Positions 1 to 64,000 of a DNA stretch of 64,000 nucleotides are shown here, piece by piece. The stretch's first letter is position 1, and each line of letters begins with the position of its first letter. Made by a program: the position numbers and the translations under genes. The notes beneath the pieces were generated by a model. That model made no database searches and was not told the origin of the DNA. It worked only from the letters and a program-made list of their open reading frames with translations. Source of the stretch: Eledone cirrhosa (lineage: Eukaryota); the NCBI GenBank assembly GCA_964016885.1, contig OZ024740.1:16306001-16370000 (forward strand). Direction: 5' to 3'.

Positions 1-817
1 TTCTGCCCACGTCTGATGTGGGTTTTTCTTGCCCACACATGTCCCAAAGCTTTTTGGATTTGGGACTCGGATGCCCGTTCCACTCGGCGCGATTTTACAT
101 TTATCGTTCGATACGACACGGTGCATAGGCGCCGATGCTCCATTTTATTAGGTGGGTGGGGTGGGGGGTGAGGCTTTCTTTACCATTGGCATTTTCTAAA
201 TCCTCCTGAGTTACCGTAAATGCTTCGAACTGTTTTGCTACTATTGCAAAACTGAGGGTCGTTTTTATAATGTCATTGTTGTTGTTGTTGCTATCGTTAT
301 TTGTGTTAATATTAATTTTAGTTTCAGTTGTGGTGGTGGTGACGTCAGTCGTCTTTGGTGGGGAAGAGTCCATTTTGCTTGATTTCATTTCGACATCACG
401 AGTTAATTTATTTTTTTCTTCTTTTGTTTCTGTTGTCGCGGTGGTGGTGGGGGTGGTGGTTGTCGCGGTGGTGGTGGTGGTGGAGGCTTTAACACCTGCA
501 GTCATTGGTAATGGCGGGAAATGAATGTCTGCCTGAGACAAATTTAAAATATTGCTACTGCTTATATTTTTTTTTGTGTTGGCAAACGTAGTAACATTTA
601 CAATGGTGGTGTCGGTGTGAGGTGTTAATTTTTTGAGGAAGGCTTTCAGCTGCTTGGTGCAGAGGTGAATTAGCCATTTTTTCAAAGAAATTTTTTGATA
701 ATAATAAAAGTTTAAATTTTGGGCACAAGGCCACAATCTTTTTGGGTGTCCTTTTCGGAAAACAATGTATGTGCGCTTATAAACACAGTTAACAATAAAA
801 TTTTCCATAAATGACAA
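1..817 (-). pseudogene. Frameshifted ORF1 (gag-like) of copy A with Thr/Asn low-complexity N-terminus
   Basis: ORF 101..817 shifts frame near 130-190 into the conserved ORF1 block at 1-128. The true start codon is uncertain. Confidence 0.65.
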
Positions 818-885
818 TTTTTAACAAACGGAAATAACAAACCTTTGCGGAGCTCACGATGATACGATTTACTACGTAGGTCGCC
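1..885 (-). mobile_element. Tx1/L1-type non-LTR retrotransposon, copy A: 5' end and ORF1 N-terminus (continues beyond the window start)
   Basis: The minus strand of 1-128 translates LCTVSYRTINVKSRRVERASESQIQKALGHVWARKTHIRRGQ, homologous to copy B ORF1 HCTVTYRTVSTKSRRVERATEAQLQKALGSVSQRKTHITRGK. SFAIVAKQFEAFTVTQEDLENA matches copy B FAGIAKNLETILITNGELQEA. The 5' boundary abuts (AAT)19. Confidence 0.8.

Positions 886-942
<57 letters not shown>
886..942 (+). repeat. (AAT)19 microsatellite between the copy A 5' end and the copy B 3' end
   Basis: Read directly: 57 nt of perfect AAT. Confidence 0.98.
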
Positions 943-944
<2 letters not shown>

Positions 945-1205
945 TTTCTTTATTAACCACAAGGGTTTACATAAAGTAGACATTAAGGACAGTGCAGGAC
1001 AATGCAGAACGGTACAAATGGGCATTTCTGCGTGTAAAAAACAAAAACAGAGGATGTAACAAAAATAACAATGAAAAATTCCCCAATAGGGGGGAGACTT
1101 CGGAGGGACATTTGTGGAGAAAGCCCAGTAAAAGGCCACAATGACCCTGACCACCAAGGCAAGTGCCCTCTCCCAGTTTTCCACCTTTAATTTACAGATA
1201 TATAC

Positions 1206-3678
1206 TCAGAGTAGCCCATTCACTCGGGCCATTCTTGCTTCTCTCACCCATCTTTCAACAAAATGCTGGGCAGAGAGCACTTCCCTCTCTACTCTGATTT
1301 TCCTTTTCAAATGAAATTTGAAAAAGTCAATCAGAGCATCACCGAAGAGGTAAGTGCTCGTCTTCAGCCCTTTCAAACGTGTCCACCATACTATCTCTTT
1401 CGCCATGGCCACCAGACAGATAAAAACTGCCTGCCCTTCCCGGCTAAAGGAGGAGGGCGGGGCGATCCTCACGATGGACTCAGATGATAGCCGGATACGT
1501 CCTAAACGCGACAGCAGGTGTTCGACATAAACCCACAAGTCAGCAATTTTCGGACACTGGACGAGTGCGTGCAGGACGGTTTCGTCGCCCTGCGCGCATC
1601 TCGGACATGCCCGGCTGACGGCACCTCCATGCCTGTAGAGTTTATCCCGAACTGGCAAAGCTCCTCGGTAGCACTGCCAGGCCAGGGATTTCTGGAAGTT
1701 GTCCATAGGCCCCGGCCCGAAAGTCCTTCCGAAGAGATTGGCTAGTTGATTTTCGTCGACGCCTAGAGTTTCTCCAAGTACGTCGTCGCTCTTCCCCTCC
1801 ACTAATCCCCTATAGAACGCCAAGGTGGAGTTTCCACCGATCACATTGCCCGATTGGTCGAGGGCTGTGAGCGCCTGAAGACATTCCAGTCTCCAAGCGC
1901 TCCCTCTCGGTCTTCGCTTGACCCAGGACTGCAGCTCCGTCAAGGAGACGAGCTGGGGAAAAACGTGTCTTGCAAACGGCGACCACACCTGATCACCATC
2001 GAGGAAGAGGCGGAGATGTCGTAGCCTGAGCGCGTGTCTGCGCATCATCAGCCACGGCATGCCCAGCCCTCCACGTAGCGGGTGTTGACAGCAGATGGAC
2101 CGCCTGACCACGTAGCGGGTGTTGTCCCTTCCACAAAAAGTGAAAGAGCAAACGCTCCAGCGCAGTCAGGCGAGGCTTAGGATAAGGTACGACGGTCAGG
2201 CGGTAGCAGATGACAGACGCAATGTACGCGTTAGCCACCTCCGCTTGACCTTTCAGGGATAGCTTCCTCTCGGCCCATTTCTGGGTGAGAGAAGCCACCC
2301 TGCTCGTCACCTCGTCCCAGTTTTTGTCCGTCTGGAGGTCCGGACCGAACCAGACCCCTAGCAATTTAACCGGTCCGTCCGTCCAGCGTCTGACGACGCT
2401 GTTGGACGGCATGGACCTGCCTCTCCAGGTGCCGAGCTGCAGGCCCACTGACTTTTCCTGGTTGATCATTGCTCCTGTCACCGCTTCGTATTCTCTTAGT
2501 GTAGTGCCGATCGCCTCGATGTGTTTGACGTTCGACACCACTCCGGTGACATCTTCCGCATATGCTGACACGGATCTTCCGCATCCTAGTTCGCGCGGGA
2601 CGCCCCTCGACGTCTCCAGTTTGTGCAGTAATGGCTCGAGAGTCAATATGTACAAGAGGGACGAGAGGGGACATCCTTGGCGGACCGAGCGCATGATGTT
2701 GAACGGTTCCGACAGGTGACCGTTCACTCTCACCATAGAGCAGATGTCGCTGTGCATGGCAGCGATCCAGCCTCTGAAGACGGGCCCAAAGCCAGCCGCC
2801 CTCAGGACTGCCGCTAGGTAACGATGGTCGACCCTATCGAAAGCTTTCGACTGATCTAAATTGATCAAGGACCCACCCGTGCCCGGTTCCCTAGTTACTC
2901 TCTCTACGGTGTATCGCATGAGGTGGAGGTTGTCGTGGATGGATCTGTCGGGAATGGCGCATGTCTGCGCCTCTCCCACCAGACCACCAACGAATTTGTG
3001 GTCCGTGTAGCTGACTATCTTGAATTGTGGACAGCCTATGCTAGACCTATCTATTTCCCTACAAAATACTCTATCTAGATATGATCTGGATGACCCTATG
3101 CGATTTGTCCAAGTCCACATTGGTACATTCGTGAAATCCATTCGGTACCTGTCAGACAGTTCAAAACGTCTGAGCAGGTTGGTGAGGCTCTTGCACCCTC
3201 CTTCCCTATCCACTAATCCCACACAATCCCAGCGTGCATCTAAGATCCCGTTCCAGTCGCCCACTAACACTAAAGAGCGGGACGTTCCAAGAAAAGTCTC
3301 CAGACGCCGGAAGAAATCAGGCCGCCCTGCTCCTGTCGGGGCATAGACGGCCACTAACCTGAAAGCTTGCCCGTCTCCGCTGGTCACGTCCAGCACCACC
3401 AACTTACCTTCTGGGTCCAGGAAGATGGCCCGTATGGCAAGATCCAAACTTCTCCGAAAAAGCACAGCAACTCCTCCCCCCGATCCCGGACGGCTGGGAG
3501 ATGCGTACACATCGTAGCCGCCGAAGATCGGTGCGAAGGCCCGTGCTTCGGAGATTCTGGTCTCGCTGATGGCCACTACATCTATGTTTAGTGACCTGAG
3601 GTCATTTAGCAGGTGGCCCTGCTTCCATGACGACCCCAAGCTACGCGCATTTATGCTGCCTATTCTGAGTGAGGTCAT
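1206..3678 (-). pseudogene. ORF2 of copy B: APE endonuclease + partial reverse transcriptase + CCHC finger (disrupted)
   Basis: APE motifs SINARSL, AISET, AVYAP, VGDWN, SYLDRVF, TDHKFV. RT motifs LDQSKAFDRVDH, VRQGCPLS, YAED (for YADD), KLLGVWF. C-terminal CPRC..ETVLHALVQC. In-frame deletion near 2,989 and frameshift near 2,110. Confidence 0.92.
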
Positions 3679-3712
3679 GTTGAAATGGGGTGGAAAAGAT
3701 GGGAAAGACCAC

Positions 3713-5320
3713 TTACCGTACTTTTCGTAGAGGAAGGATGGTTTCTCCATCCCTTTTCACTTGATCGTCTGGTGAAGGGACCGTTGAATCGTCCCTTCGG
3801 CTGGTCGTCGGCTCTTCTATGAGTATGTCCGAATATACTCTCCGGTTGAGAGTCCCTCCTAGGTCTCTGAAATCACCAACTGCGTTGGGGAATTTCGTTT
3901 TAATGTTCGTGTATTGTTTCTGTGCTATTCTTACCAGTCTTATGTTCGTTGGTGTTTTGATTGGTGCTGGTATTATGTAGTCGTGCTGTGAAATGTCTGT
4001 GTGTTCAATTATGTAAGTCATTAGTTTCTTATTGTTTGTATTTATTGCCGTGCATTTGTTTTTCTGGGGGTGGGGTGTGGTTCTGCTATTTTCTTGTCGT
4101 TGTTGCTGGGTGTGTGTGTTTTGTTGTTGTGTTTGCGGTGTTGGTGCTTGTGGTGGTGGTGTTGAAGGTGTTGTTGTTGTTGGCGGTGGGGTTGTCGCCG
4201 GTGGTGATGCTGGTGCTAGTGTGGGTGGTGATGGTGTTGGTGGTGTTGCTGCTGTGAGTCTCTTTGCAGTAGCCTTTACCCTTTTTTCATTTCTTCCTCC
4301 CTTTTCGAAGGCGACGATGCGCTGCTTCTGCGTTTGTGCCTTCTTGCGACCTTTTGCCATCCCTCTCCCACCTCACACTCCATATCTGATTCTGTGAGGT
4401 CGGGGAGGGGTACCAGCTCTACTCTTTCACTTGTTGTTGTTGGTGATGTTTGCAGTGGAGTCTCTGTTGGAGCTGCAGTTGGTATTACTGTTGTTGTTGT
4501 TAATACTTCCACTGCTGCTGCTGTTCTTGATTTCCGTGGCGTGGGTATGCGTGCCACGGACCTATCGTTCCTGGTTGCCGCTTGTCCCGTTGCTGGTAGC
4601 AGTGGAGCCGGTTTCGGAAGGAGGGAGGTTTTCTCCTTTCTCAGGGTCTTCTCGTTGCAGAAGGCCCTGAGGTGAGTCTTCGATCCACAGCGAAAGCATT
4701 TCGGGCGTTTGCCCTCAACACTTATAGGCCGTTATCGAAGTCTATCACATCTGGGATAGCTTCGATGCACTCCTGGTTGGTTTGGATTAACATCTCAATG
4801 GAGGTGCCGACCCAATCTTCGCTTACTCTTTTCTGTACTTGCAGTACAGTTGTTTTGTCCTCGATTCCGACGAGGACAGACGCGGCCAGCCAAGAAGGGG
4901 CCATCCCGGGGGGGGGGGGACGTGGGTCAGTTTGACCCTCACAATTTTTTGCCCGCAGTAGGAGGGCACCAACACCATTTCCTCGCTCCTTAGGGTCACT
5001 AAGGATTGAGCCTTTGCCTCCTGGGGTGTGGCAAAAAGCACGTCTACGGTGGCATATTTCTTGCCTCGGGTGATATGCGTTTTCCGCTGCGACACAGACC
5101 CTAAGGCTTTTTGTAGTTGAGCCTCTGTGGCTCTTTCAACCCTACGGGATTTTGTGCTTACTGTACGGTACGTGACTGTACAGTGCTGTTGGGTTTCGAA
5201 AGATTTTTCGGCTGCCTTGCAGATTGCTCGGTATCCGGTTTTCGTCCCTATCTTCTTCGCTTCCTGTAATTCCCCATTTGTTATGAGGATGGTTTCCAGG
5301 TTCTTTGCGATACCTGCAAA
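3713..5320 (-). pseudogene. ORF1 of copy B (gag-like, CCHC zinc knuckle, Pro/Thr-rich), broken by several frameshifts
   Basis: Pieces in ORFs 4823..5389 (part), 4722..4904, 4276..4557 and 3713..4360. The minus strand at 4657-4698 encodes CFRCGSKTHLRAFC (C-x2-C-x4-H-x4-C). Confidence 0.82.
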
Positions 5321-5717
5321 ATAGACCTGACCTGGTGGTTTTGGACAAGGAAAAAAGATCGTGCCTGATTGTGGATGTGGCCTGCCCATTCGACACGAGA
5401 GTGCAAGAGAAGGAGAGGGAGAAAATTAACCGATACCAGGACTTAAAGTGGGAGGTAAAAAGGATTTGGAACTGCCATGAAGTCAAAGTGGTCCCGATTG
5501 TCATAGGCGCACTAGGTACTATCTCAAAGAGTTTCCAGGGATGGTTAAAGAAAATTAGCCCCGCCCCGCTTTTTGGAACACTTCAAACGGCATGATTGCT
5601 GGGAACAGCAAGAACCCTCCGATACGTCCTGAATATCTGAGGCTGCAGGTAGTGGCTTGATATTCATTTCAACAAACTTTCCAGTTAACCAACATCAATG
5701 ACTGAGACTCAAAGAAC
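5320..5717 (+). mobile_element. 3' fragment of an R4/Dong-like non-LTR retrotransposon (restriction-like endonuclease domain + 3' UTR)
   Basis: NRPDLVVLDK..CLIVDVACPFD..KEREKINRYQDLK..VVPIVIGALGTI is a PD..D RLE domain. It reads past a premature TGA (5593-5595) as LLGTARTLRYVLNI* to 5640. A short 3' UTR runs into (AAT)9. Confidence 0.85.
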
Positions 5718-5744
5718 AATAATAATAATAATAATAATAATAAT
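5718..5744 (+). repeat. (AAT)9 microsatellite shared by the R4-like 3' end (left) and the copy C 3' end (right)
   Basis: Read directly. Confidence 0.97.
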
Positions 5745-7932
5745 GATTTCTTTATTGGCCACAAGGGCTGACATCAAGAAAAACATTACAGGTGGCACAG
5801 GACGGTACAGGACGGTACGATGTGGGTTTTGTGCGTGTAAAGATTTTTATTATTTATATAAGAAAAGAAAAAAAAAGGACATAGAAACATATATATATAT
5901 AAACAATAAAAATGAAAATTGAAACAATGAAAAATTCCCCAATGGGGGGGGGGGGGGACCTCCGAGGGTTACTCGTGGTGAAAACCTCAGAAAAGACCAC
6001 GGCTACCCTGACCACCAGGGCAAGCGCCCTCTCTCAATTTTTCCATTTCTCAAACTACAGACGTATATTCAGAGTGGTCCCGTTCACTCAGACCATTCTC
6101 GCTACATTCACCCACCTTTCAACAAACTTGCTAGAAGGCAGCACTTGCCTCTCTACCCTGATTTTCCTCTTCAAGTGAAACTTGAAAAAGTTAATTAGGG
6201 ATTCGCCGAAGAGGAAAGTGTCTGTCTTTAACCCTTTTAACCTTGTCCACCACACAATCTCTTTCGCCATGCCATGGCCACCAGGCAGATGTAAACCGCC
6301 TGCCCTTCCTCCTCGAAGGAAGACGGCGAGACCATCTGCACAATGGACTCAGTCGATAACCGGATCAGTCCTACACGCCTCTGCCACCCGGGCCCATTGG
6401 ACGGCTTTTGCCCCCTCGTGTTTCAGAGCACGCGCTCTAGCTCTGACAACGCAGCCTTTGTGTTTTGCGTTGAAGAATTGGTCGAGTGCCAATCTCGCCG
6501 CAAGCACGTCGGTTGCGATGCCTGTCCTAAACGCCTCTTCTAGCTTTCTGACTAACTCTCCCTCTACTCTATTTTCCTCTATCACTACTCCTTTGCTAAA
6601 CCTAATCGACTACTTTAATTGCCCTTTTCAGGGCGAACCACCACCTGTTGTTGACGACCACTCCCGTCAACGCCCGCTTAACTAATACGCTAATCCGGTC
6701 TCTGTAGGCTTTGCGCGCCGGGAAAGACGCGTTCAGCTTCCAGTAACCGGGCCCTTGTCTATGAAGTCTGTCTATGTCGATCTCACAGATCACAAATTTG
6801 TGGTCTGTGTAGTCGATGATTTTAAATTGTGGACAACTTATACTAGCCTTATCTAGTTCTCTGCAGAATACCCTATCAAGATGCGATCTGGATGACCCGA
6901 TGCGGTTTGTCCATGTCCACATTGGCACATTCGGGTGATCCAGTCGATACCTGTCAGACAATTCAAAACGTCTGAGCAGGTTGGTGAGGCTCTTGCACCC
7001 TCCTCCCCTATCCACTAGCCCACACAATCCCAGCGTGCATCCAAGATACCGTTCCAGTCGCCCACTAACACTAAAGAGCGGGACGTTAAAGAAAGGTCTC
7101 TAGACGTCTGAAGAAATCTGGCCGTCCTGCCCCTGTTGGGGCGTAGACGGCTACTAGCCTGAAAGCATTGCCTTCGCTGCCAGACACGTCCAGCACCACC
7201 GACTTACCCTCTGGGTCTAGGAAGATGGCCCGTATGGCGAGATCCAAGCCTCTCCGAAAAAGGAAGCCCCCCCCCCCGATCCTGGACGGCTGGGAAATGC
7301 GTATACATCGTAGCCGCCGAAGATCGGTGCGAAGGCTTGTGCTTCGGAGATTCTGGTCTCACTGATGGCTACCACATTTATGTTTAGTGACCTGAGGTCG
7401 TTGAGCAGGTGACCCTGCTTCCAAGATGACCCCAGGCCACGTACATTTATACTGCCTATTCTGAGTACGGCCTTGTTGGATGAGAAACGGGGCAAGTGAG
7501 AAAGGGTCACTTACCTTGATCGTGTGGTGAAGGGACAGTAGAACCGTCCCTTTCGCTGGTCATGGGTGTTTCCAAGAGGATGTCAGTGTATATCCTCTTG
7601 GTAACCGACCCTCTGAAGTCTCCAACTGGGGAATTTTTGTTTTAAAGGTTTGTACTGTTCTATTGAGATTTCAATGATGCTTATGTTTGTCGGGAGAGTT
7701 CTTGGTGTTGGTACGGTGTAGTAGTTTTTTCTGTGATGTTTGTGTGCTGCTTTATATATTGTATGAGTTCTTTTTTTTTGCCATGTTTATGGCTGTGTAC
7801 CTTTTGGGGGGAGGGGTGATTTTGTTGCTGTTTCCTTCTTGTTGCTGTTTGGTGTGTGTGTCTTGTTTTGTTTGCGTTTTGTTGTTTTTGGTGATGCTGG
7901 TGGTGGTGTGGTCGTTGTTGGCGGTTGCGCGT
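5745..7932 (-). mobile_element. Tx1/L1-type copy C: 5'-truncated, RT-less deletion derivative
   Basis: ORF1 C-terminus, APE domain (LRIGSINVRGL..AISET..YTDHKFV), linker GPGYWKLN, then a jump near 6,378 to the ORF2 C-terminus (MAKEIVWWTRLKG..). The 3' UTR is homologous to copy B. (AAT)n lies on both sides. Confidence 0.9.
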
Positions 7933-7933
7933 T

Positions 7934-7948
7934 AATAATAATAATAAT
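7934..7948 (+). repeat. (AAT)5 microsatellite between the copy C 5' end and the SINE 3' end
   Basis: Read directly. Confidence 0.95.
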
Positions 7949-8154
7949 GATTTCTACTCTAAGCACAAGGCCAGAAATTTGGGGAGAGGGGAAAATCTAT
8001 TAAATCGGCTCCAGTACATTACTGGTATTTTATTTTATCGACCCCGTAAAGATGAACGGCAAAGCTAACCGCGGTGGAATTTTAATGTAAAGGATCATAA
8101 TTTTATGCCGCAAAGCATAGTGTCCGACGCTCTATCGATACTACCAATCCACCC
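7949..8154 (-). mobile_element. tRNA-derived SINE, near full length
   Basis: The reverse complement aligns with the SINE at 9287-9480 (head, central ..TTCATCTTTACGGGGTCGATAAAAT.. block, tail CCTTGTGCTTAGAGTAGAAATC(ATT)n). Confidence 0.85.
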
Positions 8155-8172
8155 AATGAAAATTATTGTGGC

Positions 8173-8214
8173 AGGTGCACTACAACTCATCAAAGGTGCA
8201 CTACAACTCATCAA
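8173..8214 (+). repeat. 21-bp tandem duplication (AGGTGCACTACAACTCATCAA x2)
   Basis: Read directly. Confidence 0.9.
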
Positions 8215-8329
8215 AAGTTCATGTATATTGCATAGAATAATGTACAAATGTCAGGAAAAGGAGAAGTGTATGAGTCAAGATGCACATACAAACAGACAGA
8301 CCCCCCCCCCCACACACACACACACATGA

Positions 8330-8915
8330 GTGGCGTGTGTGTGTATGGAGGGAGAATATCAGGTGTAGTGCTGACGAATTTCGGGAAGCGTGAAGTTTTT
8401 AAAGGATGCAGTGTCTCAACAGCTAACAACTGATGCAGGCAGTTTGATCCATGCTTCAGCAACTCTGAGCGTTAAACAATGTTTCCAAAAGTCATGGCAG
8501 CTGTGCTGTTTTCTGACTTTGTAAGCATGTCCATAGGTGTTAGTCACATGGAAATCAAAAAGATACTCATGGTTGTTGTTGGCAAGATGGTTAACAATCT
8601 TGTGGGTGTCTACCAAGTCAGTTGCCAGATGTCGGAGCTTCAATGGGAAGCAAGGTATTCAGAAAATGGTAGATGCCTGATGGAGGTTATTCGCTTAGTT
8701 GCACGTCTCTGAACAATTTCCAGGAGGTCAAATATCCTGAGCAAGATAAGAGTTCCAGGCTGGTGATACAAATTCTAACTATGGCCACACCATAGCTATA
8801 TACAACTTTAAATATATTGGAGAGCGGCTGACAAAGGTCTTACTGAGTGATGTTAAGCCACCCTCGGCCTTCTTGAAAATTTTAGAGATGTGCTCTGTCC
8901 AATACAAAACTCTAC
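8330..8915 (-). mobile_element. CR1-clade LINE 3' fragment (degenerate)
   Basis: Minus strand: LKLYIAMVWP*LEFVSPAWNSYLAQDI/DLLEIVQRRA..DLVDTHKIV..TYGHAYKV..LRVAEAWIKLPASVVS, the typical CR1 ORF2 C-terminus, with stops and frameshifts. Ends are approximate. Confidence 0.8.
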
Positions 8916-9286
8916 CGTACAAGTCCCTCCTATATTTCTCATCTAGCATCCATTACAAACCTCTACTCCTAGCCTACATGTTTAACCCTACTCATCTCTT
9001 TATCTCTTCCTCCTGTCATTAAAGTATTTACTTTATTCCTTGATACATATTTAAAGTCTTCAAGGAAATCTAACAACGTACAACTGTCTAGCTATTGACC
9101 TTTCAGAGAAGACATCGTTGCCTGCAATGATTTGTTTCATGTCTTAACCCTTTTAATACCAAACCAGCCTGAAATCACCCTCGTCATATAATACACAACT
9201 GCTCCTTTTATAATGTTCATACTTATATTAAAACCTATCATCATTATTTTACGATAAAATAATGATGATAGGTTTTAATATGATAT

Positions 9287-9480
9287 GGCGGAGGTTTGGC
9301 AGTATCGGTAGAGGGTCGGACGCCATGCTTTGATGCATAGAGTTACGGCCCTTGCCATTCTGAGTTCAAATCCTGCCGAGGTTAAACTTTGCCTTTCATC
9401 CTTACGGGGTCGATAAAATAAAGTACTAGTAATACATTGGGATAATTGCTGGCCTTGTGCCAAACGTAGAAACAATTATT
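9287..9480 (+). mobile_element. tRNA-derived SINE with Pol III A/B boxes
   Basis: A box TGGCAGTATCGG (~9297), B box GTTCAAATCC (~9364), central GCCTTTCATCCTTACGGGGTCGATAAAATAAGTAC, tail CCTTGTGCCAAACGTAGAAACAATTATT. It lies between 20-bp direct repeats. Confidence 0.88.
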
Positions 9481-9548
9481 TTACGATAAAATAAAGTACC
9501 AGTTATGGACTGGGGTCGATTTAATCGACTTTCCCCTCCCCTAAATTT
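9481..9548 (+). mobile_element. Remnant of an older SINE of the same family, interrupted by the 9287 copy
   Basis: CGATAAAATAAAGTACCAGTTATGGACTGGGGTCGATTTAATCGACTTTCCCCTCCCC matches the body of the 7949-8154 copy. A degenerate upstream part lies at ~9233-9262. Confidence 0.65.
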
Positions 9549-9589
9549 AGGAAACGGCACAGAGCATAATGAAAAAAATTAAATATGTA

Positions 9590-9866
9590 CATATCCCTGA
9601 GAGAGTCGTGGGGGCTGAGTCCTCAAACACTCCGTCCAGTGGGTCCTGTCAGAAACAACCATCTCCAACTGATCCGGCTGGATCCCCAAGCAAGACCAGC
9701 CAAGCTCATGGATGTTATTCAACCACATTGCTCGGGGTCAACTCCTGGGTCTCCTGCCAGTAAAATCTGTCCAACAATTCTTTCCTGAGACATTCTAACC
9801 ACATGCCCATAGTATCAGATCTGTGATCTCTCAATTTGGATAAGTAGCAGCTCTAACATGAGTGAC
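9590..9866 (-). mobile_element. RTE-clade (Rex3/Expander-like) LINE 3' fragment
   Basis: Minus strand: LLIQIERSQI*YYGHVVRMSQERIVGQILLA / GRRPRS*PRAMWLNNIHELGWSCLGIQPDQLEM, an RTE C-terminal signature. Confidence 0.78.
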
Positions 9867-9870
9867 GATT

Positions 9871-9903
9871 TATATATATATATATATATATTTTTTTTTT
9901 TTT
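9871..9903 (+). repeat. (TA)10 followed by poly-T
   Basis: Read directly. Confidence 0.95.
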
Positions 9904-10161
9904 CTACTAGCATTTCAAGGGGTCCGTCGAGCCGCAAATTACAGAGTCGGGTAAGATCGATACAGACCGAACCTTGAGCTGATCAGTGGCGAAACGCACG
10001 TCACCAACCAATAAATGTAATGAAGCAGTAACCAATTGTCCTTGTTATTTTTTCACTATAATACACTCTGTCTAGCTCTACACCTCGACACTGAAGTGAA
10101 CCTAAACACCGAGTGCTCACCCGGGTGACCCTACAGTAACTCCAAGTTACACTCACTGGAT

Positions 10162-10163
<2 letters not shown>

Positions 10164-10244
<81 letters not shown>
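10164..10244 (+). repeat. (AT)~40 microsatellite
   Basis: Read directly. Confidence 0.97.
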
Positions 10245-10247
<3 letters not shown>

Positions 10248-10850
10248 CAAGAAAGAAGAGTGACACGGTTTGATACAATAAGGGCTTTAATCACATTGCT
10301 GACAATTGTTTCTCTGAACTGGTAGGTCTAGAGATCGCTACCCGCCTGTTTCTGCGTCATTCGATCACCAATACATAGTTATAACCAGTCAATTTTTCAG
10401 ATCTTGCGGGAAGGAAGGGAATACACAGGCATGATTTCTATATATAGTACTGGCATTAAATCAGAACAATAATAACAATACTAACAATAAATTAGTTGAA
10501 ATAATCACAACATCAATCTAAGTAAGATATAGAGTATACTTATGACTTTAGCAAGTAAAACGAGCTGATATGAGACAGATGTATGAAATTGACATGTAAA
10601 AGCTGTCATGGGGTGTATTATATATAGTGTAGAGATAAGCAGGGGCTTGAAACAATGTACCATTTCCTTTACCGTAGGTTTGCTGACCGTAAGAATTATT
10701 TATTATCTGACAGATAAAATATTTACATTGTAGTGAGGATGGTAATTTTTATGTGGTGTAAAGCGGATTCATTATTTAAGTGGTCTATATTAGATGAAGG
10801 GATTGTTAGTTCGAATCATGGGGTTGTTTAGCTTTCACATCATCAATTAC
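10245..10850 (-). mobile_element. Probable Penelope-like element 3' remnant
   Basis: Frameshifted minus-strand peptides ESALHHIK/YHPHYNVNILS..LR*/EMVHCFKPLL resemble a GIY-YIG C-terminus. A downstream GAAAC-AATT-GTC motif resembles half of a hammerhead ribozyme. Heavily degenerate. Confidence 0.4.
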
Positions 10851-10869
10851 ATGCATGTATAAGATAACT

Positions 10870-10922
10870 GTTTCTACTTTAGGCACAAGGCCAGCAAATT
10901 ACCCAGTGCATTACTGGTACTT
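10870..10922 (-). mobile_element. SINE 3' fragment directly abutting the satellite
   Basis: Reverse complement AAGTACCAGTAATGCACTGGGTAATTTGCTGGCCTTGTGCCTAAAGTAGAAAC vs 9421-9473 AAGTACTAGTAATACATTGGGATAATTGCTGGCCTTGTGCCAAACGTAGAAAC. Confidence 0.85.
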
Positions 10923-13900
10923 TAGACAGAGGTTTACTGGGAGACATCAGTGTAAATATGGTGGCTTCTAGACAAAGCTTTACAGGGAGACATCAGTGTA
11001 AATATGGTGGCTTCTAGACAGAGCTTTACAGGGAGACATCAGTGTAAATATGGTGGCTTCTAGACAGAGCTTTACAGGGAGTCATCAGTGTAAAAATGGT
11101 TGCTTCTGGACAGAGGTTTACAGGGAGACATCAGTGTAAATATGGTGGCTTCTGAACAGAGGTTTACAGGGAGACATCAGTGTAAATATGTTGGCTTCTA
11201 GACAGAGGTTTACAGGGAGACATCAGTGTAAATAAGGTGGCTTCTGGATAGAGGTTTACAGGGAGACATCAGTGTAAATATGGTGGCTTCTGGACAGAGG
11301 TTTACAGGGAGACATCAGTGTAAATATGGTGGCTTCTGGACAGAGCTTTACAGGGAGACATCAGTGTAAATATGGTGGCTTCTGGACAGAGCTTTACAGG
11401 GAGACATCAGTGTAAATATGGTGGCATCTGGACAAAGGTTTAAAGGGACACATCAGTGTAAATATGATGGCTTCTAGACAGAGCTTTACAGTGAGACATC
11501 AGTGTAGATATGGTGGCTTCTAGACAGAGCTTTACAGGGAGACATCAGTGTAAATATGGTGGCTTCTAGACAGAGCTTTACAGGGAGACATCAGTGTAAA
11601 TATGGTGGCTTCTGGATAGAGGTTTACGGGGAGACATCAGTGTAAATATGGTGGCTTCTGGACAGAGGTTTACAGGTAGACATCAGTGTAAATATGGTGG
11701 CTTCTAGACAGAGGTTTACAGGGAGATATCAGTGTAAATATGGTGGCTTCTGGACAGAGGTTTATAGGGAGACATCAGTGTAAATATGGTGGCTTCTGGA
11801 AAGAGCCTTACAGGGAGATATCAGTGAAAATATGGTGGCTTCTGGACAGAGATTTACAGGGAGACATCAGTGTAAATATGGTGGCTTCTGGACAGAGTTT
11901 TACAGGGAGACATCAGTGTAAATATGGTGGCTTCTAGACAGAGGTTTACAGGGAGACATCAGTGTAAATATGGTGGCTTCTGGACAGAGGTTTACAGGGA
12001 GCCATCAGTGTAAATATGGTGGCTTCTGGACAGAGGTTTACAGGGAGACATTAGTGTAAGTATGGTGGCTTCTGGACAGAGCTTTACAGGGAGACATCAG
12101 TGTAAATATGTTGGCTTCTGGACAGAAGTTTACAGAGAGAATCAGTATAAATATGGTGGCTTCTGGACAGAGGTTTACAGGGAGACATCAGTGTAAATAT
12201 GGTGGCTTCTAGATAGAGGTTTACAGGGAGACATCAGTGTAAATATGGTGGCTTCTGGACAGAGCTTTACAGGGAGATATCAGAGTAAATATCGTGGCTT
12301 CTAGACAAAGATTTACAGGGAGACATCAGTGTAAATATGGTGGCTTCTCGACAGAGGTTTACATAGAGATATCAGTGTAAATATGGTGGGTTCTGGACAG
12401 AGGTTTATAGGGAGACATCAGTGTAAATATGGTGGCTTTTGGACAGAGGTTTACAGGTAGACATCAGTGTAAATATAGTGGCTTCTAGACAGAGGTTTAC
12501 AGGGAGATATCAGTGTAAATATGGTGGCTTCTGGACAGAGGTTTATAGGGAGACATCAGTGTAAATATGGTGGCTTCTGGAAAGAGCCTTACAGGGAGAT
12601 ATCAGTGAAAATATGGTGGCTTCTGGACAGAGATTTACAGGGAGACATCAGTGTAAATATGTTGGCTTCTGGACAGAAGTTTACAGAGAGAATCAGTATA
12701 AATATGGTGGCTTCTGGACAGAGGTTTACAGGGAGACATCAGTGTAAATATGGTGGCTTCTAGATAGAGGTTTACAGGGAGACATCAGTGTAAATATGGT
12801 GGCTTCTGGACAGAGCTTTACAGGGAGATATCAGAGTAAATATCGTGGCTTCTAGACAAAGATTTACAGGGAGACATCAGTGTAAATATGGTGGCTTCTG
12901 GACAGAGGTTTACAGGGAGATATCAGTGTAAATATGGTGGCTTCTGGACAGAGGTTTATAGGGAGACATCAGTGTAAATATGGTGGCTTCTGGACAGAGG
13001 TTTACAGGTAGACATCAGTGTAAATATGGTGGCTTCTAGACAGAGGTTTACAGGGAGATATCAGTGTAAATATGGTGGCTTCTGGACAGAGGTTTATAGG
13101 GAGACATCAGTGTAAATATGGTGGCTTCTGGAAAGAGCCTTACAGGGAGATATCAGTGAAAATATGGTGGCTTCTGGACAGAGATTTACAGGGAGACATC
13201 AGTGTAAATATGGTGGCTTCTGGACAGAGTTTTACAGGGAGACATCAGTGTAAATATGGTGGCTTCTAGACAGAGGTTTACAGGGAGACATCAGTGTAAA
13301 TATGGTGGCTTCTGGACAGAGGTTTACAGGGAGCCATCAGTGTAAATATGGTGGCTTCTGGACAGAGGTTTACAGGGAGACATTAGTGTAAGTATGGTGG
13401 CTTCTGGACAGAGCTTTACAGGGAGACATCAGTGTAAATATGTTGGCTTCTGGACAGAAGTTTACAGAGAGAATCAGTATAAATATGGTGGCTTCTGGAC
13501 AGAGGTTTACAGGGAGACATCAGTGTAAATATGGTGGCTTCTAGATAGAGGTTTACAGGGAAACATCAGTGTAAATATGGTGGCTTCTGGACAGAGCTTT
13601 ACAGGGAGATATCAGAGTAAATATCGTGGCTTCTAGACAAAGCTTTACAGGGAGACATCAGTGTAAATATGGTGGCTTCTGGACAGAGGTTTACAGGGAG
13701 ATATCAGTGTAAATATGGTGGCTTCTGGATAGAGCTTTACAGGGAGATATCAGAGTAAATATGGTGGGTTCTAGACAGAGGTTTACAGGGAGACATCAGT
13801 GTAAATAGTGTGGCTTCTGGACAGAGGTTTATAGGGAGACATCAGTGTAAATATGGTGGCTTCTGGACAGAGTTTTACAGGGAGACATCAGTGTAAATAT

Positions 13901-16900
13901 GTTGGCTTCTGGACAGAAGTTTACAGAGAGTATCAGTGTAAATATGGTGACTTCTGGACAGAGGTTTACAGGGAGACATCAGTGTAAATATGGTGGGTTC
14001 TAGACAGAGGTTTACAGGGAGACATCTGTGTAAATATGGTGGCTTCTGGAAAGAGCCTTACAGGGAGATATCAGTGAAAATATGGTGGCTTCTGGACAGA
14101 GATTTACAGGGAGACATCAGTGTAAATATGGTGGCTTCTGGACAGAGTTTTACAGGGAGACATCAGTGTAAATATGGTGGCTTCTGGACAGAGCTTTACA
14201 GGGAGATATCAGAGTAAATATCGTGGCTTCTAGACAAAGATTTACAGGGAGACATCAGTGTAAATATGGTGGCTTCTCGACAGAGGTTTACATAGAGATA
14301 TCAGTGTAAATATGGTGGGTTCTGGACAGAGGTTTATAGGGAGACATCAGTGTAAATATGGTGGCTTCTGGACAGAGGTTTACAGGTAGACATCAGTGTA
14401 AATATAGTGGCTTCTAGACAGAGGTTTACAGGGAGATATCAGTGTAAATATGGTGGCTTCTGGACAGAGGTTTATAGGGAGACATCAGTGTAAATATGGT
14501 GGCTTCTGGAAAGAGCCTTACAGGGAGATATCAGTGAAAATATGGTGGCTTCTGGACAGAGATTTACAGGGAGACATCAGTGTAAATATGTTGGCTTCTG
14601 GACAGAAGTTTACAGAGAGAATCAGTATAAATATGGTGGCTTCTGGACAGAGGTTTACAGGGAGACATCAGTGTAAATATGGTGGCTTCTAGATAGAGGT
14701 TTACAGGGAGACATCAGTGTAAATATGGTGGCTTCTGGACAGAGCTTTACAGGGAGATATCAGAGTAAATATCGTGGCTTCTAGACAAAGATTTACAGGG
14801 AGACATCAGTGTAAATATGGTGGCTTCTGGACAGAGGTTTACAGGGAGATATCAGTGTAAATATGGTGGCTTCTGGACAGAGGTTTATAGGGAGACATCA
14901 GTGTAAATATGGTGGCTTCTGGACAGAGGTTTACAGGTAGACATCAGTGTAAATATGGTGGCTTCTAGACAGAGGTTTACAGGGAGATATCAGTGTAAAT
15001 ATGGTGGCTTCTGGACAGAGGTTTATAGGGAGACATCAGTGTAAATATGGTGGCTTCTGGAAAGAGCCTTACAGGGAGATATCAGTGAAAATATGGTGGC
15101 TTCTGGACAGAGATTTACAGGGAGACATCAGTGTAAATATGGTGGCTTCTAGACAGAGGTTTACAGGGAGACATCAGTGTAAATATGGTGGCTTCTGGAC
15201 AGAGGTTTACAGGGAGCCATCAGTGTAAATATGGTGGCTTCTGGACAGAGGTTTACAGGGAGACATTAGTGTAAGTATGGTGGCTTCTGGACAGAGCTTT
15301 ACAGGGAGACATCAGTGTAAATATGTTGGCTTCTGGACAGAAGTTTACAGAGAGAATCAGTATAAATATGGTGGCTTCTGGACAGAGGTTTACAGGGAGA
15401 CATCAGTGTAAATATGGTGGCTTCTAGATAGAGGTTTACAGGGAAACATCAGTGTAAATATGGTGGCTTCTGGACAGAGCTTTACAGGGAGATATCAGAG
15501 TAAATATCGTGGCTTCTAGACAAAGCTTTACAGGGAGACATCAGTGTAAATATGGTGGCTTCTGGACAGAGGTTTACTGGGAGATATCAGTGTAAATATG
15601 GTGGCTTCTGGATAGAGCTTTACAGGGAGATATCAGAGTAAATATGGTGGGTTCTAGACAGAGGTTTACAGGGAGACATCAGTGTAAATAGTGTGGCTTC
15701 TGGACAGAGGTTTATAGGGAGACATCAGTGTAAATATGGTGGCTTCTGGACAGAGTTTTACAGGGAGACATCAGTGTAAATATGTTGGCTTCTGGACAGA
15801 AGTTTACAGAGAGTATCAGTGTAAATATGGTGACTTCTGGACAGAGGTTTACAGGGAGACATCAGTGTAAATATGGTGGGTTCTAGACAGAGGTTTACAG
15901 GGAGACATCTGTGTAAATATGGTGGCTTCTGGAAAGAGCCTTACAGGGAGATATCAGTGAAAATATGGTGGCTTCTGGACAGAGATTTACAGGGAGACAT
16001 CAGTGTAAATATGGTGGCTTCTGGACAGAGTTTTACAGGGAGACATCAGTGTAAATATGGTGGCTTCTGGACAGAGGTTTACAGGGAGACATCAGTGTAA
16101 ATATGGTGGCTTCTAGATAGAGCTTTACAGGGGAGACATCAGTGTAAATATGGTGGCTTCTAGACAGAGCTTTACAGGGAGACATCAGTGTAAATATGGT
16201 GGCTTCTAGACAGAGCTTTACAGGGAGACATCAGAGTAAATATGGTGGCTTCTAGACAGAGGTTTACAGGGAGACATCAGTGTAAATATGGTGGCTTCTG
16301 GACAGAGGTTTACAGGGAGACATCAGTGTAAATATGGTGGCTTCTAGATAGAGGTTTACAGGGAGACATCAGTGTAAATATGGTGGCTTCTAGATAGAGC
16401 TTTACAGGGAGACATCAGTGTAAATATGGTGGCTTCTAGACAGAGGTTTACAGGGAGACATCAGTGTAAATATGGTGGCTTCTGGATAGAGCCTTACAGG
16501 TTGATATCAGTGAAAATATGGTGGCTTCTGGACAGAGGTTTACAGGGAGACATCAGTGTAAATATGGTGGGTTCTAGACAGAGGTTTACAGGGAGACATC
16601 TGTGTAATTATGGTGGCTTCTGTACAGAGGTTTACAGGGAGACATAAGTGTAAATATGGTGGCTTCTAGATAGAGGTTTACAGGGAGACATCAGTGTAAA
16701 TATGGTGGCTTCTAGACAGAGGTTTACTGGGAGACATTAGTGTAAATATGCTGGCTTCTAGACAAAGCTTTACAGGCAGACATCAGTGTAAAGATGGTGG
16801 CTTCTAGACAGAAGTTTACAGGGAGACATCAGTGTAAATGTGGTGGCATCTGGACAGAGGTTTATAGGGAGACATCAGTGTAAATATGGTGTCTTCTGGA

Positions 16901-19900
16901 CAGAGCTTTACAGGGAGACATTAGTGTAAATATGGTGGCTTCTAGACAGAGTTTTACAGGGAGATATCGGAGTAAATATGGTGGGTTCTGGACAGAGGTT
17001 TACAGGGAGACATCAGTGTAAATATGATGGCTTCTAGACAGAGGTTTACAGGGAGACATCAGTGTAAATATGGTGGCTTCTAGACGGAGGTTTACAGGGA
17101 GATATCAGTGGAAATATGGTGTCTTCTGGACAGAGGTTTACAGGGAGATATTAGTGTAAATATGGTGTCTTCTGGACAGAGCTTTACAGGGAGATATCAG
17201 AGTAAATATGGTGGCTTCTAGACAAAGCTTTACAGGGAAACATCAGTGTAAATATGGTGGTTTCTAGACAGAGGTTTACTGGGAGACATCAGTGTAAATA
17301 TGGTGGCTTCTAGACAAAGCTTTACAGGGAGATATCAGTGTAAATATGGTGGCTTCTAGACAGAGCTTTACAGGGAGACATCAGTGTAAATATGGTGGCT
17401 TCTAGACAGAGCTTTACAGGGAGACATCAGTGTAAAAATGGTTGCTTATGGACAGAGGTTTACAGGGAGACATCAGTGTAAATATGGTGGCTTCTGAACA
17501 GAGGTTTACAGGGAGACATCAGTGTAAATATGTTGGCTTCTAGACAGAGGTTTACAGGGAGACATCAGTGTAAATAAGGTGGCTTCTGGATAGAGGTTTA
17601 CAGGGAGACATCAGTGTAAATATGGTGGCTTCTGGACAGAGGTTTACAGGGAGACATCAGTGTAAATATGGTGGCTTCTGGACAGAGCTTTACAGGGTGA
17701 TATCAGTGTAAATATGGAGGCTTCTGGGCAGAGCTTTACAGGGAGACATCAGTGTAAATATGGTGGCTTCTGGACAGAGGTTTACAGCGAGACATCAGTG
17801 TAAATATGGTGGGTCCTAGACAGAGCTTTACAGGGAGATATCAGAGTAAATATGGTAGCTTCTGGACAGAGGTTTACAGGGAGACATCAGTGTAAATATG
17901 GTGGCATCTGGACAGAGGTTTACAAGGAGACATCAGTGTAAATATGGTGGCTTCTGGACAGAGCTTTACAGGGAGATATCAGTGTAAATATGGTGGCTTC
18001 TGGACAGAGGTTTACAGGGAGACATCAGTGTAAATGTGGTGACTTCTGGACAGAGGTTTACAAGGAGACATCAGCGTAAATATGGTGGCTTCTGGACAGA
18101 GCTTTACAGGGAGACATTAGTGTAAATATGGTGGCTTCTGGACAGAGCTTTACAAGGAGACATCAGTGTAAATATGGTGGCTTCTGGACAGAGGTTTACA
18201 GGGAGACATCAGTGTAAATGTGGTGACTTCTGGACAGAGGTTTACAAGGAGACATCAGCGTAAATATGGTGGCTTCTGGACAGAGGTTTACAGGGAGACA
18301 TTAGTGTAAATACGGTGGCTTCTACATAGAGGTTTACAGGAAGACTTCAGTGTAAATATGGTGGCTTCTCGACAGAGGTTTACAGGGAGATATCAGTGTA
18401 AATATGGTGGCTTCTAGACAGAGCTTTACAGGGAGATATCAGAGTAAATATGGTGGCTTCTAGACAAAGAGTTACAGGGAGACATCAGTGTAAACATGGT
18501 TGCTTCCAGACAGAGGTTTACTGGGAGATATCAGTGTAAATATGGTGGCTTCTAGACAAAGCTTTACAGGGAGACATCAGTGTAAATATGGTGGCTTCTG
18601 GACAGAGGTTTACAGGGAGATATCAGTGTAAATATGGTGGCTTCTAGACAGAGATTTGCAGGGAGACATCAGTGTAAATATGGTGGCTTCTGGACAGAGG
18701 TTTACAGGGAGACATCAGAGTAAATATGGTGGCCTCTGGACAAAGGTTTACAAGGACGAATCAGTGTAAATATGGTGGCTTCTAGACAGAGCTTTACAGG
18801 GAGATGTCAGAGTAAATATGGTGGCTTCTAGACAGAGGTTTACAGGGAAACATCAGTGTAAATATGGTGGCTTCTGGATAGAGGTTTACAGGGAGACATC
18901 AGTGTAAATATGGTGGCTTCTGGACAGAGGTTTACAGGAAGACATTAGTGTAAATATGGTGGCTTCTGGACAGAGGTTTATAGAGAGACATCAGTGTTAA
19001 TATGGTGGCTTCTGGACAGAGGTTTACAGGGAGACATCAGTGTAAACGTGGTGGCATCTGGACAGAGGTTTACAGGGAGACATCAGTGTAAATATGGTGG
19101 CTTCTGGACAGAGGTTTACAGGGAGACATCAGTGTAAATATGGTGGCTTCTGGACAGAGGTTTACAGGGAGACATCAGAGTAAATATGGTGGCTTCTAGA
19201 CAGAGCTTTACAGGGAGACATCAGTGTAAATATGGTGGCATCTGGACAGAGGTTTACAGGGAGACATCAGTGTAAATATGGTGGCTTCTGGACAGAGCTT
19301 TACAGTGAGACATTAGTGTAAATATGGTGGCTTCTAGACAGAGGTTTACAGGGAGACATTAGTGTAAATATGGTGGCTTCTAGACAGAGCTTTACAGGGA
19401 GATATCAGAGTAAATATGGTGGCTTCTAAACAAAGCTTTACAGGGAGAGATCACTGTAAATATGGTGGCTTCTAGACAGGTTTACTGGGATACATCACTG
19501 TAAATATCGTGGCTTCTGGACAAAGCTTTACAGGGAGACATCAGTGTAAATATTGTGGCTTCTGGATAGAGCTTTACAGGGAGATATCAGAGTAAATATG
19601 GTTGGTTCTGGATAGAGCTTTACAGGGAGATATCAGAGTAAATATGGTGGGTTCTAGACAGAGGTTTACAGGGAGACATAAGTGTAAATAGTGTGGCTTC
19701 TGGACAGAGGTTTATAGGGAGACATCAGTGTAAATATGGTGGCTTCTGGACAGAGTTTTACAGGGAGACATCAGTGTAAATATGTTGGCTTCTGGACAGA
19801 AGTTTACAGAGAGTATCAGTGTAAATATGGTGACTTCTGGACAGAGGTTTACAGGGAGACATCAGTGTAAATATGGTGGGTTCTAGACAGAGGTTTACAG

Positions 19901-22900
19901 GGAGACATCTGTGTAAATATGGTGGCTTCTGGAAAGAGCCTTACAGGGAGATATCAGTGAAAATATGGTGGCTTCTGGACAGAGATTTACAGGGAGACAT
20001 CAGTGTAAATATGGTAGCTTCTGGACAGAGTTTTACAGGGAGACATCACTGTAAATATGGTGGCTTCTGGACAGAGGTTTACAGGGAGACATCAGTGTAA
20101 ATATGGTGGCTTCTAGATAGAGGTTTACAGGGAGACATCAGTGTAAATATGGTGGCTTCTAGATAGAGCTTTACAGGGAGACATCAGTGTAAATATGGTG
20201 GCTTCTAGACAGAGCTTTACAGGGAGACATCAGTGTAAATATGGTGGCTTCTGGACAGAGGTTTACAGGGAGACATCAGTGTAAATATGGTGGCTTCTAG
20301 ATAGAGGTTTACAGGGAGACATCAGTGTAAATATGGTGGCTTCTAGATAGAGCTTTACAGGGAGACATCAGTGTAAATATGGTGGCTTCTAGACAGAGGT
20401 TTACAGGGAGACATCAGTGTAAATATGGTGGCTTCTGGATAGAGCCTTACAGGTTGATATCAGTGAAAATATGGTGGCTTCTGGACAGAGGTTTACAGGG
20501 AGACATCAGTGTAAATATGGTGGGTTCTAGACAGAGGTTTACAGGGAGACATCTGTGTAAATATGGTGGCTTCTGTACAGAGGTTTACAGGGAGACATAA
20601 GTGTAAATATGGTGGCTTCTAGATAGAGGTTTACAGGGAGACATCAGTGTAAATATGGTGGCTTCTAGACAGAGGTTTACTGGGAGACATCAGTGTAAAT
20701 ATGCTGGCTTCTAGACAAAGCTTTACAGGAAGACATCAGTGTAAAGATGGTGGCTTCTAGACAGAAGTTTACAGGGAGACATCAGTGTAAATGTGGTGGC
20801 ATCTGGACAGAGGTTTATAGGGAGACATCAGTGTAAATATGGTGTCTTCTGGACAGAGCTTTACAGGGAGACATTAGTGTAAATATGGTGGCTTCTAGAC
20901 AGAGTTTTACAGGGAGATATCAGAGTAAATATGGTGGGTTCTGGACAGAGGTTTACAGGGAGACATCAGTGTAAATATGGTGGCTTCTAGACAGAGGTTT
21001 ACAGGGAGACATCAGTGTAAATATGGTGGCTTCTAGACGGAGGTTTACAGGGAGATATCAGTGTAAATATGGTGTCTTCTGGATAGAGGTTTACAGGGAG
21101 ATATTAGTGTAAATATGGTGTCTTCTGGACAGAGCTTTACAGGGAGATATCAGATTAATATGGTGGCTTCTAGACAAAGCTTTACAGGGAGACATCAGTG
21201 TAAATATGGTGGCTTCTGGACAGAGGTTTACAGGGAGATATCAGTGTAAATATGGTGGCTTCTAGACAGAGATTTGCAGGGAGACATCAGTGTAAATATG
21301 GTGGCTTCTGGACAGAGGTTTACAGGGAGACATCAGTGTAAATATGGTGGCTTCTAGACAAAGCTTTACAGGGAGACATCAGTGTAAATATGGTGGCTTC
21401 TAGACAGAGCTTTACAGGGAGACATCAGTGTAAATATGGTGGCTTCTAGACAGAGCTTTACAGGGAGACAACAGTGTAAAAATGGTTGCTTCTGGACAGA
21501 GGTTTACAGGGAGACATCAGTGTAAATATGGTGGCTTCTGAACAGAGGTTTACAGGGAGACATCAGTGTAAATATGTTGGCTTCTAGACAGAGGTTTACA
21601 GGGAGACATCAGTGTAAATAAGGTGGCTTCTGGATAGAGGTTTACAGGGAGACATCAGTGTAAATATGGTGGCTTCTGGACAGAGGTTTACAGGGAGACA
21701 TCAGTGTAAATATGGTGGCTTCTGGACAGAGCTTTACAGGGTGATATCAGTGTAAATATGGAGGCTTCTGGACAGAGCTTTACAGGGAGACATCAGTGTA
21801 AATATGGTGGCTTCTGGACAGAGGTTTACAGGGAGACATCAGTGTAAATATGGTGGGTCCTAGACAGAGCTTTACAGGGAGATATCAGAGTAAATATGGT
21901 AGCTTCTGGACAGAGGTTTACAGGGAGACATCAGTGTAAATATGGTGGCATCTGGACAGAGGTTTACAAGGAGACATCAGTGTAAATATGGTGGCTTCTG
22001 GACAGAGCTTTACAGGGAGATATCAGTGTAAATATGGTGGCTTCTGGACAGAGGTTTACAGGGAGACATCAGTGTAAATGTGGTGACTTCTGGACAGAGG
22101 TTTACAAGGAGACATCAGCGTAAATATGGTGGCTTCTGGACAGAGCTTTACAGGGAGACATTAGTGTAAATATGGTGGCTTCTGGACAGAGCTTTACAAG
22201 GAGACATCAGTGTAAATATGGTGGCTTCTGGACAGAGCTTTACAGGGAGACATCAGTGTAAATATGGTGGCATCTGGACAAAGGTTTATAGGGACACATC
22301 AGTGTAAATATGATGGCTTCTAGACAGAGCTTTACAGTGAGACATCAGTGTAAATATGGTGGCTTCTAGACAGAGCTTTACAGGGAGACATCAGTGTAAA
22401 TATGGTGGCTTCTAGACAGAGCTTTACAGGGAGACATCAGTGTAAATATGGTGGCTTCTGGACTGAGGTTTACAGGGAGCCATCAGTGTAAATATGGTGG
22501 CTTCTGGACAGAGGTTTACAGGGAGACATTAGTGTAAATACGGTGGCTTCTACATAGAGGTTTACAGGGAGACTTCAGTGTAAATATGGTGGCTTCTAGA
22601 CAGAGATTTACAGGGAGACATCTGTGTAAATATGGTGGCTTCTGGACAGAGGTTTACAGGGAGATATCAGTGTAAATATGGTGGCTTCTAGACAGAGCTT
22701 TACAGGGAGATATCAGAGTAAATATGGTGGCTTCTAGACAAAGCGTTACAGGGAGACATCAGTGTAAACATGGTTGCTTCCAGACAGAGGTTTACTGGGA
22801 GACATCAGTGTAAATATGGTGGCTTCTAGACAAAGCTTTACAGGGAGACATCAGTGTAAATATGGTGGCTTCTGGACAGAGGTTTACAGGGAGATATCAG

Positions 22901-25900
22901 TGTAAATATGGTGGCTTCTAGACAGAGATTTGCAGGGAGACATCAGTGTAAATATGGTGGCTTCTGGACAGAGGTTTACAGGGAGACATCAGAGTAAATA
23001 TGGTGGCCTCTGGACAAAGGTTTACAAGGACACATCAGTGTAAATATGGTGGCTTCTAGATAGAGCTTTACAGGGAGATGTCAGAGTAAATATGGTGGCT
23101 TCTAGACAGAGGTTTACAGGGAAACATCAGTGTAAATATGGTGGCTTCCAGACGGAGGTTTACAGGGAGACATCAGTGTAAATATGGTGGCTTCTGGATA
23201 GAGGTTTACAGGGAGACATCAGTGTAAATATGGTGGCTTCTGGACAGAGGTTTACAGGAAGACATTAGTGTAAATATGGTGGCTTCTGGACAGAGGTTTA
23301 TAGGGATATATCAGTGTTAATATGGTGGCTTCTGGACAGAGGTTTACAGGGAGACATCAGTGTAAATGTGGTGGCATCTGGACAGAGGTTTACAGGGAGA
23401 CATCAGTGTAAATATGGTGGCTTCTGGACAGAGGTTTACAGGGAGACATCAGTGTAAATATGGTGGCTTCTAGACAGAGCTTTGCAGGGAGACATCAGTG
23501 TAAATATGGTGGCTTCTGGACAGAGGTTTACAGGGAGACATCAGAGTAAATATGGTGGCTTCTACACAGAGCTTTACAGGGAGACATCAGTGTAAATATG
23601 GTGGCATCTGGACAGTGGTTTACAGGGAGACATCAGTGTAAATATGGTGGCTTCAGGACAGAGCTTTACAGTGAGACATTTGTGTAAATATGGTGGCTTC
23701 TAGACAGAGGTTTACAGGGAGACATTAGTGTAAATATGGTGGCTTCTAGACAGAGCTTTACAGGGAGATATCAGAGTAAATATGGTGGCTTCTAAACAAA
23801 GCTTTACAGGGAGAGATCAGTGTAAATATGGTGGCTTCTAGACAGGTTTACTGGGATACATCACTGTAAATATCGTGGCTTCTGGACAAAGCTTTACAGG
23901 GAGACATCAGTGTAAATATTGTGGCTTCTAGACAGAGCTTTACAGGGAGACATCAGTGTAAATATGGTGGCTTCTAGACAGAGCTTTACAGGGAGACATC
24001 AGTGTAAATATGGTGGCTTCTGGACAGAGGTTTACAGGGAGACATCAGTGTAAATATGGTGGCTTCTGGACAGAGGTTTACAGGGAGACATCAGTGTAAA
24101 TGTGGTGGCATCTGGATGGAGGTTTACAGGGAGACATCAGTGTAAATATGGTGTCTTCTGGACAGAGGTTTAGAGGGAGATATTAGTGTAAATATGGTGT
24201 CTTCTGGACAGAGCTTTACAGGGAGACATCAGTGTAAATATGGTGGCTTCTAGACAGAGGTTTACTGGGAGACATCAGTGTAAATATGGTGGCTTCTAGA
24301 CAGGTTTACAGGGAGACATCAGTGTAAATATGGTGGCTTCTGGACAGAGGTTTACAGGGAGATATCAGTGTAAATATGGTGGCTTCTAGATAGAGATTTA
24401 CAGGGAGACATCTGTGTAAATATGGTGGCTTCTGGACAGAGGTTTACAGGGAGATATCATTGTAAATATGGTGGCTTCTAGACAGAGGTTTACAGGGAGA
24501 CATATGTGTAATTATGGTGGCTTCTAGACAGAGCTTTACAGGGAGATATCAGAGTAAATATTGTGGCTTCTAGACAAAGCATTACAGGGAGACATCAGTG
24601 TGAATATGGTTGCTTCTAGACAGAGGTTTACTGGGAGACATCAGTGTAAATATGGTGGCTTCTAGACAGAGCTTTACAGGGAGACATCAGTGTAAATATG
24701 GTGGCTTCTGGACAGAGGTTTACAGGGAGATATCAGTGTAAATATGGTGGCTTCTAGACAGAGCTTTGCAGGGAGACATCAGTGTAAATATGGTGGCTTC
24801 TGGACAGAGGTTTACAGGGAGACATCAGAGTAAATATGGTGGCTTCTAGACAGAGCTTTACAGGGAGACATCAGTGTAAATATGGTGGCATCTGGACAGA
24901 GGTTTACAGGGAGACATCAGTGTAAATATGGTGGCATCTGGACAAAGGTATACAGGGACACATCAGTGTAAATATCGTGGCTTCTAGACAGAGCTTTACA
25001 GGGAGATATCAGAGTAAATATGGTGGCTTCTGGACAGAGGTTTACAGGGAGATATCAGTGTAAATATGGTGGCTTCTAGACAGAGCTTTGCAGGGAGACA
25101 TCAGTGTAAATATGGTGGCTTCTGGACAGAAATTTACAGAGAGCATCAGTGTCAATATGGTGACTTCTGGACAGAGGTTTACAGGGAGACATCAGTGTAA
25201 ATATGGTGGGTTCTAGACAGAGGTTTACAGGGAGGCATCTGTGTAAATATGGTGGCTTCTGGACAGAGGTTTACAGGGAGACATCAGTGTAAATATGGTG
25301 GCTTCTAGATAGAGGTTTACAGGGAGACATCAGTGTAAATATGGTGGCTTCTAGACAGAGCTTTACAGGGAGATTTCAGAGTAAATATCGTGGCTTCTGG
25401 CCAAAGCTTTACAGGGAGACATCAGTGTAAATATGGTGGCTTCTAGACAGAGCTTTGCATGGAGACATAAGTGTAAATATGGTGGCTTCTGGACAGAGGT
25501 TTACAGGGAGACATCAGTGTAAATGTGGTGGCATCTGGACAGAGGTTTACAGGGAGACATCAGTGTAAATATGGTGTCTTCTGGACAGAGCTTTACAGGG
25601 AGACATTAGTGTAAATATGGTGGCTTCTAGACAGAGCTTTACAGGGAGATATCAGAGTAAATATGGTGGCTTCTGGACAGAGGTTTACAGGGAGACATCA
25701 GTGTAAATATGGTGGCTTCTGGACAGAGGTTTGCAGGGAGACATCAGTGTAAATATGGTGTCTTCTGGACAGAGCTTTACAGGGAGACATTAGTGTAAAT
25801 ATGGTGGCTTCTAGACAGAGCTTTACAGGGAGATATCAGAGTAAATATGGTGGCTTCTAGACAGAGCTTTACAGGGAGATATCAGAGTAAATATGGTGGC

Positions 25901-28900
25901 TTCTGGACAGAGGTTTGCAGGGAGACATCAGTGTAAATATGGTGTCTTCTGGACAGAGCTTTACAGGGAGACATTAGTGTAAATATGGTGGCTTCTAGAC
26001 AGAGATTTACAGGGAGATATCAGAGTAAATATGGTGGCCTCTGGACAGAGGTTTACAGGGAGACTTCAGTGTAAATATGGTGGCTTCTAGACAGAGATTT
26101 ACAGGGAGACATCTGTGTAAATATGGTGGCTTCTGGACAGAGGTTTACAGGGAGATATCAGTGTAAATATGGTGGCTTCTAGACAGAGCTTTACAGGGAG
26201 ATATCAGAGTAAATATGGTGGCTTCTAGACAAAGCGTTACAGGGAGACATCAGTGTAAACATGGTTGCTTCCAGACAGAGGTTTACTGGGAGACATCAGT
26301 GTAAATATGGTGGCTTCTAGACAAAGCTTTACAGGGAGACATCAGTGTAAATATGGTGGCTTCTGGACAGAGGTTTACAGGGAGATATCAGTGTAAATAT
26401 GGTGGCTTCTAGACAGAGATTTGCAGGGAGACATCAGTGTAAATATGGTGGCTTCTGGACAGAGGTTTACAGGGAGACATCAGAGTAAATATGGTGGCCT
26501 CTGGACAAAGGTTTACAAGGACACATCAGTGTAAATATGGTGGCTTCTAGATAGAGCTTTACAGGGAGATGTCAGAGTAAATATGGTGGCTTCTAGACAG
26601 AGGTTTACAGGGAAACCTCAGTGTAAAGATGGTGGCTTCCAGACGGAGGTTTACAGGGAGACATCAGTGTAAATATGGTGGCTTCTGGATAGAGGTTTAC
26701 AGGGAGACATCAGTGTAAATGTGGTGGCTTCTGGACAGAGGTTTACAGGAAGACATTAGTGTAAATATGGTGGCTTCTGGACAGAGGTTTATAGGGAGAT
26801 ATCAGTGTTAATATGGTGGCTTCTGGACAGAGGTTTACAGGGAGACATCAGTGTAAATATGGTTGCTTCTAGACAGAGGTTTACTGGGAGACATCAGTGT
26901 AAATATGGTGGCTTCTAGACAGAGCTTTACAGGGAGACATCAGTGTAAATATGGTTGCTTCTAGACAGAGGTTTACTGGGAGACATCAGTGTAAATATGG
27001 TGGCTTCTAGACAGAGCTTTACAGGGAGACATCAGTGTAAATATGGTGGCTTCTGGACAGAGGTTTACAGGGAGATATCAGTGTAAATATGGTGTCTTCT
27101 GGACAGAGGTTTAGAGGGAGATATTAGTGTAAATATGGTGTCTTCTGGACAGAGCTTTACAGGGAGACATCAGTGTAAATATGGTGGCTTCTAGACAGAG
27201 GTTTACTGGGAGACATCAGTGTAAATATGGTGGCTTCTAGACAGGTTTACAGGGAGACATCAGTGTAAATATGGTGGCTTCTGGACAGAGGTTTACAGGG
27301 AGATATCAGTGTAAATATGGTGGCTTCTAGATAGAGATTTACAGGGAGACATCTGTGTAAATATGGTGGCTTCTGGACAGAGGTTTACAGGGAGATATCA
27401 TTGTAAATATGGTGGCTTCTAGACAGAGGTTTACAGGGAGACATATGTGTAATTATGGTGGCTTCTAGACAGAGCTTTACAGGGAGATATCAGAGTAAAT
27501 ATGGTGGCTTCTAGACAAAGCATTACAGGGAGACATCAGTGTGAATATGGTTGCTTCTAGACAGAGGTTTACTGGGAGACATCAGTGTAAATATGGTGGC
27601 TTCTAGACAGAGCTTTACAGGGAGACATCAGTGTAAATATGGTGGCTTCTGGACAGAGGTTTACAGGGAGATATCAGTGTAAATATGGTGGCTTCTAGAC
27701 AGAGCTTTGCAGGGAGACATCAGTGTAAATATGGTGGCTTCTGGACAGAGGTTTACAGGGAGACATCAGAGTAAATATGGTGGCTTCTAGACAGAGCTTT
27801 ACAGGGAGACATCAGTGTAAATATGGTGGCATCTGGACAGAGGTTTACAGGGAGACATCAGTGTAAATATGGTGGCATCTGGACAAAGGTTTACAGGGAC
27901 ACATCAGTGTAAATATCGTGGCTTCTAGACAGAGCTTTACAGGGAGATATCAGAGTAAATATGGTGGCTTCTGGACAGAGGTTTACAGGGAGATATCAGT
28001 GTAAATATGGTGGCTTCTAGACAGAGCTTTGCAGGGAGACATCAGTGTAAATATGGTGGCTTCTGGACAGAAATTTACAGAGAGCATCAGTGTAAATATG
28101 GTGACTTCTGGACAGAGGTTTACAGGGAGACATCAGTGTAAATATGGTGGGTTCTAGACAGAGGTTTACAGGGAGGCATCTGTGTAAATATGGTGGCTTC
28201 TGGACAGAGGTTTACAGGGAGACATCAGTGTAAATATGGTGGCTTCTAGATAGAGGTTTACAGGGAGACATCAGTGTAAATATGGTGGCTTCTAGACAGA
28301 GCTTTACAGGGAGATTTCAGAGTAAATATCGTGGCTTCTGGCCAAAGCTTTACAGGGAGACATCAGTGTAAATATGGTGGCTTCTAGACAGAGCTTTGCA
28401 TGGAGACATAAGTGTAAATATGGTGGCTTCTGGACAGAGGTTTACAGGGAGACATCAGTGTAAATGTGGTGGCATCTGGACAGAGGTTTACAGGGAGACA
28501 TCAGTGTAAATATGGTGTCTTCTGGACAGAGCTTTACAGGGAGACATTAGTGTAAATATGGTGGCTTCTAGACAGAGCTTTACAGGGAGATATCAGAGTA
28601 AATATGGTGGCTTCTGGACAGAGGTTTACAGGGAGACATCAGTGTAAATATGGTGGCTTCTGGACAGAGGTTTGCAGGGAGACATCAGTGTAAATATGGT
28701 GTCTTCTGGACAGAGCTTTACAGGGAGACATTAGTGTAAATATGGTGGCTTCTAGACAGAGCTTTACAGGGAGATATCAGAGTAAATATGGTGGCTTCTA
28801 GACAGAGCTTTACAGGGAGATATCAGAGTAAATATGGTGGCTTCTGGACAGAGGTTTGCAGGGAGACATCAGTGTAAATATGGTGTCTTCTGGACAGAGC

Positions 28901-31900
28901 TTTACAGGGAGACATTAGTGTAAATATGGTGGCTTCTAGACAGAGATTTACAGGGAGATATCAGAGTAAATATCGTGGCTTCTGGACAGAGGTTTACAGG
29001 GAGACTTCAGTGTAAATATGGTGGCTTCTAGACAGAGATTTACAGGGAGACATCTGTGTAAATATGGTGGCTTCTGGACAGAGGTTTACAGGGAGATATC
29101 AGTGTAAATATGGTGGCTTCTAGACAGAGCTTTACAGGGAGATATCAGAGTAAATATGGTGGCTTCTAGACAAAGCGTTACAGGGAGACATCAGTGTAAA
29201 CATGGTTGCTTCCAGACAGAGGTTTACTGGGAGACATCAGTGTAAATATGGTGGCTTCTAGACAAAGTTTTACAGGGAGACATCAGTGTAAATATGGTGG
29301 CTTCTGGACAGAGGTTTACAGGGAGATATCAGTGTAAATATGGTGGCTTCTAGACAGAGATTTGCAGGGAGACATCAGTGTAAATATGGTGGCTTCTGGA
29401 CAGAGGTTTACAGGGAGACATCAGAGTAAATATGGTGGCCTCTGGACAAAGGTTTACAAGGACACATCAGTGTAAATATGGTGGCTTCTAGATAGAGCTT
29501 TACAGGGAGATGTCAGAGTAAATATGGTGGCTTCTAGACAGAGGTTTACAGGGAAACCTCAGTGTAAAGATGGTGGCTTCCAGACGGAGGTTTACAGGGA
29601 GACATCAGTGTAAATATGGTGGCTTCTGGATAGAGGTTTACAGGGAGACATCAGTGTAAATGTGGTGGCTTCTGGACAGAGGTTTACAGGAAGACATTAG
29701 TGTAAATATGGTGGCTTCTGGACAGAGGTTTATAGGGAGATATCAGTGTTAATATGGTGGCTTCTGGACAGAGGTTTACAGGGAGACATCAGTGTAAATA
29801 TGGTGGCTTCTGGAGAGAGGTTTACAGGGAGACATCAGTGTAAATATGGTGGCTTCTAGACAGAGCTTTGCAGGGAGACATCAGTGTAAATATGGTGGCT
29901 TCTGGACAATGGTTTACAGGGAGACATCAGAGTAAATATGGTGGCTTCTACACAGAGCTTTACAGGGAGACATCAGTGTAAATATGGTGGCATCTGGAAA
30001 GAGGTTTACAGGGAGACATCAGTGTAAATATGGTGGCTTCTGGACAGAGCTTTACAGTGAGACATTAGTGTAAATATGGTGGCTTCTAGACAGAGGTTTA
30101 CAGGGAGACATTAGTGTAAATATGGTGGCTTCTAGACAGAGCTTTACAGGGAGATATCAGAGTAAATATGGTGGCTTCTAAACAAAGCTTTACAGGGAGA
30201 GATCAGTGTAAATATGGTGGCTTCTAGACAGGTTTACTGGGATACATCACTGTAAATATCGTGGCTTCTGGACAAAGCTTTACAGGGAGACATCAGTGTA
30301 AATATTGTGGCTTCTAGACAGAGCTTTACAGGGAGACATCAGTGTAAATATGGTGGCTTCTAGACAGAGCTTTACAGGGAGACATCAGTGTAAATATGGT
30401 GGCTTCTGGACAGAGGTTTACAGGGAGACATCAGTGTAAATATGGTGGCTTCTGGACAGAGGTTTACAGGGAGACATCAGTGTAAATGTGGTGGCATCTG
30501 GATGGAGGTTTACAGGGAGACATCAGTGTAAATATGGTGTCTTCTGGACAGAGCTTTACAGGGAGACATTAGTGTAAATATGGTGGCTTCTAGACAGAGA
30601 TTTACAGGGAGACATCAGTGTAAATATGGTTGCTTCTAGACAGAGGTTTACTGGGAGACATCAGTGTAAATATGGTGGCTTCTAGACAGAGCTTTACAGG
30701 GAGACATCAGTGTAAATATGGTGGCTTCTGGACAGAGGTTTACAGGGAGATATCAGTGTAAATATGGTGTCTTCTGGACAGAGGTTTAGAGGGAGATATT
30801 AGTGTAAATATGGTGTCTTCTGGACAGAGCTTTACAGGGAGACATCAGTGTAAATATGGTGGCTTCTAGACAGAGGTTTACTGGGAGACATCAGTGTAAA
30901 TATGGTGGCTTCTAGACAGGTTTACAGGGAGACATCAGTGTAAATATGGTGGCTTCTGGACAGAGGTTTACAGGGAGATATCAGTGTAAATATGGTGGCT
31001 TCTAGATAGAGCTTTACAGGGAGACATCTGTGTAAATATGGTGGCTTCTGGACAGAGGTTTACAGGGAGGTATCATTGTAAATATGGTGGCTTCTAGACA
31101 GAGGTTTACAGGGAGACATATGTGTAATTATGGTGGCTTCTAGACAGAGCTTTACAGGGAGATATCAGAGTAAATATGGTGGCTTCTAGACAAAGCATTA
31201 CAGGGAGACATCAGTGTAAGTATGGTTGCTTCTAGACAGAGGTTTACTGGGAGACATCAGTGTAAATATGGTGGCTTCTAGACAGAGCTTTACAGGGAGA
31301 CATCAGTGTAAATATGGTGGCTTCTGGACAGAGGTTTACAGGGAGATATCAGTGTAAATATGGTGGCTTCTAGACAGAGCTTTGCAGGGAGACATCAGTG
31401 TAAATATGGTGGCTTCTGGACAGAGGTTTACAGGGAGACATCAGAGTAAATATGGTGGCTTCTAGACAGAGCTTTACAGGGAGACATCAGTGTAAATATG
31501 GTGGCATCTGGACAGAGGTTTACAGGGAGACATCAGTGTAAATATGGTGGCATCTGGACAAAGGTTTACAGGGACACATCAGTGTAAATATCGTGGCTTC
31601 TAGACAGAGCTTTACAGGGAGATATCAGAGTAAATATGGTGGCTTCTGGACAGAGGTTTACAGGGAGATATCAGTGTAAATATGGTGGCTTCTAGACAGA
31701 GCTTTGCAGGGAGACATCAGTGTAAATATGGTGGCTTCTGGACAGAAATTTACAGAGAGCATCAGTGTAAATATGGTGACTTCTGGACAGAGGTTTACAG
31801 GGAGACATCAGTGTAAATATGGTGGGTTCTAGACAGAGGTTTACAGGGAGGCATCTGTGTAAATATGGTGGCTTCTGGACAGAGGTTTACAGGGAGACAT

Positions 31901-34900
31901 CAGTGTAAATATGGTGGCTTCTAGATAGAGGTTTACAGGGAGACATCAGTGTAAATATGGTGGCTTCTAGACAGAGCTTTACAGGGAGATTTCAGAGTAA
32001 ATATCGTGGCTTCTGGCCAAAGCTTTACAGGGAGACATCAGTGTAAATATGGTGGCTTCTAGACAGAGCTTTGCATGGAGACATAAGTGTAAATATGGTG
32101 GCTTCTGGACAGAGGTTTACAGGGAGACATCAGTGTAAATGTGGTGGCATCTGGACAGAGGTTTACAGGGAGACATCAGTGTAAATATGGTGTCTTCTGG
32201 ACAGAGCTTTACAGGGAGACATTAGTGTAAATATGGTGGCTTCTAGACAGAGCTTTACAGGGAGATATCAGAGTAAATATGGTGGCTTCTGGACAGAGGT
32301 TTACAGGGAGACATCAGTGTAAATATGGTGGCTTCTGGACAGAGGTTTGCAGGGAGACATCAGTGTAAATATGGTGTCTTCTGGACAGAGCTTTACAGGG
32401 AGACATTAGTGTAAATATGGTGGCTTCTAGACAGAGCTTTACAGGGAGATATCAGAGTAAATATGGTGGCTTCTAGACAGAGCTTTACAGGGAGATATCA
32501 GAGTAAATATGGTGGCTTCTGGACAGAGGTTTGCAGGGAGACATCAGTGTAAATATGGTGTCTTCTGGACAGAGCTTTACAGGGAGACATTAGTGTAAAT
32601 ATGGTGGCTTCTAGACAGAGATTTACAGGGAGATATCAGAGTAAATATGGTGGCTTCTGGACAGAGGTTTACAGGGAGACTTCAGTGTAAATATGGTGGC
32701 TTCTAGACAGAGATTTACAGGGAGACATCTGTGTAAATATGGTGGCTTCTGGACAGAGGTTTACAGGGAGATATCAGTGTAAATATGGTGGCTTCTAGAC
32801 AGAGCTTTACAGGGAGATATCAGAGTAAATATGGTGGCTTCTAGACAAAGCGTTACAGGGAGACATCAGTGTAAACATGGTTGCTTCCAGACAGAGGTTT
32901 ACTGGGAGACATCAGTGTAAATATGGTGGCTTCTAGACAAAGCTTTACAGGGAGACATCAGTGTAAATATGGTGGCTTCTGGACAGAGGTTTACAGGGAG
33001 ATATCAGTGTAAATATGGTGGCTTCTAGACAGAGATTTGCAGGGAGACATCAGTGTAAATATGGTGGCTTCTGGACAGAGGTTTACAGGGAGACATCAGA
33101 GTAAATATGGTGGCCTCTGGACAAAGGTTTACAAGGACACATCAGTGTAAATATGGTGGCTTCTAGATAGAGCTTTACAGGGAGATGTCAGAGTAAATAT
33201 GGTGGCTTCTAGACAGAGGTTTACAGGGAAACCTCAGTGTAAAGATGGTGGCTTCCAGACGGAGGTTTACAGGGAGACATCAGTGTAAATATGGTGGCTT
33301 CTGGATAGAGGTTTACAGGGAGACATCAGTGTAAATGTGGTGGCTTCTGGACAGAGGTTTACAGGAAGACATTAGTGTAAATATGGTGGCTTCTGGACAG
33401 AGGTTTATAGGGAGATATCAGTGTTAATATGGTGGCTTCTGGACAGAGGTTTACAGGGAGACATCAGTGTAAATATGGTTGCTTCTAGACAGAGGTTTAC
33501 TGGGAGACATCAGTGTAAATATGGTGGCTTCTAGACAGAGCTTTACAGGGAGACATCAGTGTAAATATGGTTGCTTCTAGACAGAGGTTTACTGGGAGAC
33601 ATCAGTGTAAATATGGTGGCTTCTAGACAGAGCTTTACAGGGAGACATCAGTGTAAATATGGTGGCTTCTGGACAGAGGTTTACAGGGAGATATCAGTGT
33701 AAATATGGTGTCTTCTGGACAGAGGTTTAGAGGGAGATATTAGTGTAAATATGGTGTCTTCTGGACAGAGCTTTACAGGGAGACATCAGTGTAAATATGG
33801 TGGCTTCTAGACAGAGGTTTACTGGGAGACATCAGTGTAAATATGGTGGCTTCTAGACAGGTTTACAGGGAGACATCAGTGTAAATATGGTGGCTTCTGG
33901 ACAGAGGTTTACAGGGAGATATCAGTGTAAATATGGTGGCTTCTAGATAGAGATTTACAGGGAGACATCTGTGTAAATATGGTGGCTTCTGGACAGAGGT
34001 TTACAGGGAGATATCATTGTAAATATGGTGGCTTCTAGACAGAGGTTTACAGGGAGACATATGTGTAATTATGGTGGCTTCTAGACAGAGCTTTACAGGG
34101 AGATATCAGAGTAAATATGGTGGCTTCTAGACAAAGCATTACAGGGAGACATCAGTGTGAATATGGTTGCTTCTAGACAGAGGTTTACTGGGAGACATCA
34201 GTGTAAATATGGTGGCTTCTAGACAGAGCTTTACAGGGAGACATCAGTGTAAATATGGTGGCTTCTGGACAGAGGTTTACAGGGAGATATCAGTGTAAAT
34301 ATGGTGGCTTCTAGACAGAGCTTTGCAGGGAGACATCAGTGTAAATATGGTGGCTTCTGGACAGAGGTTTACAGGGAGACATCAGAGTAAATATGGTGGC
34401 TTCTAGACAGAGCTTTACAGGGAGACATCAGTGTAAATATGGTGGCATCTGGACAGAGGTTTACAGGGAGACATCAGTGTAAATATGGTGGCATCTGGAC
34501 AAAGGTTTACAGGGACACATCAGTGTAAATATCGTGGCTTCTAGACAGAGCTTTACAGGGAGATATCAGAGTAAATATGGTGGCTTCTGGACAGAGGTTT
34601 ACAGGGAGATATCAGTGTAAATATGGTGGCTTCTAGACAGAGCTTTGCAGGGAGACATCAGTGTAAATATGGTGGCTTCTGGACAGAAATTTACAGAGAG
34701 CATCAGTGTAAATATGGTGACTTCTGGACAGAGGTTTACAGGGAGACATCAGTGTAAATATGGTGGGTTCTAGACAGAGGTTTACAGGGAGGCATCTGTG
34801 TAAATATGGTGGCTTCTGGACAGAGGTTTACAGGGAGACATCAGTGTAAATATGGTGGCTTCTAGATAGAGGTTTACAGGGAGACATCAGTGTAAATATG

Positions 34901-37900
34901 GTGGCTTCTAGACAGAGCTTTACAGGGAGATTTCAGAGTAAATATCGTGGCTTCTGGCCAAAGCTTTACAGGGAGACATCAGTGTAAATATGGTGGCTTC
35001 TAGACAGAGCTTTGCATGGAGACATAAGTGTAAATATGGTGGCTTCTGGACAGAGGTTTACAGGGAGACATCAGTGTAAATGTGGTGGCATCTGGACAGA
35101 GGTTTACAGGGAGACATCAGTGTAAATATGGTGTCTTCTGGACAGAGCTTTACAGGGAGACATTAGTGTAAATATGGTGGCTTCTAGACAGAGCTTTACA
35201 GGGAGATATCAGAGTAAATATGGTGGCTTCTGGACAGAGGTTTACAGGGAGACATCAGTGTAAATATGGTGGCTTCTGGACAGAGGTTTGCAGGGAGACA
35301 TCAGTGTAAATATGGTGTCTTCTGGACAGAGCTTTACAGGGAGACATTAGTGTAAATATGGTGGCTTCTAGACAGAGCTTTACAGGGAGATATCAGAGTA
35401 AATATGGTGGCTTCTAGACAGAGCTTTACAGGGAGATATCAGAGTAAATATGGTGGCTTCTGGACAGAGGTTTGCAGGGAGACATCAGTGTAAATATGGT
35501 GTCTTCTGGACAGAGCTTTACAGGGAGACATTAGTGTAAATATGGTGGCTTCTAGACAGAGATTTACAGGGAGATATCAGAGTAAATATCGTGGCTTCTG
35601 GACAGAGGTTTACAGGGAGACTTCAGTGTAAATATGGTGGCTTCTAGACAGAGATTTACAGGGAGACATCTGTGTAAATATGGTGGCTTCTGGACAGAGG
35701 TTTACAGGGAGATATCAGTGTAAATATGGTGGCTTCTAGACAGAGCTTTACAGGGAGATATCAGAGTAAATATGGTGGCTTCTAGACAAAGCGTTACAGG
35801 GAGACATCAGTGTAAACATGGTTGCTTCCAGACAGAGGTTTACTGGGAGACATCAGTGTAAATATGGTGGCTTCTAGACAAAGTTTTACAGGGAGACATC
35901 AGTGTAAATATGGTGGCTTCTGGACAGAGGTTTACAGGGAGATATCAGTGTAAATATGGTGGCTTCTAGACAGAGATTTGCAGGGAGACATCAGTGTAAA
36001 TATGGTGGCTTCTGGACAGAGGTTTACAGGGAGACATCAGAGTAAATATGGTGGCCTCTGGACAAAGGTTTACAAGGACACATCAGTGTAAATATGGTGG
36101 CTTCTAGATAGAGCTTTACAGGGAGATGTCAGAGTAAATATGGTGGCTTCTAGACAGAGGTTTACAGGGAAACCTCAGTGTAAAGATGGTGGCTTCCAGA
36201 CGGAGGTTTACAGGGAGACATCAGTGTAAATATGGTGGCTTCTGGATAGAGGTTTACAGGGAGACATCAGTGTAAATGTGGTGGCTTCTGGACAGAGGTT
36301 TACAGGAAGACATTAGTGTAAATATGGTGGCTTCTGGACAGAGGTTTATAGGGAGATATCAGTGTTAATATGGTGGCTTCTGGACAGAGGTTTACAGGGA
36401 GACATCAGTGTAAATATGGTGGCTTCTGGAGAGAGGTTTACAGGGAGACATCAGTGTAAATATGGTGGCTTCTAGACAGAGCTTTGCAGGGAGACATCAG
36501 TGTAAATATGGTGGCTTCTGGACAATGGTTTACAGGGAGACATCAGAGTAAATATGGTGGCTTCTACACAGAGCTTTACAGGGAGACATCAGTGTAAATA
36601 TGGTGGCATCTGGAAAGAGGTTTACAGGGAGACATCAGTGTAAATATGGTGGCTTCTGGACAGAGCTTTACAGTGAGACATTAGTGTAAATATGGTGGCT
36701 TCTAGACAGAGGTTTACAGGGAGACATTAGTGTAAATATGGTGGCTTCTAGACAGAGCTTTACAGGGAGATATCAGAGTAAATATGGTGGCTTCTAAACA
36801 AAGCTTTACAGGGAGAGATCAGTGTAAATATGGTGGCTTCTAGACAGGTTTACTGGGATACATCACTGTAAATATCGTGGCTTCTGGACAAAGCTTTACA
36901 GGGAGACATCAGTGTAAATATTGTGGCTTCTAGACAGAGCTTTACAGGGAGACATCAGTGTAAATATGGTGGCTTCTAGACAGAGCTTTACAGGGAGACA
37001 TCAGTGTAAATATGGTGGCTTCTGGACAGAGGTTTACAGGGAGACATCAGTGTAAATATGGTGGCTTCTGGACAGAGGTTTACAGGGAGACATCAGTGTA
37101 AATGTGGTGGCATCTGGATGGAGGTTTACAGGGAGACATCAGTGTAAATATGGTGTCTTCTGGACAGAGCTTTACAGGGAGACATTAGTGTAAATATGGT
37201 GGCTTCTAGACAGAGATTTACAGGGAGACATCAGTGTAAATATGGTTGCTTCTAGACAGAGGTTTACTGGGAGACATCAGTGTAAATATGGTGGCTTCTA
37301 GACAGAGCTTTACAGGGAGACATCAGTGTAAATATGGTGGCTTCTGGACAGAGGTTTACAGGGAGATATCAGTGTAAATATGGTGTCTTCTGGACAGAGG
37401 TTTAGAGGGAGATATTAGTGTAAATATGGTGTCTTCTGGACAGAGCTTTACAGGGAGACATCAGTGTAAATATGGTGGCTTCTAGACAGAGGTTTACTGG
37501 GAGACATCAGTGTAAATATGGTGGCTTCTAGACAGGTTTACAGGGAGACATCAGTGTAAATATGGTGGCTTCTGGACAGAGGTTTACAGGGAGATATCAG
37601 TGTAAATATGGTGGCTTCTAGATAGAGCTTTACAGGGAGACATCTGTGTAAATATGGTGGCTTCTGGACAGAGGTTTACAGGGAGGTATCATTGTAAATA
37701 TGGTGGCTTCTAGACAGAGGTTTACAGGGAGACATATGTGTAATTATGGTGGCTTCTAGACAGAGCTTTACAGGGAGATATCAGAGTAAATATGGTGGCT
37801 TCTAGACAAAGCATTACAGGGAGACATCAGTGTAAGTATGGTTGCTTCTAGACAGAGGTTTACTGGGAGACATCAGTGTAAATATGGTGGCTTCTAGACA

Positions 37901-40900
37901 GAGCTTTACAGGGAGACATCAGTGTAAATATGGTGGCTTCTGGACAGAGGTTTACAGGGAGATATCAGTGTAAATATGGTGGCTTCTAGACAGAGCTTTG
38001 CAGGGAGACATCAGTGTAAATATGGTGGCTTCTGGACAGAGGTTTACAGGGAGACATCAGAGTAAATATGGTGGCTTCTAGACAGAGCTTTACAGGGAGA
38101 CATCAGTGTAAATATGGTGGCATCTGGACAGAGGTTTACAGGGAGACATCAGTGTAAATATGGTGGCATCTGGACAAAGGTTTACAGGGACACATCAGTG
38201 TAAATATCGTGGCTTCTAGACAGAGCTTTACAGGGAGATATCAGAGTAAATATGGTGGCTTCTGGACAGAGGTTTACAGGGAGATATCAGTGTAAATATG
38301 GTGGCTTCTAGACAGAGCTTTGCAGGGAGACATCAGTGTAAATATGGTGGCTTCTGGACAGAAATTTACAGAGAGCATCAGTGTAAATATGGTGACTTCT
38401 GGACAGAGGTTTACAGGGAGACATCAGTGTAAATATGGTGGGTTCTAGACAGAGGTTTACAGGGAGGCATCTGTGTAAATATGGTGGCTTCTGGACAGAG
38501 GTTTACAGGGAGACATCAGTGTAAATATGGTGGCTTCTAGATAGAGGTTTACAGGGAGACATCAGTGTAAATATGGTGGCTTCTAGACAGAGCTTTACAG
38601 GGAGATTTCAGAGTAAATATCGTGGCTTCTGGACAAAGCTTTACAGGGAGACATCAGTGTAAATATGGTGGCTTCTAGACAGAGCTTTGCATGGAGACAT
38701 AAGTGTAAATATGGTGGCTTCTGGACAGAGGTTTACAGGGAGACATCAGTGTAAATGTGGTGGCATCTGGACAGAGGTTTACAGGGAGACATCAGTGTAA
38801 ATATGGTGTCTTCTGGACAGAGCTTTACAGGGAGACATTAGTGTAAATATGGTGGCTTCTAGACAGAGCTTTACAGGGAGATATCAGAGTAAATATGGTG
38901 GCTTCTGGACAGAGGTTTACAGGGAGTCATCAGTGTAAATATGGTGGCTTCTGGACAGAGGTTTGCAGGGAGACATCAGTGTAAATATGGTGTCTTCTGG
39001 ACAGAGCTTTACAGGGAGACATTAGTGTAAATATGGTGGCTTCTAGACAGAGATTTACAGGGAGATATCAGAGTAAATATGGTGGCTTCTGGACAGAGGT
39101 TTACAGGGAGACATCAGTGTAAATATGGTGGCTTCTAGACAGAGGTTTACAGGGAGACATCAGTGTAAATATGTTGGCTTCTGGACAGAAGTTTACAGAG
39201 AGTATCAGTGTAAATATGGTGACTTCTGGACAGAGGTTTACAGGGAGACATCACTGTAAATATGGTTGGTTCTAGACAGAGGTTTACAGGGAGACATCTG
39301 TGTAAGTATGGTGGCTTCTGTACAGAGGTTTACAGGGAGACATCAGTGTAAATATGGTGGCTTCTAGATAGAGGTTTACAGGGAGACATCAGTGTAAATA
39401 TGGTGGCTTCTAGACAGAGGTTTACTGGGAGACATCACTGTAAATATGGTGTCTTCTGGACAGAGCTTTACAGGGAGACATTAGTGTAAATATGGTGGCT
39501 TCTAGACAGAGCTTTACAGGGAGATATCAGAGTAAATATGGTGGCTTCTGGACTGAGGTTTACAGGGAGACATCAGTGTAAATATGGTTACTTCTGGACA
39601 GAGGTTTACAGGGAGATATTAGTGTAAATATGGTGGCTTCTAGACAGATGTTTACTGGGAGACATCAGTGTAAATATGGTGGCTTCTAGACAAAGATTTA
39701 CAGGGAGACATCAGTGTAAATATGGTGGCTTCTAGACAGAGCTTTACAGGGAGACATCAGTGTAAAAAGGGTGGCTTCTAGACAGAGCTTTACAGGGAGA
39801 CATCAGTGTAAAAATGGTTGCTTCTGGAGAGGTTTACAGGGAGACATCAGTGTAAATATGGTGGCTTCTGGACAGAGGTTTACAGGGAGGCATCAGTGTA
39901 AATATGTTGGCTTCTAGACAGAGGTTTACAGGGAAACATCAGTGTAAATAAGGTGGCTTCTGGATAGAGGTTTACAGGGAGACATCAGTGTAAATATGGT
40001 GGCTTCTGGACAGAGGTTTACAGGGAGACATCAGTGTAAATATGGTGGCTTCTGGACAGAGCTTTACAGGGAGATATCAGAGTAAATATGGTGGCTTCTG
40101 GACAGAGGTTTACAGGGAGACATCAGTGTAAATATGGTGGCTTCTGGACAGAGGTTTACAGGGAGACATCAGTGTAAATATGGTAGGTCCTAGACAGGTT
40201 TACAGGGAGACATCTGTGTAAATATGGTGGCTTCTGGACAGAGGTTTACTGGGAGACATCAGTGTAAATATGGTGGATTCTAGACAGAGCTTTACAGGGA
40301 GACATCAGTGTAAATATGGTGGCTTCTGGACAGAGTTTTACAGGGAGACATCAGTGTAAATATGGTGGCATCTGGACAGAGGTTTACAGGGACACATCAG
40401 TGTAAATATGGTGGCTTCTGGACAGAGCTTTACAGGGAGATATCAGAGTAAATATGGTGGCTTCTGGACAGAGGTTTACAGGGAGACATCAGTGTAAATA
40501 TGGTGGCTTCTGGACAGAGGTTTACAGGGAGACATCAGTGTAAATATGGTGGCTTCTGGACAGAGGTTTACAGGGAGACATCAGTGTAAATATGGTAGGT
40601 CCTAGACAGGTTTACAGGGAGACATCTGTGTAAATATGGTGGCTTCTGGACAGAGGTTTACTGGGAGACATCAGTGTAAATATGGTGGATTCTAGACAGA
40701 GCTTTACAGGGAGACATCAGTGTAAATATGGTGGCTTCTGGACAGAGTTTTACAGGGAGACATCAGTGTAAATATGGTGGCATCTGGACAGAGGTTTACA
40801 GGGACACATCAGTGTAAATATGGTGGCTTCTAGAGAGAGCTTTACAGGGAGATTTCAGAGTAAATATCGTGGCTTCTGGACAAAGCTTTACAGGGAGACA

Positions 40901-43900
40901 TCAGTGTAAATATGGTGGCTTCTAGTAAGAGATTTACTGGGAGACATCAGTGTAAATATGGTGGCTTCTAGACAGAGCTTTACAGGGAGACAACAGTGTA
41001 AATATGGTGGCTTCTGGACAAAGGTTTACAGAGAGATATCAGTGTAAATATGGTGGCTTCTAGACAGTGCTTTGCAGGGAGACATAAGTGTAAATATGGT
41101 GGCTTCTGGACAGAGGTTTACAGGGAGACATCAGAGTAAATATGGTGGCTTCTAGACAGACGTTTACAGGGAGACATCAGTGTAAATATGGTGGCATCTA
41201 GACAGAGGTTTACAGGGAGACATTAGTGTAAATATGGTGGCTTCTAGACAGAGCTTTACAGGGAGATATCAGAGTAAATATGGTGGCTTCTAGACAAAGC
41301 GTTACAGGGAGACATCAGTGTAAACATGGTTGCTTCCAGACAGAGGTTTACTGGGAGACATCAGTGTAAATATGGTGGCTTCTAGACAAAGTTTTACAGG
41401 GAGACATCAGTGTAAATATGGTGGCTTCTGGACAGAGGTTTACAGGGAGATATCAGTGTAAATATGGTGGCTTCTAGACAGAGATTTGCAGGGAGACATC
41501 AGTGTAAATATGGTGGCTTCTGGACAGAGGTTTACAGGGAGACATCAGAGTAAATATGGTGGCCTCTGGACAAAGGTTTACAAGGACACATCAGTGTAAA
41601 TATGGTGGCTTCTAGATAGAGCTTTACAGGGAGATGTCAGAGTAAATATGGTGGCTTCTAGACAGAGGTTTACAGGGAAACCTCAGTGTAAAGATGGTGG
41701 CTTCCAGACGGAGGTTTACAGGGAGACATCAGTGTAAATATGGTGGCTTCTGGATAGAGGTTTACAGGGAGACATCAGTGTAAATGTGGTGGCTTCTGGA
41801 CAGAGGTTTACAGGAAGACATTAGTGTAAATATGGTGGCTTCTGGACAGAGGTTTATAGGGAGATATCAGTGTTAATATGGTGGCTTCTGGACAGAGGTT
41901 TACAGGGAGACATCAGTGTAAATATGGTGGCTTCTGGAGAGAGGTTTACAGGGAGACATCAGTGTAAATATGGTGGCTTCTAGACAGAGCTTTGCAGGGA
42001 GACATCAGTGTAAATATGGTGGCTTCTGGACAATGGTTTACAGGGAGACATCAGAGTAAATATGGTGGCTTCTACACAGAGCTTTACAGGGAGACATCAG
42101 TGTAAATATGGTGGCATCTGGAAAGAGGTTTACAGGGAGACATCAGTGTAAATATGGTGGCTTCTGGACAGAGCTTTACAGTGAGACATTAGTGTAAATA
42201 TGGTGGCTTCTAGACAGAGGTTTACAGGGAGACATTAGTGTAAATATGGTGGCTTCTAGACAGAGCTTTACAGGGAGATATCAGAGTAAATATGGTGGCT
42301 TCTAAACAAAGCTTTACAGGGAGAGATCAGTGTAAATATGGTGGCTTCTAGACAGGTTTACTGGGATACATCACTGTAAATATCGTGGCTTCTGGACAAA
42401 GCTTTACAGGGAGACATCAGTGTAAATATTGTGGCTTCTAGACAGAGCTTTACAGGGAGACATCAGTGTAAATATGGTGGCTTCTAGACAGAGCTTTACA
42501 GGGAGACATCAGTGTAAATATGGTGGCTTCTGGACAGAGGTTTACAGGGAGACATCAGTGTAAATATGGTGGCTTCTGGACAGAGGTTTACAGGGAGACA
42601 TCAGTGTAAATGTGGTGGCATCTGGATGGAGGTTTACAGGGAGACATCAGTGTAAATATGGTGTCTTCTGGACAGAGCTTTACAGGGAGACATTAGTGTA
42701 AATATGGTGGCTTCTAGACAGAGATTTACAGGGAGACATCAGTGTAAATATGGTTGCTTCTAGACAGAGGTTTACTGGGAGACATCAGTGTAAATATGGT
42801 GGCTTCTAGACAGAGCTTTACAGGGAGACATCAGTGTAAATATGGTGGCTTCTGGACAGAGGTTTACAGGGAGATATCAGTGTAAATATGGTGGCTTCTG
42901 GACAGAGGTTTAGAGGGAGATATTAGTGTAAATATGGTGTCTTCTGGACAGAGCTTTACAGGGAGACATCAGTGTAAATATGGTGGCTTCTAGACAGAGG
43001 TTTACTGGGAGACATCAGTGTAAATATGGTGGCTTCTAGACAGGTTTACAGGGAGACATCAGTGTAAATATGGTGGCTTCTGGACAGAGGTTTACAGGGA
43101 GATATCAGTGTAAATATGGTGGCTTCTAGATAGAGCTTTACAGGGAGACATCTGTGTAAATATGGTGGCTTCTGGACAGAGGTTTACAGGGAGATATCAT
43201 TGTAAATATGGTGGCTTCTAGACAGAGGTTTACAGGGAGACATATGTGTAATTATGGTGGCTTCTAGACAGAGCTTTACAGGGAGATATCAGAGTAAATA
43301 TGGTGGCTTCTAGACAAAGCATTACAGGGAGACATCAGTGTAAATATGGTTGCTTCTAGACAGAGGTTTACTGGGAGACATCAGTGTAAATATGGTGGCT
43401 TCTAGACAGAGCTTTACAGGGAGACATCAGTGTAAATATGGTGGCTTCTGGACAGAGGTTTACAGGGAGATATCAGTGTAAATATGGTGGCTTCTAGACA
43501 GAGCTTTGCAGGGAGACATCAGTGTAAATATGGTGGCTTCTGGACAGAGGTTTACAGGGAGACATCAGAGTAAATATGGTGGCTTCTAGACAGAGCTTTA
43601 CAGGGAGACATCAGTGTAAATATGGTGGCATCTGGACAGAGGTTTACAGGGAGACATCAGTGTAAATATGGTGGCATCTGGACAAAGGTTTACAGGGACA
43701 CATCAGTGTAAATATCGTGGCTTCTAGACAGAGCTTTACAGGGAGATATCAGAGTAAATATGGTGGCTTCTGGACAGAGGTTTACAGGGAGATATCAGTG
43801 TAAATATGGTGGCTTCTAGACAGAGCTTTGCAGGGAGACATCAGTGTAAATATGGTGGCTTCTGGACAGAAATTTACAGAGAGCATCAGTGTAAATATGG

Positions 43901-46900
43901 TGACTTCTGGACAGAGGTTTACAGGGAGATATCAGTGTAAATATGGTGGGTTCTAGACAGAGGTTTACAGGGAGGCATCTGTGTAAATATGGTGGCTTCT
44001 GGACAGAGGTTTACAGGGAGACATCAGTGTAAATATGGTGGCTTCTAGATAGAGGTTTACAGGGAGACATCAGTGTAAATATGGTGGCTTCTAGACAGAG
44101 CTTTACAGGGAGATTTCAGAGTAAATATCGTGGCTTCTGGACAAAGCTTTACAGGGAGACATCAGTGTAAATATGGTGGCTTCTAGACAGAGCTTTGCAT
44201 GGAGACATAAGTGTAAATATGGTGGCTTCTGGACAGAGGTTTACAGGGAGACATCAGTGTAAATGTGGTGGCATCTGGACAGAGGTTTACAGGGAGACAT
44301 CAGTGTAAATATGGTGTCTTCTGGACAGAGCTTTACAGGGAGACATTAGTGTAAATATGGTGGCTTCTAGACAGAGCTTTACAGGGAGATATCAGAGTAA
44401 ATATGGTGGCTTCTGGACAGAGGTTTACAGGGAGACATCAGTGTAAATATGGTGGCTTCTGGACAGAGGTTTGCAGGGAGACATCAGTGTAAATATGGTG
44501 TCTTCTGGACAGAGCTTTACAGGGAGACATTAGTGTAAATATGGTGGCTTCTAGACAGAGATTTACAGGGAGATATCAGAGTAAATATGGTGGCTTCTGG
44601 ACAGAGGTTTACAGGGAGACATCAGTGTAAATATGGTGGCTTCTAGACAGAGGTTTACAGGGAGACATCAGTGTAAATATGTTGGCTTCTGGACAGAAGT
44701 TTACAGAGAGTATCAGTGTAAATATGGTGACTTCTGGACAGAGGTTTACAGGGAGACATCACTGTAAATATGGTTGGTTCTAGACAGAGGTTTACAGGGA
44801 GACATCTGTGTAAGTATGGTGGCTTCTGTACAGAGGTTTACAGGGAGACATCAGTGTAAATATGGTGGCTTCTAGATAGAGGTTTACAGGGAGACATCAG
44901 TGTAAATATGGTGGCTTCTAGACAGAGGTTTACTGGGAGACATCACTGTAAATATGGTGTCTTCTGGACAGAGCTTTACAGGGAGACATTAGTGTAAATA
45001 TGGTGGCTTCTAGACAGAGCTTTACAGGGAGATATCAGAGTAAATATGGTGGCTTCTGGACTGAGGTTTACAGGGAGACATCAGTGTAAATATGGTTACT
45101 TCTGGACAGAGGTTTACAGGGCGATATTAGTGTAAAAATGGTGGCTTCTAGACAGATGTTTACTGGGAGACATCAGTGTAAATATGGTGGCTTCTAGACA
45201 AAGATTTACAGGGAGACATCAGTGTAAATATGGTGGCTTCTAGACAGAGCTTTACAGGGAGACATCAGTATAAAAAGGGTGGCTTCTAGACAGAGCTTTA
45301 CAGGGAGACATCAGTGTAAAAATGGTTGCTTCTGGAAAGGTTTACAAGGAGACATCAGTGTAAATATGGTGGCTTCTGGACAGAGGTTTACAGGGAGGCA
45401 TCAGTGTAAATATGTTGGCTTCTAGACAGAGGTTTACAGGGAAACATCAGTGTAAATAAGGTGGCTTCTGGATAGAGGTTTACAGGGAGACATCAGTGTA
45501 AATATGGTGGCTTCTGGACAGAGGTTTACAGGGAGACATCAGTGTAAATATGGTGGCTTCTGGACAGAGCTTTACAGGGAGATATCAGAGTAAATATGGT
45601 GGCTTCTGGACAGAGGTTTACAGGGAGACATCAGTGTAAATATGGTGGCTTCTGGACAGAGGTTTACAGGGAGACATCAGTGTAAATATGGTAGGTCCTA
45701 GACAGGTTTACAGGGAGACATCTGTGTAAATATGGTGGCTTCTGGACAGAGGTTTACTGGGAGACATCAGTGTAAATATGGTGGATTCTAGACAGAGCTT
45801 TACAGGGAGACATCAGTGTAAATATGGTGGCTTCTGGACAGAGTTTTACAGGGAGACATCAGTGTAAATATGGTGGCATCTGGACAGAGGTTTACAGGGA
45901 CACATCAGTGTAAATATGGTGGCTTCTAGAGAGAGCTTTACAGGGAGATTTCAGAGTAAATATCGTGGCTTCTGGACAAAGCTTTACAGGGAGACATCAG
46001 TGTAAATATGGTGGCTTCTAGTAAGAGATTTACTGGGAGACATCAGTGTAAATATGGTGGCTTCTAGACAGAGCTTTACAGGGAGACAACAGTGTAAATA
46101 TGGTGGCTTCTGGACAAAGGTTTACAGAGAGATATCAGTGTAAATATGGTGGCTTCTAGACAGTGCTTTGCAGGGAGACATAAGTGTAAATATGGTGGCT
46201 TCTGGACAGAGGTTTACAGGGAGACATCAGAGTAAATATGGTGGCTTCTAGACAGAGGTTTACAGGGAAACCTCAGTGTAAAGATGGTGGCTTCCAGACG
46301 GAGGTTTACAGGGAGACATCAGTGTAAATATGGTGGCTTCTGGATAGAGGTTTACAGGGAGACATCAGTGTAAATGTGGTGGCTTCTGGACAGAGGTTTA
46401 CAGGAAGACATTAGTGTAAATATGGTGGCTTCTGGACAGAGGTTTATAGGGAGATATCAGTGTTAATATGGTGGCTTCTGGACAGAGGTTTACAGGGAGA
46501 CATCAGTGTAAATATGGTGGCTTCTGGAGAGAGGTTTACAGGGAGACATCAGTGTAAATATGGTGGCTTCTAGACAGAGCTTTGCAGGGAGACATCAGTG
46601 TAAATATGGTGGCTTCTGGACAGAGGTTTACAGGGAGACATCAGAGTAAATATGGTGGCTTCTAGACAGAGCTTTACAGGGAGACATCAGTGTAAATATG
46701 GTGGCATCTGGAAAGAGGTTTACAGGGAGACATCAGTGTAAATATGGTGGCTTCTGGACAGAGCTTTACAGTGAGACATTAGTGTAAATATGGTGGCTTC
46801 TAGACAGAGGTTTACAGGGAGACATTAGTGTAAATATGGTGGCTTCTAGACAGAGCTTTACAGGGAGATATCAGAGTAAATATGGTGGCTTCTAAACAAA

Positions 46901-49900
46901 GCTTTACAGGGAGAGATCAGTGTAAATATGGTGGCTTCTAGACAGGTTTACTGGGATACATCACTGTAAATATCGTGGCTTCTGGACAAAGCTTTACAGG
47001 GAGACATCAGTGTAAATATTGTGGCTTCTAGACAGAGCTTTACAGGGAGACATCAGTGTAAATATGGTGGCTTCTAGACAGAGCTTTACAGGGAGACATC
47101 AGTGTAAATATGGTGGCTTCTGGACAGAGGTTTACAGGGAGACATCAGTGTAAATATGGTGGCTTCTGGACAGAGGTTTACAGGGAGACATCAGTGTAAA
47201 TGTGGTGGCATCTGGATGGAGGTTTACAGGGAGACATCAGTGTAAATATGGTGTCTTCTGGACAGAGCTTTACAGGGAGACATTAGTGTAAATATGGTGG
47301 CTTCTAGACAGAGATTTACAGGGAGACATCAGTGTAAATATGGTTGCTTCTAGACAGAGGTTTACTGGGAGACATCAGTGTAAATATGGTGGCTTCTAGA
47401 CAGAGCTTTACAGGGAGACATCAGTGTAAATATGGTGGCTTCTGGACAGAGGTTTACAGGGAGATATCAGTGTAAATATGGTGGCTTCTGGACAGAGGTT
47501 TAGAGGGAGATATTAGTGTAAATATGGTGTCTTCTGGACAGAGCTTTACAGGGAGACATCAGTGTAAATATGGTGGCTTCTAGACAGAGGTTTACTGGGA
47601 GACATCAGTGTAAATATGGTGGCTTCTAGACAGGTTTACAGGGAGACATCAGTGTAAATATGGTGGCTTCTGGACAGAGGTTTACAGGGAGATATCAGTG
47701 TAAATATGGTGGCTTCTAGATAGAGCTTTACAGGGAGACATCTGTGTAAATATGGTGGCTTCTGGACAGAGGTTTACAGGGAGATATCATTGTAAATATG
47801 GTGGCTTCTAGACAGAGGTTTACAGGGAGACATATGTGTAATTATGGTGGCTTCTAGACAGAGCTTTACAGGGAGATATCAGAGTAAATATGGTGGCTTC
47901 TAGACAAAGCATTACAGGGAGACATCAGTGTAAATATGGTTGCTTCTAGACAGAGGTTTACTGGGAGACATCAGTGTAAATATGGTGGCTTCTAGACAGA
48001 GCTTTACAGGGAGACATCAGTGTAAATATGGTGGCTTCTGGACAGAGGTTTACAGGGAGATATCAGTGTAAATATGGTGGCTTCTAGACAGAGCTTTGCA
48101 GGGAGACATCAGTGTAAATATGGTGGCTTCTGGACAGAGGTTTACAGGGAGACATCAGAGTAAATATGGTGGCTTCTAGACAGAGCTTTACAGGGAGACA
48201 TCAGTGTAAATATGGTGGCATCTGGACAGAGGTTTACAGGGAGACATCAGTGTAAATATGGTGGCATCTGGACAAAGGTTTACAGGGACACATCAGTGTA
48301 AATATCGTGGCTTCTAGACAGAGCTTTACAGGGAGATATCAGAGTAAATATGGTGGCTTCTGGACAGAGGTTTACAGGGAGATATCAGTGTAAATATGGT
48401 GGCTTCTAGACAGAGCTTTGCAGGGAGACATCAGTGTAAATATGGTGGCTTCTGGACAGAAATTTACAGAGGGCATCAGTGTAAATATGGTGACTTCTGG
48501 ACAGAGGTTTACAGGGAGATATCAGTGTAAATATGGTGGGTTCTAGACAGAGGTTTACAGGGAGGCATCTGTGTAAATATGGTGGCTTCTGGACAGAGGT
48601 TTACAGGGAGACATCAGTGTAAATATGGTGGCTTCTAGATAGAGGTTTACAGGGAGACATCAGTGTAAATATGGTGGCTTCTAGACAGAGCTTTACAGGG
48701 AGATTTCAGAGTAAATATCGTGGCTTCTGGACAAAGCTTTACAGGGAGACATCAGTGTAAATATGGTGGCTTCTAGACAGAGCTTTGCATGGAGACATAA
48801 GTGTAAATATGGTGGCTTCTGGACAGAGGTTTACAGGGAGACATCAGTGTAAATGTGGTGGCATCTGGACAGAGGTTTACAGGGAGACATCAGTGTAAAT
48901 ATGGTGTCTTCTGGACAGAGCTTTACAGGGAGACATTAGTGTAAATATGGTGGCTTCTAGACAGAGCTTTACAGGGAGATATCAGAGTAAATATGGTGGC
49001 TTCTGGACAGAGGTTTACAGGGAGACATCAGTGTAAATATGGTGGCTTCTGGACAGAGGTTTGCAGGGAGACATCAGTGTAAATATGGTGTCTTCTGGAC
49101 AGAGCTTTACAGGGAGACATTAGTGTAAATATGGTGGCTTCTAGACAGAGATTTACAGGGAGATATCAGAGTAAATATGGTGGCTTCTGGACAGAGGTTT
49201 ACAGGGAGACATCAGTGTAAATATGGTGGCTTCTAGACAGAGGTTTACAGGGAGACATCAGTGTAAATATGTTGGCTTCTGGACAGAAGTTTACAGAGAG
49301 TATCAGTGTAAATATGGTGACTTCTGGACAGAGGTTTACAGGGAGACATCACTGTAAATATGGTTGGTTCTAGACAGAGGTTTACAGGGAGACATCTGTG
49401 TAAGTATGGTGGCTTCTGTACAGAGGTTTACAGGGAGACATCAGTGTAAATATGGTGGCTTCTAGATAGAGGTTTACAGGGAGACATCAGTGTAAATATG
49501 GTGGCTTCTAGACAGAGGTTTACTGGGAGACATCACTGTAAATATGGTGTCTTCTGGACAGAGCTTTACAGGGAGACATTAGTGTAAATATGGTGGCTTC
49601 TAGACAGAGCTTTACAGGGAGACATCAGTGTAAACATGGTTGCTTCCAGACAGAGGTTTACTGGGAGACATCAGTGTAAATATGGTGGCTTCTAGACAAA
49701 GCGTTACAGGGAGACATCAGTGTAAACATGGTTGCTTCCAGACAGAGGTTTACTGGGAGACATCAGTGTAAATATGGTGGCTTCTAGACAAAGTTTTACA
49801 GGGAGACATCAGTGTAAATATGGTGGCTTCTAGACAAAGCGTTACAGGGAGACATCAGTGTAAACATGGTTGCTTCCAGACAGAGGTTTACTGGGAGACA

Positions 49901-52900
49901 TCAGTGTAAATATGGTGGCTTCTAGACAAAGTTTTACAGGGAGACATCAGTGTAAATATGGTGGCTTCTGGACAGAGGTTTACAGGGAGATATCAGTGTA
50001 AATATGGTGGCTTCTAGACAGAGATTTGCAGGGAGACATCAGTGTAAATATGGTGGCTTCTGGACAGAGGTTTACAGGGAGACATCAGAGTAAATATGGT
50101 GGCCTCTGGACAAAGGTTTACAAGGACACATCAGTGTAAATATGGTGGCTTCTAGATAGAGCTTTACAGGGAGATGTCAGAGTAAATATGGTGGCTTCTA
50201 GACAGAGGTTTACAGGGAAACCTCAGTGTAAAGATGGTGGCTTCCAGACGGAGGTTTACAGGGAGACATCAGTGTAAATATGGTGGCTTCTGGATAGAGG
50301 TTTACAGGGAGACATCAGTGTAAATGTGGTGGCTTCTGGACAGAGGTTTACAGGAAGACATTAGTGTAAATATGGTGGCTTCTGGACAGAGGTTTATAGG
50401 GAGATATCAGTGTTAATATGGTGGCTTCTGGACAGAGGTTTACAGGGAGACATCAGTGTAAATATGGTGGCTTCTGGAGAGAGGTTTACAGGGAGACATC
50501 AGTGTAAATATGGTGGCTTCTAGACAGAGCTTTGCAGGGAGACATCAGTGTAAATATGGTGGCTTCTGGACAGAGGTTTACAGGGAGACATCAGAGTAAA
50601 TATGGTGGCTTCTAGACAGAGCTTTACAGGGAGACATCAGTGTAAATATGGTGGCATCTGGAAAGAGGTTTACAGGGAGACATCAGTGTAAATATGGTGG
50701 CTTCTGGACAGAGCTTTACAGTGAGACATTAGTGTAAATATGGTGGCTTCTAGACAGAGGTTTACAGGGAGACATTAGTGTAAATATGGTGGCTTCTAGA
50801 CAGAGCTTTACAGGGAGATATCAGAGTAAATATGGTGGCTTCTAAACAAAGCTTTACAGGGAGAGATCAGTGTAAATATGGTGGCTTCTAGACAGGTTTA
50901 CTGGGATACATCACTGTAAATATCGTGGCTTCTGGACAAAGCTTTACAGGGAGACATCAGTGTAAATATTGTGGCTTCTAGACAGAGCTTTACAGGGAGA
51001 CATCAGTGTAAATATGGTGGCTTCTAGACAGAGCTTTACAGGGAGACATCAGTGTAAATATGGTGGCTTCTGGACAGAGGTTTACAGGGAGACATCAGTG
51101 TAAATATGGTGGCTTCTGGACAGAGGTTTACAGGGAGACATCAGTGTAAATGTGGTGGCATCTGGATGGAGGTTTACAGGGAGACATCAGTGTAAATATG
51201 GTGTCTTCTGGACAGAGCTTTACAGGGAGACATTAGTGTAAATATGGTGGCTTCTAGACAGAGATTTACAGGGAGACATCAGTGTAAATATGGTTGCTTC
51301 TAGACAGAGGTTTACTGGGAGACATCAGTGTAAATATGGTGGCTTCTAGACAGAGCTTTACAGGGAGACATCAGTGTAAATATGGTGGCTTCTGGACAGA
51401 GGTTTACAGGGAGATATCAGTGTAAATATGGTGGCTTCTGGACAGAGGTTTAGAGGGAGATATTAGTGTAAATATGGTGTCTTCTGGACAGAGCTTTACA
51501 GGGAGACATCAGTGTAAATATGGTGGCTTCTAGACAGAGGTTTACTGGGAGACATCAGTGTAAATATGGTGGCTTCTAGACAGGTTTACAGGGAGACATC
51601 AGTGTAAATATGGTGGCTTCTGGACAGAGGTTTACAGGGAGATATCAGTGTAAATATGGTGGCTTCTAGATAGAGCTTTACAGGGAGACATCTGTGTAAA
51701 TATGGTGGCTTCTGGACAGAGGTTTACAGGGAGATATCATTGTAAATATGGTGGCTTCTAGACAGAGGTTTACAGGGAGACATATGTGTAATTATGGTGG
51801 CTTCTAGACAGAGCTTTACAGGGAGATATCAGAGTAAATATGGTGGCTTCTAGACAAAGCATTACAGGGAGACATCAGTGTAAATATGGTTGCTTCTAGA
51901 CAGAGGTTTACTGGGAGACATCAGTGTAAATATGGTGGCTTCTAGACAGAGCTTTACAGGGAGACATCAGTGTAAATATGGTGGCTTCTGGACAGAGGTT
52001 TACAGGGAGATATCAGTGTAAATATGGTGGCTTCTAGACAGAGCTTTGCAGGGAGACATCAGTGTAAATATGGTGGCTTCTGGACAGAGGTTTACAGGGA
52101 GACATCAGAGTAAATATGGTGGCTTCTAGACAGAGCTTTACAGGGAGACATCAGTGTAAATATGGTGGCATCTGGACAGAGGTTTACAGGGAGACATCAG
52201 TGTAAATATGGTGGCATCTGGACAAAGGTTTACAGGGACACATCAGTGTAAATATCGTGGCTTCTAGACAGAGCTTTACAGGGAGATATCAGAGTAAATA
52301 TGGTGGCTTCTGGACAGAGGTTTACAGGGAGATATCAGTGTAAATATGGTGGCTTCTAGACAGAGCTTTGCAGGGAGACATCAGTGTAAATATGGTGGCT
52401 TCTGGACAGAAATTTACAGAGAGCATCAGTGTAAATATGGTGACTTCTGGACAGAGGTTTACAGGGAGATATCAGTGTAAATATGGTGGGTTCTAGACAG
52501 AGGTTTACAGGGAGGCATCTGTGTAAATATGGTGGCTTCTGGACAGAGGTTTACAGGGAGACATCAGTGTAAATATGGTGGCTTCTAGATAGAGGTTTAC
52601 AGGGAGACATCAGTGTAAATATGGTGGCTTCTAGACAGAGCTTTACAGGGAGATTTCAGAGTAAATATCGTGGCTTCTGGACAAAGCTTTACAGGGAGAC
52701 ATCAGTGTAAATATGGTGGCTTCTAGACAGAGCTTTGCATGGAGACATAAGTGTAAATATGGTGGCTTCTGGACAGAGGTTTACAGGGAGACATCAGTGT
52801 AAATGTGGTGGCATCTGGACAGAGGTTTACAGGGAGACATCAGTGTAAATATGGTGTCTTCTGGACAGAGCTTTACAGGGAGACATTAGTGTAAATATGG

Positions 52901-55900
52901 TGGCTTCTAGACAGAGCTTTACAGGGAGATATCAGAGTAAATATGGTGGCTTCTGGACAGAGGTTTACAGGGAGACATCAGTGTAAATATGGTGGCTTCT
53001 GGACAGAGGTTTGCAGGGAGACATCAGTGTAAATATGGTGTCTTCTGGACAGAGCTTTACAGGGAGACATTAGTGTAAATATGGTGGCTTCTAGACAGAG
53101 ATTTACAGGGAGATATCAGAGTAAATATGGTGGCTTCTGGACAGAGGTTTACAGGGAGACATCAGTGTAAATATGGTGGCTTCTAGACAGAGGTTTACAG
53201 GGAGACATCAGTGTAAATATGTTGGCTTCTGGACAGAAGTTTACAGAGAGTATCAGTGTAAATATGGTGACTTCTGGACAGAGGTTTACAGGGAGACATC
53301 ACTGTAAATATGGTTGGTTCTAGACAGAGGTTTACAGGGAGACATCTGTGTAAGTATGGTGGCTTCTGTACAGAGGTTTACAGGGAGACATCAGTGTAAA
53401 TATGGTGGCTTCTAGATAGAGGTTTACAGGGAGACATCAGTGTAAATATGGTGGCTTCTAGACAGAGGTTTACTGGGAGACATCACTGTAAATATGGTGT
53501 CTTCTGGACAGAGCTTTACAGGGAGACATTAGTGTAAATATGGTGGCTTCTAGACAGAGCTTTACAGGGAGATATCAGAGTAAATATGGTGGCTTCTGGA
53601 CTGAGGTTTACAGGGAGACATCAGTGTAAATATGGTTACTTCTGGACAGAGGTTTACAGGGCGATATTAGTGTAAAAATGGTGGCTTCTAGACAGATGTT
53701 TACTGGGAGACATCAGTGTAAATATGGTGGCTTCTAGACAAAGATTTACAGGGAGACATCAGTGTAAATATGGTGGCTTCTAGACAGAGCTTTACAGGGA
53801 GACATCAGTATAAAAAGGGTGGCTTCTAGACAGAGCTTTACAGGGAGACATCAGTGTAAAAATGGTTGCTTCTGGAAAGGTTTACAAGGAGACATCAGTG
53901 TAAATATGGTGGCTTCTGGACAGAGGTTTACAGGGAGGCATCAGTGTAAATATGTTGGCTTCTAGACAGAGGTTTACAGGGAAACATCAGTGTAAATAAG
54001 GTGGCTTCTGGATAGAGGTTTACAGGGAGACATCAGTGTAAATATGGTGGCTTCTGGACAGAGGTTTACAGGGAGACATCAGTGTAAATATGGTGGCTTC
54101 TGGACAGAGCTTTACAGGGAGATATCAGAGTAAATATGGTGGCTTCTGGACAGAGGTTTACAGGGAGACATCAGTGTAAATATGGTGGCTTCTGGACAGA
54201 GGTTTACAGGGAGACATCAGTGTAAATATGGTAGGTCCTAGACAGGTTTACAGGGAGACATCTGTGTAAATATGGTGGCTTCTGGACAGAGGTTTACTGG
54301 GAGACATCAGTGTAAATATGGTGGATTCTAGACAGAGCTTTACAGGGAGACATCAGTGTAAATATGGTGGCTTCTGGACAGAGTTTTACAGGGAGACATC
54401 AGTGTAAATATGGTGGCATCTGGACAGAGGTTTACAGGGACACATCAGTGTAAATATGGTGGCTTCTAGAGAGAGCTTTACAGGGAGATTTCAGAGTAAA
54501 TATCGTGGCTTCTGGACAAAGCTTTACAGGGAGACATCAGTGTAAATATGGTGGCTTCTAGTAAGAGATTTACTGGGAGACATCAGTGTAAATATGGTGG
54601 CTTCTAGACAGAGCTTTACAGGGAGACAACAGTGTAAATATGGTGGCTTCTGGACAAAGGTTTACAGAGAGATATCAGTGTAAATATGGTGGCTTCTAGA
54701 CAGTGCTTTGCAGGGAGACATAAGTGTAAATATGGTGGCTTCTGGACAGAGGTTTACAGGGAGACATCAGAGTAAATATGGTGGCTTCTAGACAGACGTT
54801 TACAGGGAGACATCAGTGTAATTATGGTGGCATCTAGACAGAGGTTTACAGGGAGACATTAGTGTAAATATGGTGGCTTCTAGACAGAGCTTTACAGGGA
54901 GATATCAGAGTAAATATGGTGGCTTCTGGACAGAGTTTTACAGGGAGACATCAGTGTAAATATGGTGGCTTCTGGACAGAGGTTTACAGGGAGACATCAG
55001 TGTAAATATGGTGGGTCCTAGACAGGTTTACAGGGAGACATCTGTGTAAATATGGTGGCTTCTGGACAGAGGTTTACAGGGAGACATCAGTGTAAATATG
55101 GTGGATTCTAGACAGAGCTTTACAGGGAGACATCAGTGTAAATATGGTTGCTTCTAGACAGTGGTTTACAGGGAGACATCAGTGTAAATATGGTGGCTTC
55201 TGGACAGAGGTTTACAGGGAGACATCAGTGTAAATATGGTTGCTTCTAGACAGAGGTTTACAGGGAGACATCAGTGTAAATATGGTGGCTTCTGGACAGA
55301 GGTTTACAGGGAGACATCAGTGTAAAAATGGTTGCTTCTAGACAGAGGTTTACAGGGAGACCTCAGTGTAAATATGGTGGCTTCTGGACAGAGGTTTACA
55401 GGGAGACATTAGTGTAAATATGGTGGCTTCTGGACAGAGCTTTACAGGGAGACATCAGTGTAAATATGGTGGCATCTGGACAGAGGTTTACAGGGACACA
55501 TCAGTGTAAATATGGTGGCTTCTAGACAGAGCTTTACAGGGAGACATCAGTGGTGTAAATATGGTGGCTTCTGGACAGAGATTTACAGGGAGACATCAGT
55601 GTAAATATGGTGGCATCTGGACAGAGCTTTACAGGGACACATCAGTGTAAATATGGTGGCTTCTAGACAGAGCTTTACAGGGAGATATCAGAGTAAATAT
55701 GGTGGCTTCTGGACAGAGGTTTACAGGGAGACATCAGTGTAAATATGGTCGCTTCTAGGGAGAGCTTTACAGGGAGATATCAGAGTAAATATGGTGGCTT
55801 CTGGACAGAGGTTTACAGGGAGACATCAGTGTAAATATGGTGGCTTCTAGACGGAGGTTTACAGGGAGCCATCAGTGTATATATGGTGGCTTCTGGACAG

Positions 55901-58900
55901 AGGTTTACAGGGAGACATTAGTGTAAGTATGGTGGCTTCTGGACAGAGCTTTACAGGGAGACATCAGTGTAAATATGTTGGCTTCTGGACAGAAGTTTAC
56001 AGAGAGCATCAGTGTAAATATGGTGACTTCTGGACAGAGGTTTACAGGGATACGTCAGTGTAAATATGGTGGGTTCTAGACAGAGGTTTACAGGGAGACA
56101 TCTGTGTAAATATGGTGGCTTCTGGACAGAGGTTTACAGGGAGACATCAGTGTAAATATGGTGGCTTCTAGATAGAGGTTTACAGGGAGACATCAGTGTA
56201 AATATGGTGGCTTCTGGACAGAGGTTTACATGGAGATATCAGTGTAAATATGGTTGCTTCTTGATAGAGCTTTACAGGGAAATATCAGAGTAAATATGGT
56301 GGGTTCTAGCCAGAGGTTTACAGGGAGACATCAGTGTAAATATGGTGGCTTCTGGACAGAGTTTTACAGGGAGACATCAGTGTAAATATGTTGGTTTCTG
56401 GACAGAAGTTTACAGAGAGTATCAGTGTAAATATGGTGACTTCTGGACAGAGGTTTACAGGGAGACATCAGTGTAAATATGGTTGGTTCTAGACAGAGGT
56501 TTACAGGGAGACATCTGTGTAAGTATGGTGGCTTCTGTACAGAGGTTTACAGGGAGACATCAGTGTAAATATGGTGGCTTCTAGATAGAGGTTTACAGGG
56601 AGACATCAGTGTAAATATGGTGGCTTCTAGACAGAGGTTTACTGGGAGACATCACTGTAAATATGGTGTCTTCTGGACAGGGCTTTACAGGGAGACAATA
56701 GTGTAAATATGGTGGCTTCTAGACAGAGCTTTACAGGGAGATATCAGAGTAAATATGGTGGCTTCTGGACAGAGGTTTACAGGGAGACATCAGTGTAAAT
56801 ATGGTGGCCTCTAGACAGAGGTTTACAGGGAGACATCAGTCTAAATATGGTGGCTTCTAGACGGAGGTTTACAAGGAGATATCAGTGTAAATATGGTTAC
56901 TTCTGGACAGAGGTTTACAGGGAGATATTAGTGCAAATATGGTGTCCTCTGGACAGAGCTTTACAGGGAGATATCAGAGTAAATATGGTGGCTTCTAGAC
57001 AAAGCTTTACAGGGAGACATCAGTGTAAATATGGTGGCTTCTAGACAGAGGTTTACTGGGAGACATCAGTGTAAATATGGTGGCTTCTAGACAAAGCTTT
57101 ACAGGGAGACATCAGTGTAAATATGGTGGCTTCTAGACAGAGCTTTACAGGGAGACATCAGTGTAAAAAGGGTGGCTTCTAGACAGAGCTTTACAGGGAG
57201 ACATCAGTGTAAATATGGTGGCATCTGGACAGAGGTTTACAGGGACACATCAGTGTAAATATGGTGGCTTCTAGAGAGAGCTTTACAGGGAGATTTCAGA
57301 GTAAATATCGTGGCTTCTGGACAAAGCTTTACAGGGAGACATCAGTGTAAATATGGTGGCTTCTAGTAAGAGATTTACTGGGAGACATCAGTGTAAATAT
57401 GGTGGCTTCTAGACAGAGCTTTACAGGGAGACAACAGTGTAAATATGGTGGCTTCTGGACAAAGGTTTACAGAGAGATATCAGTGTAAATATGGTGGCTT
57501 CTAGACAGTGCTTTGCAGGGAGACATAAGTGTAAATATGGTGGCTTCTGGACAGACGTTTACAGGGAGACATCAGAGTAAATATGGTGGCTTCTAGACAG
57601 ACGTTTACAGGGAGACATCAGTGTAAATATGGTGGCATCTAGACAGAGCTTTACAGGGAGACATCAGTGTAAATATGGTGGCTTCTGGACAGAGGTTTAC
57701 AGGGAGACATCAGTGTAAATATGGTGGGTCCTAGACAGGTTTACAGGGAGACATCTGTGTAAATATGGTGGCTTCTGGACAGAGGTTTACAGGGAGACAT
57801 CAGTGTAAATATGGTGGATTCTAGACAGAGCTTTACAGGGAGACATCAGTGTAAATATGGTTGCTTCTAGACAGTGGTTTACAGGGAGACATCAGTGTAA
57901 ATATGGTGGCTTCTGGACAGAGGTTTACAGGGAGACATCAGTGTAAATATGGTTGCTTCTAGACAGAGGTTTACAGGGAGACATCAGTGTAAATATGGTG
58001 GCTTCTGGACAGAGGTTTACAGGGAGACATCAGTGTAAAAATGGTTGCTTCTAGACAGAGGTTTACAGGGAGACCTCAGTGTAAATATGGTGGCTTCTGG
58101 ACAGAGGTTTACAGGGAGACATTAGTGTAAATATGGTGGCTTCTGGACAGAGCTTTACAGGGAGACATCAGTGTAAATATGGTGGCATCTGGACAGAGGT
58201 TTACAGGGACACATCAGTGTAAATATGGTGGCTTCTAGACAGAGCTTTACAGGGAGACATCAGTGGTGTAAATATGGTGGCTTCTGGACAGAGATTTACA
58301 GGGAGACATCAGTGTAAATATGGTGGCATCTGGACAGAGCTTTACAGGGACACATCAGTGTAAATATGGTGGCTTCTAGACAGAGCTTTACAGGGAGATA
58401 TCAGAGTAAATATGGTGGCTTCTGGACAGAGGTTTACAGGGAGACATCAGTGTAAATATGGTCGCTTCTAGGGAGAGCTTTACAGGGAGACGTCAGTGTA
58501 AATATGGTGGGTTCTAGACAGAGGTTTACAGGGAGACATCAGTGTAAATATGGTGGCTTCTGGACAGAGGTTTACAGGGAGACATCAGTGTAAATATGGT
58601 GGCTTCTAGATAGAGGTTTACAGGGAGACATCAGTGTAAATATGGTGGCTTCTGGACAGAGGTTTACATGGAGATATCAGTGTAAATATGGTTGCTTCTT
58701 GATAGAGCTTTACAGGGAAATATCAGAGTAAATATGGTGGGTTCTAGCCAGAGGTTTACAGGGAGACATCAGTGTAAATATGGTGGCTTCTGGACAGAGT
58801 TTTACAGGGAGACATCAGTGTAAATATGTTGGTTTCTGGACAGAAGTTTACAGAGAGTATCAGTGTAAATATGGTGACTTCTGGACAGAGGTTTACAGGG

Positions 58901-61900
58901 AGACATCAGTGTAAATATGGTTGGTTCTAGACAGAGGTTTACAGGGAGACATCTGTGTAAGTATGGTGGCTTCTGTACAGAGGTTTACAGAGAGACATCA
59001 GTGTAAATATGGTGGCTTCTAGATAGAGGTTTACAGGGAGACATCAGTGTAAATATGGTGGCTTCTAGACAGAGGTTTACTGGGAGACATCACTGTAAAT
59101 ATGGTGTCTTCTGGACAGGGCTTTACAGGGAGACAATAGTGTAAATATGGTGGCTTCTAGACAGAGCTTTACAGGGAGATATCAGAGTAAATATGGTGGC
59201 TTCTGGACAGAGGTTTACAGGGAGACATCAGTGTAAATATGGTGGCTTCTAGACAGAGGTTTACAGGGAGACATCAGTCTAAATATGGTGGCTTCTAGAC
59301 GGAGGTTTACAAGGAGATATCAGTGTAAATATGGTTACTTCTGGACAGAGGTTTACAGGGAGATATTAGTGCAAATATGGTGTCTTCTGGACAGAGCTTT
59401 ACAGGGAGATATCAGAGTAAATATGGTGGCTTCTAGACAAAGCTTTACAGGGAGACATCAGTGTAAATATGGTGGCTTCTAGACAGAGGTTTACTGGGAG
59501 ACATCAGTGTAAATATGGTGGCTTCTAGACAAAGCTTTACAGGGAGACATCAGTGTAAATATGGTGGCATCTAGACAGAGCTTTACAGGGAGACATCAGT
59601 GTAAAAAGGGTGGCTTCTAGACAGAGCTTTACAGGGAGACATCAGTGTAAAAATGGTTGCTTCTGGACAGAGGTTTACAGGGAGACATCAGTGTAAATAT
59701 GGTGGCTTCTGGACAGAGGTTTACAGGGAGACATCAGTGTAAATATGTTGGCTTCTAGACAGAGGTTTACAGGGAGATATCAGTGTAAATAAGGTGGCTT
59801 CTGGATAGAGGTTTACAGGGAGACATCAGTGTAAATATGGTGGCTTCTGGACAGAGGTTTACAGGGAGACATCAGTGTAAATATGGTGGCTTCTGGACAG
59901 AGCTTTACAGGGAGATATCAGTGTAAATATGGTGGCTTCTGGACAGAGCTTTACAGGGAGACATCAGTGTAAATATGGTGGCTTCTGGACAGAGGTTTAC
60001 AGGGAGACATCAGTGTAAATATGGTGGGTCCTAGACAGGTTTACAGGGAGACATCTGTGTAAATATGGTGGCTTCTGGACAGAGGTTTACAGGGAGACAT
60101 CAGTGTAAATATGGTGGATTCTAGACAGAGCTTTACAGGGAGACATCAGTGTAAATATGGAGGCTTCTGGACAGAGTTTTACAGGGAAACATCAGTGTAA
60201 AAATGGTTGCTTTTAGACAGAGGTTTACAGGGAGACCTCAGTGTAAATATGGTGGCTTCTGGACAAAGCTTTACAGGGAGACATCAGTGTAAATATGGTG
60301 GCATCTGGACAGAGGTTTACAGGGACACATCAGTGTAACTATGGTGGCTTCTAGACAGAGCTTTACAGGGAGACATCAGTGGTGTAAATATGGTGGCTTC
60401 TGGACAGAGATTTACAGGGACACATCAGTGTAAATATGGTGGCTTCTAGAGAGAGCTTTACAGGGAGATTTCAGAGTAAATATCGTGGCTTCTGGACAAA
60501 GCTTTACAGGGAGACATCAGTGTAAACATGGTGGCTTCTAGTAAGAGATTTACTGGGAGACATCAGTGTAAATATGGTGGCTTCTAGACAGAGCTTTACA
60601 GGGAGACAACAGTGTAAATATGGTGGCTTCTGGACAAAGGTTTACAGAGAGATATCAGTGTAAATATGGTGGCTTCTAGACGGAGGTTTACAGGGAGCCA
60701 TCAGTGTAAATATGGTGGCTTCTAGACAGAGCTTTAAGGGAGATATCAGTGTAAATATGGTGGCTTCTGGACAGAGGTTTACAGGGAGACATCAGTGTAA
60801 ATATGGTGGCATCTGGACAGAGGTTTACAAGGAGACATCAGTGTAAATATGGTGGCTTCTGGACAGAGCTTTACAGGGAGATATCAGTGTAAATATGGTG
60901 GCTTCTGGACAGAGGTTTACAGGGAGACATCAGTGTAAATATGGTGACTTCTGGACAGAGGTTTACAAGGAGACATCAGTGTAGATATGGTGGCTTCTGG
61001 ACAGAGCTTTACAGGGAGACATTAGTGGAAATATGGTGGCTTCTGGACAGAGCTTTACAAGGAGACATCAGTGTAAATATGGTGGCTTCTGGACAAAGCT
61101 TTACAGGGAGACATTAGTGTAAATATCGTGGCTTCTGGACAGAGCTTTACAGGGAGACATCAGTGTAAATATGGTGGCATCTGGACAGAGGTTTAAAGGG
61201 ACACATCAGTGTAAATATGATGGCTTCTAGACAGAGCTTTACAGGGAGATATCAGTGTAAATATGGTGGCTTCTAGACACTGCTTTGCAGGGTGACATAA
61301 GTGTAAATATGGTGGCTTCTGGACAGAGGTTTACAGCGGGACATCAGAGTAAATATGGTGGCTTCTAGACAGACGTTTACAGGGAGACATCAGTGTAAAT
61401 ATGGTGGCATCTGGACAGAGGTTTACAGGGAGACATTAGTGTAAATATGGTGGCTTCTAGACAGAGCTTTACAGGGAGATATCAGAGTAAATATGGTGGC
61501 TTGTGGACAGAGGTTTACAGGGAGACATCAGTGTAAATATGGTGGCATCTGGACAGAGGTTTAAAGGGACACATCAGTGTAAATATGATGGCTTCTGGAC
61601 AGAGCTTTACAGGGAGACATTAGTGTAAATATCGTGGCTTCTGGACAGAGCTTTCCAGGGAGACATCAGTGTAAATATGGTGGCATCTGGACAGAGGTTT
61701 AAAGGGACACATCAGTGTAAATATGATGGCTTCTAGACAGAGCTTTACAGGGAGACATCAGTGTAAATATGGTGGGTCCTAGACAAGTTTACAGGGAGAC
61801 ATCTGTGTAAATATGGTGGCTTCTGGACAGAGGTTTACAGGGAGACATCAGTGTAAATATGGTGGATTCTAGACAGAGCTTTACAAGGAGACATCAGTGT

Positions 61901-64000
61901 AAATATGGTTGCCTCTAGACAGTGGTTTACAGGGAGACATCGGTGTAAATATGGTGGCTTCTGGACAGAGGTTTACAGGGAGACATCAGTGTAAATATGG
62001 TTGCTTCTAGACAGAGGTTTACATGGAGACATCAGTGTAAATATGGTGGCTTCTGGACAGAGGTTTACAGGGAGACCTCAGTGTAAATATGGTGGCTTCT
62101 GGACAGAGGTTTACAAGGAGACATCAGTGTAAATATGGTGGCTTCTGGACAGAGCTTTACAGGGAGACATTAGTGAAAATATGGTGTCTTCTGGACAGAG
62201 CTTTACAAGGAGACATCAGTGTAAATATGGTGGCTTCTGGACAGTGCTTTACAGGTAGACATTAGTGTAAATATCGTGGCTTCTGGACAGAGCTTTACAG
62301 GGAGACATCAGTGTAAATATGGTGGCATCTGGACAGAGGTTTAAAGGGACACATCAGTGTAAATATGATGGCTTCTGGACAGAGCTTTACAGGGAGACAT
62401 TAGTGTAAATATCGTGGCTTCTGGACAGAGCTTTCCAGGGAGACATCAGTGTAAATATGGTGGCATCTGGACAGAGGTTTAAAGGGACACATCAGTGTAA
62501 ATATGATGGCTTCTAGACAGAGCTTTACAGGGAGACATCAGTGTAAATATGGTGGGTCCTAGACTAGTTTACAGGGAGACATCTGTGTAAATATGGTGGC
62601 TTCTGGACAGAGGTTTACAGGGAGACATCAGTGTAAATATGGTGGATTCTAGACAGAGGTTTACTGGGAGACATCAGTGTAAATATGGTGGCTTCTAGAC
62701 AAAGCTTTACAGGGAGACATCAGTGTAAATATGGTGGCTTCTAGACAGAGCTTTACAGGGAGACATCAGTGTAAAAAGGGTGGCTTCTAGACAGAGCTTT
62801 ACAGGGAGACATCAGTGTAAAAATGGTTGCTTATGGACAGAGGTTTACAGGGAGACATCAGTGTAAATATGGTGGCTTCTGGACAGAGGTTTACAGGGAG
62901 ACATCAGTGTAAATATGTTGGCTTCTAGACAGAGGTTTACAGGGAGATATCAGTGTAAATAAGGTGGCTTCTGGATAGAGGTTTACAGGGAGACATCAGT
63001 GTAAATATGGTGGCTTCTGGACAGAGGTTTACAGGGAGACATCAGTGTAAATATGGTGGCTTCTGGACAGAGCTTTACAGGGAGACATCAGTGTAAATAT
63101 GGTGGCTTCTGGACAGAGGTTTACAGGGAGACATCAGTGTAAATATGGTGGGTCCTAGACAGGTTTACAGGGAGACAACTGTGTAAATATGGTGGCTTCT
63201 GGACAGAGGTTTACAGGGAGACATCAGTGTAAATATGGTGGATTCTAGACAGAGCTTTACAGGGAGACATCAGTGTAAATATGGAGGCTTCTGGACAGAG
63301 TTTTACAGGGAAACATCAGTGTAAAAATGGTTGCTTTTAGACAGAGGTTTACAGGGAGACCTCAGTGTAAATATGGTGGCTTCTGGACAGAGGTTTACAG
63401 GGAGACATTAGTGTAAATATGGTGGCTTCTGGACAAAGCTTTACAGGGAGACATCAGTGTAAATATGGTGGCATCTGGACAGAGGTTTACAGGGACACAT
63501 CAGTGTAACTATGGTGGCTTCTAGACAGAGCTTTACAGGGAGACATCAGTGGTGTAAATATGGTGGCTTCTGGACAGAGATTTACAGGGACACATCAGTG
63601 TAAATATGGTGGCTTCTAGAGAGAGCTTTACAGGGAGATTTCAGAGTAAATATCGTGGCTTCTGGACAAAGCTTTACAGGGAGACATCAGTGTAAATATG
63701 GTGGCTTCTAGTAAGAGATTTACTGGGAGACATCAGTGTAAATATGGTGGCTTCTAGACAGAGCTTTACAGGGAGACAACAGTGTAAATATGGTGGCTTC
63801 TGGACAAAGGTTTACAGAGAGATATCAGTGTAAATATGGTGGCTTCTAGACGGAGGTTTACAGGGAGCCATCAGTGTAAATATGGTGGCTTCTAGACAGA
63901 GCTTTACAGGGAGATATCAGTGTAAATATGGTGGCTTCTGGACAGAGGTTTACAGGGAGACATCAGTGTAAATATGGTGGCATCTGGACAGAGGTTTACA
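10923..64000 (+). repeat. 46-bp satellite array, about 1,150 head-to-tail monomers, runs off the window end
   Basis: Consensus GACAGAG[G/C]TTTACAGGGAGA[C/T]ATCAGTGTAAATATGGTGGCTTCT[G/A]. Period is 46 (GACAGA at 10925, GACAAA at 10971). 53,078/46 is about 1,154. I saw no insertions or inversions, only rare -1, -2, +1 and +3 indels. Confidence 0.99.

Follow-up and report, generated by a model that had tools for sequence, protein, structure and literature searches.

One-way insertion of an L1-group LINE family in (ATT)n repeats of Eledone cirrhosa, and reuse of these repeats by several elements

A young L1-group LINE family of roughly 10,000 copies shows family-wide insertion specificity for (ATT)n in the genome of Eledone cirrhosa. 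Its copies sit one-way in the repeat, likely by way of an APE nick, and the repeats are reused by several elements. The probability of this reading is estimated at roughly 0.8. The evidence comes from a train of elements in the window (the whole 64 kb stretch of DNA analyzed) and from the junctions of full-length and truncated copies across the genome.

The train in the window and its LINE family

The window contains a train of elements separated by three (AAT)n runs, which are the only (AAT/ATT)n runs of at least three units in the whole 64 kb. The order given in the preliminary description, A-(AAT)19-B-R4-(AAT)9-C-(AAT)5-SINE, with A, B, C and the SINE all on the minus strand, was confirmed (Table 1). 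The same holds for the 3' ends ..AGAAATC(ATT)n, read in B, C and the SINE, and for the contact of the 5' ends of A (885) and C (7932) with the runs at 886-942 and 7934-7948.

Table 1. Features of the train, in window positions.
Feature	Positions	Strand	Remarks
Copy A, 5' part of full-length LINE	1..885	-	5874 bp, runs off the window to -4988
SINE 3'-end relic (hairpin and degenerate ATT) in A-type 5'UTR	698..733	-	Compared side by side with SINE ends
(AAT)19 separating copy B 3' end from copy A 5' end	886..942	.	
Copy B	943..5320	-	B-type ORF1, 5'-truncated at 5320; 3'UTR 943-1205
3' hairpin, loop CUUGU, 15 nt ahead of ATT	955..967	-	Equal loop and spacing in copy C and SINE, compensated stems
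Dong-like (R4 clade) 3' fragment, 5'-truncated, restriction-like endonuclease end	5321..5717	+	
(AAT)9, tail-to-tail, common to Dong-like piece and copy C	5718..5744	.	
Copy C, from an older sister subfamily, 77-79% identical to A	5745..7932	-	5'-truncated in ORF1 3' region
(AAT)5 between SINE 3' end and truncated 5' end of copy C	7934..7948	.	
SINE	7949..8154	-	84% to nearest copy
Further repeated element, 3' end carrying an ATT stub	8155..8900	-	Adjoins SINE

Copy A carries a 5'UTR at 678-885, an ORF1 start codon (ATG) at 677 and frameshifted ORFs, and its 3' terminus, at window position -4988, lies in (ATT)9(ATC)2. Copy B is 95-99% identical to it over ORF2 and the 3'UTR. The ORF2 of copy B, read from the ATG at 3678, encodes APE, RT and zf-RVT domains and has a deletion of about 930 bp at 2990-2993. 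Its truncation point falls within ORF1, where it meets the Dong-like piece head-to-head, with one base in common and without ATT. This 5' junction has no repeat, and the missing end was likely removed by the truncated insertion of Dong or by a later deletion. Copy C has an ORF2 deletion of about 2 kb near 6375 relative to copy A.

Among the examined loci, nearest-copy identity rises from the SINE (84%) through C (95-96%), B (97.8%) and Dong (98.7%) to A (98.8%). This fits the likely order of insertion, in which the SINE came first, C second, B and Dong next and A last. The element at 8155-8900, CR1-like by a motif only, is probably the sequence into which the train originally inserted. Just past this fragment, at 9290-9548, two more SINE pieces were observed in opposite orientations. 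Further on, at 10925-64000 (~53 kb), lies a 46-bp satellite of about 1155 copies with 90% matches and no ATT run, which begins abruptly within the 3' part of a SINE (10860-10924). The preliminary description had linked the arrays to this satellite block. Such a link was not found, as copies occur all along the large contigs and the 53 kb of satellite lack an ATT run; the position of the satellite next to the train looks incidental.

The genome contains 9501 exact 3' ends of the A and B subfamilies. An intact ORF2 of 1139 aa was identified in six examined loci, with the domains PF03372 (APE), PF00078 (RT) and PF13966 (zf-RVT). This architecture, with an N-terminal APE, an RT, a C-terminal Cys domain and no RNase H, is that of the L1 group, and the best solved relative is human L1 ORF2 (E 1.7e-52, compared with 3e-21 for R2). 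Elements of the Tx1 clade have two ORFs, the first with a CCHC knuckle. In both A and B types, a CX2CX4HX4C (CCHC) knuckle is visible in ORF1, and no Pfam family scored above the cut-off there. Among named proteins, that of Argonauta hians is closest (73%), and protein searches with ORF2, together with cluster names, returned generic names only, with no named Tx1 protein among the matches. In an RT tree of 23 rows, 22 of them hand-picked from the matches, ORF2 pairs with an Argonauta protein (100/99); this pair is sister to six unnamed proteins and lies apart from the fish, turtle and lancelet rows. On these sequence features, the family likely belongs to the Tx1 clade.

A- and B-type copies combine different 5'UTRs and ORF1s (36% amino acid identity) with nearly one ORF2. 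The different modules can be seen in the window at 1-885 and 4200-5320, as well as in L168 and L081, and more divergent 5' types were observed in L238 and L241. A weak MBD match (PF01429; E 0.008-0.018, under the Pfam cut-off) was also observed around residues 205-273 of ORF1 in L168, L181 and L081, which cover both types of ORF1.

Insertion junctions across the genome

A-type 5' ends lie immediately after ATTATTATT, in one register, in 1570 of 1687 cases genome-wide (93%), counted as exact genomic matches of the A-type 5' 21-mer. For B-type 5' ends the figure is 2330 of 2413 (96.6%), while ATTATTATT occupies 0.09% of positions in flanks (193 in 218,389). The preliminary description had held that mostly non-AAT 5' junctions would speak against its proposal; the exact ATT junctions at 93% and 96.6% point the other way. 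Moreover, the five exceptions in the first 100 A-type places are ATT runs too, four with one imperfect unit and one with a register shift.

Both ends were analyzed in 76 full-length copies, excluding copies with no recognizable 3' end and A-set copies under 5 kb. At least four in-register ATT units precede the 5' end in 75 of the 76. The flanking runs have a median of 14 units at the 5' side and 11.5 at the 3' side, and the two lengths are uncorrelated (rho 0.004). Upstream of the 5' ATT run, no duplication of at least 6 bases was found among the 76 copies.

The search for truncated copies started with the first 100 exact 3' ends along C1, 62 of which had no exact 5' end upstream; 60 were examined. 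After exclusion of full-length, internally rearranged and other-subfamily copies and duplicated loci, 30 were kept. ATTATT was present at the 5' junction in 16 of the 30 (background 2.0%, p about 1e-19) and (ATT)4 in 11 (background 0.5%). With 11 copies added from a score-ranked set, ATTATT was observed in 23 of 41. The repeat was reversed at a single 5' junction of the 30, which bears out the fixed orientation proposed earlier. Fourteen of the 30 lack ATTATT at the 5' junction, mostly with no duplication found, and in our reading these may represent deletions or later rearrangements. The rule of Kojima 2015 treats a Tx1 family as target-specific when one sequence type occurs in more than 20% of flanks (PMC4494074). 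The present family exceeds this value, with 93-97% for full-length and 53% for truncated copies.

(CTT)n was observed at 2 of the 30 truncated junctions and otherwise only beside (ATT)n. Junctions often have tracts in which (CTT)n and (ATT)n are compounded (L090, L092, L163, L251, L254), and some copies have a single ATT followed by (CTT)n at the 3' end.

Eleven informative target duplications of 12-20 bp begin at the first base past the 3' end of the element, that is, at offset 0. All of them start at ATTAT, preceded by T or C. They were found in 5 of the 41 truncated copies (L067, L075, L082, L096, L262) and in 6 of 14 further copies selected for interrupted 3' runs (L397, L403, L407, L409, L415 by script; L395 by eye). 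Only 247 of the 9501 3' ends continue with ATTAT and a base other than T. The offset-0 duplications imply that at those sites the apparent tail is target DNA and that no tail was added by the element. What the preliminary description called an (ATT)n tail is therefore at least partly target sequence.

SINE and Dong-like elements at the same repeat

The SINE and the LINE copies in the window have 17 of their last 22 bases alike. The CUUGU loop lies 15 nt ahead of ATT in the SINE and in the LINE subfamilies (180 and 131 ends, the rows being related), and stem pairs are exchanged between the LINE subfamilies and the SINE, C-G against G-C and A-U against G-C. The hairpin is small, with LINE-end z values of -1.7 and -2.1, and at the SINE end it is not the best fold. 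A duplication beginning at the same ATT was seen by eye in about 14 of 30 SINE copies. These copies mostly occupy short ATTAT motifs and rarely long tracts, so the nick motif may itself be short and the bias toward long tracts may come later. The SINE was likely mobilized by the lineage of the LINE, and other LINE partners are also possible. The SINE, which presumably resembles octopus SINEs, gave no tRNA prediction in ARAGORN. For SINEU and Tx1-Mar, the movement of a SINE by a Tx1 family was deduced from a common target (PMC4494074). Here, in contrast, the link is drawn from the 3' hairpin with its compensated stem and from junction geometry, and the target of the SINE appears looser than that of the LINE.

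The A-type 5' end was detected in contigs of four other organisms, and the matching records stop at the repeat. Contigs of other organisms align on 698-733 of the A-type 5'UTR only, and several go on as SINE interior. In L248, a truncated LINE copy meets a genomic SINE precisely at this relic, which suggests homology-guided joining or recombination.

Relatives of the R4 piece in the window have a PD..D endonuclease motif alongside RT and CCHC, and they end in (AAT)n. From these motifs, read in the ORF of the relatives, and from the (AAT)n flanks, the piece at 5321-5717 is classified as Dong-like (R4 clade). (AAT)n in Dong's own sense was present at 9 of the 18 upstream breakpoints listed. In L372, a Dong-like copy joins the interior of an antisense LINE without a repeat, like the junction in the window. 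Dong (R4 clade; B. mori, A. gambiae, B. glabrata) is TAA-specific (PMC3812793). Dong and the LINE family have one repeat in common, and in this genome a Dong-like family is present in tracts that also hold the LINE. Dong faces the opposite way and uses a restriction-like endonuclease, whereas the LINE family has an APE.

The neighbors of the 76 full-length copies were counted by motif, which makes the counts lower bounds. Upstream, 18 copies adjoin a family 3' end, 5 a SINE and 3 a CR1-like end. Downstream, 18 stand tail-to-tail with Dong, and in 7 another copy comes next.

Proposed mechanism, alternatives and related systems

The junctions are consistent with a model in which the likely site of the APE nick is on the AAT strand, opposite Y|ATTAT. 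The nick would expose an AAT-reading 3' end able to pair with a short AUU at the 3' terminus of the RNA, and this pairing, beside the CUUGU hairpin, would prime reverse transcription. The next step would leave the geometry seen in several truncated copies, a duplication of 12-20 bp right after the element and no tail. Full-length RNAs would carry a 5' (AUU)n leader, so that the cDNA end could pair in register upstream and yield ATT|G. The flanking repeat, which persists on both sides, is reused by the family itself, its older sisters and, on the opposite strand, the Dong-like element; the SINE would reuse it through the enzyme of the LINE.

Full-length junctions invariably read ATT|G, whereas the duplications differ in length and do not come in multiples of three. 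Because the register is uniform though these lengths vary, the sequences suggest a 5' (AUU)n leader borne on the full-length RNA. If the 5' repeat is RNA-borne, the figure of 93-97% would overstate the specificity of the endonuclease. A comparable case is described for R2, where elements whose RNA is cleaved upstream of their 5' end have uniform junctions ascribed to target sequence that is carried on the RNA and pairs with the target (PMC3774820). Both R2 and the LINE have uniform 5' junctions explicable in this way, although R2 targets 28S rDNA via a ribozyme (PMC3774820) and the leader of the LINE is putative. In 16 long copies with interrupted 3' ends, 800 bp were inspected at the expected 5' position. 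A 5' end, matched to its 3' end by distance only, lay in nine of these loci, in each case after about 11 or more ATT units, and no non-ATT duplication abutted the element in those nine full-length 5' ends. At L432/L413, the 5' end comes after (ATT)13, itself preceded by a duplicated piece of 17 bp, and the 3' side has (ATT)8.

As a tentative extension, somewhat less probable than its opposite, the RNA of the LINE may carry the (ATT)n target at its 5' end and only long tracts may complete full-length insertions, each of which would lengthen the tract. The 5'UTR and ORF1 would be captured from upstream neighbors, for which the SINE relic in the A-type leader is cited, and a guild of LINE, Dong and SINE would make and maintain much of the long ATT microsatellite.

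Alternatively, the element might build its own (ATT)n flanks through a 5' leader and reiterative priming, with an endonuclease that needs just a short ATTAT. It would then produce microsatellites more than seek them. This account is doubtful, yet it would explain the invariant register at full-length junctions, the use of short motifs by SINEs, the arrangement at L432/L413 and flanking runs that sum to about 26 units, more than the mean of 11 in typical runs (6-32 units). However, truncated copies at off-repeat sites add no 3' ATT, and truncated copies, which lack the leader, still adjoin (ATT)4 in 11 of 30 cases. A duplication followed by the repeat was found in only one of 85 full-length copies and may be a tandem duplication.

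The reading favored here, one-way insertion into repeats that are then reused, also accounts for the trains. The genome contains 44,308 (ATT)6 runs starting after a non-T base, the class of runs that was sampled. A family 3' end opens 8 of the first 30 long runs, by eye, with a ninth doubtful. The tandem rate of 18/76 does not differ from this share of 8/30 (Fisher p=0.80), so a preference for own tails was rejected and the trains follow from the availability of ATT runs. The earlier notion of self-seeding therefore stands insofar as the repeat is left on both sides and reused, and falls insofar as it requires that own tails be preferred.

Trains could also arise by template jumping in one reverse-transcription event or by unequal crossing-over. 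An exact A or B 5' end follows immediately after 12 of the first 100 3' ends, and arrays with spacing of about 6 kb exist. This origin is nevertheless improbable, since neighbors belong to different subfamilies and are of different age (with a C-type copy or a SINE located upstream of A), the downstream member is sometimes truncated (copy C; L234, L282) and the tandem rate matches availability. Several element types in the genome end in ATT, but the 5' junction counts, the offset-0 duplications and the backgrounds of 0.09-2% refute the notion that (ATT)n is merely a 3' tail and the clustering a matter of chance or passive accumulation, to which we attach next to no probability.

An array longer than that of the window was observed at G000:C1:55429679-55455624, with five B-type 5' ends on one strand at a spacing of 6-7 kb. 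Contigs of four runs were compared with copy A and its flank, and no joint across the element was found in these assemblies, in which repeats are skipped and copies collapse.

As the preliminary description stated, microsatellite-targeting Tx1 families are known. They include Kibi in (TC)n, Koshi in (TTC)n and crocodilian families in (TTCC)n/(TTTC)n (PMC4494074, PMC3812793, PMC4640811). These families and the LINE described here are alike in being APE-type and inserted specifically in a microsatellite; the present one differs in its (ATT)n target and mollusc host. The (TC)n or (TTC)n target of Kibi and Koshi was considered and rejected for the LINE, whose junctions are (ATT)n. In Octopus vulgaris, 13 L1-Tx1 and 5 Dong-R4 families are listed as recently active (PMC13282606). 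The word "target" is absent from the main text of that paper. L1-Tx1 and Dong families are included in papers on octopus and mollusc repeats, and the passages concerned give no target (PMC13282606, PMC9115989, PMC10294476, PMC4758252, PMC3747384). In the literature searched, a scope outside which Repbase and the 2015 target alignments fall, no ATT-, AAT- or TAA-specific Tx1 family was found. The microsatellite-specific lifestyle is already known, and what is apparently added is (ATT)n as a target of an APE LINE.

With (ATT)n, the targets of microsatellite-specific APE LINEs would gain a further member. The two enzymes associated with this repeat, an APE for one strand and a restriction-like endonuclease for the other, form a natural pair for studying the evolution of specificity, and the copies with intact ORF2 make the nick site and the leader model directly testable. 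In the small sample of long ATT runs, about a quarter open at the 3' end of a family member, and ATT markers of the genome would therefore often be transposon junctions. Finally, a recurring repeat end was observed past the 3' ATT run in 6 of the 76 full-length copies (L073, L074, L180, L271, L281, L287), possibly another member of the guild.
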